From contig MGSF01000045.1 of NCBI GenBank assembly GCA_001798715.1, forward strand, positions 18,576 to 82,575: DNA of 64,000 nt, read 5' to 3'. This DNA comes from Deltaproteobacteria bacterium RIFCSPLOWO2_02_FULL_50_16 (lineage in GTDB: Bacteria; UBA10199; 2-02-FULL-50-16). A program made the position numbers and the translations under genes. The notes under the pieces were generated by a model. That model made no database searches, had not been told where the DNA came from, and worked only from the letters and a program-made list of their open reading frames with translations. Of this stretch, positions 1 through 64,000 are shown piece by piece. The stretch's first letter is position 1. Each line of letters starts with the position of its first letter.

Positions 1-417
1 GGTGTGGGATATTGTACCCTCTATGGGGATATGAGCGGGGGATTGTCCGTCATTTCTGACCTTCCAAAAACAGCAGTTTACGATGTGGTTCGTTATCTGA
101 ATGGAAGACAAAAAATCATACCACAAGCCATTGTCGAGAAGCCCCCGAGTGCTGAACTCAAACCGAATCAGAAGGATCAAGACAGCCTCCCCCCGTACAA
201 CTTATTGGATGCCATTCTAAAATGTTATGTCGAAGACCATCTCGATTTTCAGCAAATTGTCGAGCAGGGTTATGATTTCAATACCGTCAAAAAGGTGATG
301 GAACTAGTGGACAGAAGTGAATTCAAGCGCCGACAGGCCTCTCCCGGTCTTCGAGTGACTGAAAAGGCCTTTGGGATGGGTCGTCGTTTTCCCATTGCTC
401 GAAAGATTTCTCTATGA
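1..417 (+). CDS. nadE: NAD+ synthetase, C-terminal fragment (5' end cut by the window edge)
   Basis: Translation GYCTLYGDMSGGLSVISDLPKTAVYDVVRYLN... matches the conserved NAD synthetase C-terminal region. The ORF runs off the start of the window. Confidence 0.8.
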   Translation, partial: GVGYCTLYGDMSGGLSVISDLPKTAVYDVVRYLNGRQKIIPQAIVEKPPSAELKPNQKDQDSLPPYNLLDAILKCYVEDHLDFQQIVEQGYDFNTVKKVMELVDRSEFKRRQASPGLRVTEKAFGMGRRFPIARKISL

Positions 418-1130
418 AAGACCCGTCTCCTTCCTTTGGGATCTTATATGTTGTGGCCACGCCTCTGGGCAACCTAGAAGATATTACTTTTAGGGCCTTG
501 AGGATCTTAAAGGAAGTGGATTATATTGTTGCTGAAGATACGAGACATTCCAGAAAATTGCTCACCCATTTTCAAATATCAAAAAAATTGATGAGTTTTT
601 ACGAGCATAATGAGGATAGCAGGATGCCTCAAATCATCACGGATCTTCAAGGGGGGCAGAATATTGCACTGGTGAGCGATGCGGGGACTCCCAGCATTTC
701 AGATCCAGGATTTTCATTGGTTCGCCTCGCCAGGCAACAGGATATTACTGTGGTTCCCGTTCCAGGACCTTCAGCGATTATAGCGGCCCTTTCAGCGTCG
801 GGTTTACCAACAGATCGGTTTCAATTTATTGGTTTCCTGTCTCCGAAGGCCGGGAAAAAAAAGAAATTGTTGGAGACCTTAAAGGATTCTCAGGAAACAC
901 TGATTTTTTTTGAGTCACCGCATCGTTTGTTGAAGACATGTCACTTGATGTATCAGATATGGGGTGATCGTATGATCGTGATGGCTCGAGAGATGACCAA
1001 AAAACACGAAGAAATCATGCACAAACCGCTCTCCCAATGGCTTGATATTCTACAAAAAAAACCCCCTCGAGGTGAAGTGACCCTCCTTGTGGCCGGAAAG
1101 GAAAAAGCCTTGATTAATAGGGGTTTTTGA
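414..1130 (+). CDS. rsmI: 16S rRNA (cytidine1402-2'-O)-methyltransferase
   Basis: ILYVVATPLGNLEDITFRALRILKEVDYIVAEDTRHSRKLL is the RsmI tetrapyrrole-methylase-like signature. ATGA overlap with the upstream gene. Confidence 0.85.
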   Translation: MKDPSPSFGILYVVATPLGNLEDITFRALRILKEVDYIVAEDTRHSRKLLTHFQISKKLMSFYEHNEDSRMPQIITDLQGGQNIALVSDAGTPSISDPGFSLVRLARQQDITVVPVPGPSAIIAALSASGLPTDRFQFIGFLSPKAGKKKKLLETLKDSQETLIFFESPHRLLKTCHLMYQIWGDRMIVMAREMTKKHEEIMHKPLSQWLDILQKKPPRGEVTLLVAGKEKALINRGF

Positions 1131-1214
1131 TCCATTTATTTTTTTATTTATGAAAATCAACTTGCGCTCAAAAGAAAAATATGCATAGTTTCAGCCACTT
1201 ATTGGTTCTTACGG

Positions 1215-1248
1215 AAAGTGGGCCCAAGTCTCTTTGCCCACTTTTTTT
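1215..1248 (+). terminator. Rho-independent terminator after rsmI
   Basis: AAAGTGGGC...GCCCACTTT stem followed by TTTTTTT. Confidence 0.5.
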
Positions 1249-1283
1249 ATTGGTACAGGATGTACTGAGGAATTCAAACTTGT

Positions 1284-1739
1284 ATGAACAAAGTTGTTTC
1301 TTTAGAGTCCATCGAGCAATTCTTAAATCCTCTGTTGTCTTCTATGGGTTATGAGTTGGTGGATGTCCAGTGGGTGACTGACAATCACCGCCGGACACTG
1401 AGAATATTGGTGGATAGAGAAAGTGGGATTACATTGGACCATTGCTCCTCACTGTCTCGTGAGATAGGAACCAATTTAGATGTTCAGGATTTTATCCCGG
1501 GGAAGTATTATTTGGAGATTTCTTCACCGGGACTGGATCGGCCTTTGAAGAAAAAAAATGATTTTAAGCGATTTTTGGGACATACAATTTATCTGCAGAC
1601 AAAATCTCCCATTGAAGGACGGTCGCGATATAAGGGACTGTTGGAAATGGTTCAAGAAGATAAGGTTCTTCTGGAAATTGATCATAAGGAATACTGGGTA
1701 CCATTTGAAGAGATTGCAAAGGCAAATCTTGTATACTGA
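1284..1739 (+). CDS. rimP: Ribosome maturation factor RimP
   Basis: Translated sequence is similar to RimP. It sits directly upstream of nusA-infB, the classic operon position. Confidence 0.85.
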   Translation: MNKVVSLESIEQFLNPLLSSMGYELVDVQWVTDNHRRTLRILVDRESGITLDHCSSLSREIGTNLDVQDFIPGKYYLEISSPGLDRPLKKKNDFKRFLGHTIYLQTKSPIEGRSRYKGLLEMVQEDKVLLEIDHKEYWVPFEEIAKANLVY

Positions 1740-1751
1740 GGAGGCTTTTTC

Positions 1752-3176
1752 ATGTTGACGGATTTAAATAGGGTTATTGAACAGGTGAGTAAGGACAAGG
1801 GAATCCCCAAGAAGGTCATTGTTGAGGCCTTGGAGCAGGCTATGTTGACTGCGGCAAGAAAAAAATTGGGGTTTCAAAGAGAAATCGAAGCTCAATACAA
1901 TGAAGAAGTTGGCGAAGTCGAGCTTTTTCAGTTCATGACGGTCGTTGATAAGGTTGCGGATGAATTAAACGAAATCGCTATTAAACAAGCTCGTAAACTG
2001 GATCCTGAGGCTGAAATCGGGGATAGCATTGGTCAAAAAATTGATAGAAAACTTTTAGGGAGAATTGCTGCACAAACTGCAAAACAGGTTATCATTCAAA
2101 AGGTGAGGGATGCGGAGCGTGACATAGTTTATGATGAATATAAAGATCGTGTAGGAGAACTGATTACTGGAATTATTCGTCGTACAGAGCGCGGCAACAT
2201 CATTGTCGATCTGGGCCAGACTGAAGCGATATTGCCACGCCAGGAGCAGGTGAGATCGGAGACCTATAAGAGTGGTGATCGTTTGCAGGCTTATTTGATG
2301 GAGGTACAAAAAGAATCCAGAGGTCCCCAACTTGTTTTGAGTCGGAGCCATCGAGGATTTCTGACAAAGCTTTTTGAAATGGAGGTTCCGGAAATAGCAG
2401 AAAAAATAGTTGAGATCAAAGTGGCCGCTCGCGAAGCAGGGGTGCGGTCTAAAATTGCTGTTTATTCGAATGATTCAGATGTTGATCCGGTAGGTGCTTG
2501 TGTGGGGATGAAGGGGTCTCGAGTTCAAAGTGTTGTGCAGGAACTTCGTGGTGAAAAAATTGATATTGTAAGTTGGGATTCGGATCCTGCCCGTTTTATT
2601 TGCAATGCCATTGCCCCAGCAGAGGTCGTTCGGGTTGTTATTCATGAGCACAATAAAAATATGGAAATTATTGTTCCCGATGATCAGCTGTCATTGGCTA
2701 TCGGACGTAAGGGTCAAAATGTCAGGCTTGCCGCCGAATTGACGGGATGGAATATTGATATCTTGAGTGAGAGTAAATTGGACGAGATGTCCAAGAGAGC
2801 CAAATATCTCCTGACTCAGGCCCTTGGAGTTGATGATAGTATGGCTCTTATACTTCATAGTCAATCATTCAAAACTCCGGATGAGATATCACAGGCCAGC
2901 ATCGATGATTTGATGAAGATACCCGGAATTAGTAGAGAGACAGTCGAGGCGATAAAATCGTCCGCAGAGGAATTTCATAAGAAAAAGACAATAGCCAAGG
3001 AAGAGGGCCGGGACTTGATACATGAGATCATGAAGCAATACGAGCAAGAGCGCTCCTCTGAAGCCCAAAAAGTGGAGAGCGCCAAAGTGGAGGAGATCCC
3101 TGATCAGACGAACCCGGTCCAAGAGGCTTCACCGCTTGATGCGGGCCATGATGTAAAGGAAACAAAGAATGTCTGA
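1752..3176 (+). CDS. nusA: Transcription termination/antitermination factor NusA
   Basis: 474 aa with S1, KH and C-terminal acidic repeat regions. Canonical position between rimP and infB. Confidence 0.95.
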
Positions 3177-5463
3177 AAAAACCAAAGAGATCATAGTTGA
3201 GAAAAGGGTAAAATCGACCATTATTCGACGCCGGGCAAAGCAAGTTGATGTTGAAGAGAAACCCCAAGAAATACTTGTCAAAGAGGGTGTTGCTGAGAAG
3301 ATTTCAGTAGATTTGAAGGCTGAAGATTCTGCAAAACCCATTGCAAGCGCAGAAGTCTCTAAAGATGTCAAAAAAACAGAAGCTGTTTCAGATAAGGCGG
3401 CGGTTGATAAAAAGCAACCTTCTACGCCTGTTTTGAAGATTGTTGAGGATGAATCTGAGATTTCAAAAAAATCTGCAAAGAAGCTATCCCGCAAACAGTT
3501 GATAGATGATTTTGAGATGGAAATGATTAAGCGCCAGGGGGGATTGAGGAAGATTGCCACCCTCGTTGATTTGTCGGTTAAGGTTCCCAAAGTCAGTGAT
3601 GTCATAGATCGTGTTGAACGAGTGTTTGAGCCTACACGCTCAGCTAAGGGGAAGAAAAAAGGGCTTTCTCAAAAGGAATTCAAAAAAACTGAAATCACGA
3701 CGCCCAAGGCCATTAAATTGGTCATTCCTATTGATAAAACCATTATTGTTTCTGATTTCGCAAAAAAGATGGGAGTTAAACTTTCAGATCTTGTTAAAAA
3801 GATGATGCAGATGGGCTCGATGGTAACGGCCAATCAATCCGTTGATTTTGATACAGCCAGTGTTATTGCCCATGAATATGGTTATACAGTCGAGAACTCT
3901 TCTTTTAGTGAAGAAAAATACATATTTCATCGTCAAGCAGATCAGGCCAAGACGAAGTCTCGCCCTCCTGTGGTTACTGTTATGGGACATGTTGATCACG
4001 GAAAGACTTCAATACTGGATGCCATCCGTAAAACCCGGGTTACCGAAGGTGAAGCCGGAGGCATTACTCAACAAATAGGTGCGTATGAGGTCGTTACGCC
4101 TAAGGGGAAAATAATTTTCATTGACACTCCGGGTCATGAAGCCTTTACAGCCATGCGGGCTCGTGGTGCAAGTTTGACTGATATTGTTGTTTTGGTGGTT
4201 GCTGCAGATGACGGTGTCATGCCCCAAACCATAGAGGCCATTAATCACTCGAAAGAAGCCAAGGTGCCTATCATCGTTGCTATTAATAAGATCGATAAAC
4301 CTGAGGCCAACATTGATAAAGTTAAAAATGGACTTTCTGAAAAAGGAATTGTTTCTGAGGAATGGGGTGGTGAAAATATTTTTGTCAAAGTTTCAGCCAA
4401 GACAGGCGAGGGTTTGGATCATTTGCTTGAAATGATTCTTCTCCAAGCGGAAGTCCTGGAATTGAAAGCCGACCCCACACTTCCGGCCGTAGGCAATATA
4501 ATTGAGTCAAAACTGGATAAAGGAAGAGGACCTGTAGCGACTGTTCTTGTTAAGGAAGGAATACTAAAGATAGGAGATTTTGTTATTGCAGGACAGTATT
4601 CTGGTCGAGTGAGGGCATTGGTCAATGATCGTGCTCATGATGTAAAAAAAGCTGGTCCTTCGGAACCGGTTGAATTGATAGGTTTAGATGGTGTTCCGGA
4701 TCCGGCAGAAACGCTTTATGTGATTGATAATGAAGATGATGCAAAAAGGATCACAGAACATCGCAAGAACAAGATTCGCTCTATCAAGTCTGGTGACCAA
4801 GGAGCAATGAAACTTGAAGATTTGTTTGCAAAAGTTGAGGCTGGAAAAATAGAAGAGCTGAAAATTGTTTTGAAAGCAGATACGCAAGGTTCATTGGAAG
4901 CGCTCAATCAAGCGGTTTCAAAAATAGGCAATGAAAAGGTTAAGGTGACGGTTATACATGACGCCGTTGGTGCCATTAATGAGTCCGATGTTATGCTCGC
5001 CCATTCTGCATCAGCTATTGTTGTTGGCTTTAATATTCGGCCCGATACCAAAGCGCGAAATCTCGCCGAAGTTGAAGGTGTTGATATCAAGATATATCGC
5101 ATCATTTATGAGCTTATTGATGATGTCAAAAAGGCCCTCACAGGTATGCTGAAACCAAAATTTGAGGAAGAATATTTGGGTCGAGCCGAAGTGCGTGAAA
5201 TTTTCACTATCAGCAAAGTTGGGGTTATTGCGGGATGTACGGTTGTTGATGGCAAATTGATTTCCAGAACCAATGCGCGATTATTGAGAAATGATAAAGT
5301 TGTTTATGAAGGCAAGATGATGTCTCTCAAAAGATTTAAGGAAGATGTTAAAGAGGTTATCAAGGGTTTTGAATGCGGCATAGGTCTGGAAAATTTTAAT
5401 GATCTTAAGATCAATGACACTATAGAGACCTTTCGACTCAATAAGATCGATCAATATCTTTAA
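3169..5463 (+). CDS. infB: Translation initiation factor IF-2
   Basis: 764 aa. GTPase motifs GHVDHGKTS and [12 protein letters not shown], conserved C-terminal domain. 8-nt overlap with nusA. Confidence 0.95.
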
Positions 5464-5480
5464 TTTTTCACTTTTATATT

Positions 5481-5798
5481 ATGATTGTTGGTGTTGCAAG
5501 ATTGTCTTTTGTTTTTTTTGAATGTCACTCCTTGAAGGAAAGAAGAAGCCTTTTATTAAGGATTAAGAATAAAACGTCTAACAAATTCCCGGTTTCTATT
5601 GCTGAGATATCAGATGAGGCTGTTGCAGAGCATCCATTTTCAAAAGGGGGGGCGTGTCAGCGTGCTGTTATTGGTTTTGCTTCCGTTGGCAGCGAGACAC
5701 AACATGTGAATTCTATTATTGATAATGTCATTCATTTTATCACAGGATTGTATCTTGGTGACATTGTCGATAAGCGCATCGAATTTATTAATGTTTAA
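5481..5798 (+). CDS. DUF503 (YlxP-like) protein
   Basis: 105 aa beginning MIVGVARLSFVFFECHSLKERRS..QRAVIGFASVG, typical of the DUF503 family. It lies in the conserved infB-rbfA slot. Confidence 0.7.
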   Translation: MIVGVARLSFVFFECHSLKERRSLLLRIKNKTSNKFPVSIAEISDEAVAEHPFSKGGACQRAVIGFASVGSETQHVNSIIDNVIHFITGLYLGDIVDKRIEFINV

Positions 5799-5813
5799 AG
5801 TGTTCTTTTTCTT

Positions 5814-6167
5814 ATGAAATATCGATATGATCAATTAACAGATTTTATTCAGCAAGAGGTGGCTACGATTTTATTAATGAAGATCAGCAATCCGCTGCTT
5901 CAAAATATAACAGTAACGCGTGTTCGTATGACAAGGGATTTAAAATTGGCTCGTATTTTTTATGATGTTCATGCGTCCTCGGATGACAGGAAAGTTATTC
6001 AAAAAAACCTTGACAAATCAAAAGGTTATATAAGAAAGGAGTTGGCGCCGAAACTCAATACCCGATTTGTTCCTGATTTGGAGTTTTTATTTGATGATTC
6101 TCAGGAGGCCCTTGCCCGTCTTGATTCCCTATTTCAAAGGTTAAAAAAGAATGAAAGAGATCGTTAA
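5814..6167 (+). CDS. rbfA: Ribosome-binding factor A
   Basis: 117 aa, RbfA-like translation, conserved synteny. Confidence 0.9.
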   Translation: MKYRYDQLTDFIQQEVATILLMKISNPLLQNITVTRVRMTRDLKLARIFYDVHASSDDRKVIQKNLDKSKGYIRKELAPKLNTRFVPDLEFLFDDSQEALARLDSLFQRLKKNERDR

Positions 6168-7116
6168 GACATTTCAAGAGGCCCAATCCATATTGATAGT
6201 TTCTCATAGTCGACCCGATGGGGATGCCATTGGCTCGATGTTGGCTTTGGGCTTGAGCTTGCAGAGGCTTGGGAAAAATGTGGTTTATTATAATCAGGAT
6301 GCGGTTCCATTTAATTTGATTTTCCTAGAGCAGTCGAAATCGATTCAGCAATCTATCCCCAATAAACATTTTGATGTGACGTGTATTATAGACTGCAATG
6401 CTCCTATCCGCGTCAGTGCTGATTTTGGCAAGTTTAAAAATTACAAAAAGTTGATTATTATAGACCATCATGTTCCTCATCATTCGCCCTGTGGAGATCT
6501 AATTTATATTGATCCTCAAGCCCCAGCAGCAGGTGTGTTGATCTATAGGATCATTCAAGCCATGGGAATCAATATTACCTCATCTATTGCGGAAGCGCTT
6601 TATACAACCCTCCTTGTTGATACGGGATGTTTTCGTTATTCCAATACAACAGATGAGGTTTTTAAACTCGCACAGGAGCTTGTCATAAAGGGTGCCAAGC
6701 CCTGGAAAGTTTCTAATTTTCTTTATGATAGTTTTCCCCGCTCTCGTTTGAAGGCCTTGGAGCTTGCGCTTAAGACGTTAGAAATTTCTTCCTGTGGAAG
6801 ATATGCCTCTATCTTTTTATCTCGAAAGACGATGGAAAAATTAAAAATCAATTATGAGATTGTTGAAGGTTTTATTAATTATCCACGTTCGATTGATTCT
6901 GTAATAGTCGCTGTTCAGTTCAAGGAAGTGGGTCGCAATTTGTATAGGATTTCATTGCGTTCCAAGGGCAATTTTGATGTTTCAAAGATTGCATCACTTT
7001 TTGATGGAGGAGGGCATTGTAATGCTGCTGGATTAGAATTGTCCGGGTCTTTGTCAAAGGTGAAGAAACAATTATATGACAGGATCGAATTCTCTCTGGG
7101 AGAGTTGCGTGATTAA
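6151..7116 (+). CDS. nrnA: DHH-family phosphoesterase (NrnA-like oligoribonuclease / pAp phosphatase)
   Basis: N-terminal ILIVSHSRPDGDAIGS DHH motif and a DHHA1-like C-terminus (GGGHCNAAG). Confidence 0.8.
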   Translation: MKEIVKTFQEAQSILIVSHSRPDGDAIGSMLALGLSLQRLGKNVVYYNQDAVPFNLIFLEQSKSIQQSIPNKHFDVTCIIDCNAPIRVSADFGKFKNYKKLIIIDHHVPHHSPCGDLIYIDPQAPAAGVLIYRIIQAMGINITSSIAEALYTTLLVDTGCFRYSNTTDEVFKLAQELVIKGAKPWKVSNFLYDSFPRSRLKALELALKTLEISSCGRYASIFLSRKTMEKLKINYEIVEGFINYPRSIDSVIVAVQFKEVGRNLYRISLRSKGNFDVSKIASLFDGGGHCNAAGLELSGSLSKVKKQLYDRIEFSLGELRD

Positions 7117-7837
7117 CGGAATACTTCTTATTGATAAACCGGCGGGCTGGACCTCGCATGATGTTGTTAAAAAAGTCAAAAATTTGCTTCATTTAAAAAA
7201 GGCCGGTCACGCAGGGACATTGGACCCGATGGCCACGGGTCTCTTGTTATTGTGTTTAAATCAGGCCACGAGGCATGCCACTTGTTTATTGGCGGCTGAC
7301 AAGACGTATTTAGCGAGTTTGAGTTTGGGTCGGGCGACTGATACAGAGGATAGTGAGGGAAGGGTGATTCGTGAGAGGCCGGTTCCACTTTTATCTTTGG
7401 ACAAAATCAAAGATGTCCTTGAAGGTTTTATGGGGACCATTGAACAGATCCCTCCCATGTATAGTGCGATCAAACATCAGGGACGTCCCCTTTATCAATG
7501 GGCTCGTGCGGGTAAGACGATCGAGAGGTTACCCCGCCCCATAACCATAAACCAGTTGAAATTATTGAAATATTCTCCCAATCGCATTGATTTGTATATT
7601 GAGTGTTCCAAGGGGACATATATACGGTCTTTAGTCGTTGCCATCGCAGAAAAATTGGGGACTGTGGGCCATTTGACTCAACTCAGGCGGATGCGATGCG
7701 GTGATTTTGTTGTGGAGAAAGCCATCAGCATTCAGGATCTAGAACGAGAGGTTAAGAACGGGGAGTTTGATGAAGAAAAGCGAGTCATAGCTTTGGAAAA
7801 CAAGGCTTTACAAACGAAAACTGCCATGTTAGCCTAA
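7076..7837 (+). CDS. truB: tRNA pseudouridine(55) synthase TruB
   Basis: [19 protein letters not shown]...GHAGTLDP motif. The true start may be the GTG at 7109, since the ATG at 7076 overlaps nrnA by 41 nt. Confidence 0.9.
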
Positions 7838-7857
7838 AGTCAGAAAGTAAAAGACAT

Positions 7858-8124
7858 ATGCCGCACTCGTTGGAGTCTAAAGATAAGGTGATCACCAAGT
7901 TTCGCATCCATGAAACAGATACAGGGTCTCCAGAGGTCCAAATAGCCCTTCTGACGGAGAGGATTGGTCATTTGACCGGTCATTTTGAGAACCATGTCAA
8001 GGATCATCAGACAAGGAGAAGCTTGCTCAAGATGGTGGGAATGAGGCGGCGTTTATTGGCCTATTTAAAGGGAAAGAATTTTAACAGATATAAAAAAGTG
8101 AAGGCTGAGTTAGGATTGCGTTAA
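7858..8124 (+). CDS. rpsO: 30S ribosomal protein S15
   Basis: 88 aa S15 signature, upstream of pnp. Confidence 0.95.
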
Positions 8125-8145
8125 GAAAAATAAGAGAGGGCAATC

Positions 8146-8203
8146 AACTGATAATTTGCAAATAGTAATACTAAAGAGTATTAATATTTTAAAGTTATCA
8201 GTT
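8146..8203 (+). promoter_or_regulatory. Stem-loop in the rpsO-pnp intergenic region (candidate pnp leader / RNase III autoregulatory hairpin)
   Basis: AACTGATAA ... TTATCAGTT 9-bp inverted repeat enclosing an inner AATACT/AGTATT hairpin. Position matches the known pnp leader hairpin in other bacteria. Confidence 0.35.
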
Positions 8204-8276
8204 CTATAATTTTCTATTCTTTTCTTTTTCGTTAACACAATCCCCCCTAGCCTTATCTTTTTGGAAGGAGTTTGTT

Positions 8277-10379
8277 ATGGTTTATTCAGTGAGTGCTGAG
8301 ATATCAGGTCGAAAACTGACTATTGAAACTGGAAAGATGGCCAAGCAGGCGGGAGGGGCGGTTACGATCCGTTATGGCGATTCCATCGTGTTGGTGACTG
8401 CCACTATTGCCCCGGAAATCAAGGAGGGGACCGATTTTCTTCCGCTGACGGTTGATTATTTAGAAAAAACATTTGCTGTTGGTAAAATTCCTGGAGGATT
8501 TTTTAGGAGAGAAGGCCGCCCTTCAGAAGTGGCGACACTGACAAACCGATTTATTGATCGTCCCATACGCCCCTTGTTTCCCAAGGGATATTATTATGAG
8601 ACTCAGGTTATTGCCACTATTCTTTCGGCGGATCAGGAAAATGAAACCGACATCATGGCCATAACGGGTGCCTCGGCGGCCCTCATGATTTCTCAGGCCC
8701 CGTTTTTGGGTCCTATTGCGGGTGTGCGAGTTTGTCGTATCAATGGAAAATTGGTTTGTAATCCGAAGATTTCTGAAGCGGATCAGAGCGATATTGACCT
8801 GATTATAGCGGCAAGTCGTGAGGCCGTTGTGATGGTAGAAGGAGGGGCCAATGAAATTCCAGAAAAAGACATTGTTGAAGCCATTGCCTTTGGTCATCAA
8901 TCCATACTCCCTCTCTTAGATATTCAAGAGGATCTGAAGAAAAAAGTAGGTTTGGAAAAAATTCAAGTTTCTGTTCCTGAAATCAATCGTGAATTGTCAT
9001 CCAATTTTGAGAAAAAATATGCTGATGTCTTGGACAAGGCCTTTCGCATACCTGAAAAAATCAAACGACGTGATTCTATTCAACTGATCCATGAAGCCAT
9101 ACAAAAACAAGAAATACCTGAGGAGGATGATGGTACTATTCGATCACAGGTAGAATCGCTTTTTGGCGAATTGGAAAAGAAGATTGTTCGTGACATGATT
9201 GTTCGAGAAAAAAAACGCATTGATGGACGTGGCTATAAGGATATTCGGCCCATTACCTGTGAAGTGGGTTTACTGCCCCGCGCTCACGGATCGGCCCTTT
9301 TTACCCGTGGTGAGACCCAGGTTTTGGTGGCTTCCACCTTGGGCACATCTGACGATGAACAATTCATTGATTCTGTGACGCGAGAAATCACAAAACGTTT
9401 TATGTTGCATTATAACTTTCCGCCTTTTTCTGTCGGAGAGGCCCGTTTTCTTAGAAGTCCGGGAAGGCGTGAAATTGGCCACGGAGCCTTGGCTGAAAGG
9501 GCTTTGATACGCATGCTTCCCAGTTCGGAGGATTTTCCCTATGCCATTCGAACCGTTGCTGAAGTTTTGGAATCTAACGGTTCTTCATCTATGGCGAGTG
9601 TTTGCGGTGGGAGTTTGTCCTTGATGGATGCTGGGATCCCGATAAAATCACCTGTGGCTGGTATTGCCATGGGTCTTATCAAAGAGGGAGAATCTGTTGT
9701 TGTTTTATCCGATATACTGGGTGATGAGGATCATTTGGGTGATATGGATTTTAAAGTAACAGGGACTGAAAAGGGAGTGACCGCACTGCAAATGGACATA
9801 AAAATTACTGGAATTAATGAGGCTATCTTAACCGAGGCCTTAGAGCAAGCCAGACAGGGACGGTTGCATATTTTAGGGAAAATGAATGAAACACTTTCTC
9901 AGGCACGTCCAGAACTCTCACAATATGCTCCCCGTATACAAACAATGCAGATTAAAAGAGAGAGAATCAAAGATCTCATAGGACCTGGGGGAAGTAATAT
10001 TCGGACAATCATTGCCGAGACAGGAACAAAGATTAATGTTGATGATGATGGCAATGTCCAGGTTTATTCAGTGACGCAGGAATCTATGGAAAAGGCCTTC
10101 AAAATGATACGTCATTTGACGGCAGATCCTGAAATGGGTCTGATTTATATGGGCAAGGTGAAGAAGATCGTGGATTTTGGTGCCTTTGTAGAGATTATGC
10201 CTGGCCGAGAAGGATTGCTCCATATTTCTCAGATTGATTTTAAAAGAATTGATAAGGTCACCGATGTTTTAGAAGAAGGTGATGAGGTGCCTGTCAAGGT
10301 GATTGGCATTGAGAGGGATGGCAAAATCAGGCTGTCTCGCAAAGAAGCCCTTAGTGCTGGCGAGAAAGAGAAAAAATAA
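8277..10379 (+). CDS. pnp: Polyribonucleotide nucleotidyltransferase (PNPase)
   Basis: 700 aa, two RNase PH domains, KH and S1 C-terminal domains. Strong SD GGAAGGAG. Confidence 0.95.
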   Translation: MVYSVSAEISGRKLTIETGKMAKQAGGAVTIRYGDSIVLVTATIAPEIKEGTDFLPLTVDYLEKTFAVGKIPGGFFRREGRPSEVATLTNRFIDRPIRPLFPKGYYYETQVIATILSADQENETDIMAITGASAALMISQAPFLGPIAGVRVCRINGKLVCNPKISEADQSDIDLIIAASREAVVMVEGGANEIPEKDIVEAIAFGHQSILPLLDIQEDLKKKVGLEKIQVSVPEINRELSSNFEKKYADVLDKAFRIPEKIKRRDSIQLIHEAIQKQEIPEEDDGTIRSQVESLFGELEKKIVRDMIVREKKRIDGRGYKDIRPITCEVGLLPRAHGSALFTRGETQVLVASTLGTSDDEQFIDSVTREITKRFMLHYNFPPFSVGEARFLRSPGRREIGHGALAERALIRMLPSSEDFPYAIRTVAEVLESNGSSSMASVCGGSLSLMDAGIPIKSPVAGIAMGLIKEGESVVVLSDILGDEDHLGDMDFKVTGTEKGVTALQMDIKITGINEAILTEALEQARQGRLHILGKMNETLSQARPELSQYAPRIQTMQIKRERIKDLIGPGGSNIRTIIAETGTKINVDDDGNVQVYSVTQESMEKAFKMIRHLTADPEMGLIYMGKVKKIVDFGAFVEIMPGREGLLHISQIDFKRIDKVTDVLEEGDEVPVKVIGIERDGKIRLSRKEALSAGEKEKK

Positions 10380-10950
10380 GCCTTTTGACTTGTTTGTTGG
10401 TTTGGGCCACTGATTGAGAATTGTTGATAATATAATCGACAAACTTATTTTTTCGGTGTGTTGGTATTTGAGAGGCCAAACGATCTTTTATTTCTTCTAA
10501 GGACACTCCTTTCTTAAGAAGCCTTTTTATTTGAACTTTTCTTGAAGATTCAACAAGACAGATTATGTCATACTTTTTTTGGAGTCCGGTTTCAAAAAGG
10601 AGGGGAGTTTCAATAACGACAATAGGGGATTTTTTTTTGTTGAGTGTATTTAATTGACATTTAAGGAGTCGTTTGACTTCGGGATGAACAATGGAATTGA
10701 GTTTTTGAAGGGCCTTGGGATCCTTGAATACGAGCTGGGCCAGTTTTTTACGGAGCAATACCCCGTCAGAGCGGCGAAAATATTTTGTTCCAAATATTTT
10801 TTGGAGTTTTTTAGAGGTAGGGGAACCGGGGTGCACGGCCCAACGAGCCAACCGATCTGTGTCAATCGTGGGAATTTTTGATTTTCTGAAAAGTTTGGCT
10901 ACTGTTGACTTGCCTGATCCTATATTTCCTGTGAGACCTATTTTAATCAT
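10351..10950 (-). CDS. coaE: Dephospho-CoA kinase
   Basis: MIKIGLTGNIGSGKSTVAKLF P-loop. Its 3' end overlaps the pnp 3' end convergently by 29 nt. Confidence 0.85.
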   Translation of the reverse strand: MIKIGLTGNIGSGKSTVAKLFRKSKIPTIDTDRLARWAVHPGSPTSKKLQKIFGTKYFRRSDGVLLRKKLAQLVFKDPKALQKLNSIVHPEVKRLLKCQLNTLNKKKSPIVVIETPLLFETGLQKKYDIICLVESSRKVQIKRLLKKGVSLEEIKDRLASQIPTHRKNKFVDYIINNSQSVAQTNKQVKRLIFSLSRQH

Positions 10951-11395
10951 GTTTATTTGAATCTTCTTTTGGACCTTTAATTTTTTTAATTTGCAAAATG
11001 AAATCGATCAAAGGCAACACGGCCTTTTCCTTGTATTCGACAATTTGGTTGATCATCTTCTCTTCCATCTCCTCGGATTCCTCGCGAAGAAGTTTGGTAA
11101 CAGTTTTTCTAACAGCCTCGTATTCCGGGGTTAACCTTTCATGGGTATGCGCCAGAGAGGGATTTTCTAGCTCCTGTTTTTTCATTGTCCAATACAAGTG
11201 ATCGGCAAAATCATCCTCATCCCATTTTTTCTCTATCTTTTGATGGATCTCCATCAATTTGTCATAAATTCCGATGTCATCAGGAGAGAGCTCATGGGAT
11301 AATTTATATTGCTCCAGGGCTTTTTTTAGATGGCCCTTTTTGTAAAGCTTTTCGCCTTTGGACTTATAATAGTCTGCATTTTTTCGTTTTTTCAT
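10943..11395 (-). CDS. Hypothetical protein with an N-terminal TPR-like helix pair
   Basis: 150 aa. YYKSKGEKLYKKGHLKKALEQYKLSHELSP reads as a TPR-like motif. Translationally coupled between cca and coaE with 4- and 8-nt overlaps. Confidence 0.5.
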   Translation of the reverse strand: MKKRKNADYYKSKGEKLYKKGHLKKALEQYKLSHELSPDDIGIYDKLMEIHQKIEKKWDEDDFADHLYWTMKKQELENPSLAHTHERLTPEYEAVRKTVTKLLREESEEMEEKMINQIVEYKEKAVLPLIDFILQIKKIKGPKEDSNKHD

Positions 11396-12834
11396 GATTT
11401 CCCCGATTTTATGATATTCAGCAGCGCCTCTCTTGTATTCTTTGTAGGATCATCAAGCACTATCTCTAATAGTTGATGCAAAATTCTTCCAACATCAGGA
11501 CCTTCCTGAATTCCAAGATCCATGATGTCATGACCATTGATGGCAAGATCCTTGATGCCAAAAGGGGATTCCTTTTCAATTTCTTGGATGATGCGCTTCT
11601 TTAATTTTTGAATTCCCTTGATACCATCAGGATACTTGCCGCCCCGATTGTCGGCTATTCGCAAGTCGATCAGTTTAAATATGAGATCTTTACCAATTTT
11701 ATTAATGAAGCGACGAATGGCTTTATCGGAAAAAAATGATTTAGTTTGGAACATGTGGTGTTCGATTAAACATGAGACATCTTCAATATTGGCCCCGATA
11801 TGTGAAAGTTTTAATGTGTTAAATCGTTTTATCAACATACGTTTCGAAACAAGCTGATGACCATAGAAGGTAATTTTGTCTTCTTGGGGAAAAAACCGCT
11901 TGGTTTTTGATTTGCCGACATCATGATAGAGGGCCGCCAGCAGGAGATCTAGATTGCCGGAATTTTCAATGGCATTGTCTTTGCGAGCCGCATCCAGGAC
12001 GCGCATTGTATGCTTGAAAACATCGTCATTTTGGATTTTATTGCCCTGTTCCACGTTAATGGTGGCCTCAAGCTCTGGAAATATCTCCTGTAGCAGCCCC
12101 GATTCGTGCATCAGATGGAACCCTTGAGAGGGCTTGTCAGAGGAGAGTAATTTGTTGATTTCCTCAGAAATTCGTTCAGACGATACCGTGCGAATCAGCT
12201 TGTTGTTGCTGATGATCTCCTCCCAAGTCTTTTCTTCGATTTTGAAATTGAATCGTGTGGCGAATTGGATGGCCCTTAACAGACGGAGAGGGTCTTCCTC
12301 AAATGAACCTTTTTGAATGGATCTAATCAGTTTATGATCAATGTCATTTTTGCCCTGATAGGGGTCAATGAACCTTGAGGATCCGATTTCCAAGGCCATC
12401 GCATTGATTGTGAAATCACGTCTTTTTAAATCTTCCTCGATGGGAATATGAGGGTCAAAATCGACGTCAAAATCTCGATGCCCGGATCCGGTGGAACGTT
12501 CCTTCCTTGGAAGGGCGATGTCGAGTTGACAATCGAACTTAGTGCTTTTAAATTTGATGATGCCGAATGATTTTCCAACCAAAGAAACAATTCCATGCCG
12601 GGCCAGAATCTTTTTGATCTCATGAAGCGGTAAACGGCATATCACCAGATCGTAATCTTTGATGTGACGACCCAAAAAGTAATCACGAACACTGCCCCCG
12701 ACCTCAAAAACAACGCCGCCAGATTGTCGCAAATCCTTGATGAAATCGACCGATAAGAAAGGGGAAACAGGTCCCGCATCTTCGATCCTAGTTTTTAATG
12801 TAACTTTCGATTTGGACATGTTTTCTATGGCCAT
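11392..12834 (-). CDS. cca: CCA-adding tRNA nucleotidyltransferase / poly(A) polymerase family with HD domain
   Basis: GGSVRDYFLGRHIKDYDLV nucleotidyltransferase head, RRDFTINAMA, and HD motif YHDVGK. The ORF extends to 12894, but the internal Met at 12834 is more likely because it reduces the overlap with the upstream gene. Confidence 0.8.
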   Translation of the reverse strand: MAIENMSKSKVTLKTRIEDAGPVSPFLSVDFIKDLRQSGGVVFEVGGSVRDYFLGRHIKDYDLVICRLPLHEIKKILARHGIVSLVGKSFGIIKFKSTKFDCQLDIALPRKERSTGSGHRDFDVDFDPHIPIEEDLKRRDFTINAMALEIGSSRFIDPYQGKNDIDHKLIRSIQKGSFEEDPLRLLRAIQFATRFNFKIEEKTWEEIISNNKLIRTVSSERISEEINKLLSSDKPSQGFHLMHESGLLQEIFPELEATINVEQGNKIQNDDVFKHTMRVLDAARKDNAIENSGNLDLLLAALYHDVGKSKTKRFFPQEDKITFYGHQLVSKRMLIKRFNTLKLSHIGANIEDVSCLIEHHMFQTKSFFSDKAIRRFINKIGKDLIFKLIDLRIADNRGGKYPDGIKGIQKLKKRIIQEIEKESPFGIKDLAINGHDIMDLGIQEGPDVGRILHQLLEIVLDDPTKNTREALLNIIKSGKS

Positions 12835-13915
12835 TGAGCCAACGCGAAAAGAAATCGGGATAATGAGGGTTTTGAGTGTTCTGGTCGATATCATTTAAAT
12901 TTTCATCAGATTTGTGTTCGGCAAATTTTAAAACATAATAATTTCCATTCATAAAAACGGGTTTGTCCAGGAAGGGAGCTTGGCTGGACAGGGAAAATAC
13001 CTTGGCGGCTAGATCGTCGGGGATGTCTTTGAAAAAAATTCTATTACTCGTCGTCATGTCAATATTTTCTAAAGATTCCTGGGTCAGATTGTATTTTTTT
13101 AGATATTCTTTGGATAGTTTTTTATCCATCCACTTTTTCTGAATGTCATTGGCAAACTTTTCGGCAAAATCTTGAGACTTGATGTCTTGGATTTTTTGTG
13201 TGGCTAAAATTTCAGGTGAGACACCTTCCACTTGTTTTAATTCGTCTTCGTGTTTTTGCAAGTATGAATGGACCTCATCAGGGGTGATTTCGATAAATTT
13301 TGCCAATGACTTTGGCGGAATCTCAACTTTTTCAAGATTGATTGTTTTTTTGGGATGTTCATTCAGCCACTGGGACTCAACGGGAGACATAAACAGACCG
13401 TTATTGATTGTGTTTTGGAATTGATCGAGAAGGATTTCATCCTTGAGTATCTTTTCGAAATCAACTCCATATTCTCGTTGAAAATAAGGGCGAAAGCTTT
13501 TGCGATAAAATTCAATATCAAAATAGCCATTTTTATTAAGGTTTGGGTTTTTTTTGATTTCTGTTGCTAGTATTTCGGGAGGAATGTCAAATCCCATCAT
13601 GGAGGCAAAATGAGCACGGACTTTCTGGTTGATGAGTTGATTGAGGACATTGCCCTGAATCATGGAAAGTATGCTTTCATTGATCTCGGTGTCTTTCATG
13701 CCGCCTTTTATTTGTTCAAGACTTTGGTTGATGGCTGCATAGTATGATTTTTGTGTAATCCCTTCATCGCCCACTCGGGCGGCTAAGGGTTCATTGCCCA
13801 TGGAGGGGGAGGAGAGTTGGGAGTAGCCAAAGAAAAACATGAAGGTGAGGATGATGGCACCCAGTAGAACTTTAATGACCCAGGAGGCCGCTTTTTTCCG
13901 CATTAAATCAAGCAT
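12788..13915 (-). CDS. Membrane-anchored SurA-N-like periplasmic chaperone (PpiD/SurA family, no obvious PPIase domain)
   Basis: N-terminal transmembrane segment, then a region with SurA_N-like character. 375 aa. Assignment is from sequence feel only. Confidence 0.5.
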   Translation of the reverse strand: MLDLMRKKAASWVIKVLLGAIILTFMFFFGYSQLSSPSMGNEPLAARVGDEGITQKSYYAAINQSLEQIKGGMKDTEINESILSMIQGNVLNQLINQKVRAHFASMMGFDIPPEILATEIKKNPNLNKNGYFDIEFYRKSFRPYFQREYGVDFEKILKDEILLDQFQNTINNGLFMSPVESQWLNEHPKKTINLEKVEIPPKSLAKFIEITPDEVHSYLQKHEDELKQVEGVSPEILATQKIQDIKSQDFAEKFANDIQKKWMDKKLSKEYLKKYNLTQESLENIDMTTSNRIFFKDIPDDLAAKVFSLSSQAPFLDKPVFMNGNYYVLKFAEHKSDENLNDIDQNTQNPHYPDFFSRWLNGHRKHVQIESYIKN

Positions 13916-13952
13916 AGAGATGGTCTGTATGCTATCCGCAGTTGTAGGTTAA

Positions 13953-15074
<1,122 letters not shown>

Positions 15075-15098
15075 ATTGGAAATAATTCTCTAGACTTC

Positions 15099-15953
15099 AT
15101 GCCTTCAATTTTTTCGAAGTTAAAGCGTATTGTATTATCTCTTTTGATTCTGTCATTGATTTTAGGTCTTCTCTCTCAAAGCTCTAAGGTTCAAAAGAGT
15201 TTATCCCCCTCCTTGTATGGGCGTGTTGTCCTCGTGGTTCTTTCGCCCTTTCAAAAATTAATCACTTATAGTCAAAACAAATTTGTTAATTTGGCGAATG
15301 AATACGTTTTTCTAGTCAACACTCAAAGAGAAAATACAATATTGGCGACTCAGATTCGTCAAATGCAAAGAAAGATGTTGTTTTTTCAGTTTGTACAAAT
15401 TGAAAACCAGCGTTTGAGAAGTCTCGTTAATTTTCAGGAGGCCCTTGAGTGGAACTCCATTGTGGCGCAGGTGGTGAGTTATTCACCATTGGCCGAATTT
15501 CAAATGTTGACGATTAACAAAGGGGAGAAAGAGGGTATTCAGCGGCGCATGCCCGTTGTTTCTCAACTAGGATTGGTGGGTCAAATTTATCGTACTACAG
15601 CGCATACCTCTCAAGTTTTGCTCATCACAGATCCCACAAGTGTCGTGGCTGGGGTTATCTTTCCCTCACAGGAAAGGGCCTTGGTTGTTGGCAAGATTGA
15701 CAATGTTGCCTTAGACCGTCCTTTTTATCTTACGCGATTGGAGTATCTGCATCATGACAGCAATGTCAATGAGGGTAATGAGGTGATTACATCAGGAATG
15801 GATGGAGTTTTTCCAAGGGGTATTCCCATTGGTCTTTTGCAAAATATCAGCAAGGACAAATTTGGGATCTATGATTCTGCCAGTCTTGTTCCCCATGTTT
15901 CACTGACCCAATTGACTGAGGTGGTTGTCATCTCCAACAAGAAAGAAGACTGA
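15099..15953 (+). CDS. mreC: Rod shape-determining protein MreC
   Basis: 284 aa, N-terminal transmembrane segment plus coiled coil, downstream of mreB. Confidence 0.85.
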   Translation: MPSIFSKLKRIVLSLLILSLILGLLSQSSKVQKSLSPSLYGRVVLVVLSPFQKLITYSQNKFVNLANEYVFLVNTQRENTILATQIRQMQRKMLFFQFVQIENQRLRSLVNFQEALEWNSIVAQVVSYSPLAEFQMLTINKGEKEGIQRRMPVVSQLGLVGQIYRTTAHTSQVLLITDPTSVVAGVIFPSQERALVVGKIDNVALDRPFYLTRLEYLHHDSNVNEGNEVITSGMDGVFPRGIPIGLLQNISKDKFGIYDSASLVPHVSLTQLTEVVVISNKKED

Positions 15954-15955
15954 TT

Positions 15956-16483
15956 TTGAAGCGGCTTTATTTTTTTATAGTTTTGGGTTTGGTTTCTCTT
16001 GTTGTCGAAACCACCTTTTTAAGGACTTTTCCTACATGGAATATCCGATGTGATTTGATTTGGCTCTCTGTTCTTTTTATTGGTTTTTACCACGAACTTT
16101 GGGAAGGATTGCCCAGTGTGCTTATTTTAGGGCTCATGACGGATTGTATAGCCAGTCCCTTTCTCGGTCTGCTGACAGCGGACTATTTGTGTGTATTTTT
16201 TATTTTGCGGTTGTTGACAGCTCAAATATATGTCGAGGCCCTATTATCAAAAATATTTTGGGTATTCATTATGACTATTTTGGGAAAATATATAGAGTAT
16301 TTGTTGCTGCATTGGATCGATATTCCCATATCCTTACAACCGACATATGTTATTTACATTATCATTCAGGGTGTTTGGAATGGTTTGTTAGCTGTTCTCT
16401 TTTTCCCTTTTCTAAAAAGAGCGATCAGTAGGATTTATAAGAGGGATTATGCCCATTCAGTTTCGTCAAGACAATATTCATGA
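15956..16483 (+). CDS. mreD: Rod shape-determining protein MreD
   Basis: 175 aa polytopic membrane protein in the mreBCD position. Confidence 0.75.
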   Translation: MKRLYFFIVLGLVSLVVETTFLRTFPTWNIRCDLIWLSVLFIGFYHELWEGLPSVLILGLMTDCIASPFLGLLTADYLCVFFILRLLTAQIYVEALLSKIFWVFIMTILGKYIEYLLLHWIDIPISLQPTYVIYIIIQGVWNGLLAVLFFPFLKRAISRIYKRDYAHSVSSRQYS

Positions 16484-18494
16484 ATTTAAAGGACGGTTCA
16501 CCTTTTTTGCCATTGCGACCGTCTTTTTTTTTCTTGTTGTGATGGGTCGCCTTTATTATTTGCAGATATTAAAAGGGGGTTATTATCGTCTATTTTCCAA
16601 TGAAAACACCCTCAAGGAAATCAAGGTGCCCGCCATTAGAGGGATTATATATGATCGCCGGCATGAACCGTTGGTGACCAGCCGATCCTCTTTTGACATC
16701 ACGATGATCCCTCAATATGTCAAGAATTTTGATCAGATGAAAAAGGCATTAAATTTTTTTGCCAATGTTGATCCTGATTTTCTTGACAAAAAATGGAAGG
16801 AATCAAAAGACCTCCCCCCCTTTTTTCCAATAACCGTTGCTCGAGATGTTGATTATGAAAAAATAGCTCAGATTCGCGTTTACCAAGCCCTAGGATTTCA
16901 GGATTCTGATGGGTATGATTTAAGGGGTATTGAAATCGCTTCTAATCCCTTGAGAGATTATCCTAGCGAGGATCTTTTTTCATCCACTCTTGGTTATGTT
17001 CGTGAGATTTCTGCTAATGAATTGTCTCGTTACCAGACTGAGAACCCCGGTCAATATCGTTTAGGAGATTTGGTGGGGGCTTCTGGTATCGAGAAACAAT
17101 GGGATTCTTTTTTGAAGGGCAAGGATGGTTATGTTCAGATTGTTGTGGATGCCGTAGGTCGTGAGATAACCAGCAAAGATGTTATTGAATTTTTACGCCG
17201 CGAACCAGCCCGTCACGGAAACAACCTGATCCTGACTCTTGATAAACGTCTTCAGAAATTTGCCGAAGACCAATTTAAAGACCGATTTGGAGGCATGGTT
17301 GTTCTGAATATTTTTACTGGGGAAATCCTTACCTTTGTCAGCCGCCCTCAATACAATCCCTCGTTGCTTGTCGGCAATGTTTCACCCGATATTTGGAAAC
17401 AATTGTCTGAAGATCCCAATAAACCATTTTTAAATCGTGCTTATCAGTCCTCCTATCCTCCAGGGTCCACCTATAAAATAGTTACAGCCCTAGCGGCCCT
17501 CGAGGAAGGCGTGATCACCCCTACTGACAAGATCTATTGCCCAGGACACTTTAAGTTTGGAAGCGGTTTGTTTAAATGTTGGAAAAGTGCTGGGCATGGT
17601 TCGATGGATATATATCAGGCTATCGTTCAATCTTGTGACGTCTTTTTTTATAATATGGGTGTGCGTTTAGGAGTGGATCGCCTAGCAAAACACGCCAGGA
17701 GCTTGGGTCTGGGGATAAAGACAGGCCTTCGATTGCCTGGGGAACAATCTGGATTGATTCCCACTGAGGCTTGGAAGGAGAGGGTTTATAAACGATCCTG
17801 GAATCCTGGAGAGACCGTATCGGTGGCGATTGGTCAGGGTTATGATCTGGTGACCCCCCTGCAGAATGCCGTTATGATAGCCAATATTGTTAATGAAACA
17901 CATTCTGTTTCTCCCCATTTTGTAAAATCTTTTGAAGATGAAAAGGGAGAAATTTTTCAATCCCCTCCCCTTGAGGATCAGAGGGATCCCAATGCAGAAA
18001 TTGTTTTTCATCAAAAAAAGAATCTTGATCTTATTCGAAATGCCCTGGGTGATGTTGTTAATAGTCCTTGGGGAACGGCCCGTGGTAGCCGATTGCTCGA
18101 TATTGCCTTTGGTGGTAAGACGGGGACGGCACAGGTTATTAGCGAAAAGGGAAGGACGCTGGCTCGAATGCGTGGAGCCAAAGGTAATTTTGAGGACCAT
18201 GCCTGGTTTGTGGCCTTTGCGACTCTGGATCATCCAGAGCTTGCCGTTTCTGTGCTTGTTGAGCACGGAGGACATGGCTCATCAGCGGCAGCACCTATTG
18301 CGAGTGATGTTATTGCCGAGTATTATCGCTTGAAGGCCTTAGAGGGTCCCATGACTGATTCTGGTGTGTTGGATGAGGATTATGTTGCGGACTCTTCCAT
18401 TGAGGGGGAGAGAAATGACATGGAAGAAGTCAATGATACTTATTGGATCCATCATGAGAGGGCTTTAGACATATTATTTCCCGCTGTTGAGTAA
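16449..18494 (+). CDS. mrdA: Penicillin-binding protein 2 (peptidoglycan D,D-transpeptidase)
   Basis: 681 aa. STYK (SxxK), SCD and KTGTA motifs. Confidence 0.9.
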   Translation: MPIQFRQDNIHEFKGRFTFFAIATVFFFLVVMGRLYYLQILKGGYYRLFSNENTLKEIKVPAIRGIIYDRRHEPLVTSRSSFDITMIPQYVKNFDQMKKALNFFANVDPDFLDKKWKESKDLPPFFPITVARDVDYEKIAQIRVYQALGFQDSDGYDLRGIEIASNPLRDYPSEDLFSSTLGYVREISANELSRYQTENPGQYRLGDLVGASGIEKQWDSFLKGKDGYVQIVVDAVGREITSKDVIEFLRREPARHGNNLILTLDKRLQKFAEDQFKDRFGGMVVLNIFTGEILTFVSRPQYNPSLLVGNVSPDIWKQLSEDPNKPFLNRAYQSSYPPGSTYKIVTALAALEEGVITPTDKIYCPGHFKFGSGLFKCWKSAGHGSMDIYQAIVQSCDVFFYNMGVRLGVDRLAKHARSLGLGIKTGLRLPGEQSGLIPTEAWKERVYKRSWNPGETVSVAIGQGYDLVTPLQNAVMIANIVNETHSVSPHFVKSFEDEKGEIFQSPPLEDQRDPNAEIVFHQKKNLDLIRNALGDVVNSPWGTARGSRLLDIAFGGKTGTAQVISEKGRTLARMRGAKGNFEDHAWFVAFATLDHPELAVSVLVEHGGHGSSAAAPIASDVIAEYYRLKALEGPMTDSGVLDEDYVADSSIEGERNDMEEVNDTYWIHHERALDILFPAVE

Positions 18495-18499
18495 GATTT

Positions 18500-19603
18500 A
18501 TGGTGAAAGCACGAACCCGCAGTCATTTTAATTGGCATCTTTTGTGGATCACACTGGCCCTTTGTGTGATCGGCCTCGTCAATCTATTTAGTGCGGGTCA
18601 TATTTGGGGTCAGGAGGGCTATCCTAAGATTTTTACCTCCCAGATGATTTGGATGACTTCAGGTTTCTTTTTGGCAGGATTGATTTTGTTTGTTGATTAT
18701 AGGGTTTTTGAACGCCTGGCCTTTCCTATTTATTGGCTTACGATAGGCGGTTTGATTGCCGTGTTGATTTTTGGGAAGACCGTTGCAGGAAACAAAAACT
18801 GGTTGACTCTCTTTGGTTTGACCTTTCAGCCTTCCGAATTTGCCAAAATCGGTTTTATCTTGGCCATGAGCAAGTATTTGAATATTTATCGTCCTCTCCA
18901 AGGCTTTTCTTTACAGGAGCTCATTAAACCATTTGTTTTTTTTATTATTCCCATGGGGTTAATTCTTATAGCGGGGGATTTGGGGACGGCCTTGTTTTTT
19001 GTATTAACCTTTGCCACCATGATTTTGTTTGCTGGTATCCAGAGAAAGGCCCTGATTACCATGATATTGATGGGGATGGCCTCCATACTATTGGCCTATT
19101 TCTTTCTTTTAAGTCCTTATCAGCGTGGCAGGATTCATACCTTCATTGATCCCAGCCGTGATCCGCGAGGACAGGGATATCACTTGTTGCAATCCAAGAT
19201 TGCCGTAGGATCGGGTCAGTTCTTTGGCAAGGGATACATGAAGGGAATGATGAATAAATTGATGTATATACCTGAAAAACATACTGATTTTATATTTGCT
19301 GTTCTCTTGGAAGAATGGGGATTTTTTGGGGGGATGGTGGTCTTGGGGCTTTATCTGACGATGGTCATGATCGGTATTGATGTGGCCTCCAAGGCCAAGG
19401 AGAGGTTTGGCATTTTTCTCTCTCTAGGGGTTATTGCGCTCATTTTTTGGCAAATAGTCATCAATATTGGGGGTATTTTGGGACTTCTCCCCCTCACAGG
19501 GGTGACCTTGCCCCTGCTTTCCTATGGAGGATCGTCGGTGATCACCATCCTGGCAGGACTGGGTTTTCTCCTCAACATCAGCATGCGGCGGTTTATGTTT
19601 TAA
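18500..19603 (+). CDS. rodA: SEDS-family peptidoglycan glycosyltransferase RodA
   Basis: 367 aa polytopic FtsW/RodA family, immediately after mrdA. Confidence 0.9.
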   Translation: MVKARTRSHFNWHLLWITLALCVIGLVNLFSAGHIWGQEGYPKIFTSQMIWMTSGFFLAGLILFVDYRVFERLAFPIYWLTIGGLIAVLIFGKTVAGNKNWLTLFGLTFQPSEFAKIGFILAMSKYLNIYRPLQGFSLQELIKPFVFFIIPMGLILIAGDLGTALFFVLTFATMILFAGIQRKALITMILMGMASILLAYFFLLSPYQRGRIHTFIDPSRDPRGQGYHLLQSKIAVGSGQFFGKGYMKGMMNKLMYIPEKHTDFIFAVLLEEWGFFGGMVVLGLYLTMVMIGIDVASKAKERFGIFLSLGVIALIFWQIVINIGGILGLLPLTGVTLPLLSYGGSSVITILAGLGFLLNISMRRFMF

Positions 19604-19610
19604 TACCATT

Positions 19611-19704
19611 ATGCCATCAAAAAGATACTTTTTGATGGCATAGGTATAATACCAAGTACGCTTTCAGAACGGTGTTGTACACCGTTTGAAAGCTACTTGG
19701 TATA
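19611..19704. terminator. Two long hairpins between convergent rodA and trxA (candidate bidirectional terminator / REP-like pair)
   Basis: Perfect 14-bp stem ATGCCATCAAAAAG/CTTTTTGATGGCAT, then a ~24-bp near-perfect stem TACCAAGTACGCTTTCAGAACGGTGT/ACACCGTTTGAAAGCTACTTGGTA. Neither has a clean U-tract. Confidence 0.4.
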
Positions 19705-19710
19705 AACCCA

Positions 19711-20043
19711 TCAAGTATTCAATTTATCGATCAATCGCTGTAATTCGGTCTTGGGAACGGACCCAATGGTTTGATCCAGGATTTGTCCGTTTTTGAAGGC
19801 AATGACTGTGGGGATACCGCGCACTCCATACTGGGAAGGCGTTTGAGGGTTGTTGTCGATATTGACCTTGTAGACCTCGATTTTACCGGCATTTTCCTGG
19901 GCAATTTCATCGATCAGAGGGGAGAGGGCCTTACAAGGGGCACACCATTCGGCCCAAAAATCGACCAAAACAGGCTTGGAATTTTTTATAACATCCTTTG
20001 TAAAATTGCTGTCCGAAGTTTCTTTGACTTTATCACTGGCCAT
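19711..20043 (-). CDS. trxA: Thioredoxin
   Basis: WAEWCAPCK active site, 110 aa. Confidence 0.9.
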   Translation of the reverse strand: MASDKVKETSDSNFTKDVIKNSKPVLVDFWAEWCAPCKALSPLIDEIAQENAGKIEVYKVNIDNNPQTPSQYGVRGIPTVIAFKNGQILDQTIGSVPKTELQRLIDKLNT

Positions 20044-20195
20044 CCTGACCTCCTTAATAAAAGTAAAAATGATTCCATAGGACTTTTAATGACTTCCCAG
20101 AAAAAATCAAGTCCAGAAACTATTTTATCTAAGATGTTGATTTTTTAGTGATATATTGCTTTTATCCCTTGGCTTTTTACAACAAGGAGGACACC

Positions 20196-20996
20196 ATGGC
20201 CCCTTGGCTATTTTGGGTGGTTTGTGGGATTTATTTTCTCACGACGCTTGCGTATCTGATGTATGTTGTTTTTGGGACTCGTCATTTAGCGCAGATAGCC
20301 CTCTATTTGCTTCTCATTGGTTTTGGGTTTCATACGGTCTCTTTCTATCACGATGTCATTTCTCAGGGGTATCCCTACCTGTATAACCAAACGGATGCGC
20401 TTCAATTGGTCTCATGGGTCAGTATTATTCTATTTTTGATCCTGAAATCGAAATTTCAGTTTCAGGGCGCGGGGGCTTATTTTACACCTATTGCGCTGAT
20501 TTTCCTGGTTCTCTCCACATTTTATAATACGAGTTATCATTTTGAGGGAAATATTTTGGCTTCACCATGGGTTGTGATTCACTTGTTTCTCGTGTTTATA
20601 GCCTTTGCCATTTTTTTGGCGAGTATGGTGGTGGGGATCATCTTCATCATGATGGAATCCCAGGTAAAGCATAAGCGGATCCGTCTTTTTTTTCAACGCC
20701 TGCCCTCCTTGGACATGCTGGATATCATTCATTATCGTGCCCTCACGGTTGGCTTTATTTTCTTGTCCTTGGGTATCTTGGCAGGCTCGATGCTGTCCAA
20801 GGACATTAGGGGAGTTTATCTCTCTGAAGATCCGAAACAGATTTGGGTGCTCTGCATGTGGTTCTTTTTTGCCATTTTGCTGAATTCCCATTTCAGGTCA
20901 GGGTCAAGGGGACGAAAAGGGATCCTGCTTTCTCTCATTGGTTTTGCAAGTTTTGTTATTCTTGTTTTGGTGTTTTTGAGTATTAGGCATGTCTGA
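20196..20996 (+). CDS. Cytochrome c assembly protein family (CcsA/HemX-like) upstream of hemA
   Basis: Polytopic membrane protein. Strong SD AAGGAGG before the ATG at 20196 (the ORF track starts earlier, at 20148). Classic hemX-hemA arrangement. Confidence 0.7.
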   Translation: MAPWLFWVVCGIYFLTTLAYLMYVVFGTRHLAQIALYLLLIGFGFHTVSFYHDVISQGYPYLYNQTDALQLVSWVSIILFLILKSKFQFQGAGAYFTPIALIFLVLSTFYNTSYHFEGNILASPWVVIHLFLVFIAFAIFLASMVVGIIFIMMESQVKHKRIRLFFQRLPSLDMLDIIHYRALTVGFIFLSLGILAGSMLSKDIRGVYLSEDPKQIWVLCMWFFFAILLNSHFRSGSRGRKGILLSLIGFASFVILVLVFLSIRHV

Positions 20997-22287
20997 GAAT
21001 CATGGTGCCAATATGGATATAAATTTTATTCTTTTGGGCCTTTCCCACAAAACGGCCCCCCTCGAAGTGAGGGAAAAATTATCCATTCCACAGGATCGGA
21101 TTGCTGATCATTTGCGCAGTCTCAATCGTCACAACGAGATTCGTGAGGCGATGATATTGTCCACGTGTAATCGCACGGAAATATATGTAGTGTCTGACAA
21201 TGTTCAACGGGCCTTTGAGATTTTGCTGGAGAAATTTTCTCAATTGGCAACCCATATCAATGTCGATATTGGGCCTTTACTGTATAAATTAGAGGGAAAA
21301 GAGGCCATGAGGCACTTCTTTCATGTTACCTCAAGCCTTGATGCCATGGTGGTGGGGGAAGCTCAAATCTTGGGTCAGGTAAGAGAAGCCTATCTATTGG
21401 CGGAAGGGGCAGGCAGTATTGGCTCATTTTTTCATTATCTTGCGCCTAAGGCCTTCAATGTTGCAAAAAAGATCAGAACGGATACGGAGATTGCAAGACA
21501 TCCTGTTTCGGTAAGTTATGTTGCCGTTCAATTGGCCGAACAAATCTTTGGAGACCTTTTTGATAAAAGTGTTTTACTCATTGGAGCTGGTGAAATGACT
21601 CAGTTGGCAGCACTCCATTTTCAGGAGAAAAAGATTTCTCAGCTCTATTTGACAAATCGTACCCATGAACGCGCTGTCGAGTTGGGCAAGGAATTTTCGG
21701 CAATATCCATTCCATTTGAAAATTTTATTTCTCACATGTCTCATGTTGATATTGTCATCACTTCGACAAGCGCTGAGTCTTACTTGATTTTTGAAAAGGA
21801 TGTTCTAGAGATTATGAAGCAGAGGAAGAACAAAACAATGTTTTTGATCGATATTGCAGTGCCTCGTAATATTGATCCTCGTGTCAATGATGTCTCCAAC
21901 GTATATCTCTATGACCTTGATGATCTTAAGGGCATTGTGGATGAAAATCTCATTGTACGTCAGGGAGAGGCAAAACACGCAGAAGAGATTGTGGATAAGG
22001 AATTGAGTGGTTTTATTCAGTATCTTCGCCAGCAATCGATGGCTCCCACAATTTCTCAATTGTCAAAAAAATTTGAGGCTATTCGTAGGGCCGAGGTTGT
22101 CAAACTATTGTCCAAATCCTTGTCATGGACAGACAACCAAAAAAATGCCATCGATGAGGCAACTCAGGCGATAAAAAACAAGTTTTTGCATGATCCCATT
22201 ATGACCTTGAAAACAGATGGTATTATAGAAGAGGGGCATAGGACGATTGATTTTATCAAACGCCTGTTTCGTTTAGAAGCGGATTGA
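20989..22287 (+). CDS. hemA: Glutamyl-tRNA reductase
   Basis: GLSHKTAPLEVREKL N-terminus, NAD(P)-binding GAGEMT motif, 432 aa. The start may instead be the Met at 21013. Confidence 0.9.
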   Translation: MSENHGANMDINFILLGLSHKTAPLEVREKLSIPQDRIADHLRSLNRHNEIREAMILSTCNRTEIYVVSDNVQRAFEILLEKFSQLATHINVDIGPLLYKLEGKEAMRHFFHVTSSLDAMVVGEAQILGQVREAYLLAEGAGSIGSFFHYLAPKAFNVAKKIRTDTEIARHPVSVSYVAVQLAEQIFGDLFDKSVLLIGAGEMTQLAALHFQEKKISQLYLTNRTHERAVELGKEFSAISIPFENFISHMSHVDIVITSTSAESYLIFEKDVLEIMKQRKNKTMFLIDIAVPRNIDPRVNDVSNVYLYDLDDLKGIVDENLIVRQGEAKHAEEIVDKELSGFIQYLRQQSMAPTISQLSKKFEAIRRAEVVKLLSKSLSWTDNQKNAIDEATQAIKNKFLHDPIMTLKTDGIIEEGHRTIDFIKRLFRLEAD

Positions 22288-22303
22288 TGAAGGGATTGTC
22301 GGT

Positions 22304-22738
22304 ATGACGATTAATGAGAAGGAATTGAAAGAATTGAAGTCAGCGGCCCTCCGGGCAAGGCGATGGGCCTATGCCCCTTATTCGAAAAACCGGTTAGGGG
22401 CGGCCTTGCTTGCCAAGGATGGTCGTATTTTTTCGGCAGGTAATATTGAAAATAGCTGTTATGCCCTGACCGTTTGCGCCGAACGGGCGGTTGCCTATCA
22501 AGCCGTTTCTCAAGGGGTCGTTCATTTCAAGGCCTTGTTGATCTATTCTGACGAAAAAGAACTGATATCCCCCTGCGGGGCCTGTCGTCAGGTCCTCTGG
22601 GAACTTGCCGGAGACATTGAAATCATCATGGTGGGGCCCGGTGCGAGTAGCGCTTGGAAAAAGATTGCCCGCCTTTCAACCCTTTATCCCCATCCTTATA
22701 AGCTGAAAAATTGCCACCGACTCAAGAGAAATAAATAA
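22304..22738 (+). CDS. cdd: Cytidine deaminase
   Basis: CAERAV...PCGACRQ zinc-binding motifs, 144 aa. Confidence 0.85.
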   Translation: MTINEKELKELKSAALRARRWAYAPYSKNRLGAALLAKDGRIFSAGNIENSCYALTVCAERAVAYQAVSQGVVHFKALLIYSDEKELISPCGACRQVLWELAGDIEIIMVGPGASSAWKKIARLSTLYPHPYKLKNCHRLKRNK

Positions 22739-22794
22739 AGCATCATGTAGCACTTTAACCATTTAAAATTTCCTTAATAATTCAGGGTATTTTG

Positions 22795-22822
22795 TTGACA
22801 ATGAAGGTTAAATTGTTATAGA
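22795..22822 (+). promoter_or_regulatory. Candidate sigma70-type promoter for the tRNA-Val/thrS unit
   Basis: TTGACA, a 16-nt spacer, then TATAGA, about 35 nt upstream of the tRNA. Confidence 0.3.
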
Positions 22823-22855
22823 TTTCGATAAGTTATGAGGGTGGTGGGAATGGGG

Positions 22856-22929
22856 GGGCGCATAGCTCAGTTGGTTAGAGTGCTACCTTGACATGGTAGA
22901 GGTCGTAGGTTCGATCCCTACTGCGCCCA
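22856..22929 (+). tRNA. tRNA-Val (anticodon GAC)
   Basis: Hand-folded cloverleaf: acceptor GGGCGCA/TGCGCCC, D-arm GCTC..GAGT, anticodon stem CTACC/GGTAG with loop TTGACAT, T-arm GTAGG TTCGATC CCTAC, discriminator A. CCA is not encoded. Confidence 0.85.
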
Positions 22930-22939
22930 CACAAAGCTC

Positions 22940-24715
22940 TTGAGCAGCGGAAAGCAGGATAAAAAGAGAATGGTCTGTCGCCCAGGAAAAGAAAAAGATC
23001 CCTTAGAAAAGATTCGACACAGTGCCGCCCATGTGATGGCCGATGCCGTTCAATCTTTATTTCCAGGAACAAAAGTGACCATTGGTCCTGTGATTGATGA
23101 TGGTTTTTATTATGACTTTGACAGGGAAGAATCCTTTGCTCCGGATGATTTAGAAAAAATCGAAAAGAAAATGAGGGAGATTATCCAGCAAAACCTTCCT
23201 TTTGAAGAAGAGGAGGTTTCTAAAAAGGAGGCCTACGCCTTATTTAAAAAGAAGGGTGAGAATTATAAAGTAGAGATTTTGGAAGGCCTTTCAGACAATG
23301 AGAAGATCACTCTTTATCGTCATGGTCCTTGGGTGGATCTTTGCAAAGGGCCTCATACAAAATCAACAGGGGATATCAAGGTCTTCAAATTACTTTCGAT
23401 TGCGGGGGCTTATTGGCGAGGTGATGAAAAACGAGATCGGCTCCAACGCATTTATGGAACCGCCTTTTTGACCCATAAAGATCTGGAAGAATTTCTTAAG
23501 CTTCGAAAAGAGGCAGAAGACAGGGATCATCGCCACCTAGGAAAGCAACTCAAGCTTTTTAGTACCTTGGAAGAAGATGGGGCGGGCCTTGTCTTATGGC
23601 ATCCCCGAGGGGCCCATATTCGTCATATTATCGAAAATTATTGGAGAGAGGCCCATCTCAAGGGAGGTTATGATTTCGTTTATACGCCGCACTTGGCCAG
23701 ACGGGACATGTGGCAAGTGAGTGGGCATCTTGATTTCTACCAAGACAGCATGTTTTCTCCCATGAAGATTGATGAAGTGGATTATCAGTTGAAGCCGATG
23801 AATTGTCCCTTTCATATCAAGATATATAAAACTGATTTAAGGAGTTACCGAGATTTGCCTTTGCGTTGGGCGGAGTTGGGGACTGTTTATCGGTATGAGC
23901 GGTCAGGTGTTTTGCATGGTCTTTTTCGGGTCCGTGGTTTTACCCAGGATGACGCCCATATTTTTTGTACGCCGGGGCAATTGGAAGGAGAGATTCAAGA
24001 AATTCTTAAATTTACCATATCCATGCTCAGTACATTCGGATTTAAGGAATATGGCATTTTTCTCTCGACACGACCTGAAAAATCAGTGGGTTCTGATGAA
24101 CATTGGGAATTGGCGACAAACGCCCTAAAACAGGCCTTGGAACAGCAGGGATTGTCCTATGAAATCGATCCCGGTGAAGGTGTTTTTTATGGTCCCAAGA
24201 TTGATATCAAGATTCGTGATGTTTTGGGTCGTTTGTGGCAGTGCTCCACGATTCAGGTTGATTTCAATTTACCAGAGCGTTTTGACGTTGATTATGTCGC
24301 CGAAGACGGGCAACGCCACCGTGCGATCATGATTCACAGGGCCCTGTTGGGTTCTTTGGAACGTTTTTTTGGGGTATTGATTGAGCATTATGCCGGGATC
24401 TTTCCGGTTTGGTTGTCCCCCGTGCAGCTCCGTTTGATAACGATCACCGATGCTCAGATTGATTATGCCAACAAATTGCTCAAGGCCTTTCAATCGTCGG
24501 GGATACGTGTTGAATTGGATCAACGCCCTGAAAAGTTGGGCTTCAAGATACGCGAATCAGAGCTAGAAAAAATTCCATTTATGGCGATTTTAGGAAAAAA
24601 TGAAGTCGAAAATAAGGTTTTAAGTTTGCGCAGCAAAAAAAATGGTGACCTGGGCAAAATGACCTTTGAAAAAACTTTGGAAATTATTCATGCCGCAATT
24701 CAAAGCAAGCAATAG
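22940..24715 (+). CDS. thrS: Threonyl-tRNA synthetase lacking the N-terminal TGS (N1) domain
   Basis: 591 aa. The protein begins at the N2/editing-domain motif IRHSAAHVMADAVQSLFPGTKVTIGPVIDDGFYYDF. Class II catalytic core and C-terminal anticodon-binding domain are present. Confidence 0.9.
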   Translation: MSSGKQDKKRMVCRPGKEKDPLEKIRHSAAHVMADAVQSLFPGTKVTIGPVIDDGFYYDFDREESFAPDDLEKIEKKMREIIQQNLPFEEEEVSKKEAYALFKKKGENYKVEILEGLSDNEKITLYRHGPWVDLCKGPHTKSTGDIKVFKLLSIAGAYWRGDEKRDRLQRIYGTAFLTHKDLEEFLKLRKEAEDRDHRHLGKQLKLFSTLEEDGAGLVLWHPRGAHIRHIIENYWREAHLKGGYDFVYTPHLARRDMWQVSGHLDFYQDSMFSPMKIDEVDYQLKPMNCPFHIKIYKTDLRSYRDLPLRWAELGTVYRYERSGVLHGLFRVRGFTQDDAHIFCTPGQLEGEIQEILKFTISMLSTFGFKEYGIFLSTRPEKSVGSDEHWELATNALKQALEQQGLSYEIDPGEGVFYGPKIDIKIRDVLGRLWQCSTIQVDFNLPERFDVDYVAEDGQRHRAIMIHRALLGSLERFFGVLIEHYAGIFPVWLSPVQLRLITITDAQIDYANKLLKAFQSSGIRVELDQRPEKLGFKIRESELEKIPFMAILGKNEVENKVLSLRSKKNGDLGKMTFEKTLEIIHAAIQSKQ

Positions 24716-24757
24716 TAAGGAGGTGGTTCTATAAAAACCCCATATTTTCACAAGAGA

Positions 24758-25270
24758 GTGGATAAAGGTCCTCGAATCAATGCCAACATTAGCGCCAAAG
24801 AGGTGCGACTTATTAATGAGAAAGGTGAACAATTGGGTGTCTATCCTACATCGAATGCCTTAAAGCTTGCCCAGGAGGCTGGCCTGGATTTGGTGGAAGT
24901 GTCACCCGGTGCCAAACCTCCAGTGTGCAAGATTATCGACTATGGAAAGTACAAATACTGGAAGAAGAAAAAAGAGCATGTCGCCAAGAAGCATCAAACG
25001 GTGATTCATCTCAAAGAGGTGAAATTTCGGCCGCGGATTGACATTCATGACTTTCAGGTAAAAATGAAAAAAATTCGAGAGTTTTTAGATGAAGGAAATA
25101 AAGTAAAAGCTAGTGTGGTATTTCGAGGCCGCGAGATGGCTTATCAGGAACAGGGAAGCAAAATTTTAGAAAAAATATCTCAGGAAGTATCGGATGTTGG
25201 AAAGGTGGACATTTTGCCGAAACGCGAAGGACGCATACTGACGATGGTACTTTCAGCATTGAAATCTTAG
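24758..25270 (+). CDS. infC: Translation initiation factor IF-3
   Basis: 170 aa, INANISAKEVRLINEKGEQLGV signature. Confidence 0.9.
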   Translation: MDKGPRINANISAKEVRLINEKGEQLGVYPTSNALKLAQEAGLDLVEVSPGAKPPVCKIIDYGKYKYWKKKKEHVAKKHQTVIHLKEVKFRPRIDIHDFQVKMKKIREFLDEGNKVKASVVFRGREMAYQEQGSKILEKISQEVSDVGKVDILPKREGRILTMVLSALKS

Positions 25271-25279
25271 GAGGAGTAA

Positions 25280-25477
25280 ATGCCAAAATTAAAGACAAAT
25301 AGTGGAGCCAAAAAACGTCTCAAAAAGACCAGTTCGGGAAAGATTAGGCATAAAAAGGCAAATTTGAGACACATGTTAACATCAAAGGGAACCAAAAGAA
25401 AACGCCATCTGAGGGCCGGTGCCTTTGTTTCGCCAGCAGATCAGAAAAGTGTCAGTCGATTGATTCCCTATGCGTAG
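25280..25477 (+). CDS. rpmI: 50S ribosomal protein L35
   Basis: 65 aa, lysine/arginine-rich, [13 protein letters not shown]. Confidence 0.9.
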
Positions 25478-25497
25478 ATGTACGTAGCGTTATATGT

Positions 25498-25650
25498 CAC
25501 AGAACGTCAGAAATGATGTTAGCCAAGGCGCCCCATAAAGAGGGGCTACTTCGTTGCCCGACGAGCGAGGCCCCGAGGCGTACTGGGTGGTACGTCGAGG
25601 GTCTCGTGAGGAGGGTAACGCAGGATAACGGCATTTATGACGTTCTGTTA
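25498..25650. repeat. GC-rich structured element bounded by ~17-bp terminal inverted repeats, inserted between rpmI and rplT
   Basis: CACAGAACGTCAGAAATG at 25498-25515 pairs with CATTTATGACGTTCTGT at 25632-25648. The interior is GC-rich with local hairpins (GCCCCataaagaGGGGC). The rpmI-rplT spacer is unusually long (187 nt) because of this element. Confidence 0.4.
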
Positions 25651-25664
25651 AAAAGGAGAAAATT

Positions 25665-26021
25665 ATGCCACGGGCAAAAAGAGGCGTAAAGGCCAGACGA
25701 CGCCGCAATAAAATATTAAAAATGGCCAAAGGATATCGCGGAGGGAAAAGTCGTCTTATCAGAACGGCGACGGAGATGGTTCATAAAGCCCTTCAATATT
25801 CATATCGGGATCGCAAGGTGAGAAAGAGGAAATTTCGCTCCTTGTGGAATATTCGCATCGGTGTGGCCGCAAAAAATTGCGGCAGTTCGTATTCTAAACT
25901 CATCGGGGCATTGAAAAAGGCCAATATTGGACTCGACAGAAAGATTTTGGCCGAATTGGCTGTCCATGATCCAGAAGGGTTTAAGAAAGTTGTCGAAGTT
26001 TCCAAGGGGGCCAGTGAGTGA
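25665..26021 (+). CDS. rplT: 50S ribosomal protein L20
   Basis: 118 aa, [22 protein letters not shown]. Confidence 0.95.
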
Positions 26022-27049
26022 TGAAAGAAGACCTCTTATCAGAGATCGACTCGTTGGCGAATCGATTTCGTCAGAAGGTAAGTGCCGTGAGTTCGGAGCA
26101 CGAGGTTCTGAAGGTTAAATCGACCTACATCGGACGGGAAGGTCATTTAACCCTTTTGATGAAAAAGATGGGAAGTTTGCCTTCAGAAGAGCGGCCGGTC
26201 ATTGGAAAGAACGCCAATCTTCTAAAGAATGAAATTGAGAAAATTTGCCAAGAGCAATTGGAAAAAATCAGAAATTTGTCCTCTCTTTCCCGTCTCCAGC
26301 AGGAACGGGTGGATATCACCCTGTCGGGAAGGACAACGGCTTGCGGTTCCATTCATCCTATTACTCAAATGATGAGAAATGTTTTGAATATTTTTTCAGA
26401 AATGGGTTTTGAGGTTTATGAAGGGCCGGAAATAGAAACTGATTTTTATAATTTTGAGGCCCTCAATTTTTTAAAAGATCATCCAGCCCGGGACATGCAG
26501 GATACCTTTTATATTGATCAGCATTATGTCTTGAGGACACATACATCTCCCATTCAAATCCATGTCATGAAATCCAGAACCCCTCCATTTAAGGTCGTCG
26601 GGCCGGGAGCGGCCTATCGCCGCGATTCGGATGTCTCTCATACCCCGATGTTTCATCAGGTCGAGGGATTTATGGTGGGACGGCAGGTTAGATTTTCGGA
26701 TTTGAAGGGTATTTTGACAGAATTTTCTCGAAGGCTGTTTGGCGACAAAATCAAAACTCGTTTCAGGCCGAGTTTTTTCCCTTTTACGGAACCGTCCGCT
26801 GAAATTGATATTAGTTGTGTTATTTGTAGGGGTCGTGGATGTCGTGTTTGCAAACAGAGCGGATGGCTGGAAGTCTTGGGTTGTGGCATGATTCATCCAG
26901 CGGTTTTGGAAAGAGTTGATTATGATCCAAAAGATGTTTCCGGATTTGCTTTTGGTATGGGAATCGAAAGGATTGCCATGTTGAAGTATGGAATCAGCGA
27001 TATTCGTCTGTTTTTTGAGAATGACGTAAGGTTTTTAAGCCAATTTTGA
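26018..27049 (+). CDS. pheS: Phenylalanyl-tRNA synthetase alpha subunit
   Basis: 343 aa with class II aaRS motifs. Confidence 0.95.
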
Positions 27050-27061
27050 GGAGAAGATATC

Positions 27062-29137
27062 TTGAAAGTCCCTTATTCCTGGTTAAAAGATCATGTTGAT
27101 TTAAGGATTTCAGCACAGAAATTGATCCATCGGCTGACAATGGCCGGGTTAGAAGTTGAGGATGTGATGGATTGTGATGGAGATCCTGTCATGGAAATTA
27201 ACGTGACTCCCAATCGCGGTGATTGTCTTTCAATATTGGGGATTGCCCGTGAAGTTTCAGCCCTTACAGGTCAGGCCCTCAGACAACCGGCTCCGAAATC
27301 CAGAAAGAAACCTGCGGCCTATGAGAAGACAAACGAATATCCATTTGATGTTGCAATAAAAAATATCACATTGGTGCCTCGATATATGGCCCAGATCATT
27401 GCTGATGTGAAAATTGAGGTAAGTCCTTCATGGATGGTCCGTCGTTTGGAATTGATGGGTTTGCGATCCATTAACAATGTTGTGGATGCCACCAATTATG
27501 TTTTACTCGAATATGGTCAGCCTCTTCACGCCTTTGATTACCATCTTTTAAAGGGAAATTTTCTTCAGGCTCGTCCTGCAAAACGGGATGAAGTCATACG
27601 AACGCTCGATGGTGTTGACCGGAGTTTGATGTCACATGACATTGTCATTGCCGATCACGACAAGGCGGTAGCGTTGGGTGGAATTATGGGGGGTGAAAAC
27701 ACGGAAATCACCTCAAACACTCGATGTATTGTCATAGAGAGTGCTTTTTTTGATCCTGTAGCTATCAGAAAAACAAGCCGAAGACTGGGATTGAGCACGG
27801 ATTCTTCTTATCGCTTTGAACGATGTGTGGATATTAATGGTGTCGCAACGGCCCTCAAGCGAGTCAGTCTTCTTATTTGTGAGTTGACAGGAGGCCGTCT
27901 TATTCGTCAGCCGATGGATATTTATCCAAAAAAGAAAAAACCTCTTGCGATTTCTCTTTCACCTTCGCAGATCAATTCGTTTTTGGGCACATCTTTGAGT
28001 GATGCCAGTATTAAAAAATCTCTCAGAAGCTTGAGATTCTCAATATCGGAAACCTCTAAGCACCAATGGAATGTCACCGTTCCCTCCTATAGGGCTGATG
28101 TGACTCGTGACGTCGATTTAATTGAAGAGGTGGCACGATTTCATGATTATGAGACCATTCCAGCGACTCAGCCTATCGAATTGACCGAAAAAATGGAGAG
28201 AAGTGAGCGGGTTGAAATTGCTCTTAGAGACCAGGTCAGAGACATGCTGTCTGCCAGTGGTTTTTTTGAGGCGATTCACTTCAGTTTTTGTTCAAAAAAG
28301 GATTTGCAGGCATTGTCTCCCGATTTTTTTGAGAAATCGGTGTCCCTCCAGAATCCCCTCGCTGAAGAATATGAATGTCTGCGTTCTTCCTTGTTGCCTT
28401 CCTTGATCCGGAATGCCCTTTACCATCAAAATCGTCAGTTGGAAACAGTTCGGATATTTGAATTAAGACCTGTTTTTGAAAAAAGGACAAAGGGATACGG
28501 CGAAAACATGAAATTGGGTGGAGTGATGTACGGGCTTCGTCCCAACTTTCATTGGGAATCTGGCCGTCAGACGGTTGACTTCTATGATGTCAAAGGAGTG
28601 GTTGAAAAAATAGGTGTCTTTTTAGGGATTCAAAATATCCAATGGAGAGGGAGTCAGACAAATGATTATCCCTTCCTTCATCCCGGCCAGTCTTGCCTTG
28701 TCGGCATCCATAATCAAATCATCGGTTATCTCGGGGCGCTCCATCCATCGTGCGTCAGCGCCTTCGATTTGAAGCAAGAAATCTTTGTCTTTGAACTTTC
28801 TTGGGACCTCCTTTTGCAGGGGTGTCGATCGGACAAACAGTATCGTGAGGTATCAAAATTCCCTTTTATTCATAGGGACTTAGCTCTTTTGGTCGATGAC
28901 TCCATATCGGCGGCCCAAATCGAGGGGGTGATTAAAAAAGGGGGGGCCGATTTGATACAGGAGGTTTATCCGTTTGATCTTTATCGAGGTCCCTCCATCC
29001 CTTCAGGCAAAAAAAGTCTGGGGTATTCTTTAAAGTTTGGAAGCAGGGAGCGTACGTTGATGGAGGAGGAAGTCAATCATGTTTATGAAGCCATCGTAAG
29101 AGATTTAAATAATACATTACAGATCACAATCAGGTGA
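27062..29137 (+). CDS. pheT: Phenylalanyl-tRNA synthetase beta subunit (short form without the N-terminal OB-fold tRNA-binding domain)
   Basis: 691 aa, TTG start after SD GAGGAG. MKVPYSWLKDHV B1 region runs directly into the ..INVTPNRGDCLSILGIAREV (B3) region, so the ~100-aa Myf/EMAP-like domain appears absent. Confidence 0.9.
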   Translation: MKVPYSWLKDHVDLRISAQKLIHRLTMAGLEVEDVMDCDGDPVMEINVTPNRGDCLSILGIAREVSALTGQALRQPAPKSRKKPAAYEKTNEYPFDVAIKNITLVPRYMAQIIADVKIEVSPSWMVRRLELMGLRSINNVVDATNYVLLEYGQPLHAFDYHLLKGNFLQARPAKRDEVIRTLDGVDRSLMSHDIVIADHDKAVALGGIMGGENTEITSNTRCIVIESAFFDPVAIRKTSRRLGLSTDSSYRFERCVDINGVATALKRVSLLICELTGGRLIRQPMDIYPKKKKPLAISLSPSQINSFLGTSLSDASIKKSLRSLRFSISETSKHQWNVTVPSYRADVTRDVDLIEEVARFHDYETIPATQPIELTEKMERSERVEIALRDQVRDMLSASGFFEAIHFSFCSKKDLQALSPDFFEKSVSLQNPLAEEYECLRSSLLPSLIRNALYHQNRQLETVRIFELRPVFEKRTKGYGENMKLGGVMYGLRPNFHWESGRQTVDFYDVKGVVEKIGVFLGIQNIQWRGSQTNDYPFLHPGQSCLVGIHNQIIGYLGALHPSCVSAFDLKQEIFVFELSWDLLLQGCRSDKQYREVSKFPFIHRDLALLVDDSISAAQIEGVIKKGGADLIQEVYPFDLYRGPSIPSGKKSLGYSLKFGSRERTLMEEEVNHVYEAIVRDLNNTLQITIR

Positions 29138-29176
29138 TAAAAATGATTAACCCATTTAATTTACAGGAGGTAATCA

Positions 29177-29470
29177 ATGACAAAAGCAGAAATTATAGAG
29201 ACGATCTATAATAAAATAGGATTCTCTAAAAAAGAATCGGCAGATATTGTCGAACTGGTCTTTGACACCATCAAGGAGACCTTGGAGAAGGGTGAGAAGA
29301 TCAAAATTTCCGGGTTTGGCAACTTTGTCGTTCGAACAAAAAAGCCTAGAATTGGTCGTAACCCGCAAACTGGAGAGGAAATTGAGATCTCAGCTCGTAA
29401 GGTGCTTACATTTCGTCCTAGCCAGGTTTTAAAGTCTGCCTTGAATAAGGGCCGGGGCGAGGGCGTCTAA
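29177..29470 (+). CDS. ihfA: Integration host factor alpha subunit
   Basis: HU/IHF family (GFGNFVVRTKKPRIGRNPQTGEEIEI) in the conserved pheST-ihfA position. Confidence 0.8.
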   Translation: MTKAEIIETIYNKIGFSKKESADIVELVFDTIKETLEKGEKIKISGFGNFVVRTKKPRIGRNPQTGEEIEISARKVLTFRPSQVLKSALNKGRGEGV

Positions 29471-29509
29471 TCATAAGCGGCTCAGTAAAAACAGAAATGA
29501 GGTGAGATT

Positions 29510-29878
29510 ATGACCTCACAGGAAATACCTGATAAGTTATATTTTAAAATTGGTGAGGTGAGTAAAATCCTTGGTGTCAAGCCGTATGTGCTCCGCTATT
29601 GGGAAACAGAATTTAAAGAAATAGCCCCTTTTAAGTCGCGCTCTAACCAGAGATTGTACAAGAAGCGTGACGTCGAATTGCTCGTCAATGTAAAAAACCT
29701 ATTGTATGCCGAAGGTTTTACCATTGAAGGGGCGAGGAAGAAGGTGAAGGAATTTTTGAAGACTGATAAGGATGTCCAAAAAAAGAGTCAGTTGGAAATC
29801 GGCTTTTCTCAGGATTCAAAAAAACTTCTTAAAAGGATGAGACAGGACATGGTGGAGTTGTTGGACATCTTTAAGTGA
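29510..29878 (+). CDS. MerR-family transcriptional regulator
   Basis: N-terminal helix-turn-helix YFKIGEVSKILGVKPYVLRYWETEF. Confidence 0.75.
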   Translation: MTSQEIPDKLYFKIGEVSKILGVKPYVLRYWETEFKEIAPFKSRSNQRLYKKRDVELLVNVKNLLYAEGFTIEGARKKVKEFLKTDKDVQKKSQLEIGFSQDSKKLLKRMRQDMVELLDIFK

Positions 29879-29889
29879 GATTTTACTCA

Positions 29890-30168
<279 letters not shown>

Positions 30169-30219
30169 CCCGATTACACCATGAGGCATTTTAAAAAGAA
30201 CTTTCGTACAGATGTGTCG

Positions 30220-30966
30220 ATGTTAATTCTACTTACCAACGATGATGGTTTTCAGTCCAAGGGATTACACATACTGGCCGAAACCCTGTCTCAAATGGCC
30301 GAGGTGGTGGTTGTGGCCCCGGATCGGGAGCAAAGTGCCTCGAGCCATTCCATTTCTCTGACACGTCCTTTGCGCTTGAATCAGATCCGGAAAAACCTTT
30401 TTACAGTTGATGGCACCCCCACAGATTGTATCGTTATAGGTCTTGAAAAAGCGGTTTCGGCCCGTCCCGATATTATTGTTTCGGGGATTAATAGTGGCCC
30501 AAATTTGGGGGAGGATATTCATTATTCCGGGACGGTTTCTGCGGCCTTTGAGGGGGCCATATTGGGAATAAAATCGTTGGCTGTTTCTCTGGCACATCAT
30601 GCAGAGGAAACCCTTCATTTTGATACGGCGGCCCAGTTTGCCCTGCGATTTTGCAAAAAAATAATCCAGGAAACAATACCTCCAGGATTGTTATTTAACA
30701 TTAATGTTCCCAATCTTCCTTCCGATCGATCTCTGGATTATGCCGTCACTAAACAAGGAAAAAGGAATTATGGTGGTATTATCATTGAAAATAAAGATCC
30801 CCGCGGGAAAAAGTACTATTGGATAGGGGGCAACCAAAAAGATTACTATGATATTCGGGATTCTGATTGTAATATCATTGCCTCACAGAAAATAGCTATT
30901 ACGCCGTTGCAGGTTGACATGACGGATCATTCATTTATTGGTGAATTAAAAAAGTGGAAGATTTAA
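30220..30966 (+). CDS. surE: 5'/3'-nucleotidase SurE
   Basis: MLILLTNDDGFQSKGL. The ORF track starts at 30127, inside the tRNA, so the Met at 30220 is preferred (an alternative ATG is at 30181). Confidence 0.85.
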   Translation: MLILLTNDDGFQSKGLHILAETLSQMAEVVVVAPDREQSASSHSISLTRPLRLNQIRKNLFTVDGTPTDCIVIGLEKAVSARPDIIVSGINSGPNLGEDIHYSGTVSAAFEGAILGIKSLAVSLAHHAEETLHFDTAAQFALRFCKKIIQETIPPGLLFNINVPNLPSDRSLDYAVTKQGKRNYGGIIIENKDPRGKKYYWIGGNQKDYYDIRDSDCNIIASQKIAITPLQVDMTDHSFIGELKKWKI

Positions 30967-31614
30967 ATGGATTATGCTGTTGCCCGTCGAAAAATGGTTC
31001 ACGAACAGATCAAAAACCGAGGGATACGGGATGAATGTGTCATTAAAGCCATGGAGACGGTCCCCAGACACCTTTTTGTCCCTCCAGCTCTTGTTTCCCA
31101 AGCCTATCAAGATCACCCCTTAAACATAGGAAATCGTCAGACTATCTCGCAGCCTTTTATCGTCGCTTATATGACAGAGCTTCTTCAGATCAAAGAGGGG
31201 GATCGGGTGCTTGAGATAGGGACGGGTTCGGGTTACCAGACAGCCATTCTTTATGAGATGAAGGCGCGAATTTTTTCCATGGAGAGGATAAAAGAATTTT
31301 CACAAATAGCTCGTAAGAGGTTGTACAGCTTAGGTTATGATAATTTTAATTTGCGTGTGGGTGACGGGACGCAAGGGTGGGCCGAAGAGGCCCCTTTTGA
31401 TGCCATCATTGTGACGGCAGCGGCCCCCAGTATTCCTCAACCATTAATTGACCAATTGAAAGAGGGGGGGCGTTTGGTGGTCCCTGTCGGAAGTGGTGAA
31501 ATTCAGGAATTATGTCTTGGGACGATTGAGAAGGGACAATTTATTAAGAAGGTTTTAACACAGTGTCGTTTTGTCAAACTTTTAGGTGAATATGGCTGGG
31601 AATCCACCCGTTAA
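30967..31614 (+). CDS. pcm: Protein-L-isoaspartate O-methyltransferase
   Basis: SAM-binding motif VLEIGTGSGYQTA, surE-pcm synteny. Confidence 0.9.
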   Translation: MDYAVARRKMVHEQIKNRGIRDECVIKAMETVPRHLFVPPALVSQAYQDHPLNIGNRQTISQPFIVAYMTELLQIKEGDRVLEIGTGSGYQTAILYEMKARIFSMERIKEFSQIARKRLYSLGYDNFNLRVGDGTQGWAEEAPFDAIIVTAAAPSIPQPLIDQLKEGGRLVVPVGSGEIQELCLGTIEKGQFIKKVLTQCRFVKLLGEYGWESTR

Positions 31615-32341
31615 GCGACAATTTTGTAAAGATATCTATGAAGTGTCTCGATGGTTTTTGTTGCTCTGTCTCTTTGTCAGCTTCATGATGTCTTGTGCAC
31701 GGATATACACGGCTCATGGTGTTTATCATCGTGTACGTCCTGGAGAATCCTTAAATTCCATCGCCAGTTCTTATGGGAGCAGTCTTCAGGATGTTGCAGA
31801 GATCAATAACATTGAGGACCCTTCTAAGATCAAAGTGGGACAGCGCATTTATATTCCACAATCAAAACAGAAAAAACATAAGAGGTCAAAAAAACACAAG
31901 GGTCCAAAGCCATCATCAGAATCCGAGGACATAGCTTCTTCTAAGGAGGGTGAGATTGAATTTGATCGCCAACGCTTTCAATGGCCTCTCAAAGGTCCTG
32001 TTTCGTCAAATTTTGGCATGCGTCAGAGTAGTCGTCATGATGGTATTGATATTCGAGCCAAGAAGGGAACCCCCATTCATGCGGCTGATTCAGGACATGT
32101 TGTCTTTTCGGGAAGACTCAGTGGTTATGGGAATATGATTCTTATTAAACACGAGGGTGATTTTTTTACGGCCTATGCCCACAATTCAAAAAATTTGACG
32201 CGTAAAGGAAAACATGTCAAACGGGGGGAAGTGATTGCCCAGGTAGGTAGTACAGGAAGGGCGACGGGCCCCCATCTGCATTTTGAGGTAAGAAAGGGCA
32301 GTAAGGCTCGTAATCCATTGTTTTTCCTGCCTAAACGATAA
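31592..32341 (+). CDS. nlpD: LysM domain / M23 peptidase lipoprotein (NlpD-like)
   Basis: LysM (HRVRPGESLNSIASSYGSSLQDVAEINNI) plus M23 (HDGIDI...GSTGRATGPHLHFEV). Signal with a Cys candidate lipobox. surE-pcm-nlpD synteny. Confidence 0.8.
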   Translation: MAGNPPVKRQFCKDIYEVSRWFLLLCLFVSFMMSCARIYTAHGVYHRVRPGESLNSIASSYGSSLQDVAEINNIEDPSKIKVGQRIYIPQSKQKKHKRSKKHKGPKPSSESEDIASSKEGEIEFDRQRFQWPLKGPVSSNFGMRQSSRHDGIDIRAKKGTPIHAADSGHVVFSGRLSGYGNMILIKHEGDFFTAYAHNSKNLTRKGKHVKRGEVIAQVGSTGRATGPHLHFEVRKGSKARNPLFFLPKR

Positions 32342-32366
32342 CAAAAATGGATCATTAGAGGTTCCT

Positions 32367-32882
32367 ATGAAAGAATTAAGAGATCGTATTAGAGACATCC
32401 CGGATTTTCCCAAAAAGGGAATTATTTTTAAGGACATTACTCCCTTGCTGGCCGATGTTTCTTCTTTTCAAAAGGTGGTGGATATTTTTGCCAAGCGATA
32501 TGCCAATCAATCCATTGATTATGTTGTGGGGATAGAGTCTCGTGGATTTATTTTTGGTGCCGCAACGGCTTATCGCTTGGATGCCGGTTTTATCCCTGTT
32601 CGCAAACCGGGAAAATTGCCTTATGAGACTCATCGGGTCGATTATGAGCTCGAGTATGGCACTGATAGTATTGAGATTCATGTCGATGCCCTTCATGAGG
32701 GGAATCGGGTTGTGATTATTGATGATCTCCTGGCGACCGGTGGGACGGCCGGGGCCGCTTGTCAATTGGTGCAAAAGGCCAAGGCCACGATTGTGGAGTG
32801 CGGTTTTGTCGTCGAACTTGAGTTTTTAAAGGGGCGGGAAAAATTGAAAGGGACCCCTTCATTTTCGCTGATTCAGTATTGA
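32367..32882 (+). CDS. apt: Adenine phosphoribosyltransferase
   Basis: PRPP-binding motif VVIIDDLLATGGTA, 171 aa. Confidence 0.9.
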   Translation: MKELRDRIRDIPDFPKKGIIFKDITPLLADVSSFQKVVDIFAKRYANQSIDYVVGIESRGFIFGAATAYRLDAGFIPVRKPGKLPYETHRVDYELEYGTDSIEIHVDALHEGNRVVIIDDLLATGGTAGAACQLVQKAKATIVECGFVVELEFLKGREKLKGTPSFSLIQY

Positions 32883-32884
32883 GT

Positions 32885-33025
32885 TGTTGTTTTACCCCCG
32901 CCCTCACACCTTTGGTGTGAGGACCCATCGCCCCTCTGGGGCTTCGGGGTACCAGTCCTCCGGACTGGTACAGGAGGCTTTCAGAATGGATTCCTCCCCG
33001 CCCTAAATGTTACACATTTAGGACA
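32885..33025. repeat. Cluster of GC-rich perfect hairpins (REP-like) between apt and tRNA-Arg
   Basis: CCTCACACCtttGGTGTGAGG, GCCCCtctGGGGC, and GGTACCAGTCCtccGGACTGGTAC (11-bp perfect stem). Contains the 18-mer TCGCCCCTCTGGGGCTTC, which also occurs at 55937-55954. Confidence 0.45.
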
Positions 33026-33085
33026 GGGGGCTTTCGCAGTCGATCAAAAAGGAAGGTTTCCTTTATGGGGACTGCGAAAGCCCCC
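33026..33085 (+). promoter_or_regulatory. Leader hairpin whose 3' arm includes nt 1-6 of tRNA-Arg(CCT)
   Basis: GGGGGCTTTCGCAGTC ... GACTGCGAAAGCCCCC is a perfect 16-bp stem. The loop carries AAGGAAGGTTTCCTTTATGG. Confidence 0.5.
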
Positions 33086-33152
33086 GTAGCTCAATGGATA
33101 GAGCGGCGCACTCCTAACGCGTAGGTTGGGTGTTCAATTCACCCCGGGGGCG
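33080..33152 (+). tRNA. tRNA-Arg (anticodon CCT)
   Basis: Cloverleaf: acceptor GCCCCCG/CGGGGGC, D-arm GCTC AATGGATA GAGC, anticodon loop CTCCTAA, T-arm GGGTG TTCAATT CACCC, discriminator G. There is one A:C mismatch at the base of the anticodon stem. Confidence 0.8.
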
Positions 33153-33237
33153 CAAAATTCGGGAGTGTAGGGCTGGTGACACCAGCCCTGCGCGACCAGA
33201 ATTTTGCTGTACTCATCCCTCCCAGGGATGAGTGCGC
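33153..33237 (+). repeat. Structured tRNA trailer, copy 1 (~85 nt, three hairpins)
   Basis: GCAAAATTC...GAATTTTGC closing stem enclosing GGGCTGGTGacaCCAGCCC, followed by CTCATCCCtcccaGGGATGAG. Near-identical copy at 33597-33681. Confidence 0.6.
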
Positions 33238-33294
33238 CAAAACGTGATTCGCCCCTGCCCTCGGCCCCAATGTGTTACACCTGGGCCGAGGACT

Positions 33295-33353
33295 AGGGGC
33301 TTTCGAAGTAAAATATTAAGGAAGAATCCTTTGTGGGTACTTCGAAAGCCCCT
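33295..33353 (+). promoter_or_regulatory. Leader hairpin whose 3' arm includes nt 1-6 of tRNA-Arg(CCG); paralogous to 33026-33085 with compensatory changes
   Basis: AGGGGCTTTCGAAGTA ... TACTTCGAAAGCCCCT is a perfect 16-bp stem. Loop is TTAAGGAAGAATCCTTTGTGG. Three positions covary with leader 1 and the stem stays perfect. Confidence 0.5.
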
Positions 33354-33419
33354 GTAGCTCAGTGGATAGAGCAGTGGCCTCCGAAGCCATGTGCGGGTGT
33401 TCGATTCACCCCAGGGGCG
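33348..33419 (+). tRNA. tRNA-Arg (anticodon CCG)
   Basis: Acceptor GCCCCTG/CAGGGGC, D-arm GCTC AGTGGATA GAGC, anticodon stem GTGGC/GCCAT with loop CTCCGAA, T-arm GGGTG TTCGATT CACCC, discriminator G. Confidence 0.8.
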
Positions 33420-33420
33420 C

Positions 33421-33464
33421 CAAAATGTTTTGGGAGGGTTGCCCCCCTCCCAAAACATTTTTTG
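33421..33464 (+). terminator. Rho-independent terminator after tRNA-Arg(CCG)
   Basis: CAAAATGTTTTGGGAGGG / CCCTCCCAAAACATTTT is a ~17-bp perfect stem followed by TTTTTGG. Confidence 0.6.
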
Positions 33465-33576
33465 GTCCCTGAGGATGTTTGAGAACATCAGCGTCGAAAG
33501 ACGCTTGTGTTCGACGCGCGTAGCACCTGCTGAGAGCAGGTGCAAAGCCGCACCCGGAGCCAGCGAAGCTGGTGAA

Positions 33577-33596
33577 GGGTGTTCACCCCAGGGGCG
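33577..33596 (+). pseudogene. tRNA-Arg 3' fragment (T-arm remnant plus acceptor 3' strand) preceding trailer copy 2
   Basis: GGGTGTTCA--CCCCAGGGGCG aligns to the 3' end of tRNA-Arg(CCG), GGGTGTTCGATTCACCCCAGGGGCG, with a 3-nt T-loop deletion. No intact 5' half is present upstream, only unrelated hairpins. Confidence 0.5.
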
Positions 33597-33681
33597 CAAA
33601 ATTCGGGAGTGCAGGGCTGGTGTCACCAGCCCTGCGCGACCAGAATTTTGCTGTACTCATCCCTCCCAGGGATGAGTGCGC
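33597..33681 (+). repeat. Structured tRNA trailer, copy 2
   Basis: 85 nt identical to 33153-33237 except for 2 substitutions (T>C at 33180/33610, A>T at 33191/33621). Confidence 0.6.
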
Positions 33682-33795
33682 AAGAGATTTGCTTGCGACT
33701 AAAGATGGAAGCCTGTTTGATGGCTTTTCTCAGGCCCTTTTCCGGTCGTTGGTCGGTAAGGTCATGTAAATATTGAGAAGATTTGAAAAAACCCA

Positions 33796-33824
33796 TTGAC
33801 AGTCCCCCCTAAAATTGCTACTTT
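33796..33824 (+). promoter_or_regulatory. Candidate sigma70 promoter for ihfB
   Basis: TTGACA, 17 nt, TACTTT. Confidence 0.3.
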
Positions 33825-33868
33825 CTTAGTGATATTAATGGATTACCGTAATTTTGAGGAGGAGGTTG

Positions 33869-34207
33869 ATGAACAAGTCGGGACTGATAGAATTGGTTTC
33901 TGACCGGGGTAAGATGACCAAGAAGAAGGCCGAAGATGTCGTCAATCTCATTTTCAACTCGATGATTGATGCCATGGCTAATGGCCAGAGGATTGAAATT
34001 CGAGGTTTGGGTAGTTTTGTCGTCAAGGAGTACCATGCCTATACAGGCCGGAATCCTCGAACAGGTGATTCTATCCAGGTAAGACCCAAAAAGCTTCCGT
34101 TTTTTAAGGTAGGTAAGGAGCTCAAAGAGAAGGTGAATGGGGGGCCTTTCCAAGAATCACCGGCCCTCTCTTCGTCGTCTTCGTCCGAGTCCGAATCCGA
34201 TAGTTAG
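33869..34207 (+). CDS. ihfB: Integration host factor beta subunit / HU-family protein with a Ser/Glu-rich C-terminal tail
   Basis: GRNPRTGDSIQVRPKKLPFFKVGKEL is an IHF-beta-like arm. Strong SD GAGGAGGAGG before the ATG at 33869. The C-terminus is SPALSSSSSSESESDS. Confidence 0.8.
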   Translation: MNKSGLIELVSDRGKMTKKKAEDVVNLIFNSMIDAMANGQRIEIRGLGSFVVKEYHAYTGRNPRTGDSIQVRPKKLPFFKVGKELKEKVNGGPFQESPALSSSSSSESESDS

Positions 34208-34267
34208 ACGGAATACCTATTGCCATAGAGTTTCCCCGTATGTCGTGGTTATGACAGGAGGGATTCT

Positions 34268-35377
34268 ATGGTGTCTCTGAGCGAAAATCAGTATTATCTA
34301 ATATCATTGTCTCAGGTGCCCCAGTTGGGGCCTGTGAAAATTAGGCGATTAGTCGATTTTTTCGGATCGGCCCAGTCTGTATTTCGTGCGAATCGCAAGG
34401 CACTTCAGGCTATTGAGGGACTTTCCCCGTCCATCATCCATGATCTCCTGGAAACGAGGTTGGACCGCTATCGTTACTGGTACGATCAATTGGGACGTCA
34501 TAGAATTAGTGTTGTCTCCTATTGGGATGAGGATTATCCGGATTTACTGAAACATATCTATGCCCCGCCTGTTCTCCTCTTTTATAGGGGATCCCTCTCT
34601 TTCTTAAAATCTTCGTTGTGTATTGCTGTTGTGGGTTCTCGTGTGCCCTCCCATTATGGACGCCAGGTCACAAAGTTCCTTTCACAACAATTAAGTCAAA
34701 GGGGGGTGGCTATTGTCAGCGGATTGGCTTGGGGGATCGACTCTCTCAGTCATCAGACGGCCCTGGAAAGTGGTGGCAACACAGGCGCCGTTGTGGCTCA
34801 CAGTTTGGATTATATTTATCCCAGGGAGCACCGATCTTTGGCCGAAAAAATTGAACTCCAAGGGGCCATCATTTCTGAATATGCCCTCAAAACCCCTCCT
34901 CATTCTCGTTTATTTCCATTGAGAAATCGCCTGATCAGTGGTCTTTGTCGAGGGGTGTTATTGATCGAAGCCAAGGAAAAGAGCGGGGCCCTGATCACCG
35001 CACGATGGGCCTTGGAGCAGAATCGAGAGGTCTTTGCGATTCCGGGATCTATTTTTTCCGACAGATCTTTGGGATGTCATCAGCTGATTCAAAAAGGGGC
35101 CAAATTGGTTTGCAGTATTGATGACATTCTAAGTGAGATGGGCAGTGATCCTCATTGGATACGGCCACAAGTTGCTAAAGAAACAAAAAAAAGGTATCAT
35201 TTCTCTTCTGAGGAGCAAGAGGTTATTGATATTATTGGAGAAGAAAGACGGCATGTTGATGAGATATATCAGAAATGTACTGTCAAAAGAGAGAGGATCG
35301 AAAAGATTCTTCTTGATTTTGAGATCAAAGGAATTGTACAGCAGCACCCCGGCCGCTATTACCAACAAAGGATTTAG
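34268..35377 (+). CDS. dprA: DNA processing protein A (Smf)
   Basis: Rossmann-like DprA core GSRVPSHYGRQ..SGLAWGIDS..., 369 aa. Confidence 0.9.
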   Translation: MVSLSENQYYLISLSQVPQLGPVKIRRLVDFFGSAQSVFRANRKALQAIEGLSPSIIHDLLETRLDRYRYWYDQLGRHRISVVSYWDEDYPDLLKHIYAPPVLLFYRGSLSFLKSSLCIAVVGSRVPSHYGRQVTKFLSQQLSQRGVAIVSGLAWGIDSLSHQTALESGGNTGAVVAHSLDYIYPREHRSLAEKIELQGAIISEYALKTPPHSRLFPLRNRLISGLCRGVLLIEAKEKSGALITARWALEQNREVFAIPGSIFSDRSLGCHQLIQKGAKLVCSIDDILSEMGSDPHWIRPQVAKETKKRYHFSSEEQEVIDIIGEERRHVDEIYQKCTVKRERIEKILLDFEIKGIVQQHPGRYYQQRI

Positions 35378-35380
35378 GAA

Positions 35381-37672
35381 ATGGCACCATCACTAGTCAT
35401 CGTTGAATCCCCAGCAAAGGCGAAAACGATAAAAAAATATCTTGGACGCAATTATAGCGTCATGGCCTCGATAGGTCATATCAAGGATTTGCCGAAGAGT
35501 AAGTTGGGGGTTGATGTTGAGAAGGGGTTTGAGCCCACCTATGTTGTCATTAAGGAAAAAAAGGGTGTTATTGACAAGATTATTCAGTTGGCCGCAGAGG
35601 CCGATGATATTTTCCTGGCCCTGGATAATGATCGTGAGGGAGAGGCTATTGCTTGGCATATTGCAGAGGAAATTGAGACGAGGCTCAAGAAAAAATCCAA
35701 GGAGAATAAGAAGGGCATTCATCGCATACTTTTCAATGAAATTACTAAAAAAACCATCCAAGAATCCATTAAAAAACCTCAAAAATTAGACCTGCATCTT
35801 TTTGAGTCTCAGCAGGCCAGGCGTATTTTGGATCGTTTGGTGGGTTATAAGGTCAGTCCTCTTTTATGGGAGAGGGTGCAACGGGGATTGTCAGCGGGTC
35901 GCGTACAGACTGTTGCCCTGCGTCTGGTATGTGAGAGGGAAAAAGAAATAAGGAATTTTAAATCAGAGGAATACTGGTCCTTTCACGCTAGCCTCAAGGG
36001 TTCGCAAGGAGATCCCTTTCAGGCCGATCTTGTCTCTTATCAGGGGGAGAAATTGAGGGTTCAGGATGAAAAAGAGGCCAAGTTCTATGTGGCTGGGGCC
36101 CAAAAACACCCGTTTATCCTTCAAAAAATCACCAAAAAAGAGAGGCAGAGACATCCTACTCCTCCTTTTATTACGAGTAAATTGCAGCAGGATGCGGCCC
36201 GGAAATTGGGTTTTTCTCCAAAAAAGACCATGATGTTGGCACAGCAGCTCTATGAAGGGATGGAGTTGGACAATGAAGACATTGTGGGCCTGATTACTTA
36301 CATGAGGACGGATTCTGTCCGTGTATCCGATATTGCCATTGATGAAGTGAGGGATTTTATCCTCGATCGATATGGCAAGAAATATCTTCCAGGTTCAAAG
36401 AATGAATATAAGGGCAAGAAAGGGGCCCAAGATGCCCATGAAGCCATTCGTCCGACCTCTGCACTCAGGATTCCCGAAAAGGTTCAGAAGTATTTGTCCA
36501 AGGATCAATATTTGCTTTATGACTTGATTTGGAAACGGTTTGTGGCCTCTCAGATGACTTCCGCTATGTATGATCAAACATCCTTTGATATAGATTCGAA
36601 GGAATATGGATGGCGTGCCAATGGTTCTATCTTGCGGTTTTCCGGATTTTTGGAGGTTTACTCTGAAGGAGTTGATGAAAAAGACGAGGAAGAAGAATCT
36701 GGAAAGATACTTCCTGATCTCAAAGAGGGGGAGACCCTGAAACTCCTCGAAATCAAACCCCTGCAGCATTTTACGGAACCTCCCCCGCGATTTAGCGAGG
36801 CTTCCCTCATCAAGGAGTTGGAAGAGGATGGGGTGGGACGCCCTTCAACGTATGCGTCGATTATGAGCAACATTCAGGACAGGGGTTATGTCAGAAAGCA
36901 GGATCGGCGGCTGTTTCCCAATGACTTGGGGATGATCGTGAACGATCTCCTCACGGAAAGTTTTCCTGACATCTTTAACGTCCAATTCACCGCCCAGATG
37001 GAAAATGAGCTGGATGAAGTGGAAGAGGGGAAAAGAACCTATGTGGAGGTCTTGACGGACTTTTATACGCCATTTCAAAAGACCCTGATTGAGGCCACGA
37101 AACACATGAAAAATATTAAACGACAAGAGATCAAGACAGATCTCTTTTGTCCGGAATGCAATAGTCCGATGATTATTAAATGGGGAAGACGGGGGGAGTT
37201 TTTGGCCTGTACGAATTATCCCGAATGTAAATATACGAGAGAATTTCAGCGGGATGAAGAGGGGGAAATACAACTCATGAAACGTGAGGTGACGGGTGAG
37301 ATGTGCGCCAAGTGTGCCGGTCAGATGATCATCAAATCGGGGCGTTTTGGAAAATTTCTCGCCTGTTCGAATTATCCTGGATGTAAGACCACCAGGGCCC
37401 TGACCGTTGGTGTGGGGTGTCCCTTGTGCAAGGGGAAAGTTGTTGAGAAGAGAACTCGTAAAGGTCGCAATTTTTACGGTTGTAGCAATTATCCAAAATG
37501 TAATTTTGCAACGTGGGACAAACCCCTCAAGCAGTCCTGCCCTCAATGCGGCTCCCCTTTTCTTATTCAGAAGGTGACCAAGACCTCTGGGACGCAGATA
37601 AAATGTCCGGAAAAGGATTGTGATTATATCCGTTCAACCGATGAAGAACCGGTGAAGGCTTCATCCAACTGA
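35381..37672 (+). CDS. topA: DNA topoisomerase I
   Basis: TOPRIM N-terminus (LVIVESPAKAKTI), catalytic core, and four C-terminal C4 zinc ribbons. Confidence 0.95.
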   Translation: MAPSLVIVESPAKAKTIKKYLGRNYSVMASIGHIKDLPKSKLGVDVEKGFEPTYVVIKEKKGVIDKIIQLAAEADDIFLALDNDREGEAIAWHIAEEIETRLKKKSKENKKGIHRILFNEITKKTIQESIKKPQKLDLHLFESQQARRILDRLVGYKVSPLLWERVQRGLSAGRVQTVALRLVCEREKEIRNFKSEEYWSFHASLKGSQGDPFQADLVSYQGEKLRVQDEKEAKFYVAGAQKHPFILQKITKKERQRHPTPPFITSKLQQDAARKLGFSPKKTMMLAQQLYEGMELDNEDIVGLITYMRTDSVRVSDIAIDEVRDFILDRYGKKYLPGSKNEYKGKKGAQDAHEAIRPTSALRIPEKVQKYLSKDQYLLYDLIWKRFVASQMTSAMYDQTSFDIDSKEYGWRANGSILRFSGFLEVYSEGVDEKDEEEESGKILPDLKEGETLKLLEIKPLQHFTEPPPRFSEASLIKELEEDGVGRPSTYASIMSNIQDRGYVRKQDRRLFPNDLGMIVNDLLTESFPDIFNVQFTAQMENELDEVEEGKRTYVEVLTDFYTPFQKTLIEATKHMKNIKRQEIKTDLFCPECNSPMIIKWGRRGEFLACTNYPECKYTREFQRDEEGEIQLMKREVTGEMCAKCAGQMIIKSGRFGKFLACSNYPGCKTTRALTVGVGCPLCKGKVVEKRTRKGRNFYGCSNYPKCNFATWDKPLKQSCPQCGSPFLIQKVTKTSGTQIKCPEKDCDYIRSTDEEPVKASSN

Positions 37673-37769
37673 GTTGCAGGGCAGCACATTCCCTTTAGGG
37701 AAATGAAGGTATTTGGTTTTTACGTATCAGTGGGATTTGAACTGATTAATATTGCCGCAGGGAGGTCCA

Positions 37770-39542
37770 ATGTCCTTCCATTCCTTGATAGTGTGTTTTG
37801 ATGGTGTCAAGAAAGGCCTGCCTCTGGCGTTTGTTTTTTTCCTTTGTATGACATTTTTCCTTCCCCTTCATTTGGAGGCCAAAAAGCGCTCTAGTTCTGA
37901 AAAAAAGGAGATAGAATCTCTCTTCCTCTGGTCGCATCAATTTCCGGGCGCCCTGCTTTATTTAGAACTGACTCCTCATGGCTGGCTTCATGCCGTGGCC
38001 CGTGAGGGCAAGGGCAAGAAATCCCCTGAAAGACGTTTTTTGCTCAATAGCGAGGGCCGTGTTGTTTGGGAGGGGCCGGTTGCCATGACGGCCCTTTTGG
38101 CCGACAATCCATTTCCCGTCATCATGGAGGTACAGCAGACGGGTCTTGTTTTTCGGGCCATAAATTCTTCAGGTTCTGAGTCATGGCGTTATCCCCTTGA
38201 GGGAATTCCGGCCTCAACCATCATGGATCCTTCTTCCAAAACCATGCTGATGGTGATGATGCCCTATGAGTGGGGGACGGAACAGGAAAAATCCTATCAG
38301 GCCGATTTTTTGGCCTTGGATCTTCAGACGGGGACGGTGAAATGGAAGACCCCCCTGGGGGAGATTCGGGGTTCACTGACTTCATTTGGAGGTGAGATGG
38401 CCCTTTCCGATGATTCTCTGTGGTGGGCCGCAGGAGGAAGGGCAGCGTGTCTTCGCCTATCAACAGGTGAGTCAATGTGGAACATTGCGATTCCAAGAAA
38501 TGATGAGGCCAGTTCGGAATGGATTTTTACAGAATCAGGCGCTTTTATGGCGAAGGGGGGTCATATTCTCTCTTTTTCCCCTCAAGGGGCCCTTCAATGG
38601 GAGACCCTTATTAAGGAGGGGTTAAGCCTCAATGGATTTGGGAGGGGCACCTCTGGTATTGCGGCCTCCTTTGTGGGAGAAAAAAAAGTGGATCTTGTTG
38701 TTTTGGATCCGGTCTCGGGGAAAATTCTGTGGCAGAAGGACTTTAAACATAATGTGAAAAAAGAGGGGCCACCGCCCAGGGGTTTGGTGGTGAGTCATGA
38801 TAGGGTCAGCCTTGCCATGGATCAGAGGCTTATAGGATTTGAACTCTCGTCGGGAGAAGAGGTCTATTCCCATAAATTAAAGAACAAGATATTTCAGGGA
38901 CTCAATGAGATAAGGTCCTTTGATCAGCATTTTGTCCTGGTGGGTTTTGATGGTGTCAGGGGATATGGCATCAAGGACGGAAAGAAGCTTTGGGAACAGA
39001 CCGATTTTGTGGATCCTGTTTTTGAGATACGTAAGACCCGTGAGGCGACTCTCAGTGTGGCCCTATCAGGGATGCAAGGAGGTCTCTCCCCCGGGGCCAA
39101 AAAGGCGTGGAAGGAATACGAGTCGGGATCCAGGGATTTTACATCGGCGGCCATGGAGGCCTCCTTTCAACAGCAAATGTATAGACAACAACAACAAGCA
39201 CAGAATCAAAGGGCCACAAAGAATCTTTCGGGGGCGATCGGCAAATTTGCCGAAATAGACTTGACCCTTGTCAATCGACGATTGGGATCTCGCTATGCCC
39301 AGTTTTATCGCCATCGTGGCAGCAGCTTTATGAATTTAAAAAATGTTGAAGCCCTTGATGGAGCCCTAGTCGATTTGACGACAGGAGAAGTTCATGTGGG
39401 GGGTGTCAAGGATTCAAAAACAGCTTGTGTCTCCCAGCTCCTTGTGGATCCTGAGGGGCAGAGAATTATTCAGGCCTATCGACAAATGGCACTCATGTGT
39501 AAGGATGAGGATCTTATTGAGGTCTATCGTTTCACACCGTAA
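37770..39542 (+). CDS. Secreted PQQ-like beta-propeller repeat protein (BamB-like fold), Gln-rich C-terminal region
   Basis: ATG at 37770 with SD GGGAGG, signal peptide, repeated 'W..G.....S' propeller-like blades. Q-rich stretch QQQMYRQQQQAQNQ. Confidence 0.6.
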   Translation: MSFHSLIVCFDGVKKGLPLAFVFFLCMTFFLPLHLEAKKRSSSEKKEIESLFLWSHQFPGALLYLELTPHGWLHAVAREGKGKKSPERRFLLNSEGRVVWEGPVAMTALLADNPFPVIMEVQQTGLVFRAINSSGSESWRYPLEGIPASTIMDPSSKTMLMVMMPYEWGTEQEKSYQADFLALDLQTGTVKWKTPLGEIRGSLTSFGGEMALSDDSLWWAAGGRAACLRLSTGESMWNIAIPRNDEASSEWIFTESGAFMAKGGHILSFSPQGALQWETLIKEGLSLNGFGRGTSGIAASFVGEKKVDLVVLDPVSGKILWQKDFKHNVKKEGPPPRGLVVSHDRVSLAMDQRLIGFELSSGEEVYSHKLKNKIFQGLNEIRSFDQHFVLVGFDGVRGYGIKDGKKLWEQTDFVDPVFEIRKTREATLSVALSGMQGGLSPGAKKAWKEYESGSRDFTSAAMEASFQQQMYRQQQQAQNQRATKNLSGAIGKFAEIDLTLVNRRLGSRYAQFYRHRGSSFMNLKNVEALDGALVDLTTGEVHVGGVKDSKTACVSQLLVDPEGQRIIQAYRQMALMCKDEDLIEVYRFTP

Positions 39543-39622
39543 TGTTATAACATTATGTTAGTCGTTCCTGAAAGAGTCCTTATAAGGCAAGGGGAGCCCC
39601 AATATTTTCTTTCGCTTTATGC

Positions 39623-39699
39623 CCTAATCCGCTATCGGCGGATTAGGACAAGCTTGAAAAGTCAATAACTTGTGGGCCGCAAGGAAATTGACTTTTCAA
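39623..39699 (+). promoter_or_regulatory. Nested perfect stem-loops in the 227-nt region upstream of trmFO
   Basis: CCTAATCCGCtatcGGCGGATTAGG (10-bp stem). Then TTGAAAAGTCAAT ... ATTGACTTTTCAA, a 13-bp stem whose loop contains the CTTGtgggccgCAAG hairpin. A 16-bp palindrome TAATGTTATAACATTA also lies at 39540-39555. Confidence 0.4.
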
Positions 39700-39768
39700 A
39701 AGCCGCTCAAGAAAAATTGGGACTCCCCTTGCCTTTCATGCCAAAATGAGACTTTTTCAGGGACAACT

Positions 39769-41088
39769 ATGTTAACATCTTTCGAGAAACCTGTGCATGT
39801 TATAGGCGGGGGCCTGGCGGGTGTGGAGGCGACATGGCAACTTTTGATCAAGGGGATTCCCGTTTGCCTTCATGAGATGCGTCCTCACACCCCCTCGCCC
39901 GTTCATCAAGGTGATGGCTTGGCCATGCTTGTCTGCAGCAATTCTTTTAAGTCCGAAAATCCAGAAAATGCCTCCCAGATCCTCAAAAATGAAATGCGTC
40001 ACATGCAGTCGCTGATTTTGACCGTTGCTGAGACGGTTCGCGTCCCGGCCGGACAGGCATTGGCTGTCGATAGGGATTTGCTCAGCAAAAAGATTACGCA
40101 AATTCTCGTCCAGCACCCTCTTTGTCACATTGAGCGGGGGGAAGTTTGTTCGCTGGATGACCTGCCCTCTGATGTCGATAAGGTCGTGGCGACAGGGCCC
40201 ATGACCTCTCCTCCGCTGATGCAATCTTTAGAGAAGCTCTGTGGTTTTAAGCGATTGTATTTTTATGATTGTCTGGCGCCCATTGTCTTTGCTGAGTCGA
40301 TTGACATATCGGTTGTTTTTCGGGCCGATCGCTATGATAAAGGGGCGCCGGGATATCTTAATTGTCCTTTAGACAAAGAGGCCTATTTAAGACTGGTGGC
40401 CTCGATTGCCGAGGCGGATCGTGTAGCCGAAAAACCTTACGAAAAAATGGAGCTTTTTGAGGGATGCCTTCCCATCGAGGAGATGGTGAGACGGGGTGAA
40501 AAGACACTGGCCTTTGGGCCCATGAAACCTGTGGGTCTTAGGGACCCTCGATCAGGAAAGAGGCCCTATGCCGTTGTTCAATTGCGCCAGGAGGATCAAT
40601 ACGGGGGTTTATATAGTATGGTGGGGTGTCAGACCCGCATGAAGGTCAAGGATCAGAAGAGGGTCTTTTCGATGATACCGGGATTGGAAAATGCGGAGTT
40701 TGCCCGTTATGGCTCCATGCACCGCAATGCCTATATCCGATCACCGGTCCTTCTCAATGAGGATTTCTCCCTCAAAAAGGATCCCCATGTTTATTTTGCG
40801 GGACAGATTACAGGGGTTGAGGGGTATATGGAGTCGGCCTCCATGGGGCTTTGGGTGGGCTGGAATATTGCCAGGAGGCGCGAAGGAAGATCCCGATCTA
40901 TTCCTCCGGCGACAACGGCCATGGGGGCCCTGATTCGCCACGTGACCCATTCGACAGGGAAGTCGTTTGAACCCATGAATATCAATTGGGGACTTATTGC
41001 AGGACCTCTGAGTCCTTTACCCAAAGATCGCCGTGATGCCTCTCTTGAAAGCCTTTCTCATTTTCTTCAGTGGCTTGAAAAAGATTGA
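39769..41088 (+). CDS. trmFO: Methylenetetrahydrofolate--tRNA-(uracil54-C5)-methyltransferase TrmFO (Gid)
   Basis: FAD-binding N-terminus VHVIGGGLAGVEATWQL. The ORF track's earlier start lies inside the upstream hairpins. Confidence 0.9.
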   Translation: MLTSFEKPVHVIGGGLAGVEATWQLLIKGIPVCLHEMRPHTPSPVHQGDGLAMLVCSNSFKSENPENASQILKNEMRHMQSLILTVAETVRVPAGQALAVDRDLLSKKITQILVQHPLCHIERGEVCSLDDLPSDVDKVVATGPMTSPPLMQSLEKLCGFKRLYFYDCLAPIVFAESIDISVVFRADRYDKGAPGYLNCPLDKEAYLRLVASIAEADRVAEKPYEKMELFEGCLPIEEMVRRGEKTLAFGPMKPVGLRDPRSGKRPYAVVQLRQEDQYGGLYSMVGCQTRMKVKDQKRVFSMIPGLENAEFARYGSMHRNAYIRSPVLLNEDFSLKKDPHVYFAGQITGVEGYMESASMGLWVGWNIARRREGRSRSIPPATTAMGALIRHVTHSTGKSFEPMNINWGLIAGPLSPLPKDRRDASLESLSHFLQWLEKD

Positions 41089-41112
41089 TTATGCTTATGG
41101 TTTTCGCTACTA

Positions 41113-42009
41113 ATGGGGGCCATGGAAAATTGGGTGGGGCATTTTGGAGAGTGGTTAAGGCATGAGAAAAGGGCCTCATCGCATACGGTGTCTAATTATT
41201 TGAGGGATTTGGGTCAATTCCAGATTTTTCTTGCTCAAAGACATCCCGAATGTATCCAGCAGGGTTTTTTGTCTCCCAAGAAGATAGAGGTCCTTCATAT
41301 CCGCAATTATCTTGTCGAGGCCTTGAAGGCATGCAAGGCGGTATCCGTTGCCCGAAAATTGGCCTCCCTGCGTTCATTTTTTCGCTTCTTGATGCGACAA
41401 GGGTTTTTAGAAACGAATCCTGCCAAAGAGATTAGGGGTCCCAAATTACCCAAACAACTCCCGCATTTTTTGTCCGTCGATGAGGTTTTTCGTCTCCTTG
41501 AGACGCCGGATCGAATGCAGTGGAGGGGGTGTCGCGATGGGGCTATTTTAGAGGTCTTGTATAGTTCGGGTCTTCGCGTCAGCGAATTGATTCATCTGGA
41601 TCGCGAACATATCAATTTGAAAGAAGGCTGGGTCCGAGTGGTCGGGAAGGGGAACAAGGAGAGACTTGTTCCCCTGGGTCAAAAAGCCGTTTCGGCGCTC
41701 AAGATGTGGTTGTCCGATCAACGGCGGCTGGGGGAGGAGGTCTTTGTCAATGAAAGAGGGAGGAGATTGACGGTGAGGACCATTGAAAGGGTGGTTCAGA
41801 AGTATGTCATCCAATGTGGGATCATGAAGACGGTGACCCCTCATACTTTAAGACATTCTTTTGCCACCCATTTGTTGGAGGGGGGGGCCGATTTGCGGGG
41901 GATTCAGGAGCTCTTGGGTCATTCGAGTCTGTCCACCACACAAAAATATACGCATGTGACGATGGATCAAATTATGAAGGAGTATGACAAGGCCCATCCA
42001 AAGGCCTGA
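41113..42009 (+). CDS. xerC: Tyrosine recombinase XerC (CodV-like)
   Basis: R..H.R..Y catalytic residues ([39 protein letters not shown]). Sits between trmFO and hslVU as in the gid-codV-clpQY arrangement. Confidence 0.85.
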
Positions 42010-42034
42010 CAGGACGTTGAGAAAGGGGCGGTCT

Positions 42035-42571
42035 ATGAAATCTAAAATCAGGTCAACGACGATTATCGCTGTTCTCCGCGAAGGCCGATTGGCCTTTGCC
42101 GGTGACGGTCAAGTGACCTTGGGAAATGCCGTCATTAAGAGCAAGGCCATCAAGATTCGCACGATGTATCAGGACAAGATCATTGCCGGGTTTGCAGGAT
42201 CAACGGCGGACGCCTTTACCCTCTTTGAAAAGTTTGAGGTCAAGCTGGAGGAGTATGGCGGCAATATTGTTCGGGCGGCGGTGGAACTGGCCAAGGAGTG
42301 GCGGACCGACAAGATACTCAGGCGATTGGAGGCCCTGTTGCTGGTGGGGGACAAGGCCAAGATCCTGACCATTTCTGGCAACGGGGATGTCATTGAGACA
42401 GACGATGGTATTGCGGCTATTGGTTCAGGGGCGAGTTATGCCCTGGCGGCGGCACGGGCCTTAAAGGAACATTCAAAATTATCGGCTAAGGAGATGGTAG
42501 AGGTTTCTCTCAAGATAGCGGCCGATATTTGTATTTATACGAATGATCATATTGTTGTTAAGGAATTGTAG
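42035..42571 (+). CDS. hslV: ATP-dependent protease subunit HslV (CodW-like, with a short N-terminal propeptide)
   Basis: [13 protein letters not shown]...[20 protein letters not shown]. The catalytic Thr is preceded by 7 residues, as in Bacillus CodW. Confidence 0.9.
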
Positions 42572-42583
42572 AAAGGAAGACGA

Positions 42584-43954
42584 ATGACATTGTTGAATCC
42601 CATGACTCCACGAGAGATTGTTTCTGAATTAGATAAATATATTATTGGTCAATCAAAGGCCAAGAGGGCCGTTTCTATAGCCCTGAGAAACCGTTGGCGA
42701 CGCCAACAGGTCGATAAAAGTCTCCGGGATGAGATTGCCCCAAAAAATATTATTATGATTGGGCCCACAGGGGTCGGGAAGACAGAGATTGCGAGGCGAT
42801 TGGCACGTCTTGCCAATGCCCCTTTTATCAAGGTTGAGGCCTCAAAATTTACTGAAGTCGGTTATGTGGGCAAGGATGTCGAAAGCATGATCCGTGAATT
42901 GATGGATTATGGGGTCAAAATAGTGCGCGAGGAAGAGCAGGCCCGGGTTCAGGTCAGGGCTCAGGAACTGGCTGAGGAGCGCTTGCTGGACATTTTATTA
43001 CCTCCCCTGCCTAAGAAACGTCCGGGGAGTGTTGTGAGTGGTGAGGAGGCGGTCAAGGGCGAAAAAGAAGAGCAAGATAACGCCCGCGAAAAGATGCGGG
43101 AGCTTTTAAGGGGAGGACGGCTTGATGACCGTGTTGTCGAATTGGACTTGACCTCCCAGCCGACTCATATGATTGAGGTGATTTCGGCAGGAGGGTTGGA
43201 AGACTTGGGTATGAATTTGAGGGAAATGCTCGGGAGTATGATGCCCAAATCCAAAAAGAGGCGAAAAATAAAGGTATCAGAGGCCCGAGTGATCTTGATT
43301 CAGGATGAGGCCTCCCGACTCATCGACATGGATGAGGTCATCAAGAAGGCCATCGAACTGGTAGAACAAAATGGCATCATATTTTTGGATGAAGTTGACA
43401 AGATTGCGGGACGGGAGGGGGGACATGGGCCGGAGGTTTCACGGGAGGGGGTTCAAAGAGATCTCCTTCCGATCGTTGAAGGTTCCAATGTCAATACCAA
43501 GTACGGGATCGTGAAAACAGATCATATATTGTTCATTGCGGCGGGGGCTTTTCATGTGTCAAAACCCTCCGATCTTATCCCGGAGTTTCAGGGGCGTTTT
43601 CCTATTCGGGTGGAACTCGATTCTCTCACGAAAGACGATTTCTTGAGGATCCTCCTAGAACCCAAGAATTCATTAGTAAAGCAATGTAAGGCCCTGTTGA
43701 AAACCGAGGGACTGACCGTTGAATTTTCTAAGGATGCCGTGTTGGAAATGTGTGAATTTGCGGCACTGGTCAATTCTCAGACAGAAAATATTGGGGCGAG
43801 ACGTCTTCATACCATTATGGAGCGCGTTTTAGATGAGATCTCTTTTGAGGCCCCGGAAAGGTCGTGTAAAGAGATATTGGTGGATGGGAAATATGTCAGG
43901 GAGAGGCTTAGGGATATTGTTAAAGACAAGGATTTGAGTCGATATATACTGTAG
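42584..43954 (+). CDS. hslU: ATP-dependent protease ATPase subunit HslU
   Basis: AAA+ Walker [16 protein letters not shown], 456 aa. Confidence 0.95.
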
Positions 43955-44038
43955 AAAACCCTTCTGATTTTTTTCAATGGTCAGAAGGGATGTTTTAAGA
44001 TATTAACAGGACCGGCTGTGAGTACTGAAGGATAATCT

Positions 44039-44923
44039 ATGGAAAAGGCGATTTTAAAGGCCTCTGTTTTGATGGAGGCCCTTCCCTATATTCGGAAGTT
44101 TTACGGAAAGACCATTGTGGTCAAGTATGGGGGGAGCGCCATGGTGGATGAGACCCTGAAGGAGAGTTTTACCCAAGATATTACCTTGATGAAGTATATT
44201 GGTCTTAATCCTGTGATTGTTCATGGAGGGGGGCCGCAGATTGGTGAGGTCTTGGCCAAGATGGGAATCGAGTCCAAATTTCATAACGGGATGCGCATCA
44301 CTGATGAAGCCACCATGGATGTTGTCGAAATGGTCCTTGTGGGTAAAATCAACAAAGAGATTGTCAGTTTTATCAATAGGCATGGGGGCAAGGCCGTCGG
44401 GGTCTCGGGGAAGGACGGGGGGCTGATTCAGGCGGAGAGACTGCCTCCAGAAAAAATAAAAGTCGCCAAAAGGGCCCCTGAAATTATCGATTTGGGACGT
44501 GTGGGACGTGTCAGTGCCATCAATCCTCAGGTCATTGAGACCCTGTCTCAGCAGAATTTTATCCCCATTGTGGCCCCTGTGGGTGTTTCGGAGGAGGGGG
44601 AGACACTCAATATCAATGCCGACTATGTGGCCGGTGCCATTGCCAAGGCCCTCGTCGCCGAAAAACTGGTCTTGTTGACGGATGTTGAGGGAGTCAAAGG
44701 TCAGGAAGAAAAAGTGATCTCAAAACTAAACGATCAAGAGGCCGAGAAGATGATCAAGAATGGTGTTGTCTCGGGGGGCATGATTCCCAAGGTGAAATGT
44801 GCACTGGAGGCCATTCGATCGGGAGTGAAGACAGCTCATATTATTGATGGGAGGGTCCAGCATGCGGTCCTTCTTGAAATATTTACGGATGAGGGCGTGG
44901 GGACCGTCATCAGTCACTCATGA
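44039..44923 (+). CDS. argB: Acetylglutamate kinase
   Basis: VVKYGGSAM and VHGGGPQI motifs. Confidence 0.9.
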
Positions 44924-46119
44924 AATCATCAACACAAGACATTATTGATTGCACCCATCAATGTGTCATGAATACATACGCCAGACTCCCCGTGGTTCTT
45001 GAAAAGGGAAAGGGGGCGTATGTATGGGATGTGGACGGAAAGAGGTATCTTGATTTCTTTTCCGGTCTTGCCGTTAATAATCTGGGTCATCAACACCCCC
45101 GTGTCAACTACGCCTTGGCGAGGCAGATCCAAAAACTGACTCATGTCAGCAATCTTTTTTATACGGCACCCCAAGCTCATCTGGCCCAATTGCTGGTAAG
45201 GTCTTCTTTTGCCGATAAAGTGTTTTTTTGCAACAGTGGGGCGGAGGCCAACGAGGGGGCCGTCAAGCTGGCTCGATTGTATTCCAAAAAGAATTTTGGC
45301 GACAATCGCTATGAGATTATAACGATGATCAATTCATTTCATGGCCGGACCCTAGGCATGATTTCGGCCTCCGGCCAAGAAAGGCTTCGAAAGGGATTTG
45401 AGCCCGTCATGCCGGGGTTTGTCTATGCCCCTTTCGGAGATATTGAGGGGATCAAAAAGGCGATGACGGCGAGGACATGCGCTATCATGCTTGAGCCTAT
45501 TCAGGGAGAGGGTGGAGTTCGGGTGGCCTCGGATGATTTTTTCAAGGAGTTGAGGGATCTCTGTCATGAAAATAAGCTCTTGTTGATTTTTGATGAGGTG
45601 CAGACAGGTATGGGTCGTACGGGAAGGCTCTTTGCCTATGAGAATTATGATATCTCACCCGATATTATGACACTGGCCAAGGGTCTTGCCTCGGGTGTTC
45701 CTATAGGGGCGGTGTGTGCACGAGATTTTGTTGCCGAGGCCTTTGAGCCCGGTCATCATGCCGCCACATTTGGCGGCAATGCCCTGGCGACCAGCGCCGG
45801 AATCGCGACGTTGGAGACCATAAAAGAGGAAAAATTGTTGGAGAATTGCCTTGAAATGAGTCGGTATTTTTTCGAAAAACTGAATTCCCTAAAAAAACAA
45901 TATCCCCTGATTCAAGAGGTGAGGGGCAAGGGTTTGCTGATTGCCCTGGATTGTGACCGGCCCGTCAAACCTATTTTAAACATGTGCCTTGCCAAGGGTT
46001 TGCTTCTGAATGTTGTTCAGGAAAAAGTGCTTCGCATTTTGCCTCCACTTATTGTAAAGAAGAAACACATCGATGAGGCTATAGATATCATGAATCGCGT
46101 TTTTCAAGAGGTCGATTAA
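44920..46119 (+). CDS. argD: Acetylornithine aminotransferase
   Basis: Class III aminotransferase with PLP lysine context DIMTLAKGL. 4-nt overlap with argB. Confidence 0.85.
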
Positions 46120-46122
46120 ATA

Positions 46123-47046
46123 ATGAAAAAGGATTTGTTGAGTTTGCTGGATCTCAGTCATGAGGATATTGAAAAAATTCTCTCTCGGGCCGCTTTTTAT
46201 AAAAAAAACAGGAAAAAGAGAAAAAACGCCACCCTTTTAAAAGGCCAATCGATAGCCCTTATTTTTGAAAAGGCCTCCACACGCACGAAGGTCTCCTTTT
46301 CAGTGGCCATCCACCAACTGGGCGGTCATGTTGTCGAGCTTGATGAAAAGGGATCCCAGCTGGGTCGCGGAGAAACCTACATGGATACCGCAAGAGTCCT
46401 TGCCGGGTATGTGGATGCCATTGTCTGTCGTACCTACGCCCAAAATAATCTCGAACAAATGGCCCACAGCGTTTCCATTCCGGTGATTAATGCCTTGTCG
46501 GATTTGTACCATCCCTGTCAGGTCTTGGCCGATCTGCTGACTCTTCAAGGTCACAAACGGAATTTCTTGGATCAAAAGGTTGTCTATTTGGGCGATGGCA
46601 ATAATATGGCCAATACCTGGATCACAGCGGCCATGGTCCTGGGGTTTCCCTTGGTGGTGGCCACTCCCAGGGGATTTGAACCCCCCGCGGCGATCTTAAA
46701 ACACCTTCATCAGCAGGCCTCCGATTCCATTACCCTCTTGAATGATCCCTATAAGGCCGTACAGGGGGCCGATGTTATTTATACCGATACCTGGTTTAGC
46801 ATGGGGCAGGAGGTGAGCCGGGAAAAAAAAGAGGCCTTTCAGGGTTTTCAAGTCAACCAAGAATTGTTAAAGAAGGCCAATAAGAATGCCATCGTTTTGC
46901 ATTGCTTGCCGGCCCATCGTAATGAGGAAATTACCAGTGAGGTCATGGATGGGCCTCAATCCAGGATTTTTGAAGAGGCTGAAAATAGACTTTATGTTCA
47001 AAAGGCGATTTTAGAAATCATTTTACTAACGAGAAACAAAGTATAA
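46123..47046 (+). CDS. argF: Ornithine carbamoyltransferase
   Basis: STRTR, HPCQ and HCLP motifs. Confidence 0.9.
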   Translation: MKKDLLSLLDLSHEDIEKILSRAAFYKKNRKKRKNATLLKGQSIALIFEKASTRTKVSFSVAIHQLGGHVVELDEKGSQLGRGETYMDTARVLAGYVDAIVCRTYAQNNLEQMAHSVSIPVINALSDLYHPCQVLADLLTLQGHKRNFLDQKVVYLGDGNNMANTWITAAMVLGFPLVVATPRGFEPPAAILKHLHQQASDSITLLNDPYKAVQGADVIYTDTWFSMGQEVSREKKEAFQGFQVNQELLKKANKNAIVLHCLPAHRNEEITSEVMDGPQSRIFEEAENRLYVQKAILEIILLTRNKV

Positions 47047-47142
47047 AAACATTCCTTCACAAAAAACCTTTTGTTTCTCATAGTACTAGCCGACCTTTAT
47101 TATAGACACTAATGATCGGCTTAGTAAAAAGGTAAGGGGGTT

Positions 47143-48363
47143 ATGAAGAAAAAAGCATTAAAAAATGGAAAAAAGATTGTCTTGGCCTATTCGGGAGGGC
47201 TCGACACCTCGGTCATTATCCGATGGCTCATAGAAAATTATCATTGCGAGGTGATTGCCTTTATCGCTGATTTGGGACAGCGGGATGACAATTTGAACGC
47301 CGTCAAGAAGAAGGCCCTCAACACAGGCGCGACAAAGGCCATTGTCCGGGATTTAAGAGAGACCTTTGTTCGGGATTATGTCTTTTCCATGCTTCGAGGC
47401 AATGCCACATATGAGGGGGGTTATCTCTTGGGCACATCCATCGCGCGTCCCTTGATTGCCAAGGAACAGATTGCCGTGGCAGAGCAGGAAAAGGCCTTAG
47501 CCGTTTCTCATGGGGCGACGGGTAAGGGGAATGATCAAGTGCGGTTTGAGTTGGCCTATCATGCCTTGGCCCCTCGGGTGCAGGTGATCGCCCCCTGGCG
47601 CGAATGGGATTTTCGATCCCGGTCCGATCTTGTTCGTTATGCGCAAAGACACAATATTCCTGTCCCCGTGACAAAGGCCAAGCCCTACAGCTCGGATGCC
47701 AATCTTTTCCATATTAGTTACGAGGGGGGAGTCCTGGAGGATCCGTGGACACCCGCTCCCCGCAATATGTTTCAAATGACGGTGGATCCGGAGAAGGCCC
47801 CCCATCGGTCGCAAGAGATTACCCTTGATTATAAGCAGGGGAATCCTGTGGCCCTGAATGGAAAGACCGGCTCTCCTTTTAAGCTTTTGAGCCGTCTGAA
47901 TAAGATTGCCGGGGCCCATGGGATTGGACGGATCGATTTGGTCGAGAATCGATATGTGGGTATGAAGAGTCGGGGGGTCTATGAGACACCCGGAGGCACG
48001 GTATTGCATGTGGCCCATCGTGCCTTAGAGTCGATTACGATGGATCGAGAGGTTATGCATCTTCGGGATACCCTGATCCCCCGGTATGCAGAGATGATTT
48101 ATTATGGATACTGGTTCTCTCCGGAGCGGAGGCTCCTCCAGTCCTTCATGGATGAATCGCAGAAAAATGTGACGGGACGGGTCAGGCTTAAGCTTTATAA
48201 AGGCAATTGTATTGTCATGGGCCGGCGTTCTCCAAAATCCCTTTTTGATGAGGCCATGGCGACCTTTGAAAAAGATACGGTCTATGACCAGCACGATGCC
48301 GAGGGTTTTATTCGTCTGAATGCCCTCCGGCTCAAGATTCAGTCCCTCTTGAGAAGGTCCTAG
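47143..48363 (+). CDS. argG: Argininosuccinate synthase
   Basis: [11 protein letters not shown]-loop, 406 aa. Confidence 0.95.
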
Positions 48364-48481
48364 ATCCTCTGTAGGGGAAAAACATGACCTGAGTCAGCCG
48401 TGGATCCCCTTGACAGTCGAGGCGATGTCGGTTTATCGTCCGGCTCTCTTTTTCAATGTGATGAGGTCATAAGGAGAAAAA

Positions 48482-49621
48482 ATGCAAAAATATCGATTAT
48501 TTGCACCAGGGCCCACCCCCGTATCCGAGGCGACCTCCTTGGCCATGGCCCAACCCCTGATCCACCATCGCACCCAGGCCTTTGAAAAGGTCCTGGAGGA
48601 GGTTCGAGGGGGATTAAAATGGCTCTTCCAGACATCCCAAGAGGTCTTGATCTTCGCCTCTTCGGGTTCGGGGGCCATGGAGGGGGCCATCACAAACCTT
48701 TTATCCAAGGGGGATAAGGCTATCGTGGTCAACGGGGGAAAGTTTGGGGAGCGTTGGGGCAAGATCTGTCAGGCCTATGGGGTTTTGGTGGATGAAGTCA
48801 AGGTAGAATGGGGTCAGGCCGTCTCTCCTCAGGTGATAGCGGATCGGTTAAAAAAGGGGGGGGGATATAAGGCTGTTTTTTTTCAGGCCTCGGAGAGTTC
48901 TACGGGGGTTTATCATCCGGTTAAAGAGATTGCGGCCCTGACTCGGGGACATCCTGAGACCCTTTGCGTTGTGGATGCCATCTCGGCCCTAGGGGCCATG
49001 AACCTCCCCATGGATGAGTGGGGGGTCGATGTCTTGGTAGGGGGGTCACAAAAGGCCTTTGGGCTCCCTCCGGGATTGGCCTTTGCAGCCTTAAGTGTTA
49101 AGGCCTGGGGCCATGCTGAAAAAGGCACTCTACCCCGTTTTTATTTTGATTTTAAAAAAGAGAATAAATCGCTGCAAAAAAATCAAACGGCCTATACCCC
49201 TGCCGTGAGTTTGCTGATAGGGCTTGCGGAGGTCCTGCGTCGATTTCGGGAAGAGGGCCTGGAAAACCTTTTCAATCGCCATGCCCGTCTTGCAAAGGCG
49301 ATGCGGGCTGCCATGCAGGCCCTGGGTTTGAAATTGTATGCGGAAAAATCACCGGTGAATTCCCTGACGGCCGTGATGACTCCGGAAGGTGTGGATGGGC
49401 AAAAGGTTTATAAAACGCTTTCCGAAAAATATAATATGACGATTGCAGGGGGGCAGGATCAGGCCAAGGGCAAGATTTTTCGTATAGCCCATTTGGGGTA
49501 TTTTGACGATTTGGATGTTGTTTTGGCCGTGGCGGCCGTGGAATGGGCCCTGGCAGATCAGGGTTACAGGGTTGAGTTTGGAAAGGGTGTGGCGGCGGCG
49601 ATGGAGGTATTAAGGTCATGA
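48482..49621 (+). CDS. Class V (AGXT-like) PLP aminotransferase adjacent to serA (candidate serine-pathway aminotransferase)
   Basis: FAPGPTPVSEATSLAM..., class V fold, SD AAGGAG. Overlaps serA by 4 nt. Confidence 0.75.
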   Translation: MQKYRLFAPGPTPVSEATSLAMAQPLIHHRTQAFEKVLEEVRGGLKWLFQTSQEVLIFASSGSGAMEGAITNLLSKGDKAIVVNGGKFGERWGKICQAYGVLVDEVKVEWGQAVSPQVIADRLKKGGGYKAVFFQASESSTGVYHPVKEIAALTRGHPETLCVVDAISALGAMNLPMDEWGVDVLVGGSQKAFGLPPGLAFAALSVKAWGHAEKGTLPRFYFDFKKENKSLQKNQTAYTPAVSLLIGLAEVLRRFREEGLENLFNRHARLAKAMRAAMQALGLKLYAEKSPVNSLTAVMTPEGVDGQKVYKTLSEKYNMTIAGGQDQAKGKIFRIAHLGYFDDLDVVLAVAAVEWALADQGYRVEFGKGVAAAMEVLRS

Positions 49622-51210
49622 GGGTTCTTGTCAGTGATAAGCTTTCCGAAAGGGGCATGAAAATCCTTCAGGAGGGAAAGGGGATTTCAGTCGATGCGAA
49701 AACGGGATTGAAGCCGGAAGAGCTCATTAAGATTATCGGCGATTATGATGCCTTGGTGATACGGAGCAACACGAAGGTGACCCCTGAGATTGTGGAAGCG
49801 GCCACTCATCTCAAGGTCATCGGGCGGGCCGGGATTGGCGTGGACAATGTCGATCTTCCTTCGGCCTCCAAGAAGGGGATTGTGGTGATGAATACGCCCA
49901 CGGGAAATGCCGTGACGACGGCGGAGCATGCGATTGCCATGATGTTTGCCGTCTCGCGCAAAATTCCCCAGGCAACGGCCTCTCTTAAGGCGGGGAAGTG
50001 GGAAAAGAATCAGTTTACGGGTCGGGAACTGACAGGGAAGATCTTGGGGATCATTGGCGCGGGAAATATCGGAAAGATTGTCGCCAATCGTGCCTTGGGT
50101 CTCAAGATGCAGGTGATGGCCTTTGATCCCTTCCTCTCCAAAGAAGTGGCCGAAAAGATTGGGATCCAATCTGTGGGCCTTGATGAACTGGTCCAACGTT
50201 CTGATTATATCACCATTCACACACCCCTCAATGATAAGACTCGTGATTTGGTCAATGCGGCACTTTTCAAAAAAATGAAAAAAGGTGTCTTTGTCATCAA
50301 TTGTGCCCGTGGGGGGATTGTCAACGAAAAGGATTTAGAGGAGGCGATACGATCGGGCATCGTAGCGGGTGCTGCTTTAGACGTCTTTGTCAAGGAACCG
50401 CCTCCCGCCGATCATCCCCTCTTGCAGTTGGATCAAGTCGTTGTGACCCCCCATTTGGGGGCGGCCACGGGCGAGGCTCAAGAAAATGTGGCGACAGAGA
50501 TTGCGGCTCAAATCGTTGATTTTTTGGTCAATGGAACCATTACCAATGCTGTCAATGTTCCGAGCGTGAGCGGGGAAATGTTAAAGGTGATGCAGCCCTA
50601 CATTTCATTGGCAGAAAAGCTGGGGGGCTTACAGGGACAATTGACGGATCGACTGCCACAGGAACTGACCATCGAATATCGGGGGGATGTCACCCGATTT
50701 GACGGGCAGCCCTTGACGGCCGCCCTCCTGAAGGGATTTTTGTCCGCGATGATTGGCGACACCAATACAACGGTCAATTACGTCAATGCCCCCTATATTG
50801 CCAAGGATCGAGGACTTAAAATAGTCGAATCCAAGGTCAGTGAACATCAGGATTTTTCTAGTTTGATCACTCTGACTGTCAAAAGTGATCGGGAACAGTC
50901 CGTGGTCTCAGGGACGATTTTTGGGAAAACCAATCCTCGTATTGTTCAATGGAATGAATTTTATTTGGAGGCCAGTCCGGAAGGGCAGATCTTGGTGATT
51001 TACAATGAGGACGTTCCCGGCGTTATTGGGATGATCGGGACCTATCTTGGAGAGAAAAAGATCAACATATCCCGAATGCAATTAGGCCTGGGGGCGAAGG
51101 CCAAAAAGGCGGTGGGTTTTTTTAATGTTGAAGGCGGTGTGACGCCTGAAATTGTGGCAGGTCTTAAAAAATTGAAACATATCATCTCTGTTCATCATGT
51201 TTCTTTATAA
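49618..51210 (+). CDS. serA: D-3-phosphoglycerate dehydrogenase with C-terminal ACT domain
   Basis: NAD-binding GIIGAGNIG, catalytic region NCARGG, 530 aa long form. Confidence 0.9.
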   Translation: MRVLVSDKLSERGMKILQEGKGISVDAKTGLKPEELIKIIGDYDALVIRSNTKVTPEIVEAATHLKVIGRAGIGVDNVDLPSASKKGIVVMNTPTGNAVTTAEHAIAMMFAVSRKIPQATASLKAGKWEKNQFTGRELTGKILGIIGAGNIGKIVANRALGLKMQVMAFDPFLSKEVAEKIGIQSVGLDELVQRSDYITIHTPLNDKTRDLVNAALFKKMKKGVFVINCARGGIVNEKDLEEAIRSGIVAGAALDVFVKEPPPADHPLLQLDQVVVTPHLGAATGEAQENVATEIAAQIVDFLVNGTITNAVNVPSVSGEMLKVMQPYISLAEKLGGLQGQLTDRLPQELTIEYRGDVTRFDGQPLTAALLKGFLSAMIGDTNTTVNYVNAPYIAKDRGLKIVESKVSEHQDFSSLITLTVKSDREQSVVSGTIFGKTNPRIVQWNEFYLEASPEGQILVIYNEDVPGVIGMIGTYLGEKKINISRMQLGLGAKAKKAVGFFNVEGGVTPEIVAGLKKLKHIISVHHVSL

Positions 51211-51228
51211 AGAGGATTAAATATCGAT

Positions 51229-52518
51229 ATGACTAATGTTGTTGTCGTTGGGGCTCAATGGGGTGATGAAGGCAAGGGGAAGATTGTCGATTATTATACC
51301 CAAAAGGCCGACATTGTTTGTCGTTTTCAGGGCGGCAATAATGCGGGGCATACCCTCGTTGTCAATGGTCAAAAAACGGTTCTTCATCATATTCCCTCAG
51401 GTGTCTTTCACCGCCGTGTTCAGGGTGTCGTGGGCAATGGAGTGGTCATCGATCCCGAGGTTTGTGTCCAGGAAATCAATCATCTCAAGCAAATGGGTTA
51501 TCTAAAGACACAAAGGACTTTAAGTATCAGTTCCCTGGCGCATGTTATTATGCCTTATCATAAGTTGATTGATGAGCTTCGGGAGGAGAGAAAAGGGGCG
51601 GACAAGATTGGGACGACCAAAAGGGGTATTGGGCCTTGTTATGAGGACAAGGTCGGTCGTCGGGGCATACGCATGGGGGATCTCATCGATCCTCAGCTGT
51701 TTTATAAGCGCCTCAATGAGGTTCTCCCTGAAAAAAATGAATATATTGTCAAGGTCTTGGGGGGTGCTGCCCTTGATTTGGATGAGATGTATCAAAAATA
51801 TAAGAACAATGCCGCCGTGCTCAAACCTTATGTGACCAATGTCGTTCTGATGCTTCAAGGGGCCCTGCAAAGAAAAAAGAAGATCCTGTTTGAGGGGGCG
51901 CAGGGGGCCGCCTTGGATGTGGATCACGGGACCTATCCCTTTGTGACATCCTCCAATACTGTTTCTGGACAGGCCTGTGTAGGGGTGGGTATCGGGCCGA
52001 CACATATTGATGAGGTCATAGGGGTCACAAAGGCTTATACTACAAGGGTTGGAGGGGGCCCCTTTCCGACAGAGCTCCAGGACAAGGTTGGGGAACACTT
52101 GAGGGAGGAGGGGCATGAATATGGGGCCACGACGGGCCGTCCCAGGCGTTGTGGTTGGTTGGATATCCTGCAGCTCAGACAAGCCATTGCCATTAATGGA
52201 TTGACCTCCCTTGCGATGACGAAATTAGATGTATTCTCAGGCCTGGAAAATGTAAAGGTGTGCACCTCCTATCGCTACAGGGGCCGGGTGTTAAAGGAGT
52301 TTCCCGAAAACATTGAGATCTTGAGTCAGTGCGAACCTGTTTATCAAACTATGAAGGGTTGGAGGGTGGATATCTCCGATGTTCGTAAGAAGGCTCAATT
52401 GCCTAGCAGTGCCCAAAATTTTATTAAAAAGGTAGAGATGCTCCTTAAAGTTCCCATTGCCCTGGTTTCTGTAGGCCCCGCCAGAGACCAAAATATCATT
52501 TTTAAGAACATTTTCTAA
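51229..52518 (+). CDS. purA: Adenylosuccinate synthetase
   Basis: QWGDEGKGK P-loop, GGNNAGHT, 429 aa. Confidence 0.95.
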   Translation: MTNVVVVGAQWGDEGKGKIVDYYTQKADIVCRFQGGNNAGHTLVVNGQKTVLHHIPSGVFHRRVQGVVGNGVVIDPEVCVQEINHLKQMGYLKTQRTLSISSLAHVIMPYHKLIDELREERKGADKIGTTKRGIGPCYEDKVGRRGIRMGDLIDPQLFYKRLNEVLPEKNEYIVKVLGGAALDLDEMYQKYKNNAAVLKPYVTNVVLMLQGALQRKKKILFEGAQGAALDVDHGTYPFVTSSNTVSGQACVGVGIGPTHIDEVIGVTKAYTTRVGGGPFPTELQDKVGEHLREEGHEYGATTGRPRRCGWLDILQLRQAIAINGLTSLAMTKLDVFSGLENVKVCTSYRYRGRVLKEFPENIEILSQCEPVYQTMKGWRVDISDVRKKAQLPSSAQNFIKKVEMLLKVPIALVSVGPARDQNIIFKNIF

Positions 52519-52757
52519 ATCTGTGGATAAATCGAAAACTCAATGAACTTATTCGGGAAATTTCTATTGTCTATCCTGAGATTTTCGAAAGTTTGTAATA
52601 TCATCCTATTTTTTTTAAAGACGTCTGGATTTCATTTTTAAAGGCTTTCCCGTCATGACGCGTTGCCAGGCCTTGAACGGTCTGATTTAAAAAAAAGTGA
52701 ATAAATCCCGTGAATTCCTGTTGGCGGGTAGGATGAGAATGTGTACAATACTTCATC

Positions 52758-53174
52758 ATGGGGATGAAAAAAAAGACTGCATGGACTGATGTGTTGAGAT
52801 CCAATTCCAGCCCGTCTTTTTCCCCCGCCAAGCGTTCCTGGATTGAAAATCAATCCATCATTCAATACTGGATCATGTCGCAATACCGTGAGTTTATAAA
52901 ATCCCTAGAGGAGTATGAAGCGACAAAATCCAACCATGATTTTTTGAAGGCAAAAATGATTTTAAAAAAGACTCGTTACTATGTGCAGTCGCTTATCAAT
53001 TCCGAACTTTATCAGTTTGAGGGCTTGCTCGGATCATTGCAGGCCATTGAAGACAAGATGGACAAGAAGAATTATATCCATTATCTGACTCAGGGCCAAA
53101 CTTCCCTGGGGCAGGGTTTGCCCTTTCCGGTGGTGATAGATCTTCAGAGGCGTCGAGCCGCTGTTCACCACTAG
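52758..53174 (+). CDS. Hypothetical protein (coding status uncertain)
   Basis: 138-aa ORF in an AT-rich region with no recognisable motif and a weak RBS. Its stop codon lies in the CTAG bordering the palindromic element. Confidence 0.3.
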   Translation: MGMKKKTAWTDVLRSNSSPSFSPAKRSWIENQSIIQYWIMSQYREFIKSLEEYEATKSNHDFLKAKMILKKTRYYVQSLINSELYQFEGLLGSLQAIEDKMDKKNYIHYLTQGQTSLGQGLPFPVVIDLQRRRAAVHH

Positions 53175-53312
53175 TGATCCTCGCAAAATACCGTAACATC
53201 TCCTGCGTTGCCCACCTCGACCGCTCCCTGCGGCGTATCATTAAATACGCCTCGGTCGGGTCTCGGTTGGCGCCTTGGATCTGTTACGGTCTTTTGCGAG
53301 GATGACAACTAG
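53171..53312. mobile_element. MITE-like ~140-bp imperfect palindrome with ~28-bp terminal inverted repeats, bounded by CTAG on both sides
   Basis: Left TGATCCTCGCAAAATACCGTAACA versus right TGTTACGGTCTTTTGCGAGGATGACA (reverse-complementary, ~20 of 21 core positions). Central hairpin GGCGTATcattaaATACGCC. CTAG at 53171-53174 and 53309-53312. Confidence 0.4.
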
Positions 53313-53371
53313 ATAATACTGGATTATAGAGATTATCGACCTGGTTTTGAGACTGCTGGAAGGTGGGGGGG

Positions 53372-53767
53372 TTAATGGGCCGAGTGGCCTATCATCTCGG
53401 GGATCCCTACAAATCGGGACATCTGATCAAAGACAAAACCCATAAATCGCTTTTTGTCGCTCTCCGGCATGTAGCGAATGATGGCTCCAGTTTCGTAACA
53501 GGTCTCGGATATTTTGCTTTGCCAGATCACTTCGGCATTGGCATTGATGGATTGAGTGCCATCACCCACATAGATTTCGAGCTCTAATTGAGATCCGTTT
53601 TCCAGGCTTGTGGGGGTCATCATCCGCAGGCCTCCGGCGCTGATATCACTGCTCCAGGCCTCATTTTGTTCTTTGAATTCGGTGTTGGAATTAAGGATGG
53701 CATAACTGACGGAAAGGGCTATGTCGAGACGGGCATAGCGACGACGCTCCTGAGGCCTGAAATCCAT
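53372..53767 (-). CDS. Single-domain PilZ protein (c-di-GMP receptor family)
   Basis: RxxxR motif (RRRYARLD) and D/NxSxGG motif (SSDISAGGL). The start at 53767 is preferred because of the SD AAGGGAG; the ORF track extends to 53794. Confidence 0.7.
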   Translation of the reverse strand: MDFRPQERRRYARLDIALSVSYAILNSNTEFKEQNEAWSSDISAGGLRMMTPTSLENGSQLELEIYVGDGTQSINANAEVIWQSKISETCYETGAIIRYMPESDKKRFMGFVFDQMSRFVGIPEMIGHSAH

Positions 53768-53856
53768 ATGACACTCCCTTATGAGTTGAGCCATATTGAA
53801 ACTTTTTTAATCCGTCAAGTGATTATCGAAAAATCTTCTCACTCTACAAGGACCGC

Positions 53857-53886
53857 CTTGTTCTTCCTCACGGCTTGTGCTATAAA
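53857..53886 (+). promoter_or_regulatory. Candidate sigma70 promoter for the DUF4177-like gene
   Basis: TTGTTC, 17 nt, TATAAAT. Confidence 0.3.
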
Positions 53887-53973
53887 TAGCCGATAATTTT
53901 AGGGATTATTTTGTAGGGGATGGCTTCAGTGGAGATTTTAATCCAAATTTTAGAAAGAAGGAGGAGGTTGGAT

Positions 53974-54480
53974 ATGAAGAAATGGATTTTACCTTTGGCC
54001 CTTATTTTGCTGATCGGCATCAGCTTTGATAGTGAGGCCAGAAGGGGGAAGGGTGCGAAGAAGGCGGAGGCAGAGGTTTCAGATGTCGCAGAGACGACAG
54101 AGGGTGGTGAGGCCTCAGAGGAATCGGGGGCAACGGAGGCGTCTCCAGAGGTTTCCAAGACCTCAAAAAAGTCGGAGGCCACAAAGGCGTCCAAGAGTGA
54201 CAAGGAAAAAACAAATGTGACCCCCGATGGTTCTGTGACTGTTGAGGAGGTGTCGGAAAAAGCGTCAGAAGATTCGGAAGATGTGGTGAAAGAGGCGATG
54301 GGCCAGCAGAGGCATACAAAGTGGGAGTATCTGGCGGTTGATTTGAAATCCCCTGAAAAAGACAAGTATCGCCGAAAATGGGATATCCTGGGACGAGATG
54401 GATGGGAACTTGCCGGGAGCAGTATGAAGGCAGGGGACACGGATGTTTATATCTTTAAGAGACCTGTGCTGGATGATTAG
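53974..54480 (+). CDS. Secreted protein: signal peptide, acidic Ser/Glu/Thr low-complexity linker, C-terminal DUF4177-like domain
   Basis: MKKWILPLALILLIGISF signal with SD AAGGAGGAGG. C-terminal TKWEYLAVDL...GRDGWELAGSS...YIFKRP resembles the small DUF4177 fold (from memory). Confidence 0.55.
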   Translation: MKKWILPLALILLIGISFDSEARRGKGAKKAEAEVSDVAETTEGGEASEESGATEASPEVSKTSKKSEATKASKSDKEKTNVTPDGSVTVEEVSEKASEDSEDVVKEAMGQQRHTKWEYLAVDLKSPEKDKYRRKWDILGRDGWELAGSSMKAGDTDVYIFKRPVLDD

Positions 54481-54502
54481 AAGACGTCCTTGAAAGGTTT
54501 GT

Positions 54503-55804
54503 ATGCTCAATTGGATATGGCTGGTTCTTGTCTTGGGATCTGTCATTGTGGCGGCCTTTACTGGAAGAATGGAGGACCTGACCCAGACCTCGATGGAGTC
54601 CGCGAAAGAGGCCGTTCTTTTGTCCATTGGTTTGATTGGTGTCATGGCCTTTTGGTTGGGTTTGATGCGTGTGGCCCAGGACGGGGGATTGTTGCAGGTT
54701 GTTTCTCGCGGGGTTCGACCTGTCATGCGCCGTCTCTTCCCTGAGATTCCCGAAGATCATCCCTCTATGAGCATGATGATCATGAATATTGCCTCCAATA
54801 TGTTGGGTTTGGGCAATGCGGCGACGCCCTTTGGGCTGAAGGCCATGATGGAGCTCAATCGCCTCAACCCCGCCCCGGGTGTGGCCACAAACGCCATGTG
54901 TCTTTTTCTGGCTATTAATACGAGTAATGTGGCCTTGTTCCCCTTGGGAGCCATGGCGATGAGGGCCTCTGCCGGTTCTCTGGATGTGGGGGGTATTATG
55001 GTGCCCACTTTTTTGGCGACTTCTTTGTCGACGGTGGTGGCCATTGTTTCTGTCAAGTTTCTTGAAAGACTCCCTCGTTATAAAGCCCCTTCCTTTTCAG
55101 GGCCTGTTGTTTCGGAAGAGGTCTCTCGCACGGATCTGTCTCAGGAAACCCCCGCTCCTTCTGAGCTCGTTTCTATTCCCCGGTGGGTCAAGATCATGGT
55201 GAGTGGTGTGACCGTGGGGGGGATTTTTTCGGGATTTGTTTATTATGTGATCCATAGTCCCCTGGATTTTTGGGATTTGGCTCGAGACTTTTCCTCTCAT
55301 TGGTTGATTCCCTTACTCATCGTCAGTTTGGTTCTTTATGGTTTTCTCAAAGGGGTCAAGATCTATGAATCCCTCGTTGAAGGGGCCAAGGAGGGATTTT
55401 CGGTAGCGATGCGTATCATTCCCTATTTGGTGGCGATCTTGGTGGCTGTGGGCCTATTTCGGGCCTCTGGGGCCCTGGATTTTTTGGTAACCCTCTTGAC
55501 CCCCTTAACCTCTTTCATAGGGATGCCGGCGGAGACCCTTCCCATGGCCTTATTGAGGCCCCTCTCTGGTTCGGGGGCCTTTGCTGTCATGACGGAGACC
55601 ATGAAGATTTATGGTCCGGATTCTCTCATTGGCTATATAGTTTCGACCATACAGGGGAGTACTGAAACAACTTTTTATATCTTGGCCGTCTATTGTGGTG
55701 CTATTTCGGTCAAAAATGTACGCCATGCCCTGCCAGCATGTCTTATGGCGGATCTTGCCGGGATCCTTGCCGCCGTCTGGCTTTGCCGCCTGTTTTTTCT
55801 TTAA
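54503..55804 (+). CDS. Fused SpmA/SpmB-like nucleoside-recognition (Gate) domain membrane protein
   Basis: 433 aa polytopic protein. The N-terminal half is SpmA-like and the C-terminal half SpmB-like. Confidence 0.65.
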   Translation: MLNWIWLVLVLGSVIVAAFTGRMEDLTQTSMESAKEAVLLSIGLIGVMAFWLGLMRVAQDGGLLQVVSRGVRPVMRRLFPEIPEDHPSMSMMIMNIASNMLGLGNAATPFGLKAMMELNRLNPAPGVATNAMCLFLAINTSNVALFPLGAMAMRASAGSLDVGGIMVPTFLATSLSTVVAIVSVKFLERLPRYKAPSFSGPVVSEEVSRTDLSQETPAPSELVSIPRWVKIMVSGVTVGGIFSGFVYYVIHSPLDFWDLARDFSSHWLIPLLIVSLVLYGFLKGVKIYESLVEGAKEGFSVAMRIIPYLVAILVAVGLFRASGALDFLVTLLTPLTSFIGMPAETLPMALLRPLSGSGAFAVMTETMKIYGPDSLIGYIVSTIQGSTETTFYILAVYCGAISVKNVRHALPACLMADLAGILAAVWLCRLFFL

Positions 55805-55845
55805 AAAGGCTGTTAAAGAACATTGGACCTCTTCTCTCTCGCTTT

Positions 55846-55990
55846 TTGCACAAACCCTCCTCGGCCGGGTTTGTGCAAGCTATGGCCCTCAAAGGCATTG
55901 AGGCCGTGAGGTGTTTGAGGGCCATAAAGCCGCCCTTCGCCCCTCTGGGGCTTCAGGATCTCAAGCCTCTGGCTTGAGGCTCAAGAAAAG
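55846..55990. repeat. REP-like GC-rich hairpin cluster downstream of the SpmA/B gene
   Basis: TTGCACAAACCC/GGGTTTGTGCAA (12-bp stem). TATGGCCCTCAAA/TTTGAGGGCCATA (13-bp stem) with a competing CCTCAA/TTGAGG pairing. 18-mer TCGCCCCTCTGGGGCTTC. CTCAAGCCtctgGCTTGAG. Confidence 0.45.
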
Positions 55991-56042
55991 AGGCCCAATG
56001 TTCTTTCAAGAGATGTATGGAGAAGGGGGGCCATGAAGGTGT

Positions 56043-56873
56043 CTAGAATGTGTTTGTGAGGGCTGTAAAATGGGCGGCTTCTTTAAAACGGCCCCGTTTT
56101 TGGTAGCCCCGGATCAAAATGGCCGAGCGGCGCTTGATGTCCCCGATGACACACCTTCTTTGAGGTTCGGTGAGGAGGGGGTCCTTGAGGATCTTTAAAA
56201 GGGCCTGGATGCGGTAGGAATCCAGGGAATGTTGTGATGAAAGCTGGTCAGCGTGTCCCCCCCGTTTGATGGTCAGGGGCTTATTGAGGGTCATGATGGG
56301 ATATCTCAAGGCCGCCCGGAGCCAAAGGTCATAGTCTTCACAGGCCGGAAGGGTTTCGTCAAAAAGACCGATATCGTCGAAGACCCATCTATGTATCATG
56401 ACAGCTGATGGGGAGACACAACACAGGGGGAGGCAATCTTCAAAAATCCATCCTGATTGTTTTTGGTGTTTTTTACGGGCATTGACACGGAGGCCACGGC
56501 GGATCCAGATCTCTTCGGTCTGGAGGATCCTGCTTTCTGGATGGGTCAGGATATAGTCCCATTGATTTTTGAGTTTATCGGGGAGCCAAAGATCGTCCGA
56601 GTCCAGAAAGGCGATCCAATCCCCTTTGGCGTGATGCAAGCCCCGGTTTCTTGCGGCACTGACCCCCTGACGATTCTGATGGAGATAGTGGATTTGAGGA
56701 AAATTATTTTGACAAAGCCGTGCCGTGTCGTCCGTCGAGCCGTCGTCGACGACGATCGTTTCCAAGGGTTGGAGGTCTTGCTGACGGACGGAGAGGAGGG
56801 CCTCTTGAAGAAAGGAGGAGCGATTGTGGGTCGGAATGATGACACTAATGGGGGGTGACGATCTCATCGACAA
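56043..56873 (-). CDS. Family 2 glycosyltransferase
   Basis: ISVIIPTHNRSSFLQEALLSV...VVDDGSTDDT is the GT-A fold DxD region. Confidence 0.8.
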   Translation of the reverse strand: MSMRSSPPISVIIPTHNRSSFLQEALLSVRQQDLQPLETIVVDDGSTDDTARLCQNNFPQIHYLHQNRQGVSAARNRGLHHAKGDWIAFLDSDDLWLPDKLKNQWDYILTHPESRILQTEEIWIRRGLRVNARKKHQKQSGWIFEDCLPLCCVSPSAVMIHRWVFDDIGLFDETLPACEDYDLWLRAALRYPIMTLNKPLTIKRGGHADQLSSQHSLDSYRIQALLKILKDPLLTEPQRRCVIGDIKRRSAILIRGYQKRGRFKEAAHFTALTNTF

Positions 56874-57101
56874 GGGAGGCTAAAGCAGTTTATATAGCAT
56901 TTCAACTTTTTATTCGTACGGATAAGTGCGGATAAAAAGTTAGAAATACTTATGGTTGGTCATTATAGACTGTACTCATTGAAAGTTAATAAACCATAAT
57001 CCGTGGCAATAAGACTTTGTGATTTTATCAGGAGGGTTATATTAAGACCATGATTTTGTATAAAAAAACATTATATTTTAATTGGTTATATAGAGTTCCT
57101 A

Positions 57102-57926
57102 ATGAAATCCTTTAAAGTGGCACTCCTGCAAATGCAGGCCACCAAAGATCCCCTCAACAATATGCAGAACCTTCAGAAGGGGGTCCAAAGGGCTGTTAAT
57201 TTGGGGGCGGATGTGGTCTGTGGTCCCGAGCTTTTTTATATCCTTGGCAATGCCACCCAAATCCGGGATCAAGCCACCCCGATCCCAGGTCCCGTTTCAG
57301 ATCGGTTGTCAGAAATGGCTCGCAGGAATCATATCTATCTATTTCCTGGGACCTTGCCTGAATTGGCCGAAAATGGGGCCCTCTACAATACCCTTGTGAT
57401 GTTTGATCCCGAGGGTCATTGGATAGGTCGCTATCGCAAGAGACATCTTTTTTGGGTCGATATCCCCGGTGGCCTCCAGCAGGATGAGAGAAAATTTTTT
57501 GATCCTGGGACCGAGGAACCTTCTGTCATTAAGACTCCCCTAGGTAATTTTGGCACCAGTATTTGTTATGATCTAAGATTCTCAGAGCACTATCGGTTTT
57601 TGGCTATGGAGGGCGCAGAGATTCACCTCATTTCATCCGCCTTCACAAAAATGACGGGTCAGGCCCATTGGAAGATCCTCTGTCAGGCGCGGGCGATTGA
57701 GACCCTGTGTTTTGTCTTGGCCCCGAATCAAACGGGGCATACGAAGCCGGCCCCAGAGATGTATGGTCATAGCCTGATTATTGACCCATGGGGACGGATT
57801 CTTCAGGAGGCGGGTGCTGGCGACGAGGTGATCGTGGCCGATCTTGAGGAATCCTCTCTTATGGATGCCAGACGGCGTTTGAAGGGTTCTTTGTCCCGTC
57901 GGGATGAGACAAGAAGGGGCTTATAA
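57102..57926 (+). CDS. Carbon-nitrogen hydrolase family protein (nitrilase / omega-amidase-like)
   Basis: KVALLQMQ N-terminus, catalytic Cys context ICYDLRF, 274 aa. Confidence 0.85.
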   Translation: MKSFKVALLQMQATKDPLNNMQNLQKGVQRAVNLGADVVCGPELFYILGNATQIRDQATPIPGPVSDRLSEMARRNHIYLFPGTLPELAENGALYNTLVMFDPEGHWIGRYRKRHLFWVDIPGGLQQDERKFFDPGTEEPSVIKTPLGNFGTSICYDLRFSEHYRFLAMEGAEIHLISSAFTKMTGQAHWKILCQARAIETLCFVLAPNQTGHTKPAPEMYGHSLIIDPWGRILQEAGAGDEVIVADLEESSLMDARRRLKGSLSRRDETRRGL

Positions 57927-58011
57927 AAAAATCTACTTGTCAATTAAAAGCCGAAAATGTTAATAAATTGATAGTGGTTAGCTATTTTTTGTAGTTCAAA
58001 AGGAGGAAGTA

Positions 58012-58344
58012 ATGGGGAAGAAGTTATATGTCGGTAACCTGCCTTATAGTGTCACAGACGAATCGCTCAACCAGATTTTCTCTGAAGTGGGAGAGGTCGT
58101 GTCGGCCAAGGTCATCACTTATAGAGATACGGGTCGTTCCAAGGGCTTCGGCTTTATTGAAATGGCCAGTGACGATCTTGCGTTGCAAGCCATAGAGAAA
58201 ATGAACGGGACTGAGCTTGAGGGACGTCCCTTGAAGGTCAATGAAGCCAGACCGATGGAATCTCGTCCCCCGCGTGATAGCGGTGGTAGCGATGATAGCG
58301 GCGATAGTGGTGATAGTGGCGGCGGTCGCAATAATCGTTGGTAA
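58012..58344 (+). CDS. RRM-type RNA-binding protein with a Gly/Ser/Asp-rich tail
   Basis: RNP2 KLYVGNL and RNP1 KGFGFIEM motifs. SD AGGAGG. Confidence 0.8.
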   Translation: MGKKLYVGNLPYSVTDESLNQIFSEVGEVVSAKVITYRDTGRSKGFGFIEMASDDLALQAIEKMNGTELEGRPLKVNEARPMESRPPRDSGGSDDSGDSGDSGGGRNNRW

Positions 58345-58415
58345 TCCTTTCATCATCAAGGGTCTGAGATCGCCCCAAGGGTCTAGGAAAGAGGGGGGAT
58401 GTGTGTTTCATTCCT

Positions 58416-58973
58416 TTAGCTTAGATGATCGACGAGGATTTTTGTCCCTATGATGATCAAGAGGATACCGCCCAGTATCTCGGCCTTGTTCCCCAAAAAT
58501 CGACCAAACTTTTTTCCCAAGAAGAAACCCACAAGAGAAATAATGAAGGTTACTGCCCCGATGACGAGGATGGGAGACAGGATAGATATATTTAAAAATG
58601 AAAAGGTGATTCCTATGGCCAAGGCATCGATGCTTGTGGCAATGGCGAGAACCAATAATGTGGACAGTCTCAATGACACATCCTTTTTTTTGGCAGAGGG
58701 ACCGTAGAAACCCTCATAGAGCATTTTGAGGCCAATGAGGAATAACAATGTGAAGGCCACCCAATGATCGATGGAGGTGATGTAATTTTTTAGACTCACT
58801 CCGGCCAGCCAGCCCATAATGGGCATCATGGCCTGAAAAAATCCAAGAAATAGGGCCAATAGAAGGGCGCTCTTCACGGGAGGTCTCTTGATGGCAAATC
58901 CCTCGGAGATGGAGACGGCAAAGGCATCCATGGAAAGTCCTATGGCAATTATGATAATGGTGATGATGTTCAT
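58416..58973 (-). CDS. mntP: Manganese efflux pump MntP
   Basis: MNIITIIIIAIGLSMDAFAVSISEGF, 185 aa with 6 transmembrane segments. Confidence 0.85.
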   Translation of the reverse strand: MNIITIIIIAIGLSMDAFAVSISEGFAIKRPPVKSALLLALFLGFFQAMMPIMGWLAGVSLKNYITSIDHWVAFTLLFLIGLKMLYEGFYGPSAKKKDVSLRLSTLLVLAIATSIDALAIGITFSFLNISILSPILVIGAVTFIISLVGFFLGKKFGRFLGNKAEILGGILLIIIGTKILVDHLS

Positions 58974-59011
58974 AATTTACTTTTTATTTGCCCCTGGGTT
59001 GGAAATTGGGC

Positions 59012-60106
59012 ATGACGGCTATTATGAAGGATCAAACAATAGAAGTCCATATTGATAAACTCGTTTATGGGGGCAAGGGTCTGGCTTTTTGGAAGGGCCA
59101 GGCTGTTTTTGTCCCCCTTGTCCTCCCGGGAGAAAGGGTTTTAGTGAGATTGGGGGGACAAAGAAAGGATTATTGGGAGGCGGACCTCCTTGAGATATTG
59201 GAACCCTCTCCAGAAAGAGGAGTGCCTCGTTGTCGATATTTTGGGAAGTGTGGGGGATGTCATTGGCAGCATATGGGTTATGCAACCCAGCTTTTCTGGA
59301 AACGGGAAATCGTCAAGGAATCTCTGGTTCGCTTGGGAAAATTTGAAAACCCTCATGTCTTCACTATCCTCCCATCACCTCAGATATGGGGATGGCGATC
59401 CCGCATCCAGATTCACAGGGATCCAAAAGGGCATGTGGGGTTTTATCGGGAACAGTCCCATGATGTTATCGACATTGATGAGTGTTTGATTGCGGATGCT
59501 GCTGTTAATGACGATCTTAGGCAATTTCGATCGGAATCTAAAAATACTCATCAGATGAGTCACAAGGAGACCTGCGAGCTTCGATCCAATCCTTCAGGGT
59601 TTTTTTCTCAGGTTAATCCTGCTCAAAATGAAAACCTCAAACAACTCCTTTGGAAATGGGCAGAGTCCTTACCCCATAATCATATTGTAGAGTTGTTTTG
59701 TGGTCAGGGAAACTTAAGCAGTGTCTTTGAGAAGAGATGTCGGACACTTGTCGGTGTGGATGTCTCCAGAGAGGCTATTCTGCAGGCAAGAAAATGCTCT
59801 CCCCAGTTTGATTTTTATGTGGATGAGGCGGGATCCTTCTACAAAACTTTTCAACCCAAAAATCCCACAGATTTGCTCGTCCTCGATCCTCCTCGAGAAG
59901 GGTGTGTCGATCTTGTTGAAGGGGTCGTGATCCATCAGCCCAAAAATATATTTTATATCTCTTGCAACCCCACAACCTTGGCCCGCGATCTAAAACTCTT
60001 GAGGGAAAAGGGAGGGTATCAGCTCGTCAGCGTTCAACCTATTGACATGTTTCCCCACAGCTTTCACATTGAGAGCCTCAGCTGGATGAGGCAATCCTTG
60101 GGATGA
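59012..60106 (+). CDS. rlmD: TRAM-domain 23S rRNA (uracil-C5)-methyltransferase (RlmD/RumA family)
   Basis: TRAM N-terminus, four-Cys cluster CRYFGKCGGCHWQH, class I SAM methyltransferase C-terminus. The start codon is uncertain (59012 or 59024). Confidence 0.8.
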   Translation: MTAIMKDQTIEVHIDKLVYGGKGLAFWKGQAVFVPLVLPGERVLVRLGGQRKDYWEADLLEILEPSPERGVPRCRYFGKCGGCHWQHMGYATQLFWKREIVKESLVRLGKFENPHVFTILPSPQIWGWRSRIQIHRDPKGHVGFYREQSHDVIDIDECLIADAAVNDDLRQFRSESKNTHQMSHKETCELRSNPSGFFSQVNPAQNENLKQLLWKWAESLPHNHIVELFCGQGNLSSVFEKRCRTLVGVDVSREAILQARKCSPQFDFYVDEAGSFYKTFQPKNPTDLLVLDPPREGCVDLVEGVVIHQPKNIFYISCNPTTLARDLKLLREKGGYQLVSVQPIDMFPHSFHIESLSWMRQSLG

Positions 60107-60110
60107 AAAA

Positions 60111-60302
60111 TCACTTTATCTTTAGTTCTTGCTTCACGATTCTCTCGGCAGTGATCCAATCATTGACAGAGTTGCCGGGCCTATTTCCCCTTTGGCGATA
60201 AATGTCGTAGGCCTTATTTCGGATCATCTCATTTAGTTTTGCCGGGGTCACATTGGATGTTTTTGCGACCGTATTGACCGGTGTTTTTTTCCTTTCGGCC
60301 AT
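60111..60302 (-). CDS. Small DUF2934-like protein
   Basis: IRNKAYDIYRQRGNRPGNSVNDWITAERI resembles the DUF2934 signature (from memory). Confidence 0.45.
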   Translation of the reverse strand: MAERKKTPVNTVAKTSNVTPAKLNEMIRNKAYDIYRQRGNRPGNSVNDWITAERIVKQELKIK

Positions 60303-60460
60303 AAAAAACCCCCTTTCGCGTTCGTCCTATCACCAATTTTTACTGAAATCAAGATTTGTTAATATCATTCATTTTAAATCATACCCTTGCTAGAAGTCTT
60401 GATCCTTGAGTGGATTCGTAGTAGACCTCTCTCGTGAGCGTGGGGTGAAACAATGAGAAT

Positions 60461-62476
60461 ATGATGTCCGTCATAAGATTTTCATCACTCATCAATTCCG
60501 AATGGATCCTCACCAATGGTCTGGGGGGCTATGCCTTGGGCTTTGGAGACATGATCCCTAAGAGAAAATATAGCAGTTTACTCACGGCCTCCCTCGGGCA
60601 AAATCAACGTATCCATATCCTTTCGGCCATCGAGGAAAAGGTCGAAGGTGAAGGGACCTTCTTTTTTTTGGACTCGAATCACTATGCCCATTGTATCCAC
60701 CCGGATGGTTATCATAATATTGTCCGGTCATGGCTTAGACCCTACCCTTGTGTCTTGTACTCCCTTCCCGGTTGTAAGGATTATATTATCTTTAAAGAGA
60801 TTTTTCTTCTCAAGGGACACAATGCCGTGGTCGTCAAATATTCCAATCTCGGGCATAAGCCCCTGAGACTGACCTTGCGTCCCAAATTTACCCTCCGTGA
60901 CCATCACCATGTCAATCCGCCGGGGACATGGGATCGTCTCTCCCCCCTGCAGAAGGAGATCCGTGGTTCCTCTTTTCACTTGAAGAGGCCCGATAATGGC
61001 TATCAGGTATTTGGTTTTGCGGAGGGGGCCGAGATATATTCCTCAGACCTTATTTACAGGGGCGTCTACTATCCCCTTGAGGCCATTCGGGGTTATGAGG
61101 CCGTCGAGGACCAGGCAGTGCCTGTTACTTTGATATTTTCCTTGTCTCCTGAAACCAGTGCCTCTGTCATTTTTTCTACAGAATCTCTTGGAGATCCAAA
61201 AAAGAGCGCTATAGAAGGGGAAAAATTTTACAAACAACTTCCCCTTCCGGTGAACCATCCGGATCGTGTCCCTCGGGAGGTCCTCCTGGAGGGGACCCCT
61301 GAGGATTTGCGGCTCTTTGATGAAAAATCCTACAGGAAGATCCTGGAATTTGCCGCCCGTGATTTTATCCTGAATGATGAGGATATCATAGCGGGATATC
61401 CCTGGTTTGGGAGCTGGGGGCGCGATACCCTTATTTCTCTGAGTGCCTTCAAGTATCTCTCGGGAGGGGGGGAGTTGGCCCTTAAGATTCTTCACAAGTA
61501 CGGGTGTTGTCTCAAAGAAGGTCTGTTGCCCAATACCTTTGGCGAGGGAGGGATTGGATTAAATTACGACAGTATCGATGCCCCCCTCTGGTTTGTTGTG
61601 AGGGGCTATCAGTTTGCCCCGAGGGATGAGGAGCTCCTCGCGGCCTCCACCCAAATCATTCTCAATTATCTCTACGGAAAGAATCATCCCTTTGTGGTGG
61701 CCGAGGATGGATTGATTCAAATACATCCGGGGGATCATGCCCTGACCTGGATGGATGCCAAGGTCTATGGGGTCCCTGTGACACCACGGCACGGTAAGCC
61801 CATTGAGATCAATGCCTTGTGGTATAATGCCCTTTGTTCCCTGAGGGAGAGGATCAAGGGGGTGGGGGCGTGTGAAATGAAGACGGACTCCTTTTCGTGT
61901 TCGCTTGAAGTCTTAGAAGGTCTCATCAAAAAGGTTTCTCATTCCCTCCAAAAGTTTGTAGGGGATCGTTATCTTGCGGACCGGCTTGAAGAAGGGGATG
62001 TCCCCCTATGGGAGGTTCGGCCGAATAGTGTGATCGCCCTTTCCCTTCCCTTTGACTTTGTGGACAAGGCCGTCATGAAGCGTGTCTGGATGACGGCTCG
62101 TGAAGAACTCCTGGCGCCTCGAGGGCTCCGCAGCCTCCATCCGGCGCATCCGGCCTTCAAACAAAGGTATGTGGGTAACCCCCTGCAACGGGATCTGGCC
62201 TATCATCAAGGAACTGTTTGGACCTATCTCCTCTTGCCGTTGGCCCTCTTGACCTGGAAGGTGCTTCGTCATGAGAGGTCCATCCAAGATATCCACCGGG
62301 AGATTTCCGGGTATTTATGGGTCTTTCGGAACGGGTTCATGAAGGGAAATATGGCCTCTGTCGCTGAAATAGGGGATGGGGTCGGGGGGCCATCTCCCAA
62401 GGGATGTCCGGCGCAGGCCTGGAGCGTCTTTGCCCTGTTTGAGATAGAAAATTTTTTGGAAAGAGAGATGTCATGA
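60461..62476 (+). CDS. Glycogen debranching enzyme (amylo-alpha-1,6-glucosidase, GDE_C type)
   Basis: GYPWFGSWGRDTLISL motif typical of the amylo-alpha-1,6-glucosidase catalytic domain, 671 aa. Confidence 0.8.
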   Translation: MMSVIRFSSLINSEWILTNGLGGYALGFGDMIPKRKYSSLLTASLGQNQRIHILSAIEEKVEGEGTFFFLDSNHYAHCIHPDGYHNIVRSWLRPYPCVLYSLPGCKDYIIFKEIFLLKGHNAVVVKYSNLGHKPLRLTLRPKFTLRDHHHVNPPGTWDRLSPLQKEIRGSSFHLKRPDNGYQVFGFAEGAEIYSSDLIYRGVYYPLEAIRGYEAVEDQAVPVTLIFSLSPETSASVIFSTESLGDPKKSAIEGEKFYKQLPLPVNHPDRVPREVLLEGTPEDLRLFDEKSYRKILEFAARDFILNDEDIIAGYPWFGSWGRDTLISLSAFKYLSGGGELALKILHKYGCCLKEGLLPNTFGEGGIGLNYDSIDAPLWFVVRGYQFAPRDEELLAASTQIILNYLYGKNHPFVVAEDGLIQIHPGDHALTWMDAKVYGVPVTPRHGKPIEINALWYNALCSLRERIKGVGACEMKTDSFSCSLEVLEGLIKKVSHSLQKFVGDRYLADRLEEGDVPLWEVRPNSVIALSLPFDFVDKAVMKRVWMTAREELLAPRGLRSLHPAHPAFKQRYVGNPLQRDLAYHQGTVWTYLLLPLALLTWKVLRHERSIQDIHREISGYLWVFRNGFMKGNMASVAEIGDGVGGPSPKGCPAQAWSVFALFEIENFLEREMS

Positions 62477-63786
62477 AAGTTCTTCTCCTGACATGGGAGT
62501 TTCCTCCCTTTATTTCAGGTGGTATGGGGATGGCGTGTTATGGCCTCATCAAGGCGCTCCTCTCCATGGGTGTGGAGGTCGATCTTGTTCTTCCGACGAC
62601 AGAAGATGTTTATTTTCCATTGAGAAGTGTTGGCGATACCGAGACGCTTCCGATGGATTATCTGGACCCGACACAAAAAAACAAACCACTTCCCTCCCGT
62701 GAGCTGGCCTTGGTTGAGAGATTGAGGCTCGTGGGCCTTCCTGTTTTTCCCGACTCCTATGCCACCCCGGCCTTGAGACAGGGTTTTGATAAAACCATGG
62801 AAGAGGTGATCCGCTCCCTGCAGAGGGGATTGGCGCGAGATCTGGATTCTGTCCGACTCTCCTTGGAGAGCGGGGGAGAAATCTTCAAAAAGTCTCAGGT
62901 CTTTGCCGGTCGTCTCGCCCAATATGCAAGACGTCTGCAGTGTGATGTGATTCATGTGCATGATTGGCTGACCTATCCTGCAGGGATCCTGCTCAAGGTT
63001 TTGATGGGGAGGCCTCTCGTGGCCCATATGCATGCCACAGAATTTGATCGGGCCGGCGGCGTCGGGGATGAAAGGATTCACCATATTGAGTATGCCGGCC
63101 TGACGGCTGCGGACCGGGTGATAGCCGTCTCTCAATATACGGCCCAGATGATCATTGATCGCTATCGTACGGATCCCGGAAAGATCAGGGTGGTTCATAA
63201 TGCCTTTTCGATTTCGAAAATGTCTGAAAAAAAACAAAGGATCTTCAAGGAACCCCTCGTTCTTTTTCTCGGCCGCATCACCCTTCAGAAAGGACCCGAC
63301 TATTTTGTTGAGGTGGCCAAGCGTGTCTTGGCCCATCGATCGGATGTGCGCTTTGTCGTGGCCGGGAGCGGGGACATGTTTTCTAAGATTATAAAAGGGA
63401 CGGCGGCAAGGCGTCTTAAAGACAGGGTTCTTTTTACCGGATTTCTCAATCGGGATCAGGTAGAGGAAATCCTGACTTCAACGGATATTTTTGTGCTTCC
63501 TTCCGTCTCAGAACCCTTTGGGATTGTCCCCCTTGAGGCCATGGCCTATGGGGCGGTGGCCATCATATCAAAGCAGTCCGGTGTTTCAGAGGTCATCCAT
63601 AATGCCTATCGTGTTGATTTTTGGGATATCGAAAAAACGGCGGAGATTATCCTGGATCTCCTGAAAGACCCAAAGAAGAGGAAAGAGATGGCGCGTTTGG
63701 GACAGGAAGAGGTTATGAAAATCGAATGGGACCAAGCGGCAAAAAAGATGATTCAGGTTTATCAACAACTCACATGCTCCACATAG
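62473..63786 (+). CDS. GT4-family (GT-B) glycosyltransferase, glycogen-synthase-like
   Basis: MKVLLLTWEFPPFISGGMGMACYGL N-terminus. C-terminal E..E region FVLPSVSEPFGIVPLEAMAYG. Confidence 0.8.
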   Translation: MKVLLLTWEFPPFISGGMGMACYGLIKALLSMGVEVDLVLPTTEDVYFPLRSVGDTETLPMDYLDPTQKNKPLPSRELALVERLRLVGLPVFPDSYATPALRQGFDKTMEEVIRSLQRGLARDLDSVRLSLESGGEIFKKSQVFAGRLAQYARRLQCDVIHVHDWLTYPAGILLKVLMGRPLVAHMHATEFDRAGGVGDERIHHIEYAGLTAADRVIAVSQYTAQMIIDRYRTDPGKIRVVHNAFSISKMSEKKQRIFKEPLVLFLGRITLQKGPDYFVEVAKRVLAHRSDVRFVVAGSGDMFSKIIKGTAARRLKDRVLFTGFLNRDQVEEILTSTDIFVLPSVSEPFGIVPLEAMAYGAVAIISKQSGVSEVIHNAYRVDFWDIEKTAEIILDLLKDPKKRKEMARLGQEEVMKIEWDQAAKKMIQVYQQLTCST

Positions 63787-64000
63787 TCTTTTATTTTCAG
63801 GTCCACCAACCCTATCGACTGAGACCTTACTCGGTCCTCGATATCGGTCAGAATCTCAATTTTTTTGATGAAGATCTCAACAGGGCTGTCATCAGGAAGG
63901 TGGGGGAAAAATGCTATCTCCCTGCCAATCAATTGATCAAGGAGCTGATCGAGAGGTACGAAGGGGCTTTTAAAGTGGCTTATTCGATCACAGGGGTGGT
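63774..64000 (+). CDS. GH57-family glycoside hydrolase, N-terminal fragment (runs off the window end)
   Basis: MLHIVFYFQVHQPYRLRPY is a GH57 N-terminal HQP motif. 13-nt overlap with the GT4 gene. Confidence 0.55.
   Translation, partial: MLHIVFYFQVHQPYRLRPYSVLDIGQNLNFFDEDLNRAVIRKVGEKCYLPANQLIKELIERYEGAFKVAYSITGV

Follow-up and report, generated by a model that had tools for sequence, protein, structure and literature searches.

Two neighboring tRNA-Arg genes are each preceded by a hairpin whose stem runs into the tRNA itself. We estimate a probability of about one half that these leader stems are one layer of a stack of young, species-specific, GC-rich DNA palindromes built up on the 5′ ends of tRNA genes. 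The hairpins are real, but they resemble fast-changing palindromes and not a conserved regulatory RNA.

Two tandem tRNA-Arg units with leader hairpins

The window, i.e., the whole 64-kb stretch of DNA that was analyzed, encodes an adenine phosphoribosyltransferase (APRT) upstream of the tRNA-Arg pair. A protein of the MAG "Deltaproteobacteria bacterium RIFCSPLOWO2_02_FULL_50_16" matches this APRT at 100% identity, followed by matches at 78% and then at ≤73%. The source of these two neighboring tRNA-Arg genes, each with its strong 5′ hairpin, is an uncultured groundwater bacterium. ARAGORN and Rfam place tRNA-Arg(CCT) at 33080–33152/3 (63.8 bits; CCA not encoded) and tRNA-Arg(CCG) at 33348–33419/22 (67.6 bits), both on the + strand, as are all the modules described below. 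Each gene belongs to a ∼270-bp unit present in two tandem copies, in which an orphan copy of tRNA nucleotides 1–7, a "GCCCT...AGGAC" palindrome, a leader palindrome, the tRNA, and trailer hairpins follow one another; a third such unit is represented by remnants only. Promoter and terminator prediction gave no candidate site in the DNA that separates APRT from the tRNAs, and no further tRNAs were found in an extra ∼20 kb flanking the window.

The leader hairpin of tRNA-Arg(CCT), V1, spans positions 33026–33085 and that of tRNA-Arg(CCG), V2, positions 33295–33353; both were detected by the repeat finder, by folding, and by the leader covariance model R1 (85.3 and 82.5 bits). Stem P1 of V1 is formed by GGGGGCTTTCGCAGTC (33026–33041) and GACTGCGAAAGCCCCC (33070–33085), and that of V2 by AGGGGCTTTCGAAGTA (33295–33310) and TACTTCGAAAGCCCCT (33338–33353), with 16 of 16 pairs Watson-Crick in each case. 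Both 3′ arms consist of 10 leader nucleotides plus tRNA nucleotides 1–6, and the outer 6 nt of the 5′ arm are identical to the tRNA 3′ acceptor strand. The apical part of V1 comprises a 3-bp P2 with G.U pairing and a P3 of AAGGAA/UUCCUU, and that of V2 is homologous to it (AAGGA/UCCUU in P3); as folded in silico, the leader helix P1+P2+P3 extends over ∼26 bp (16+3+7) with small internal loops. An earlier note on this DNA had described two perfect 16-bp stems of this composition (10 upstream nucleotides plus tRNA nucleotides 1–6 in the 3′ arm) and had regarded the stems as paralogous and their loops as homologous. The stems were confirmed from the sequence and with the repeat finder, the loop homology is borne out by the motifs AAGGAAG, TCCTTT, and TGGG that V1 and V2 have in common, and paralogy is supported.

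Folding energies were −41.9 kcal/mol for V1 and −33.1 kcal/mol for V2 (z = −8.3 and −7.7), and none of 200 shuffled sequences was equally stable. Perfect inverted repeats with a stem of at least 10 bp number 19 in the 64 kb, eight of which fall within 32949–33677, and only one of the 19 has a stem longer than those of the leaders, namely a terminator-like stem of 17 bp at 33422–33461. This clustering, together with the near absence of longer stems, indicates that the leader stems did not arise by chance.

Predicted competition with the acceptor stem

When the precursors of 137 and 136 nt were folded, the MFE structures contained the leader stem and lacked the acceptor stem, with an acceptor pair probability of 0. 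The cost of forcing the cloverleaf (ΔΔG, cloverleaf minus MFE) was computed for four leader alleles and came to +12.1 kcal/mol for V1, +5.8 to +6.7 for V2, +5.4 for V3, and +12.2 for V3′. Since nearest-neighbor folding also misses the cloverleaf of tRNA-Val and tRNA-Pro, by ∼2 kcal/mol, control precursors were added; the orthologous tRNA-Arg of relatives cost 0 to 0.5 kcal/mol and the window's own tRNA-Val and tRNA-Pro ∼2 kcal/mol. The low control costs cover the nearest-neighbor bias, so the predicted acceptor block is specific to these leaders. In a folding model that omits tertiary tRNA contacts, the leader stem is accordingly predicted to out-compete the acceptor stem by 5 to 12 kcal/mol, and the earlier proposal that the 5′ acceptor strand has in the leader a stronger partner than its own 3′ strand is supported by the folding (+5.4 to +12.2 kcal/mol).

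Upon inclusion of the upstream palindrome, the 3′ acceptor strand of the tRNA is itself paired in the MFE structure, its partner being a CCCC(C/T)G segment that lies upstream. The sequestered state is thus the MFE, and a cloverleaf in which the orphan copy pairs with the leader 5′ arm lies 6 to 9 kcal/mol higher, i.e., two mutually exclusive structures, one of them permissive, are found in silico only. A synthetic leader hairpin placed beside supF tRNA blocks RNase P in vitro and in E. coli (PMC7897497).

Absence of the leader stem from relatives

The gene order SurE-PCMT-LysM/M23-APRT-tRNA-Arg(CCT)-(tRNA-Arg CCG)-HU-DprA-TopA is kept in relatives, with APRT identities of 78% (L039), 73% (L011), 71% (L013), and 70% (L016) in the syntenic ones. 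The tRNA starts only 15 nt after the APRT stop codon in L016 and 5 nt after it in L013, which also carries a displaced 3′ two-thirds of tRNA-Arg(CCT). In L039, the closest relative, the gene begins 46 nt past the stop, behind a 7-bp AT-rich hairpin ending at position −1, and in L011 it begins 96 nt past the stop, likewise behind an AT-rich hairpin. At none of these four syntenic tRNA-Arg loci did a stem include tRNA bases, and matches to R1 were confined to this species, with nothing in the four relatives. Conservation in relatives had been named in the earlier note as a check on the leader and went against it, as the stem is missing from all four loci; as judged by these comparisons, the leader hairpin is lineage-specific.

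At gathering and E-value thresholds, Rfam returned tRNA only, plus chance miRNA-like hairpin matches, in agreement with the earlier note, which did not recognize the leader as a described class. Within the window, neither a motif search that allowed 2 mismatches, nor self-BLAST, nor the unfiltered covariance model turned up a further copy of the leader, nor was any found in ∼20 kb of extra flank (∼84 kb in all). With regard to the generic REP palindrome that the earlier note had named as a possible refutation, the leader is thus not repeated in these ∼84 kb, but the palindrome beside it is one of a small family. A tRNA-independent leader pattern yielded chance coding-DNA matches only among 185,579 species genomes and the JGI metagenomes and did not return the window's own locus, from which we conclude that the organism is absent from both collections. 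A protein-database search for paralogous loci with a spurious 137-aa ORF that overlaps leader and tRNA matched only the ORF itself.

Orphan acceptor copies and palindromic modules at tRNA starts

Upstream of V1, an orphan copy of the 5′ acceptor strand of tRNA-Arg(CCT), ACCCCCG (six of seven positions by sequence comparison), lies at 32894–32900; its first nucleotide is 12 nt past the APRT stop, close to the tRNA start of two of the four relatives, L016 and L013. The palindrome hp0a (32900–32924) abuts it, a member of a "GCCCT-stem-loop-stem-AGGAC" family with six inner pairs, for which 0 occurrences are expected in shuffles. A strain-variable spacer follows (32925–32999), missing in L003/L005 and different in L001/L007, that contains the palindrome GTACCAGTCC-tcc-GGACTGGTAC (32949–32971) and a remnant of a V3-type leader 5′ arm, AGGAGGCTTTC (32972–32982). 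A second, degenerate orphan copy of tRNA-Arg(CCT), TCCCCG, occupies 32995–33000, and the palindrome hp0b, GCCCTAAATGT-tac-ACATTTAGGAC (33000–33024; repeat finder), stands directly 5′ of V1. In the second unit the orphan copy is GCCCCTG (33251–33257), which matches nucleotides 1–7 of tRNA-Arg(CCG) at seven of seven positions on sequence comparison, and the adjoining palindrome, found with the repeat finder, is hp0c, GCCCTCGGCCC...GGGCCGAGGAC (33257–33293). Within the 64 kb the hp0 family has five members, all on one strand, where 0 are expected.

The region upstream of tRNA-Pro (29918–30094; tRNA at 30095–30168) has the same architecture. Its orphan copy, TCGGGGCG (29918–29925), is identical at eight of eight positions to 30094–30101, including position −1, and abuts an hp0-family palindrome (29925–29949), which is followed by ∼145 nt of GC-rich hairpins; an acceptor-masking stem is lacking. 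Because tRNA-Pro has an orphan copy without a masking stem, the orphan copy is best regarded as a by-product of DNA construction and not as a dedicated part of a switch. A copy of tRNA nucleotides 1–7 (at most one mismatch) followed by CCCT precedes three of the four window tRNAs and none of nine control tRNAs.

The direct repeats resemble target-site duplications: TCGGGGCG at tRNA-Pro (8 bp), GCCCCTG at tRNA-Arg(CCG) (7 bp), and CCCCCG at tRNA-Arg(CCT) (6 bp), flanking inserts of 93 to 168 nt. The inserts lack terminal inverted repeats, with left ends CCCTC... and right ends ...CGAAA (Arg) or ...GCAACA (Pro) that are not complementary, and no transposase or integrase gene was seen adjoining the modules. 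In each tRNA-Arg unit, four strands (orphan copy, leader 5′ arm, tRNA 5′ strand, and tRNA 3′ strand) either reproduce or complement the acceptor stem of the unit itself, and all four share its C6/G67 or T6/A67 state, for which descent by local copying would be the simplest account.

Downstream of tRNA-Arg(CCT), the repeat finder and strain comparison delimit trailer hairpins at 33152–33242, consisting of T1, GCAAAATTC...GAATTTTGC (33152–33207), and a second hairpin, ACTCATCCCT-ccc-AGGGATGAGT (33211–33233). A strain-polymorphic insertion of 177 bp (33405–33581; repeat finder and strain comparison) affects tRNA-Arg(CCG) at its T-loop and 3′ end. A 16-bp direct repeat, TTCACCCCAGGGGCGC (33405–33420 and 33582–33597), marks the borders of the insertion, which holds the terminator-like hairpin at 33422–33461 and is missing from five contigs (L001, L003, L005, L006, and L007). 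In the window allele, the 3′ end of tRNA-Arg(CCG), including its encoded CCA, comes from this insert; the displaced tRNA 3′ end follows at 33582–33681 with a second trailer copy, as located by the repeat finder, 97% identical to 33138–33237.

Replacement of hairpin interiors among near-identical strains

Among contigs whose encoded APRT or HU is identical, the APRT-HU spacer measures 732, 831, 933 to 936, or 1008 to 1011 bp, and the flanks differ by 0 to 12 substitutions per 2 to 3.5 kb (≤0.6%). The differences between these near-identical strains are indels bounded by direct repeats and wholesale replacements of hairpin interiors. In L001/L007 the leader and tRNA nucleotides 1–13 are duplicated around ∼130 nt. 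L003/L005 carry a short haplotype in which the CCT leader, V3, pairs GGAGGC... with ...GCCCCC, leaving an uncompensated A.C. In place of trailer T1, strains L002, L007, and L047 have a hairpin unrelated to it, T2. Leader V1 differs from V3 by 14 changes in 47 nt and T1 from T2 by 22 in 48, against 0.03 to 0.2% in flanking DNA, and all four combinations of V and T alleles occur.

Replacement of this kind also affects a palindrome away from tRNA genes (39621–39649), which differs from five other strains at 14 of 24 nt, with only 2 to 6 differences in the rest of the surrounding 3.7 kb. Both of its alleles are 29-nt hairpins, one perfect and the window's with one C.A mismatch. The strain alleles are near-identical elsewhere, and each swapped allele is still a near-perfect hairpin; another ∼22 kb of strain comparison gave only 3 to 9 differences. 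By sequence comparison, these hairpin changes are cassette-like replacements and not gradual divergence. Donors for the cassettes were not found inside the window. Two broader proposals were rejected: hypervariability of every hairpin cluster, as a cluster at 55.8 kb is invariant in four other contigs, and spacer inversion (invertons or template switching) as the source of the alternative alleles, whose reverse complements, by eye, do not resemble the other allele.

V1 and V2 differ at stem pairs 1, 12, and 16, with compensation in three of three, and pair 1 (G-C versus A-U) tracks the C6/G67 versus T6/A67 state of the tRNA. For the two window copies this confirms what the earlier note had read from them, namely three compensated differences, one of which follows C6>T6/G67>A67. 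As evidence for selection at the RNA level the covariation fared less well, since it amounts to ∼2 to 3 events among alleles of one species and is set against the uncompensated A.C of L003/L005. Of the 16 P1 pairs, 12 are the same in all four distinct leader alleles, three show double changes (two private to V1 and one to V2), and one is broken, in V3. The loops diverge more than the stems between V1 and V3, such that, as these alleles read, pairing is preserved by something; copying from arm to arm would do so as well as selection (PMC8794818). For the compensation that tracks C6/T6, copying appears the better explanation than RNA-level covariation, because the four strands of each unit derive from its own acceptor stem. 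Enrichment of UNCG or GNRA tetraloops on the transcribed strand was considered as a sign of RNA selection and rejected, most loops being 3-nt palindrome centers, with one GAAA only.

Proposed origin of the modules and their possible effect on tRNA maturation

In the explanation that we prefer, insertion or duplication of modules at the 5′ end of the tRNA would have duplicated nucleotides 1–7(8) and pushed the gene downstream. The leader 5′ arm would be a reverse-complement copy of the 16 nt across the leader/tRNA junction (10 leader nucleotides plus tRNA nucleotides 1–6), with template switching or inverted duplication as the putative source of the inverted arm. Tandem duplication would have amplified the modules, which may have been homogenized between units and turned over as cassettes. 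Given an arm made by copying and turnover by cassette, perfect pairing and compensation would not have been acquired stepwise at the RNA level. Template switching creates and repairs perfect stems in one step (PMC8794818). The arms are complementary at 16 of 16 positions, constrained tRNA bases included; outgroups lack the arm, but their leaders are unalignable. Several observations sit less comfortably with an origin at the DNA level: pairing is kept while the V1 and V3 loops diverge, as selection on the hairpin could also achieve; P2 has G.U pairs on the transcribed strand, an RNA-like trait; the four-strand arrangement would also be expected of a designed switch; and the window offers no cassette donor, no terminal inverted repeats, and no adjoining transposase or integrase.

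In the transcript, the leader hairpin would form before the tRNA 3′ strand exists and would hold nucleotides 1–6. Access for RNase P would then require strand exchange, in which the orphan copy pairs with the leader 5′ arm and the acceptor is freed (6 to 9 kcal/mol), or alternatively cleavage by RNase III or RNase E, after which the 5′ arm would have to be removed. The likely effect would be that two minor tRNA-Arg species mature with a handicap or a delay. From the folding, and by analogy with a synthetic hairpin that blocks RNase P from the same position (PMC7897497), it is plausible that the RNase P site is masked and the supply of these tRNAs affected.

Comparison with known systems

The feature would work like an RNase P-blocking leader and looks like REP/BIME palindromes, and shows the full set of characters of neither. 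In the synthetic RNase P riboswitch (PMC7897497), as here, a hairpin directly 5′ of the tRNA sequesters the region of the cleavage site; that device is engineered, contains a theophylline aptamer, and masks the leader alone, whereas the stems described here have no aptamer and extend 6 nt into the acceptor stem, and their masking is predicted only. With REP/BIME elements (REPINs) the modules share GC-rich, near-perfect intergenic palindromes that are clustered and strain-polymorphic, and the GCCCT...AGGAC family is small with conserved stem bases. Unlike REP/BIME elements, the leader palindrome occurs only at the tRNA-Arg units in the ∼84 kb examined and has no GTAG-type head by eye, and the members found here differ in their stem interiors and have no common master sequence.

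Template-switch hairpins (PMC8794818; quasipalindrome mutagenesis) likewise have an arm that is the exact reverse complement of its neighbor and acquire several "compensatory" changes at once. Template switching copies existing sequence, however, and leaves the origin of the V1/V3, T1/T2, and 39621 cassettes and of the orphan nucleotides 1–7 unexplained. The pairing of four segments in attenuators and T-boxes is similarly exclusive (1:2+3:4 or 2:3(+1:4)), but the present feature has no terminator, leader peptide, tRNA- or ligand-binding domain, or conservation, and it would act on the access of RNase P, not on transcription.

Three traits are unusual: the stem that invades the acceptor, orphan acceptor copies at two unrelated tRNAs, and cassette-like hairpin replacement, all in one species. 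That two unrelated tRNAs both have a copy of tRNA nucleotides 1–7 together with a GCCCT...AGGAC palindrome may point to a process, not yet described, of insertion at tRNA starts. Whatever its function, the locus provides a clean natural illustration that apparent "compensatory covariation" can result from DNA-level copying, to which three processes would contribute (acceptor-strand duplication, palindrome creation, and cassette replacement between strains with ≥99.8% identity elsewhere), and it calls for caution in structure calls based on paralogues or strain alleles.

Alternative explanations

It is unlikely, in our estimate, that the leader is a selected cis-acting RNA switch that tunes the supply of AGG- and CGG-reading tRNAs. 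In such a switch, the leader stem together with an orphan:tRNA 3′ strand helix (state B) would block RNase P, and pairing of the orphan copy with the leader 5′ arm, with the cloverleaf formed (state A), would permit cleavage. Four mutually complementary strands stand in the right order in both units, state B is the MFE with state A 6 to 9 kcal/mol higher, the block is strong relative to control precursors, pairing is intact in all alleles but one, and the synthetic hairpin controls RNase P in vitro and in vivo (PMC7897497). These points are weighed against the lack of the stem in all four relatives, the persistence of the A.C allele in several strains, the wholesale swapping of hairpin interiors, and the missing aptamer-like conserved element and Rfam match; moreover, the orphan copy at tRNA-Pro, with no acceptor-masking stem, is not switch-specific. 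Of the gate on RNase P processing or folding that the earlier note had proposed, the in silico masking stands, while conservation (four relatives without the stem), the A.C allele, and the cassette swaps speak against it. Should the hairpin indeed delay or gate RNase P, we would know of no earlier natural example of a pre-tRNA leader that competes for the acceptor strand, and true gating would be a simple means to throttle rare-codon tRNAs. Rather improbable is the combined version, in which a natural four-strand switch, an equivalent in nature of the synthetic RNase P riboswitch, gates RNase P at the two single-codon (AGG and CGG) tRNA-Arg genes and was installed by an undescribed palindromic cassette that targets the first 7 to 8 bp of the tRNA.

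A role in processing or stability, in which the hairpin protects the APRT mRNA 3′ end after tRNA excision or serves as an RNase III or RNase E entry site and overlaps the tRNA incidentally, we hold to be quite unlikely as well. Cotranscription with APRT is likely given that the tRNA starts 5 to 15 nt past the APRT stop in two relatives (L013 and L016), no promoter or terminator is predicted between APRT and the tRNAs, and RNase III accepts helices of about the size of the leader helix (∼26 bp with small internal loops). The second unit nevertheless follows a tRNA and not an mRNA and has the same leader, the relatives manage without such hairpins, and the extension of the stem into the tRNA would be left without a reason.

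Site-specific integration, with tRNA genes as attachment sites and the direct repeats as attL/attR cores, is a good account of the 177-bp insert and a poor one of the 5′ modules, for which we regard it as very unlikely. Williams reportedly surveyed, in 2002, the tRNA and tmRNA att sites of islands and prophages; in classical integration of this kind the 3′ part of the tRNA is duplicated and an integrase is carried. As in such sites, duplicated tRNA segments flank an insert and the gene is restored, and the 177-bp T-loop insert, which restores the 3′ end of tRNA-Arg(CCG) and displaces the old one, fits well and is typical of tRNA-targeting integrases; the displaced 3′ two-thirds of tRNA-Arg(CCT) in L013 point in the same direction. 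The leader modules, in contrast, sit at the 5′ end, duplicate only the first 7 to 8 nt (repeats of 6 to 8 bp), and span just 93 to 168 bp, and their inverted repeat is not accounted for. Neither the 177-bp insert nor the upstream modules showed phage or plasmid similarity, and the single integrase seen, at ∼41.1 kb between a GIDA-family gene and a proteasome-family (HslV-like) gene, is not nearby and is probably a housekeeping gene.

Chance or an assembly artefact is hardly credible: an N gap in scaffold L041 marks the region as hard to assemble, but the same stems occur in independent NCBI and ENA assemblies from different assemblers, and two homologous perfect 16-bp inverted repeats were found where, by our own estimate, ∼6e-4 are expected in 64 kb.

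Structural variation at the tRNA-Arg genes

In tRNA-Arg(CCG), a 177-bp insert (window 33405–33597) occupies the T-loop and 3′ end, with the 16-bp direct repeat TTCACCCCAGGGGCGC on both sides. The window shares this insert with the near-identical contigs of other strains L002, L004, L008, and L009, whereas L001, L003, L005, L006, and L007 lack it. The encoded CCA of tRNA-Arg(CCG) is supplied by the insert, which also brings a terminator-like 17-bp hairpin (33422–33461); in the allele lacking the insert, CAA follows the discriminator.

The trailer hairpin lying directly 3′ of tRNA-Arg(CCT) (window 33152–33207) is swapped in L002 (3788–3860), L007, and L047 for an unrelated hairpin of comparable size, T2 (GCATTCCCTCGTTGATTTGCCGTGA...TCACGGCAAATCTTACGAGGGAATTGC), with flanking sequence that is identical. 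Every combination of the trailer alleles with the leader hairpin alleles V1 and V3 was found.

L001 (3560–3760) and L007 carry an extra leader hairpin 5′ of the working tRNA-Arg(CCT), fused to tRNA nt 1 to 13 and followed by degenerate sequence, and this arrangement is a decayed third unit (i.e., a third tandem copy of the tRNA with its accompanying hairpins). The only trace of the third unit in the window is AGGAGGCTTTC at 32972–32982. In L013 (3608–3767), a relative with the same gene order, the 3′ two-thirds of tRNA-Arg(CCT), starting at the anticodon arm, are duplicated ∼110 nt downstream of the tRNA. Partial tRNA copies of this kind are typical of integration events whose cargo has since been lost.

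Hairpins and strain differences elsewhere in the window

Upstream of tRNA-Pro lie 168 nt of GC-rich hairpins (window 29918–30094), which begin directly after TCGGGGCG, an exact copy of the first bases of tRNA-Pro itself. In the window, the first of these hairpins contains two C.A mismatches; in L005, L006, L008, and L009, it is perfect (GTCCTCGGTGC-ttc-GCACCGAGGAC).

An 18-nt segment, TCGCCCCTCTGGGGCTTC, is identical at window 32928–32945, in the tRNA-Arg spacer, and at 55937–55954, in a GC-rich hairpin cluster (55846–55990) that sits between two convergent genes and is unchanged in four other contigs.

Between the genes for a PQQ-repeat protein and a GIDA-family (TrmFO-like) protein is a composite structure of ∼150 nt (window 39587–39737), with two inner hairpins nested within the outer stem GGCAAGGGGAGCCCCAATATTTT / AAAATTGGGACTCCCCTTGCC; this element may represent a structured RNA or a MITE. 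One inner hairpin is a variable palindrome (39621–39649), GCCCTAATCCGCTATCGGCGGATTAGGAC in the window and GTCCCGACCCTTCCCGGCCGGGTCGGGAC in five other strains. The alleles differ by 14 substitutions in 24 nt with length unchanged, and both form a hairpin, that of the window with one C.A mismatch, while the surrounding 3.7 kb shows only two to six further differences.

Five substitutions fall within 16 nt (window 55129–55144) in both L062 and L064, inside a gene for a “Gate”-domain membrane protein, where the background level is a few differences per 10 kb. A nearby donor in reverse-complement orientation was not found for this cluster. At L062 3333–4630 (strain ERZ27254842), corresponding to window ∼56040–56900, are two small unannotated ORFs, whereas the window and two other strains carry a minus-strand family-2 glycosyltransferase gene at the same site, a gene-replacement polymorphism.
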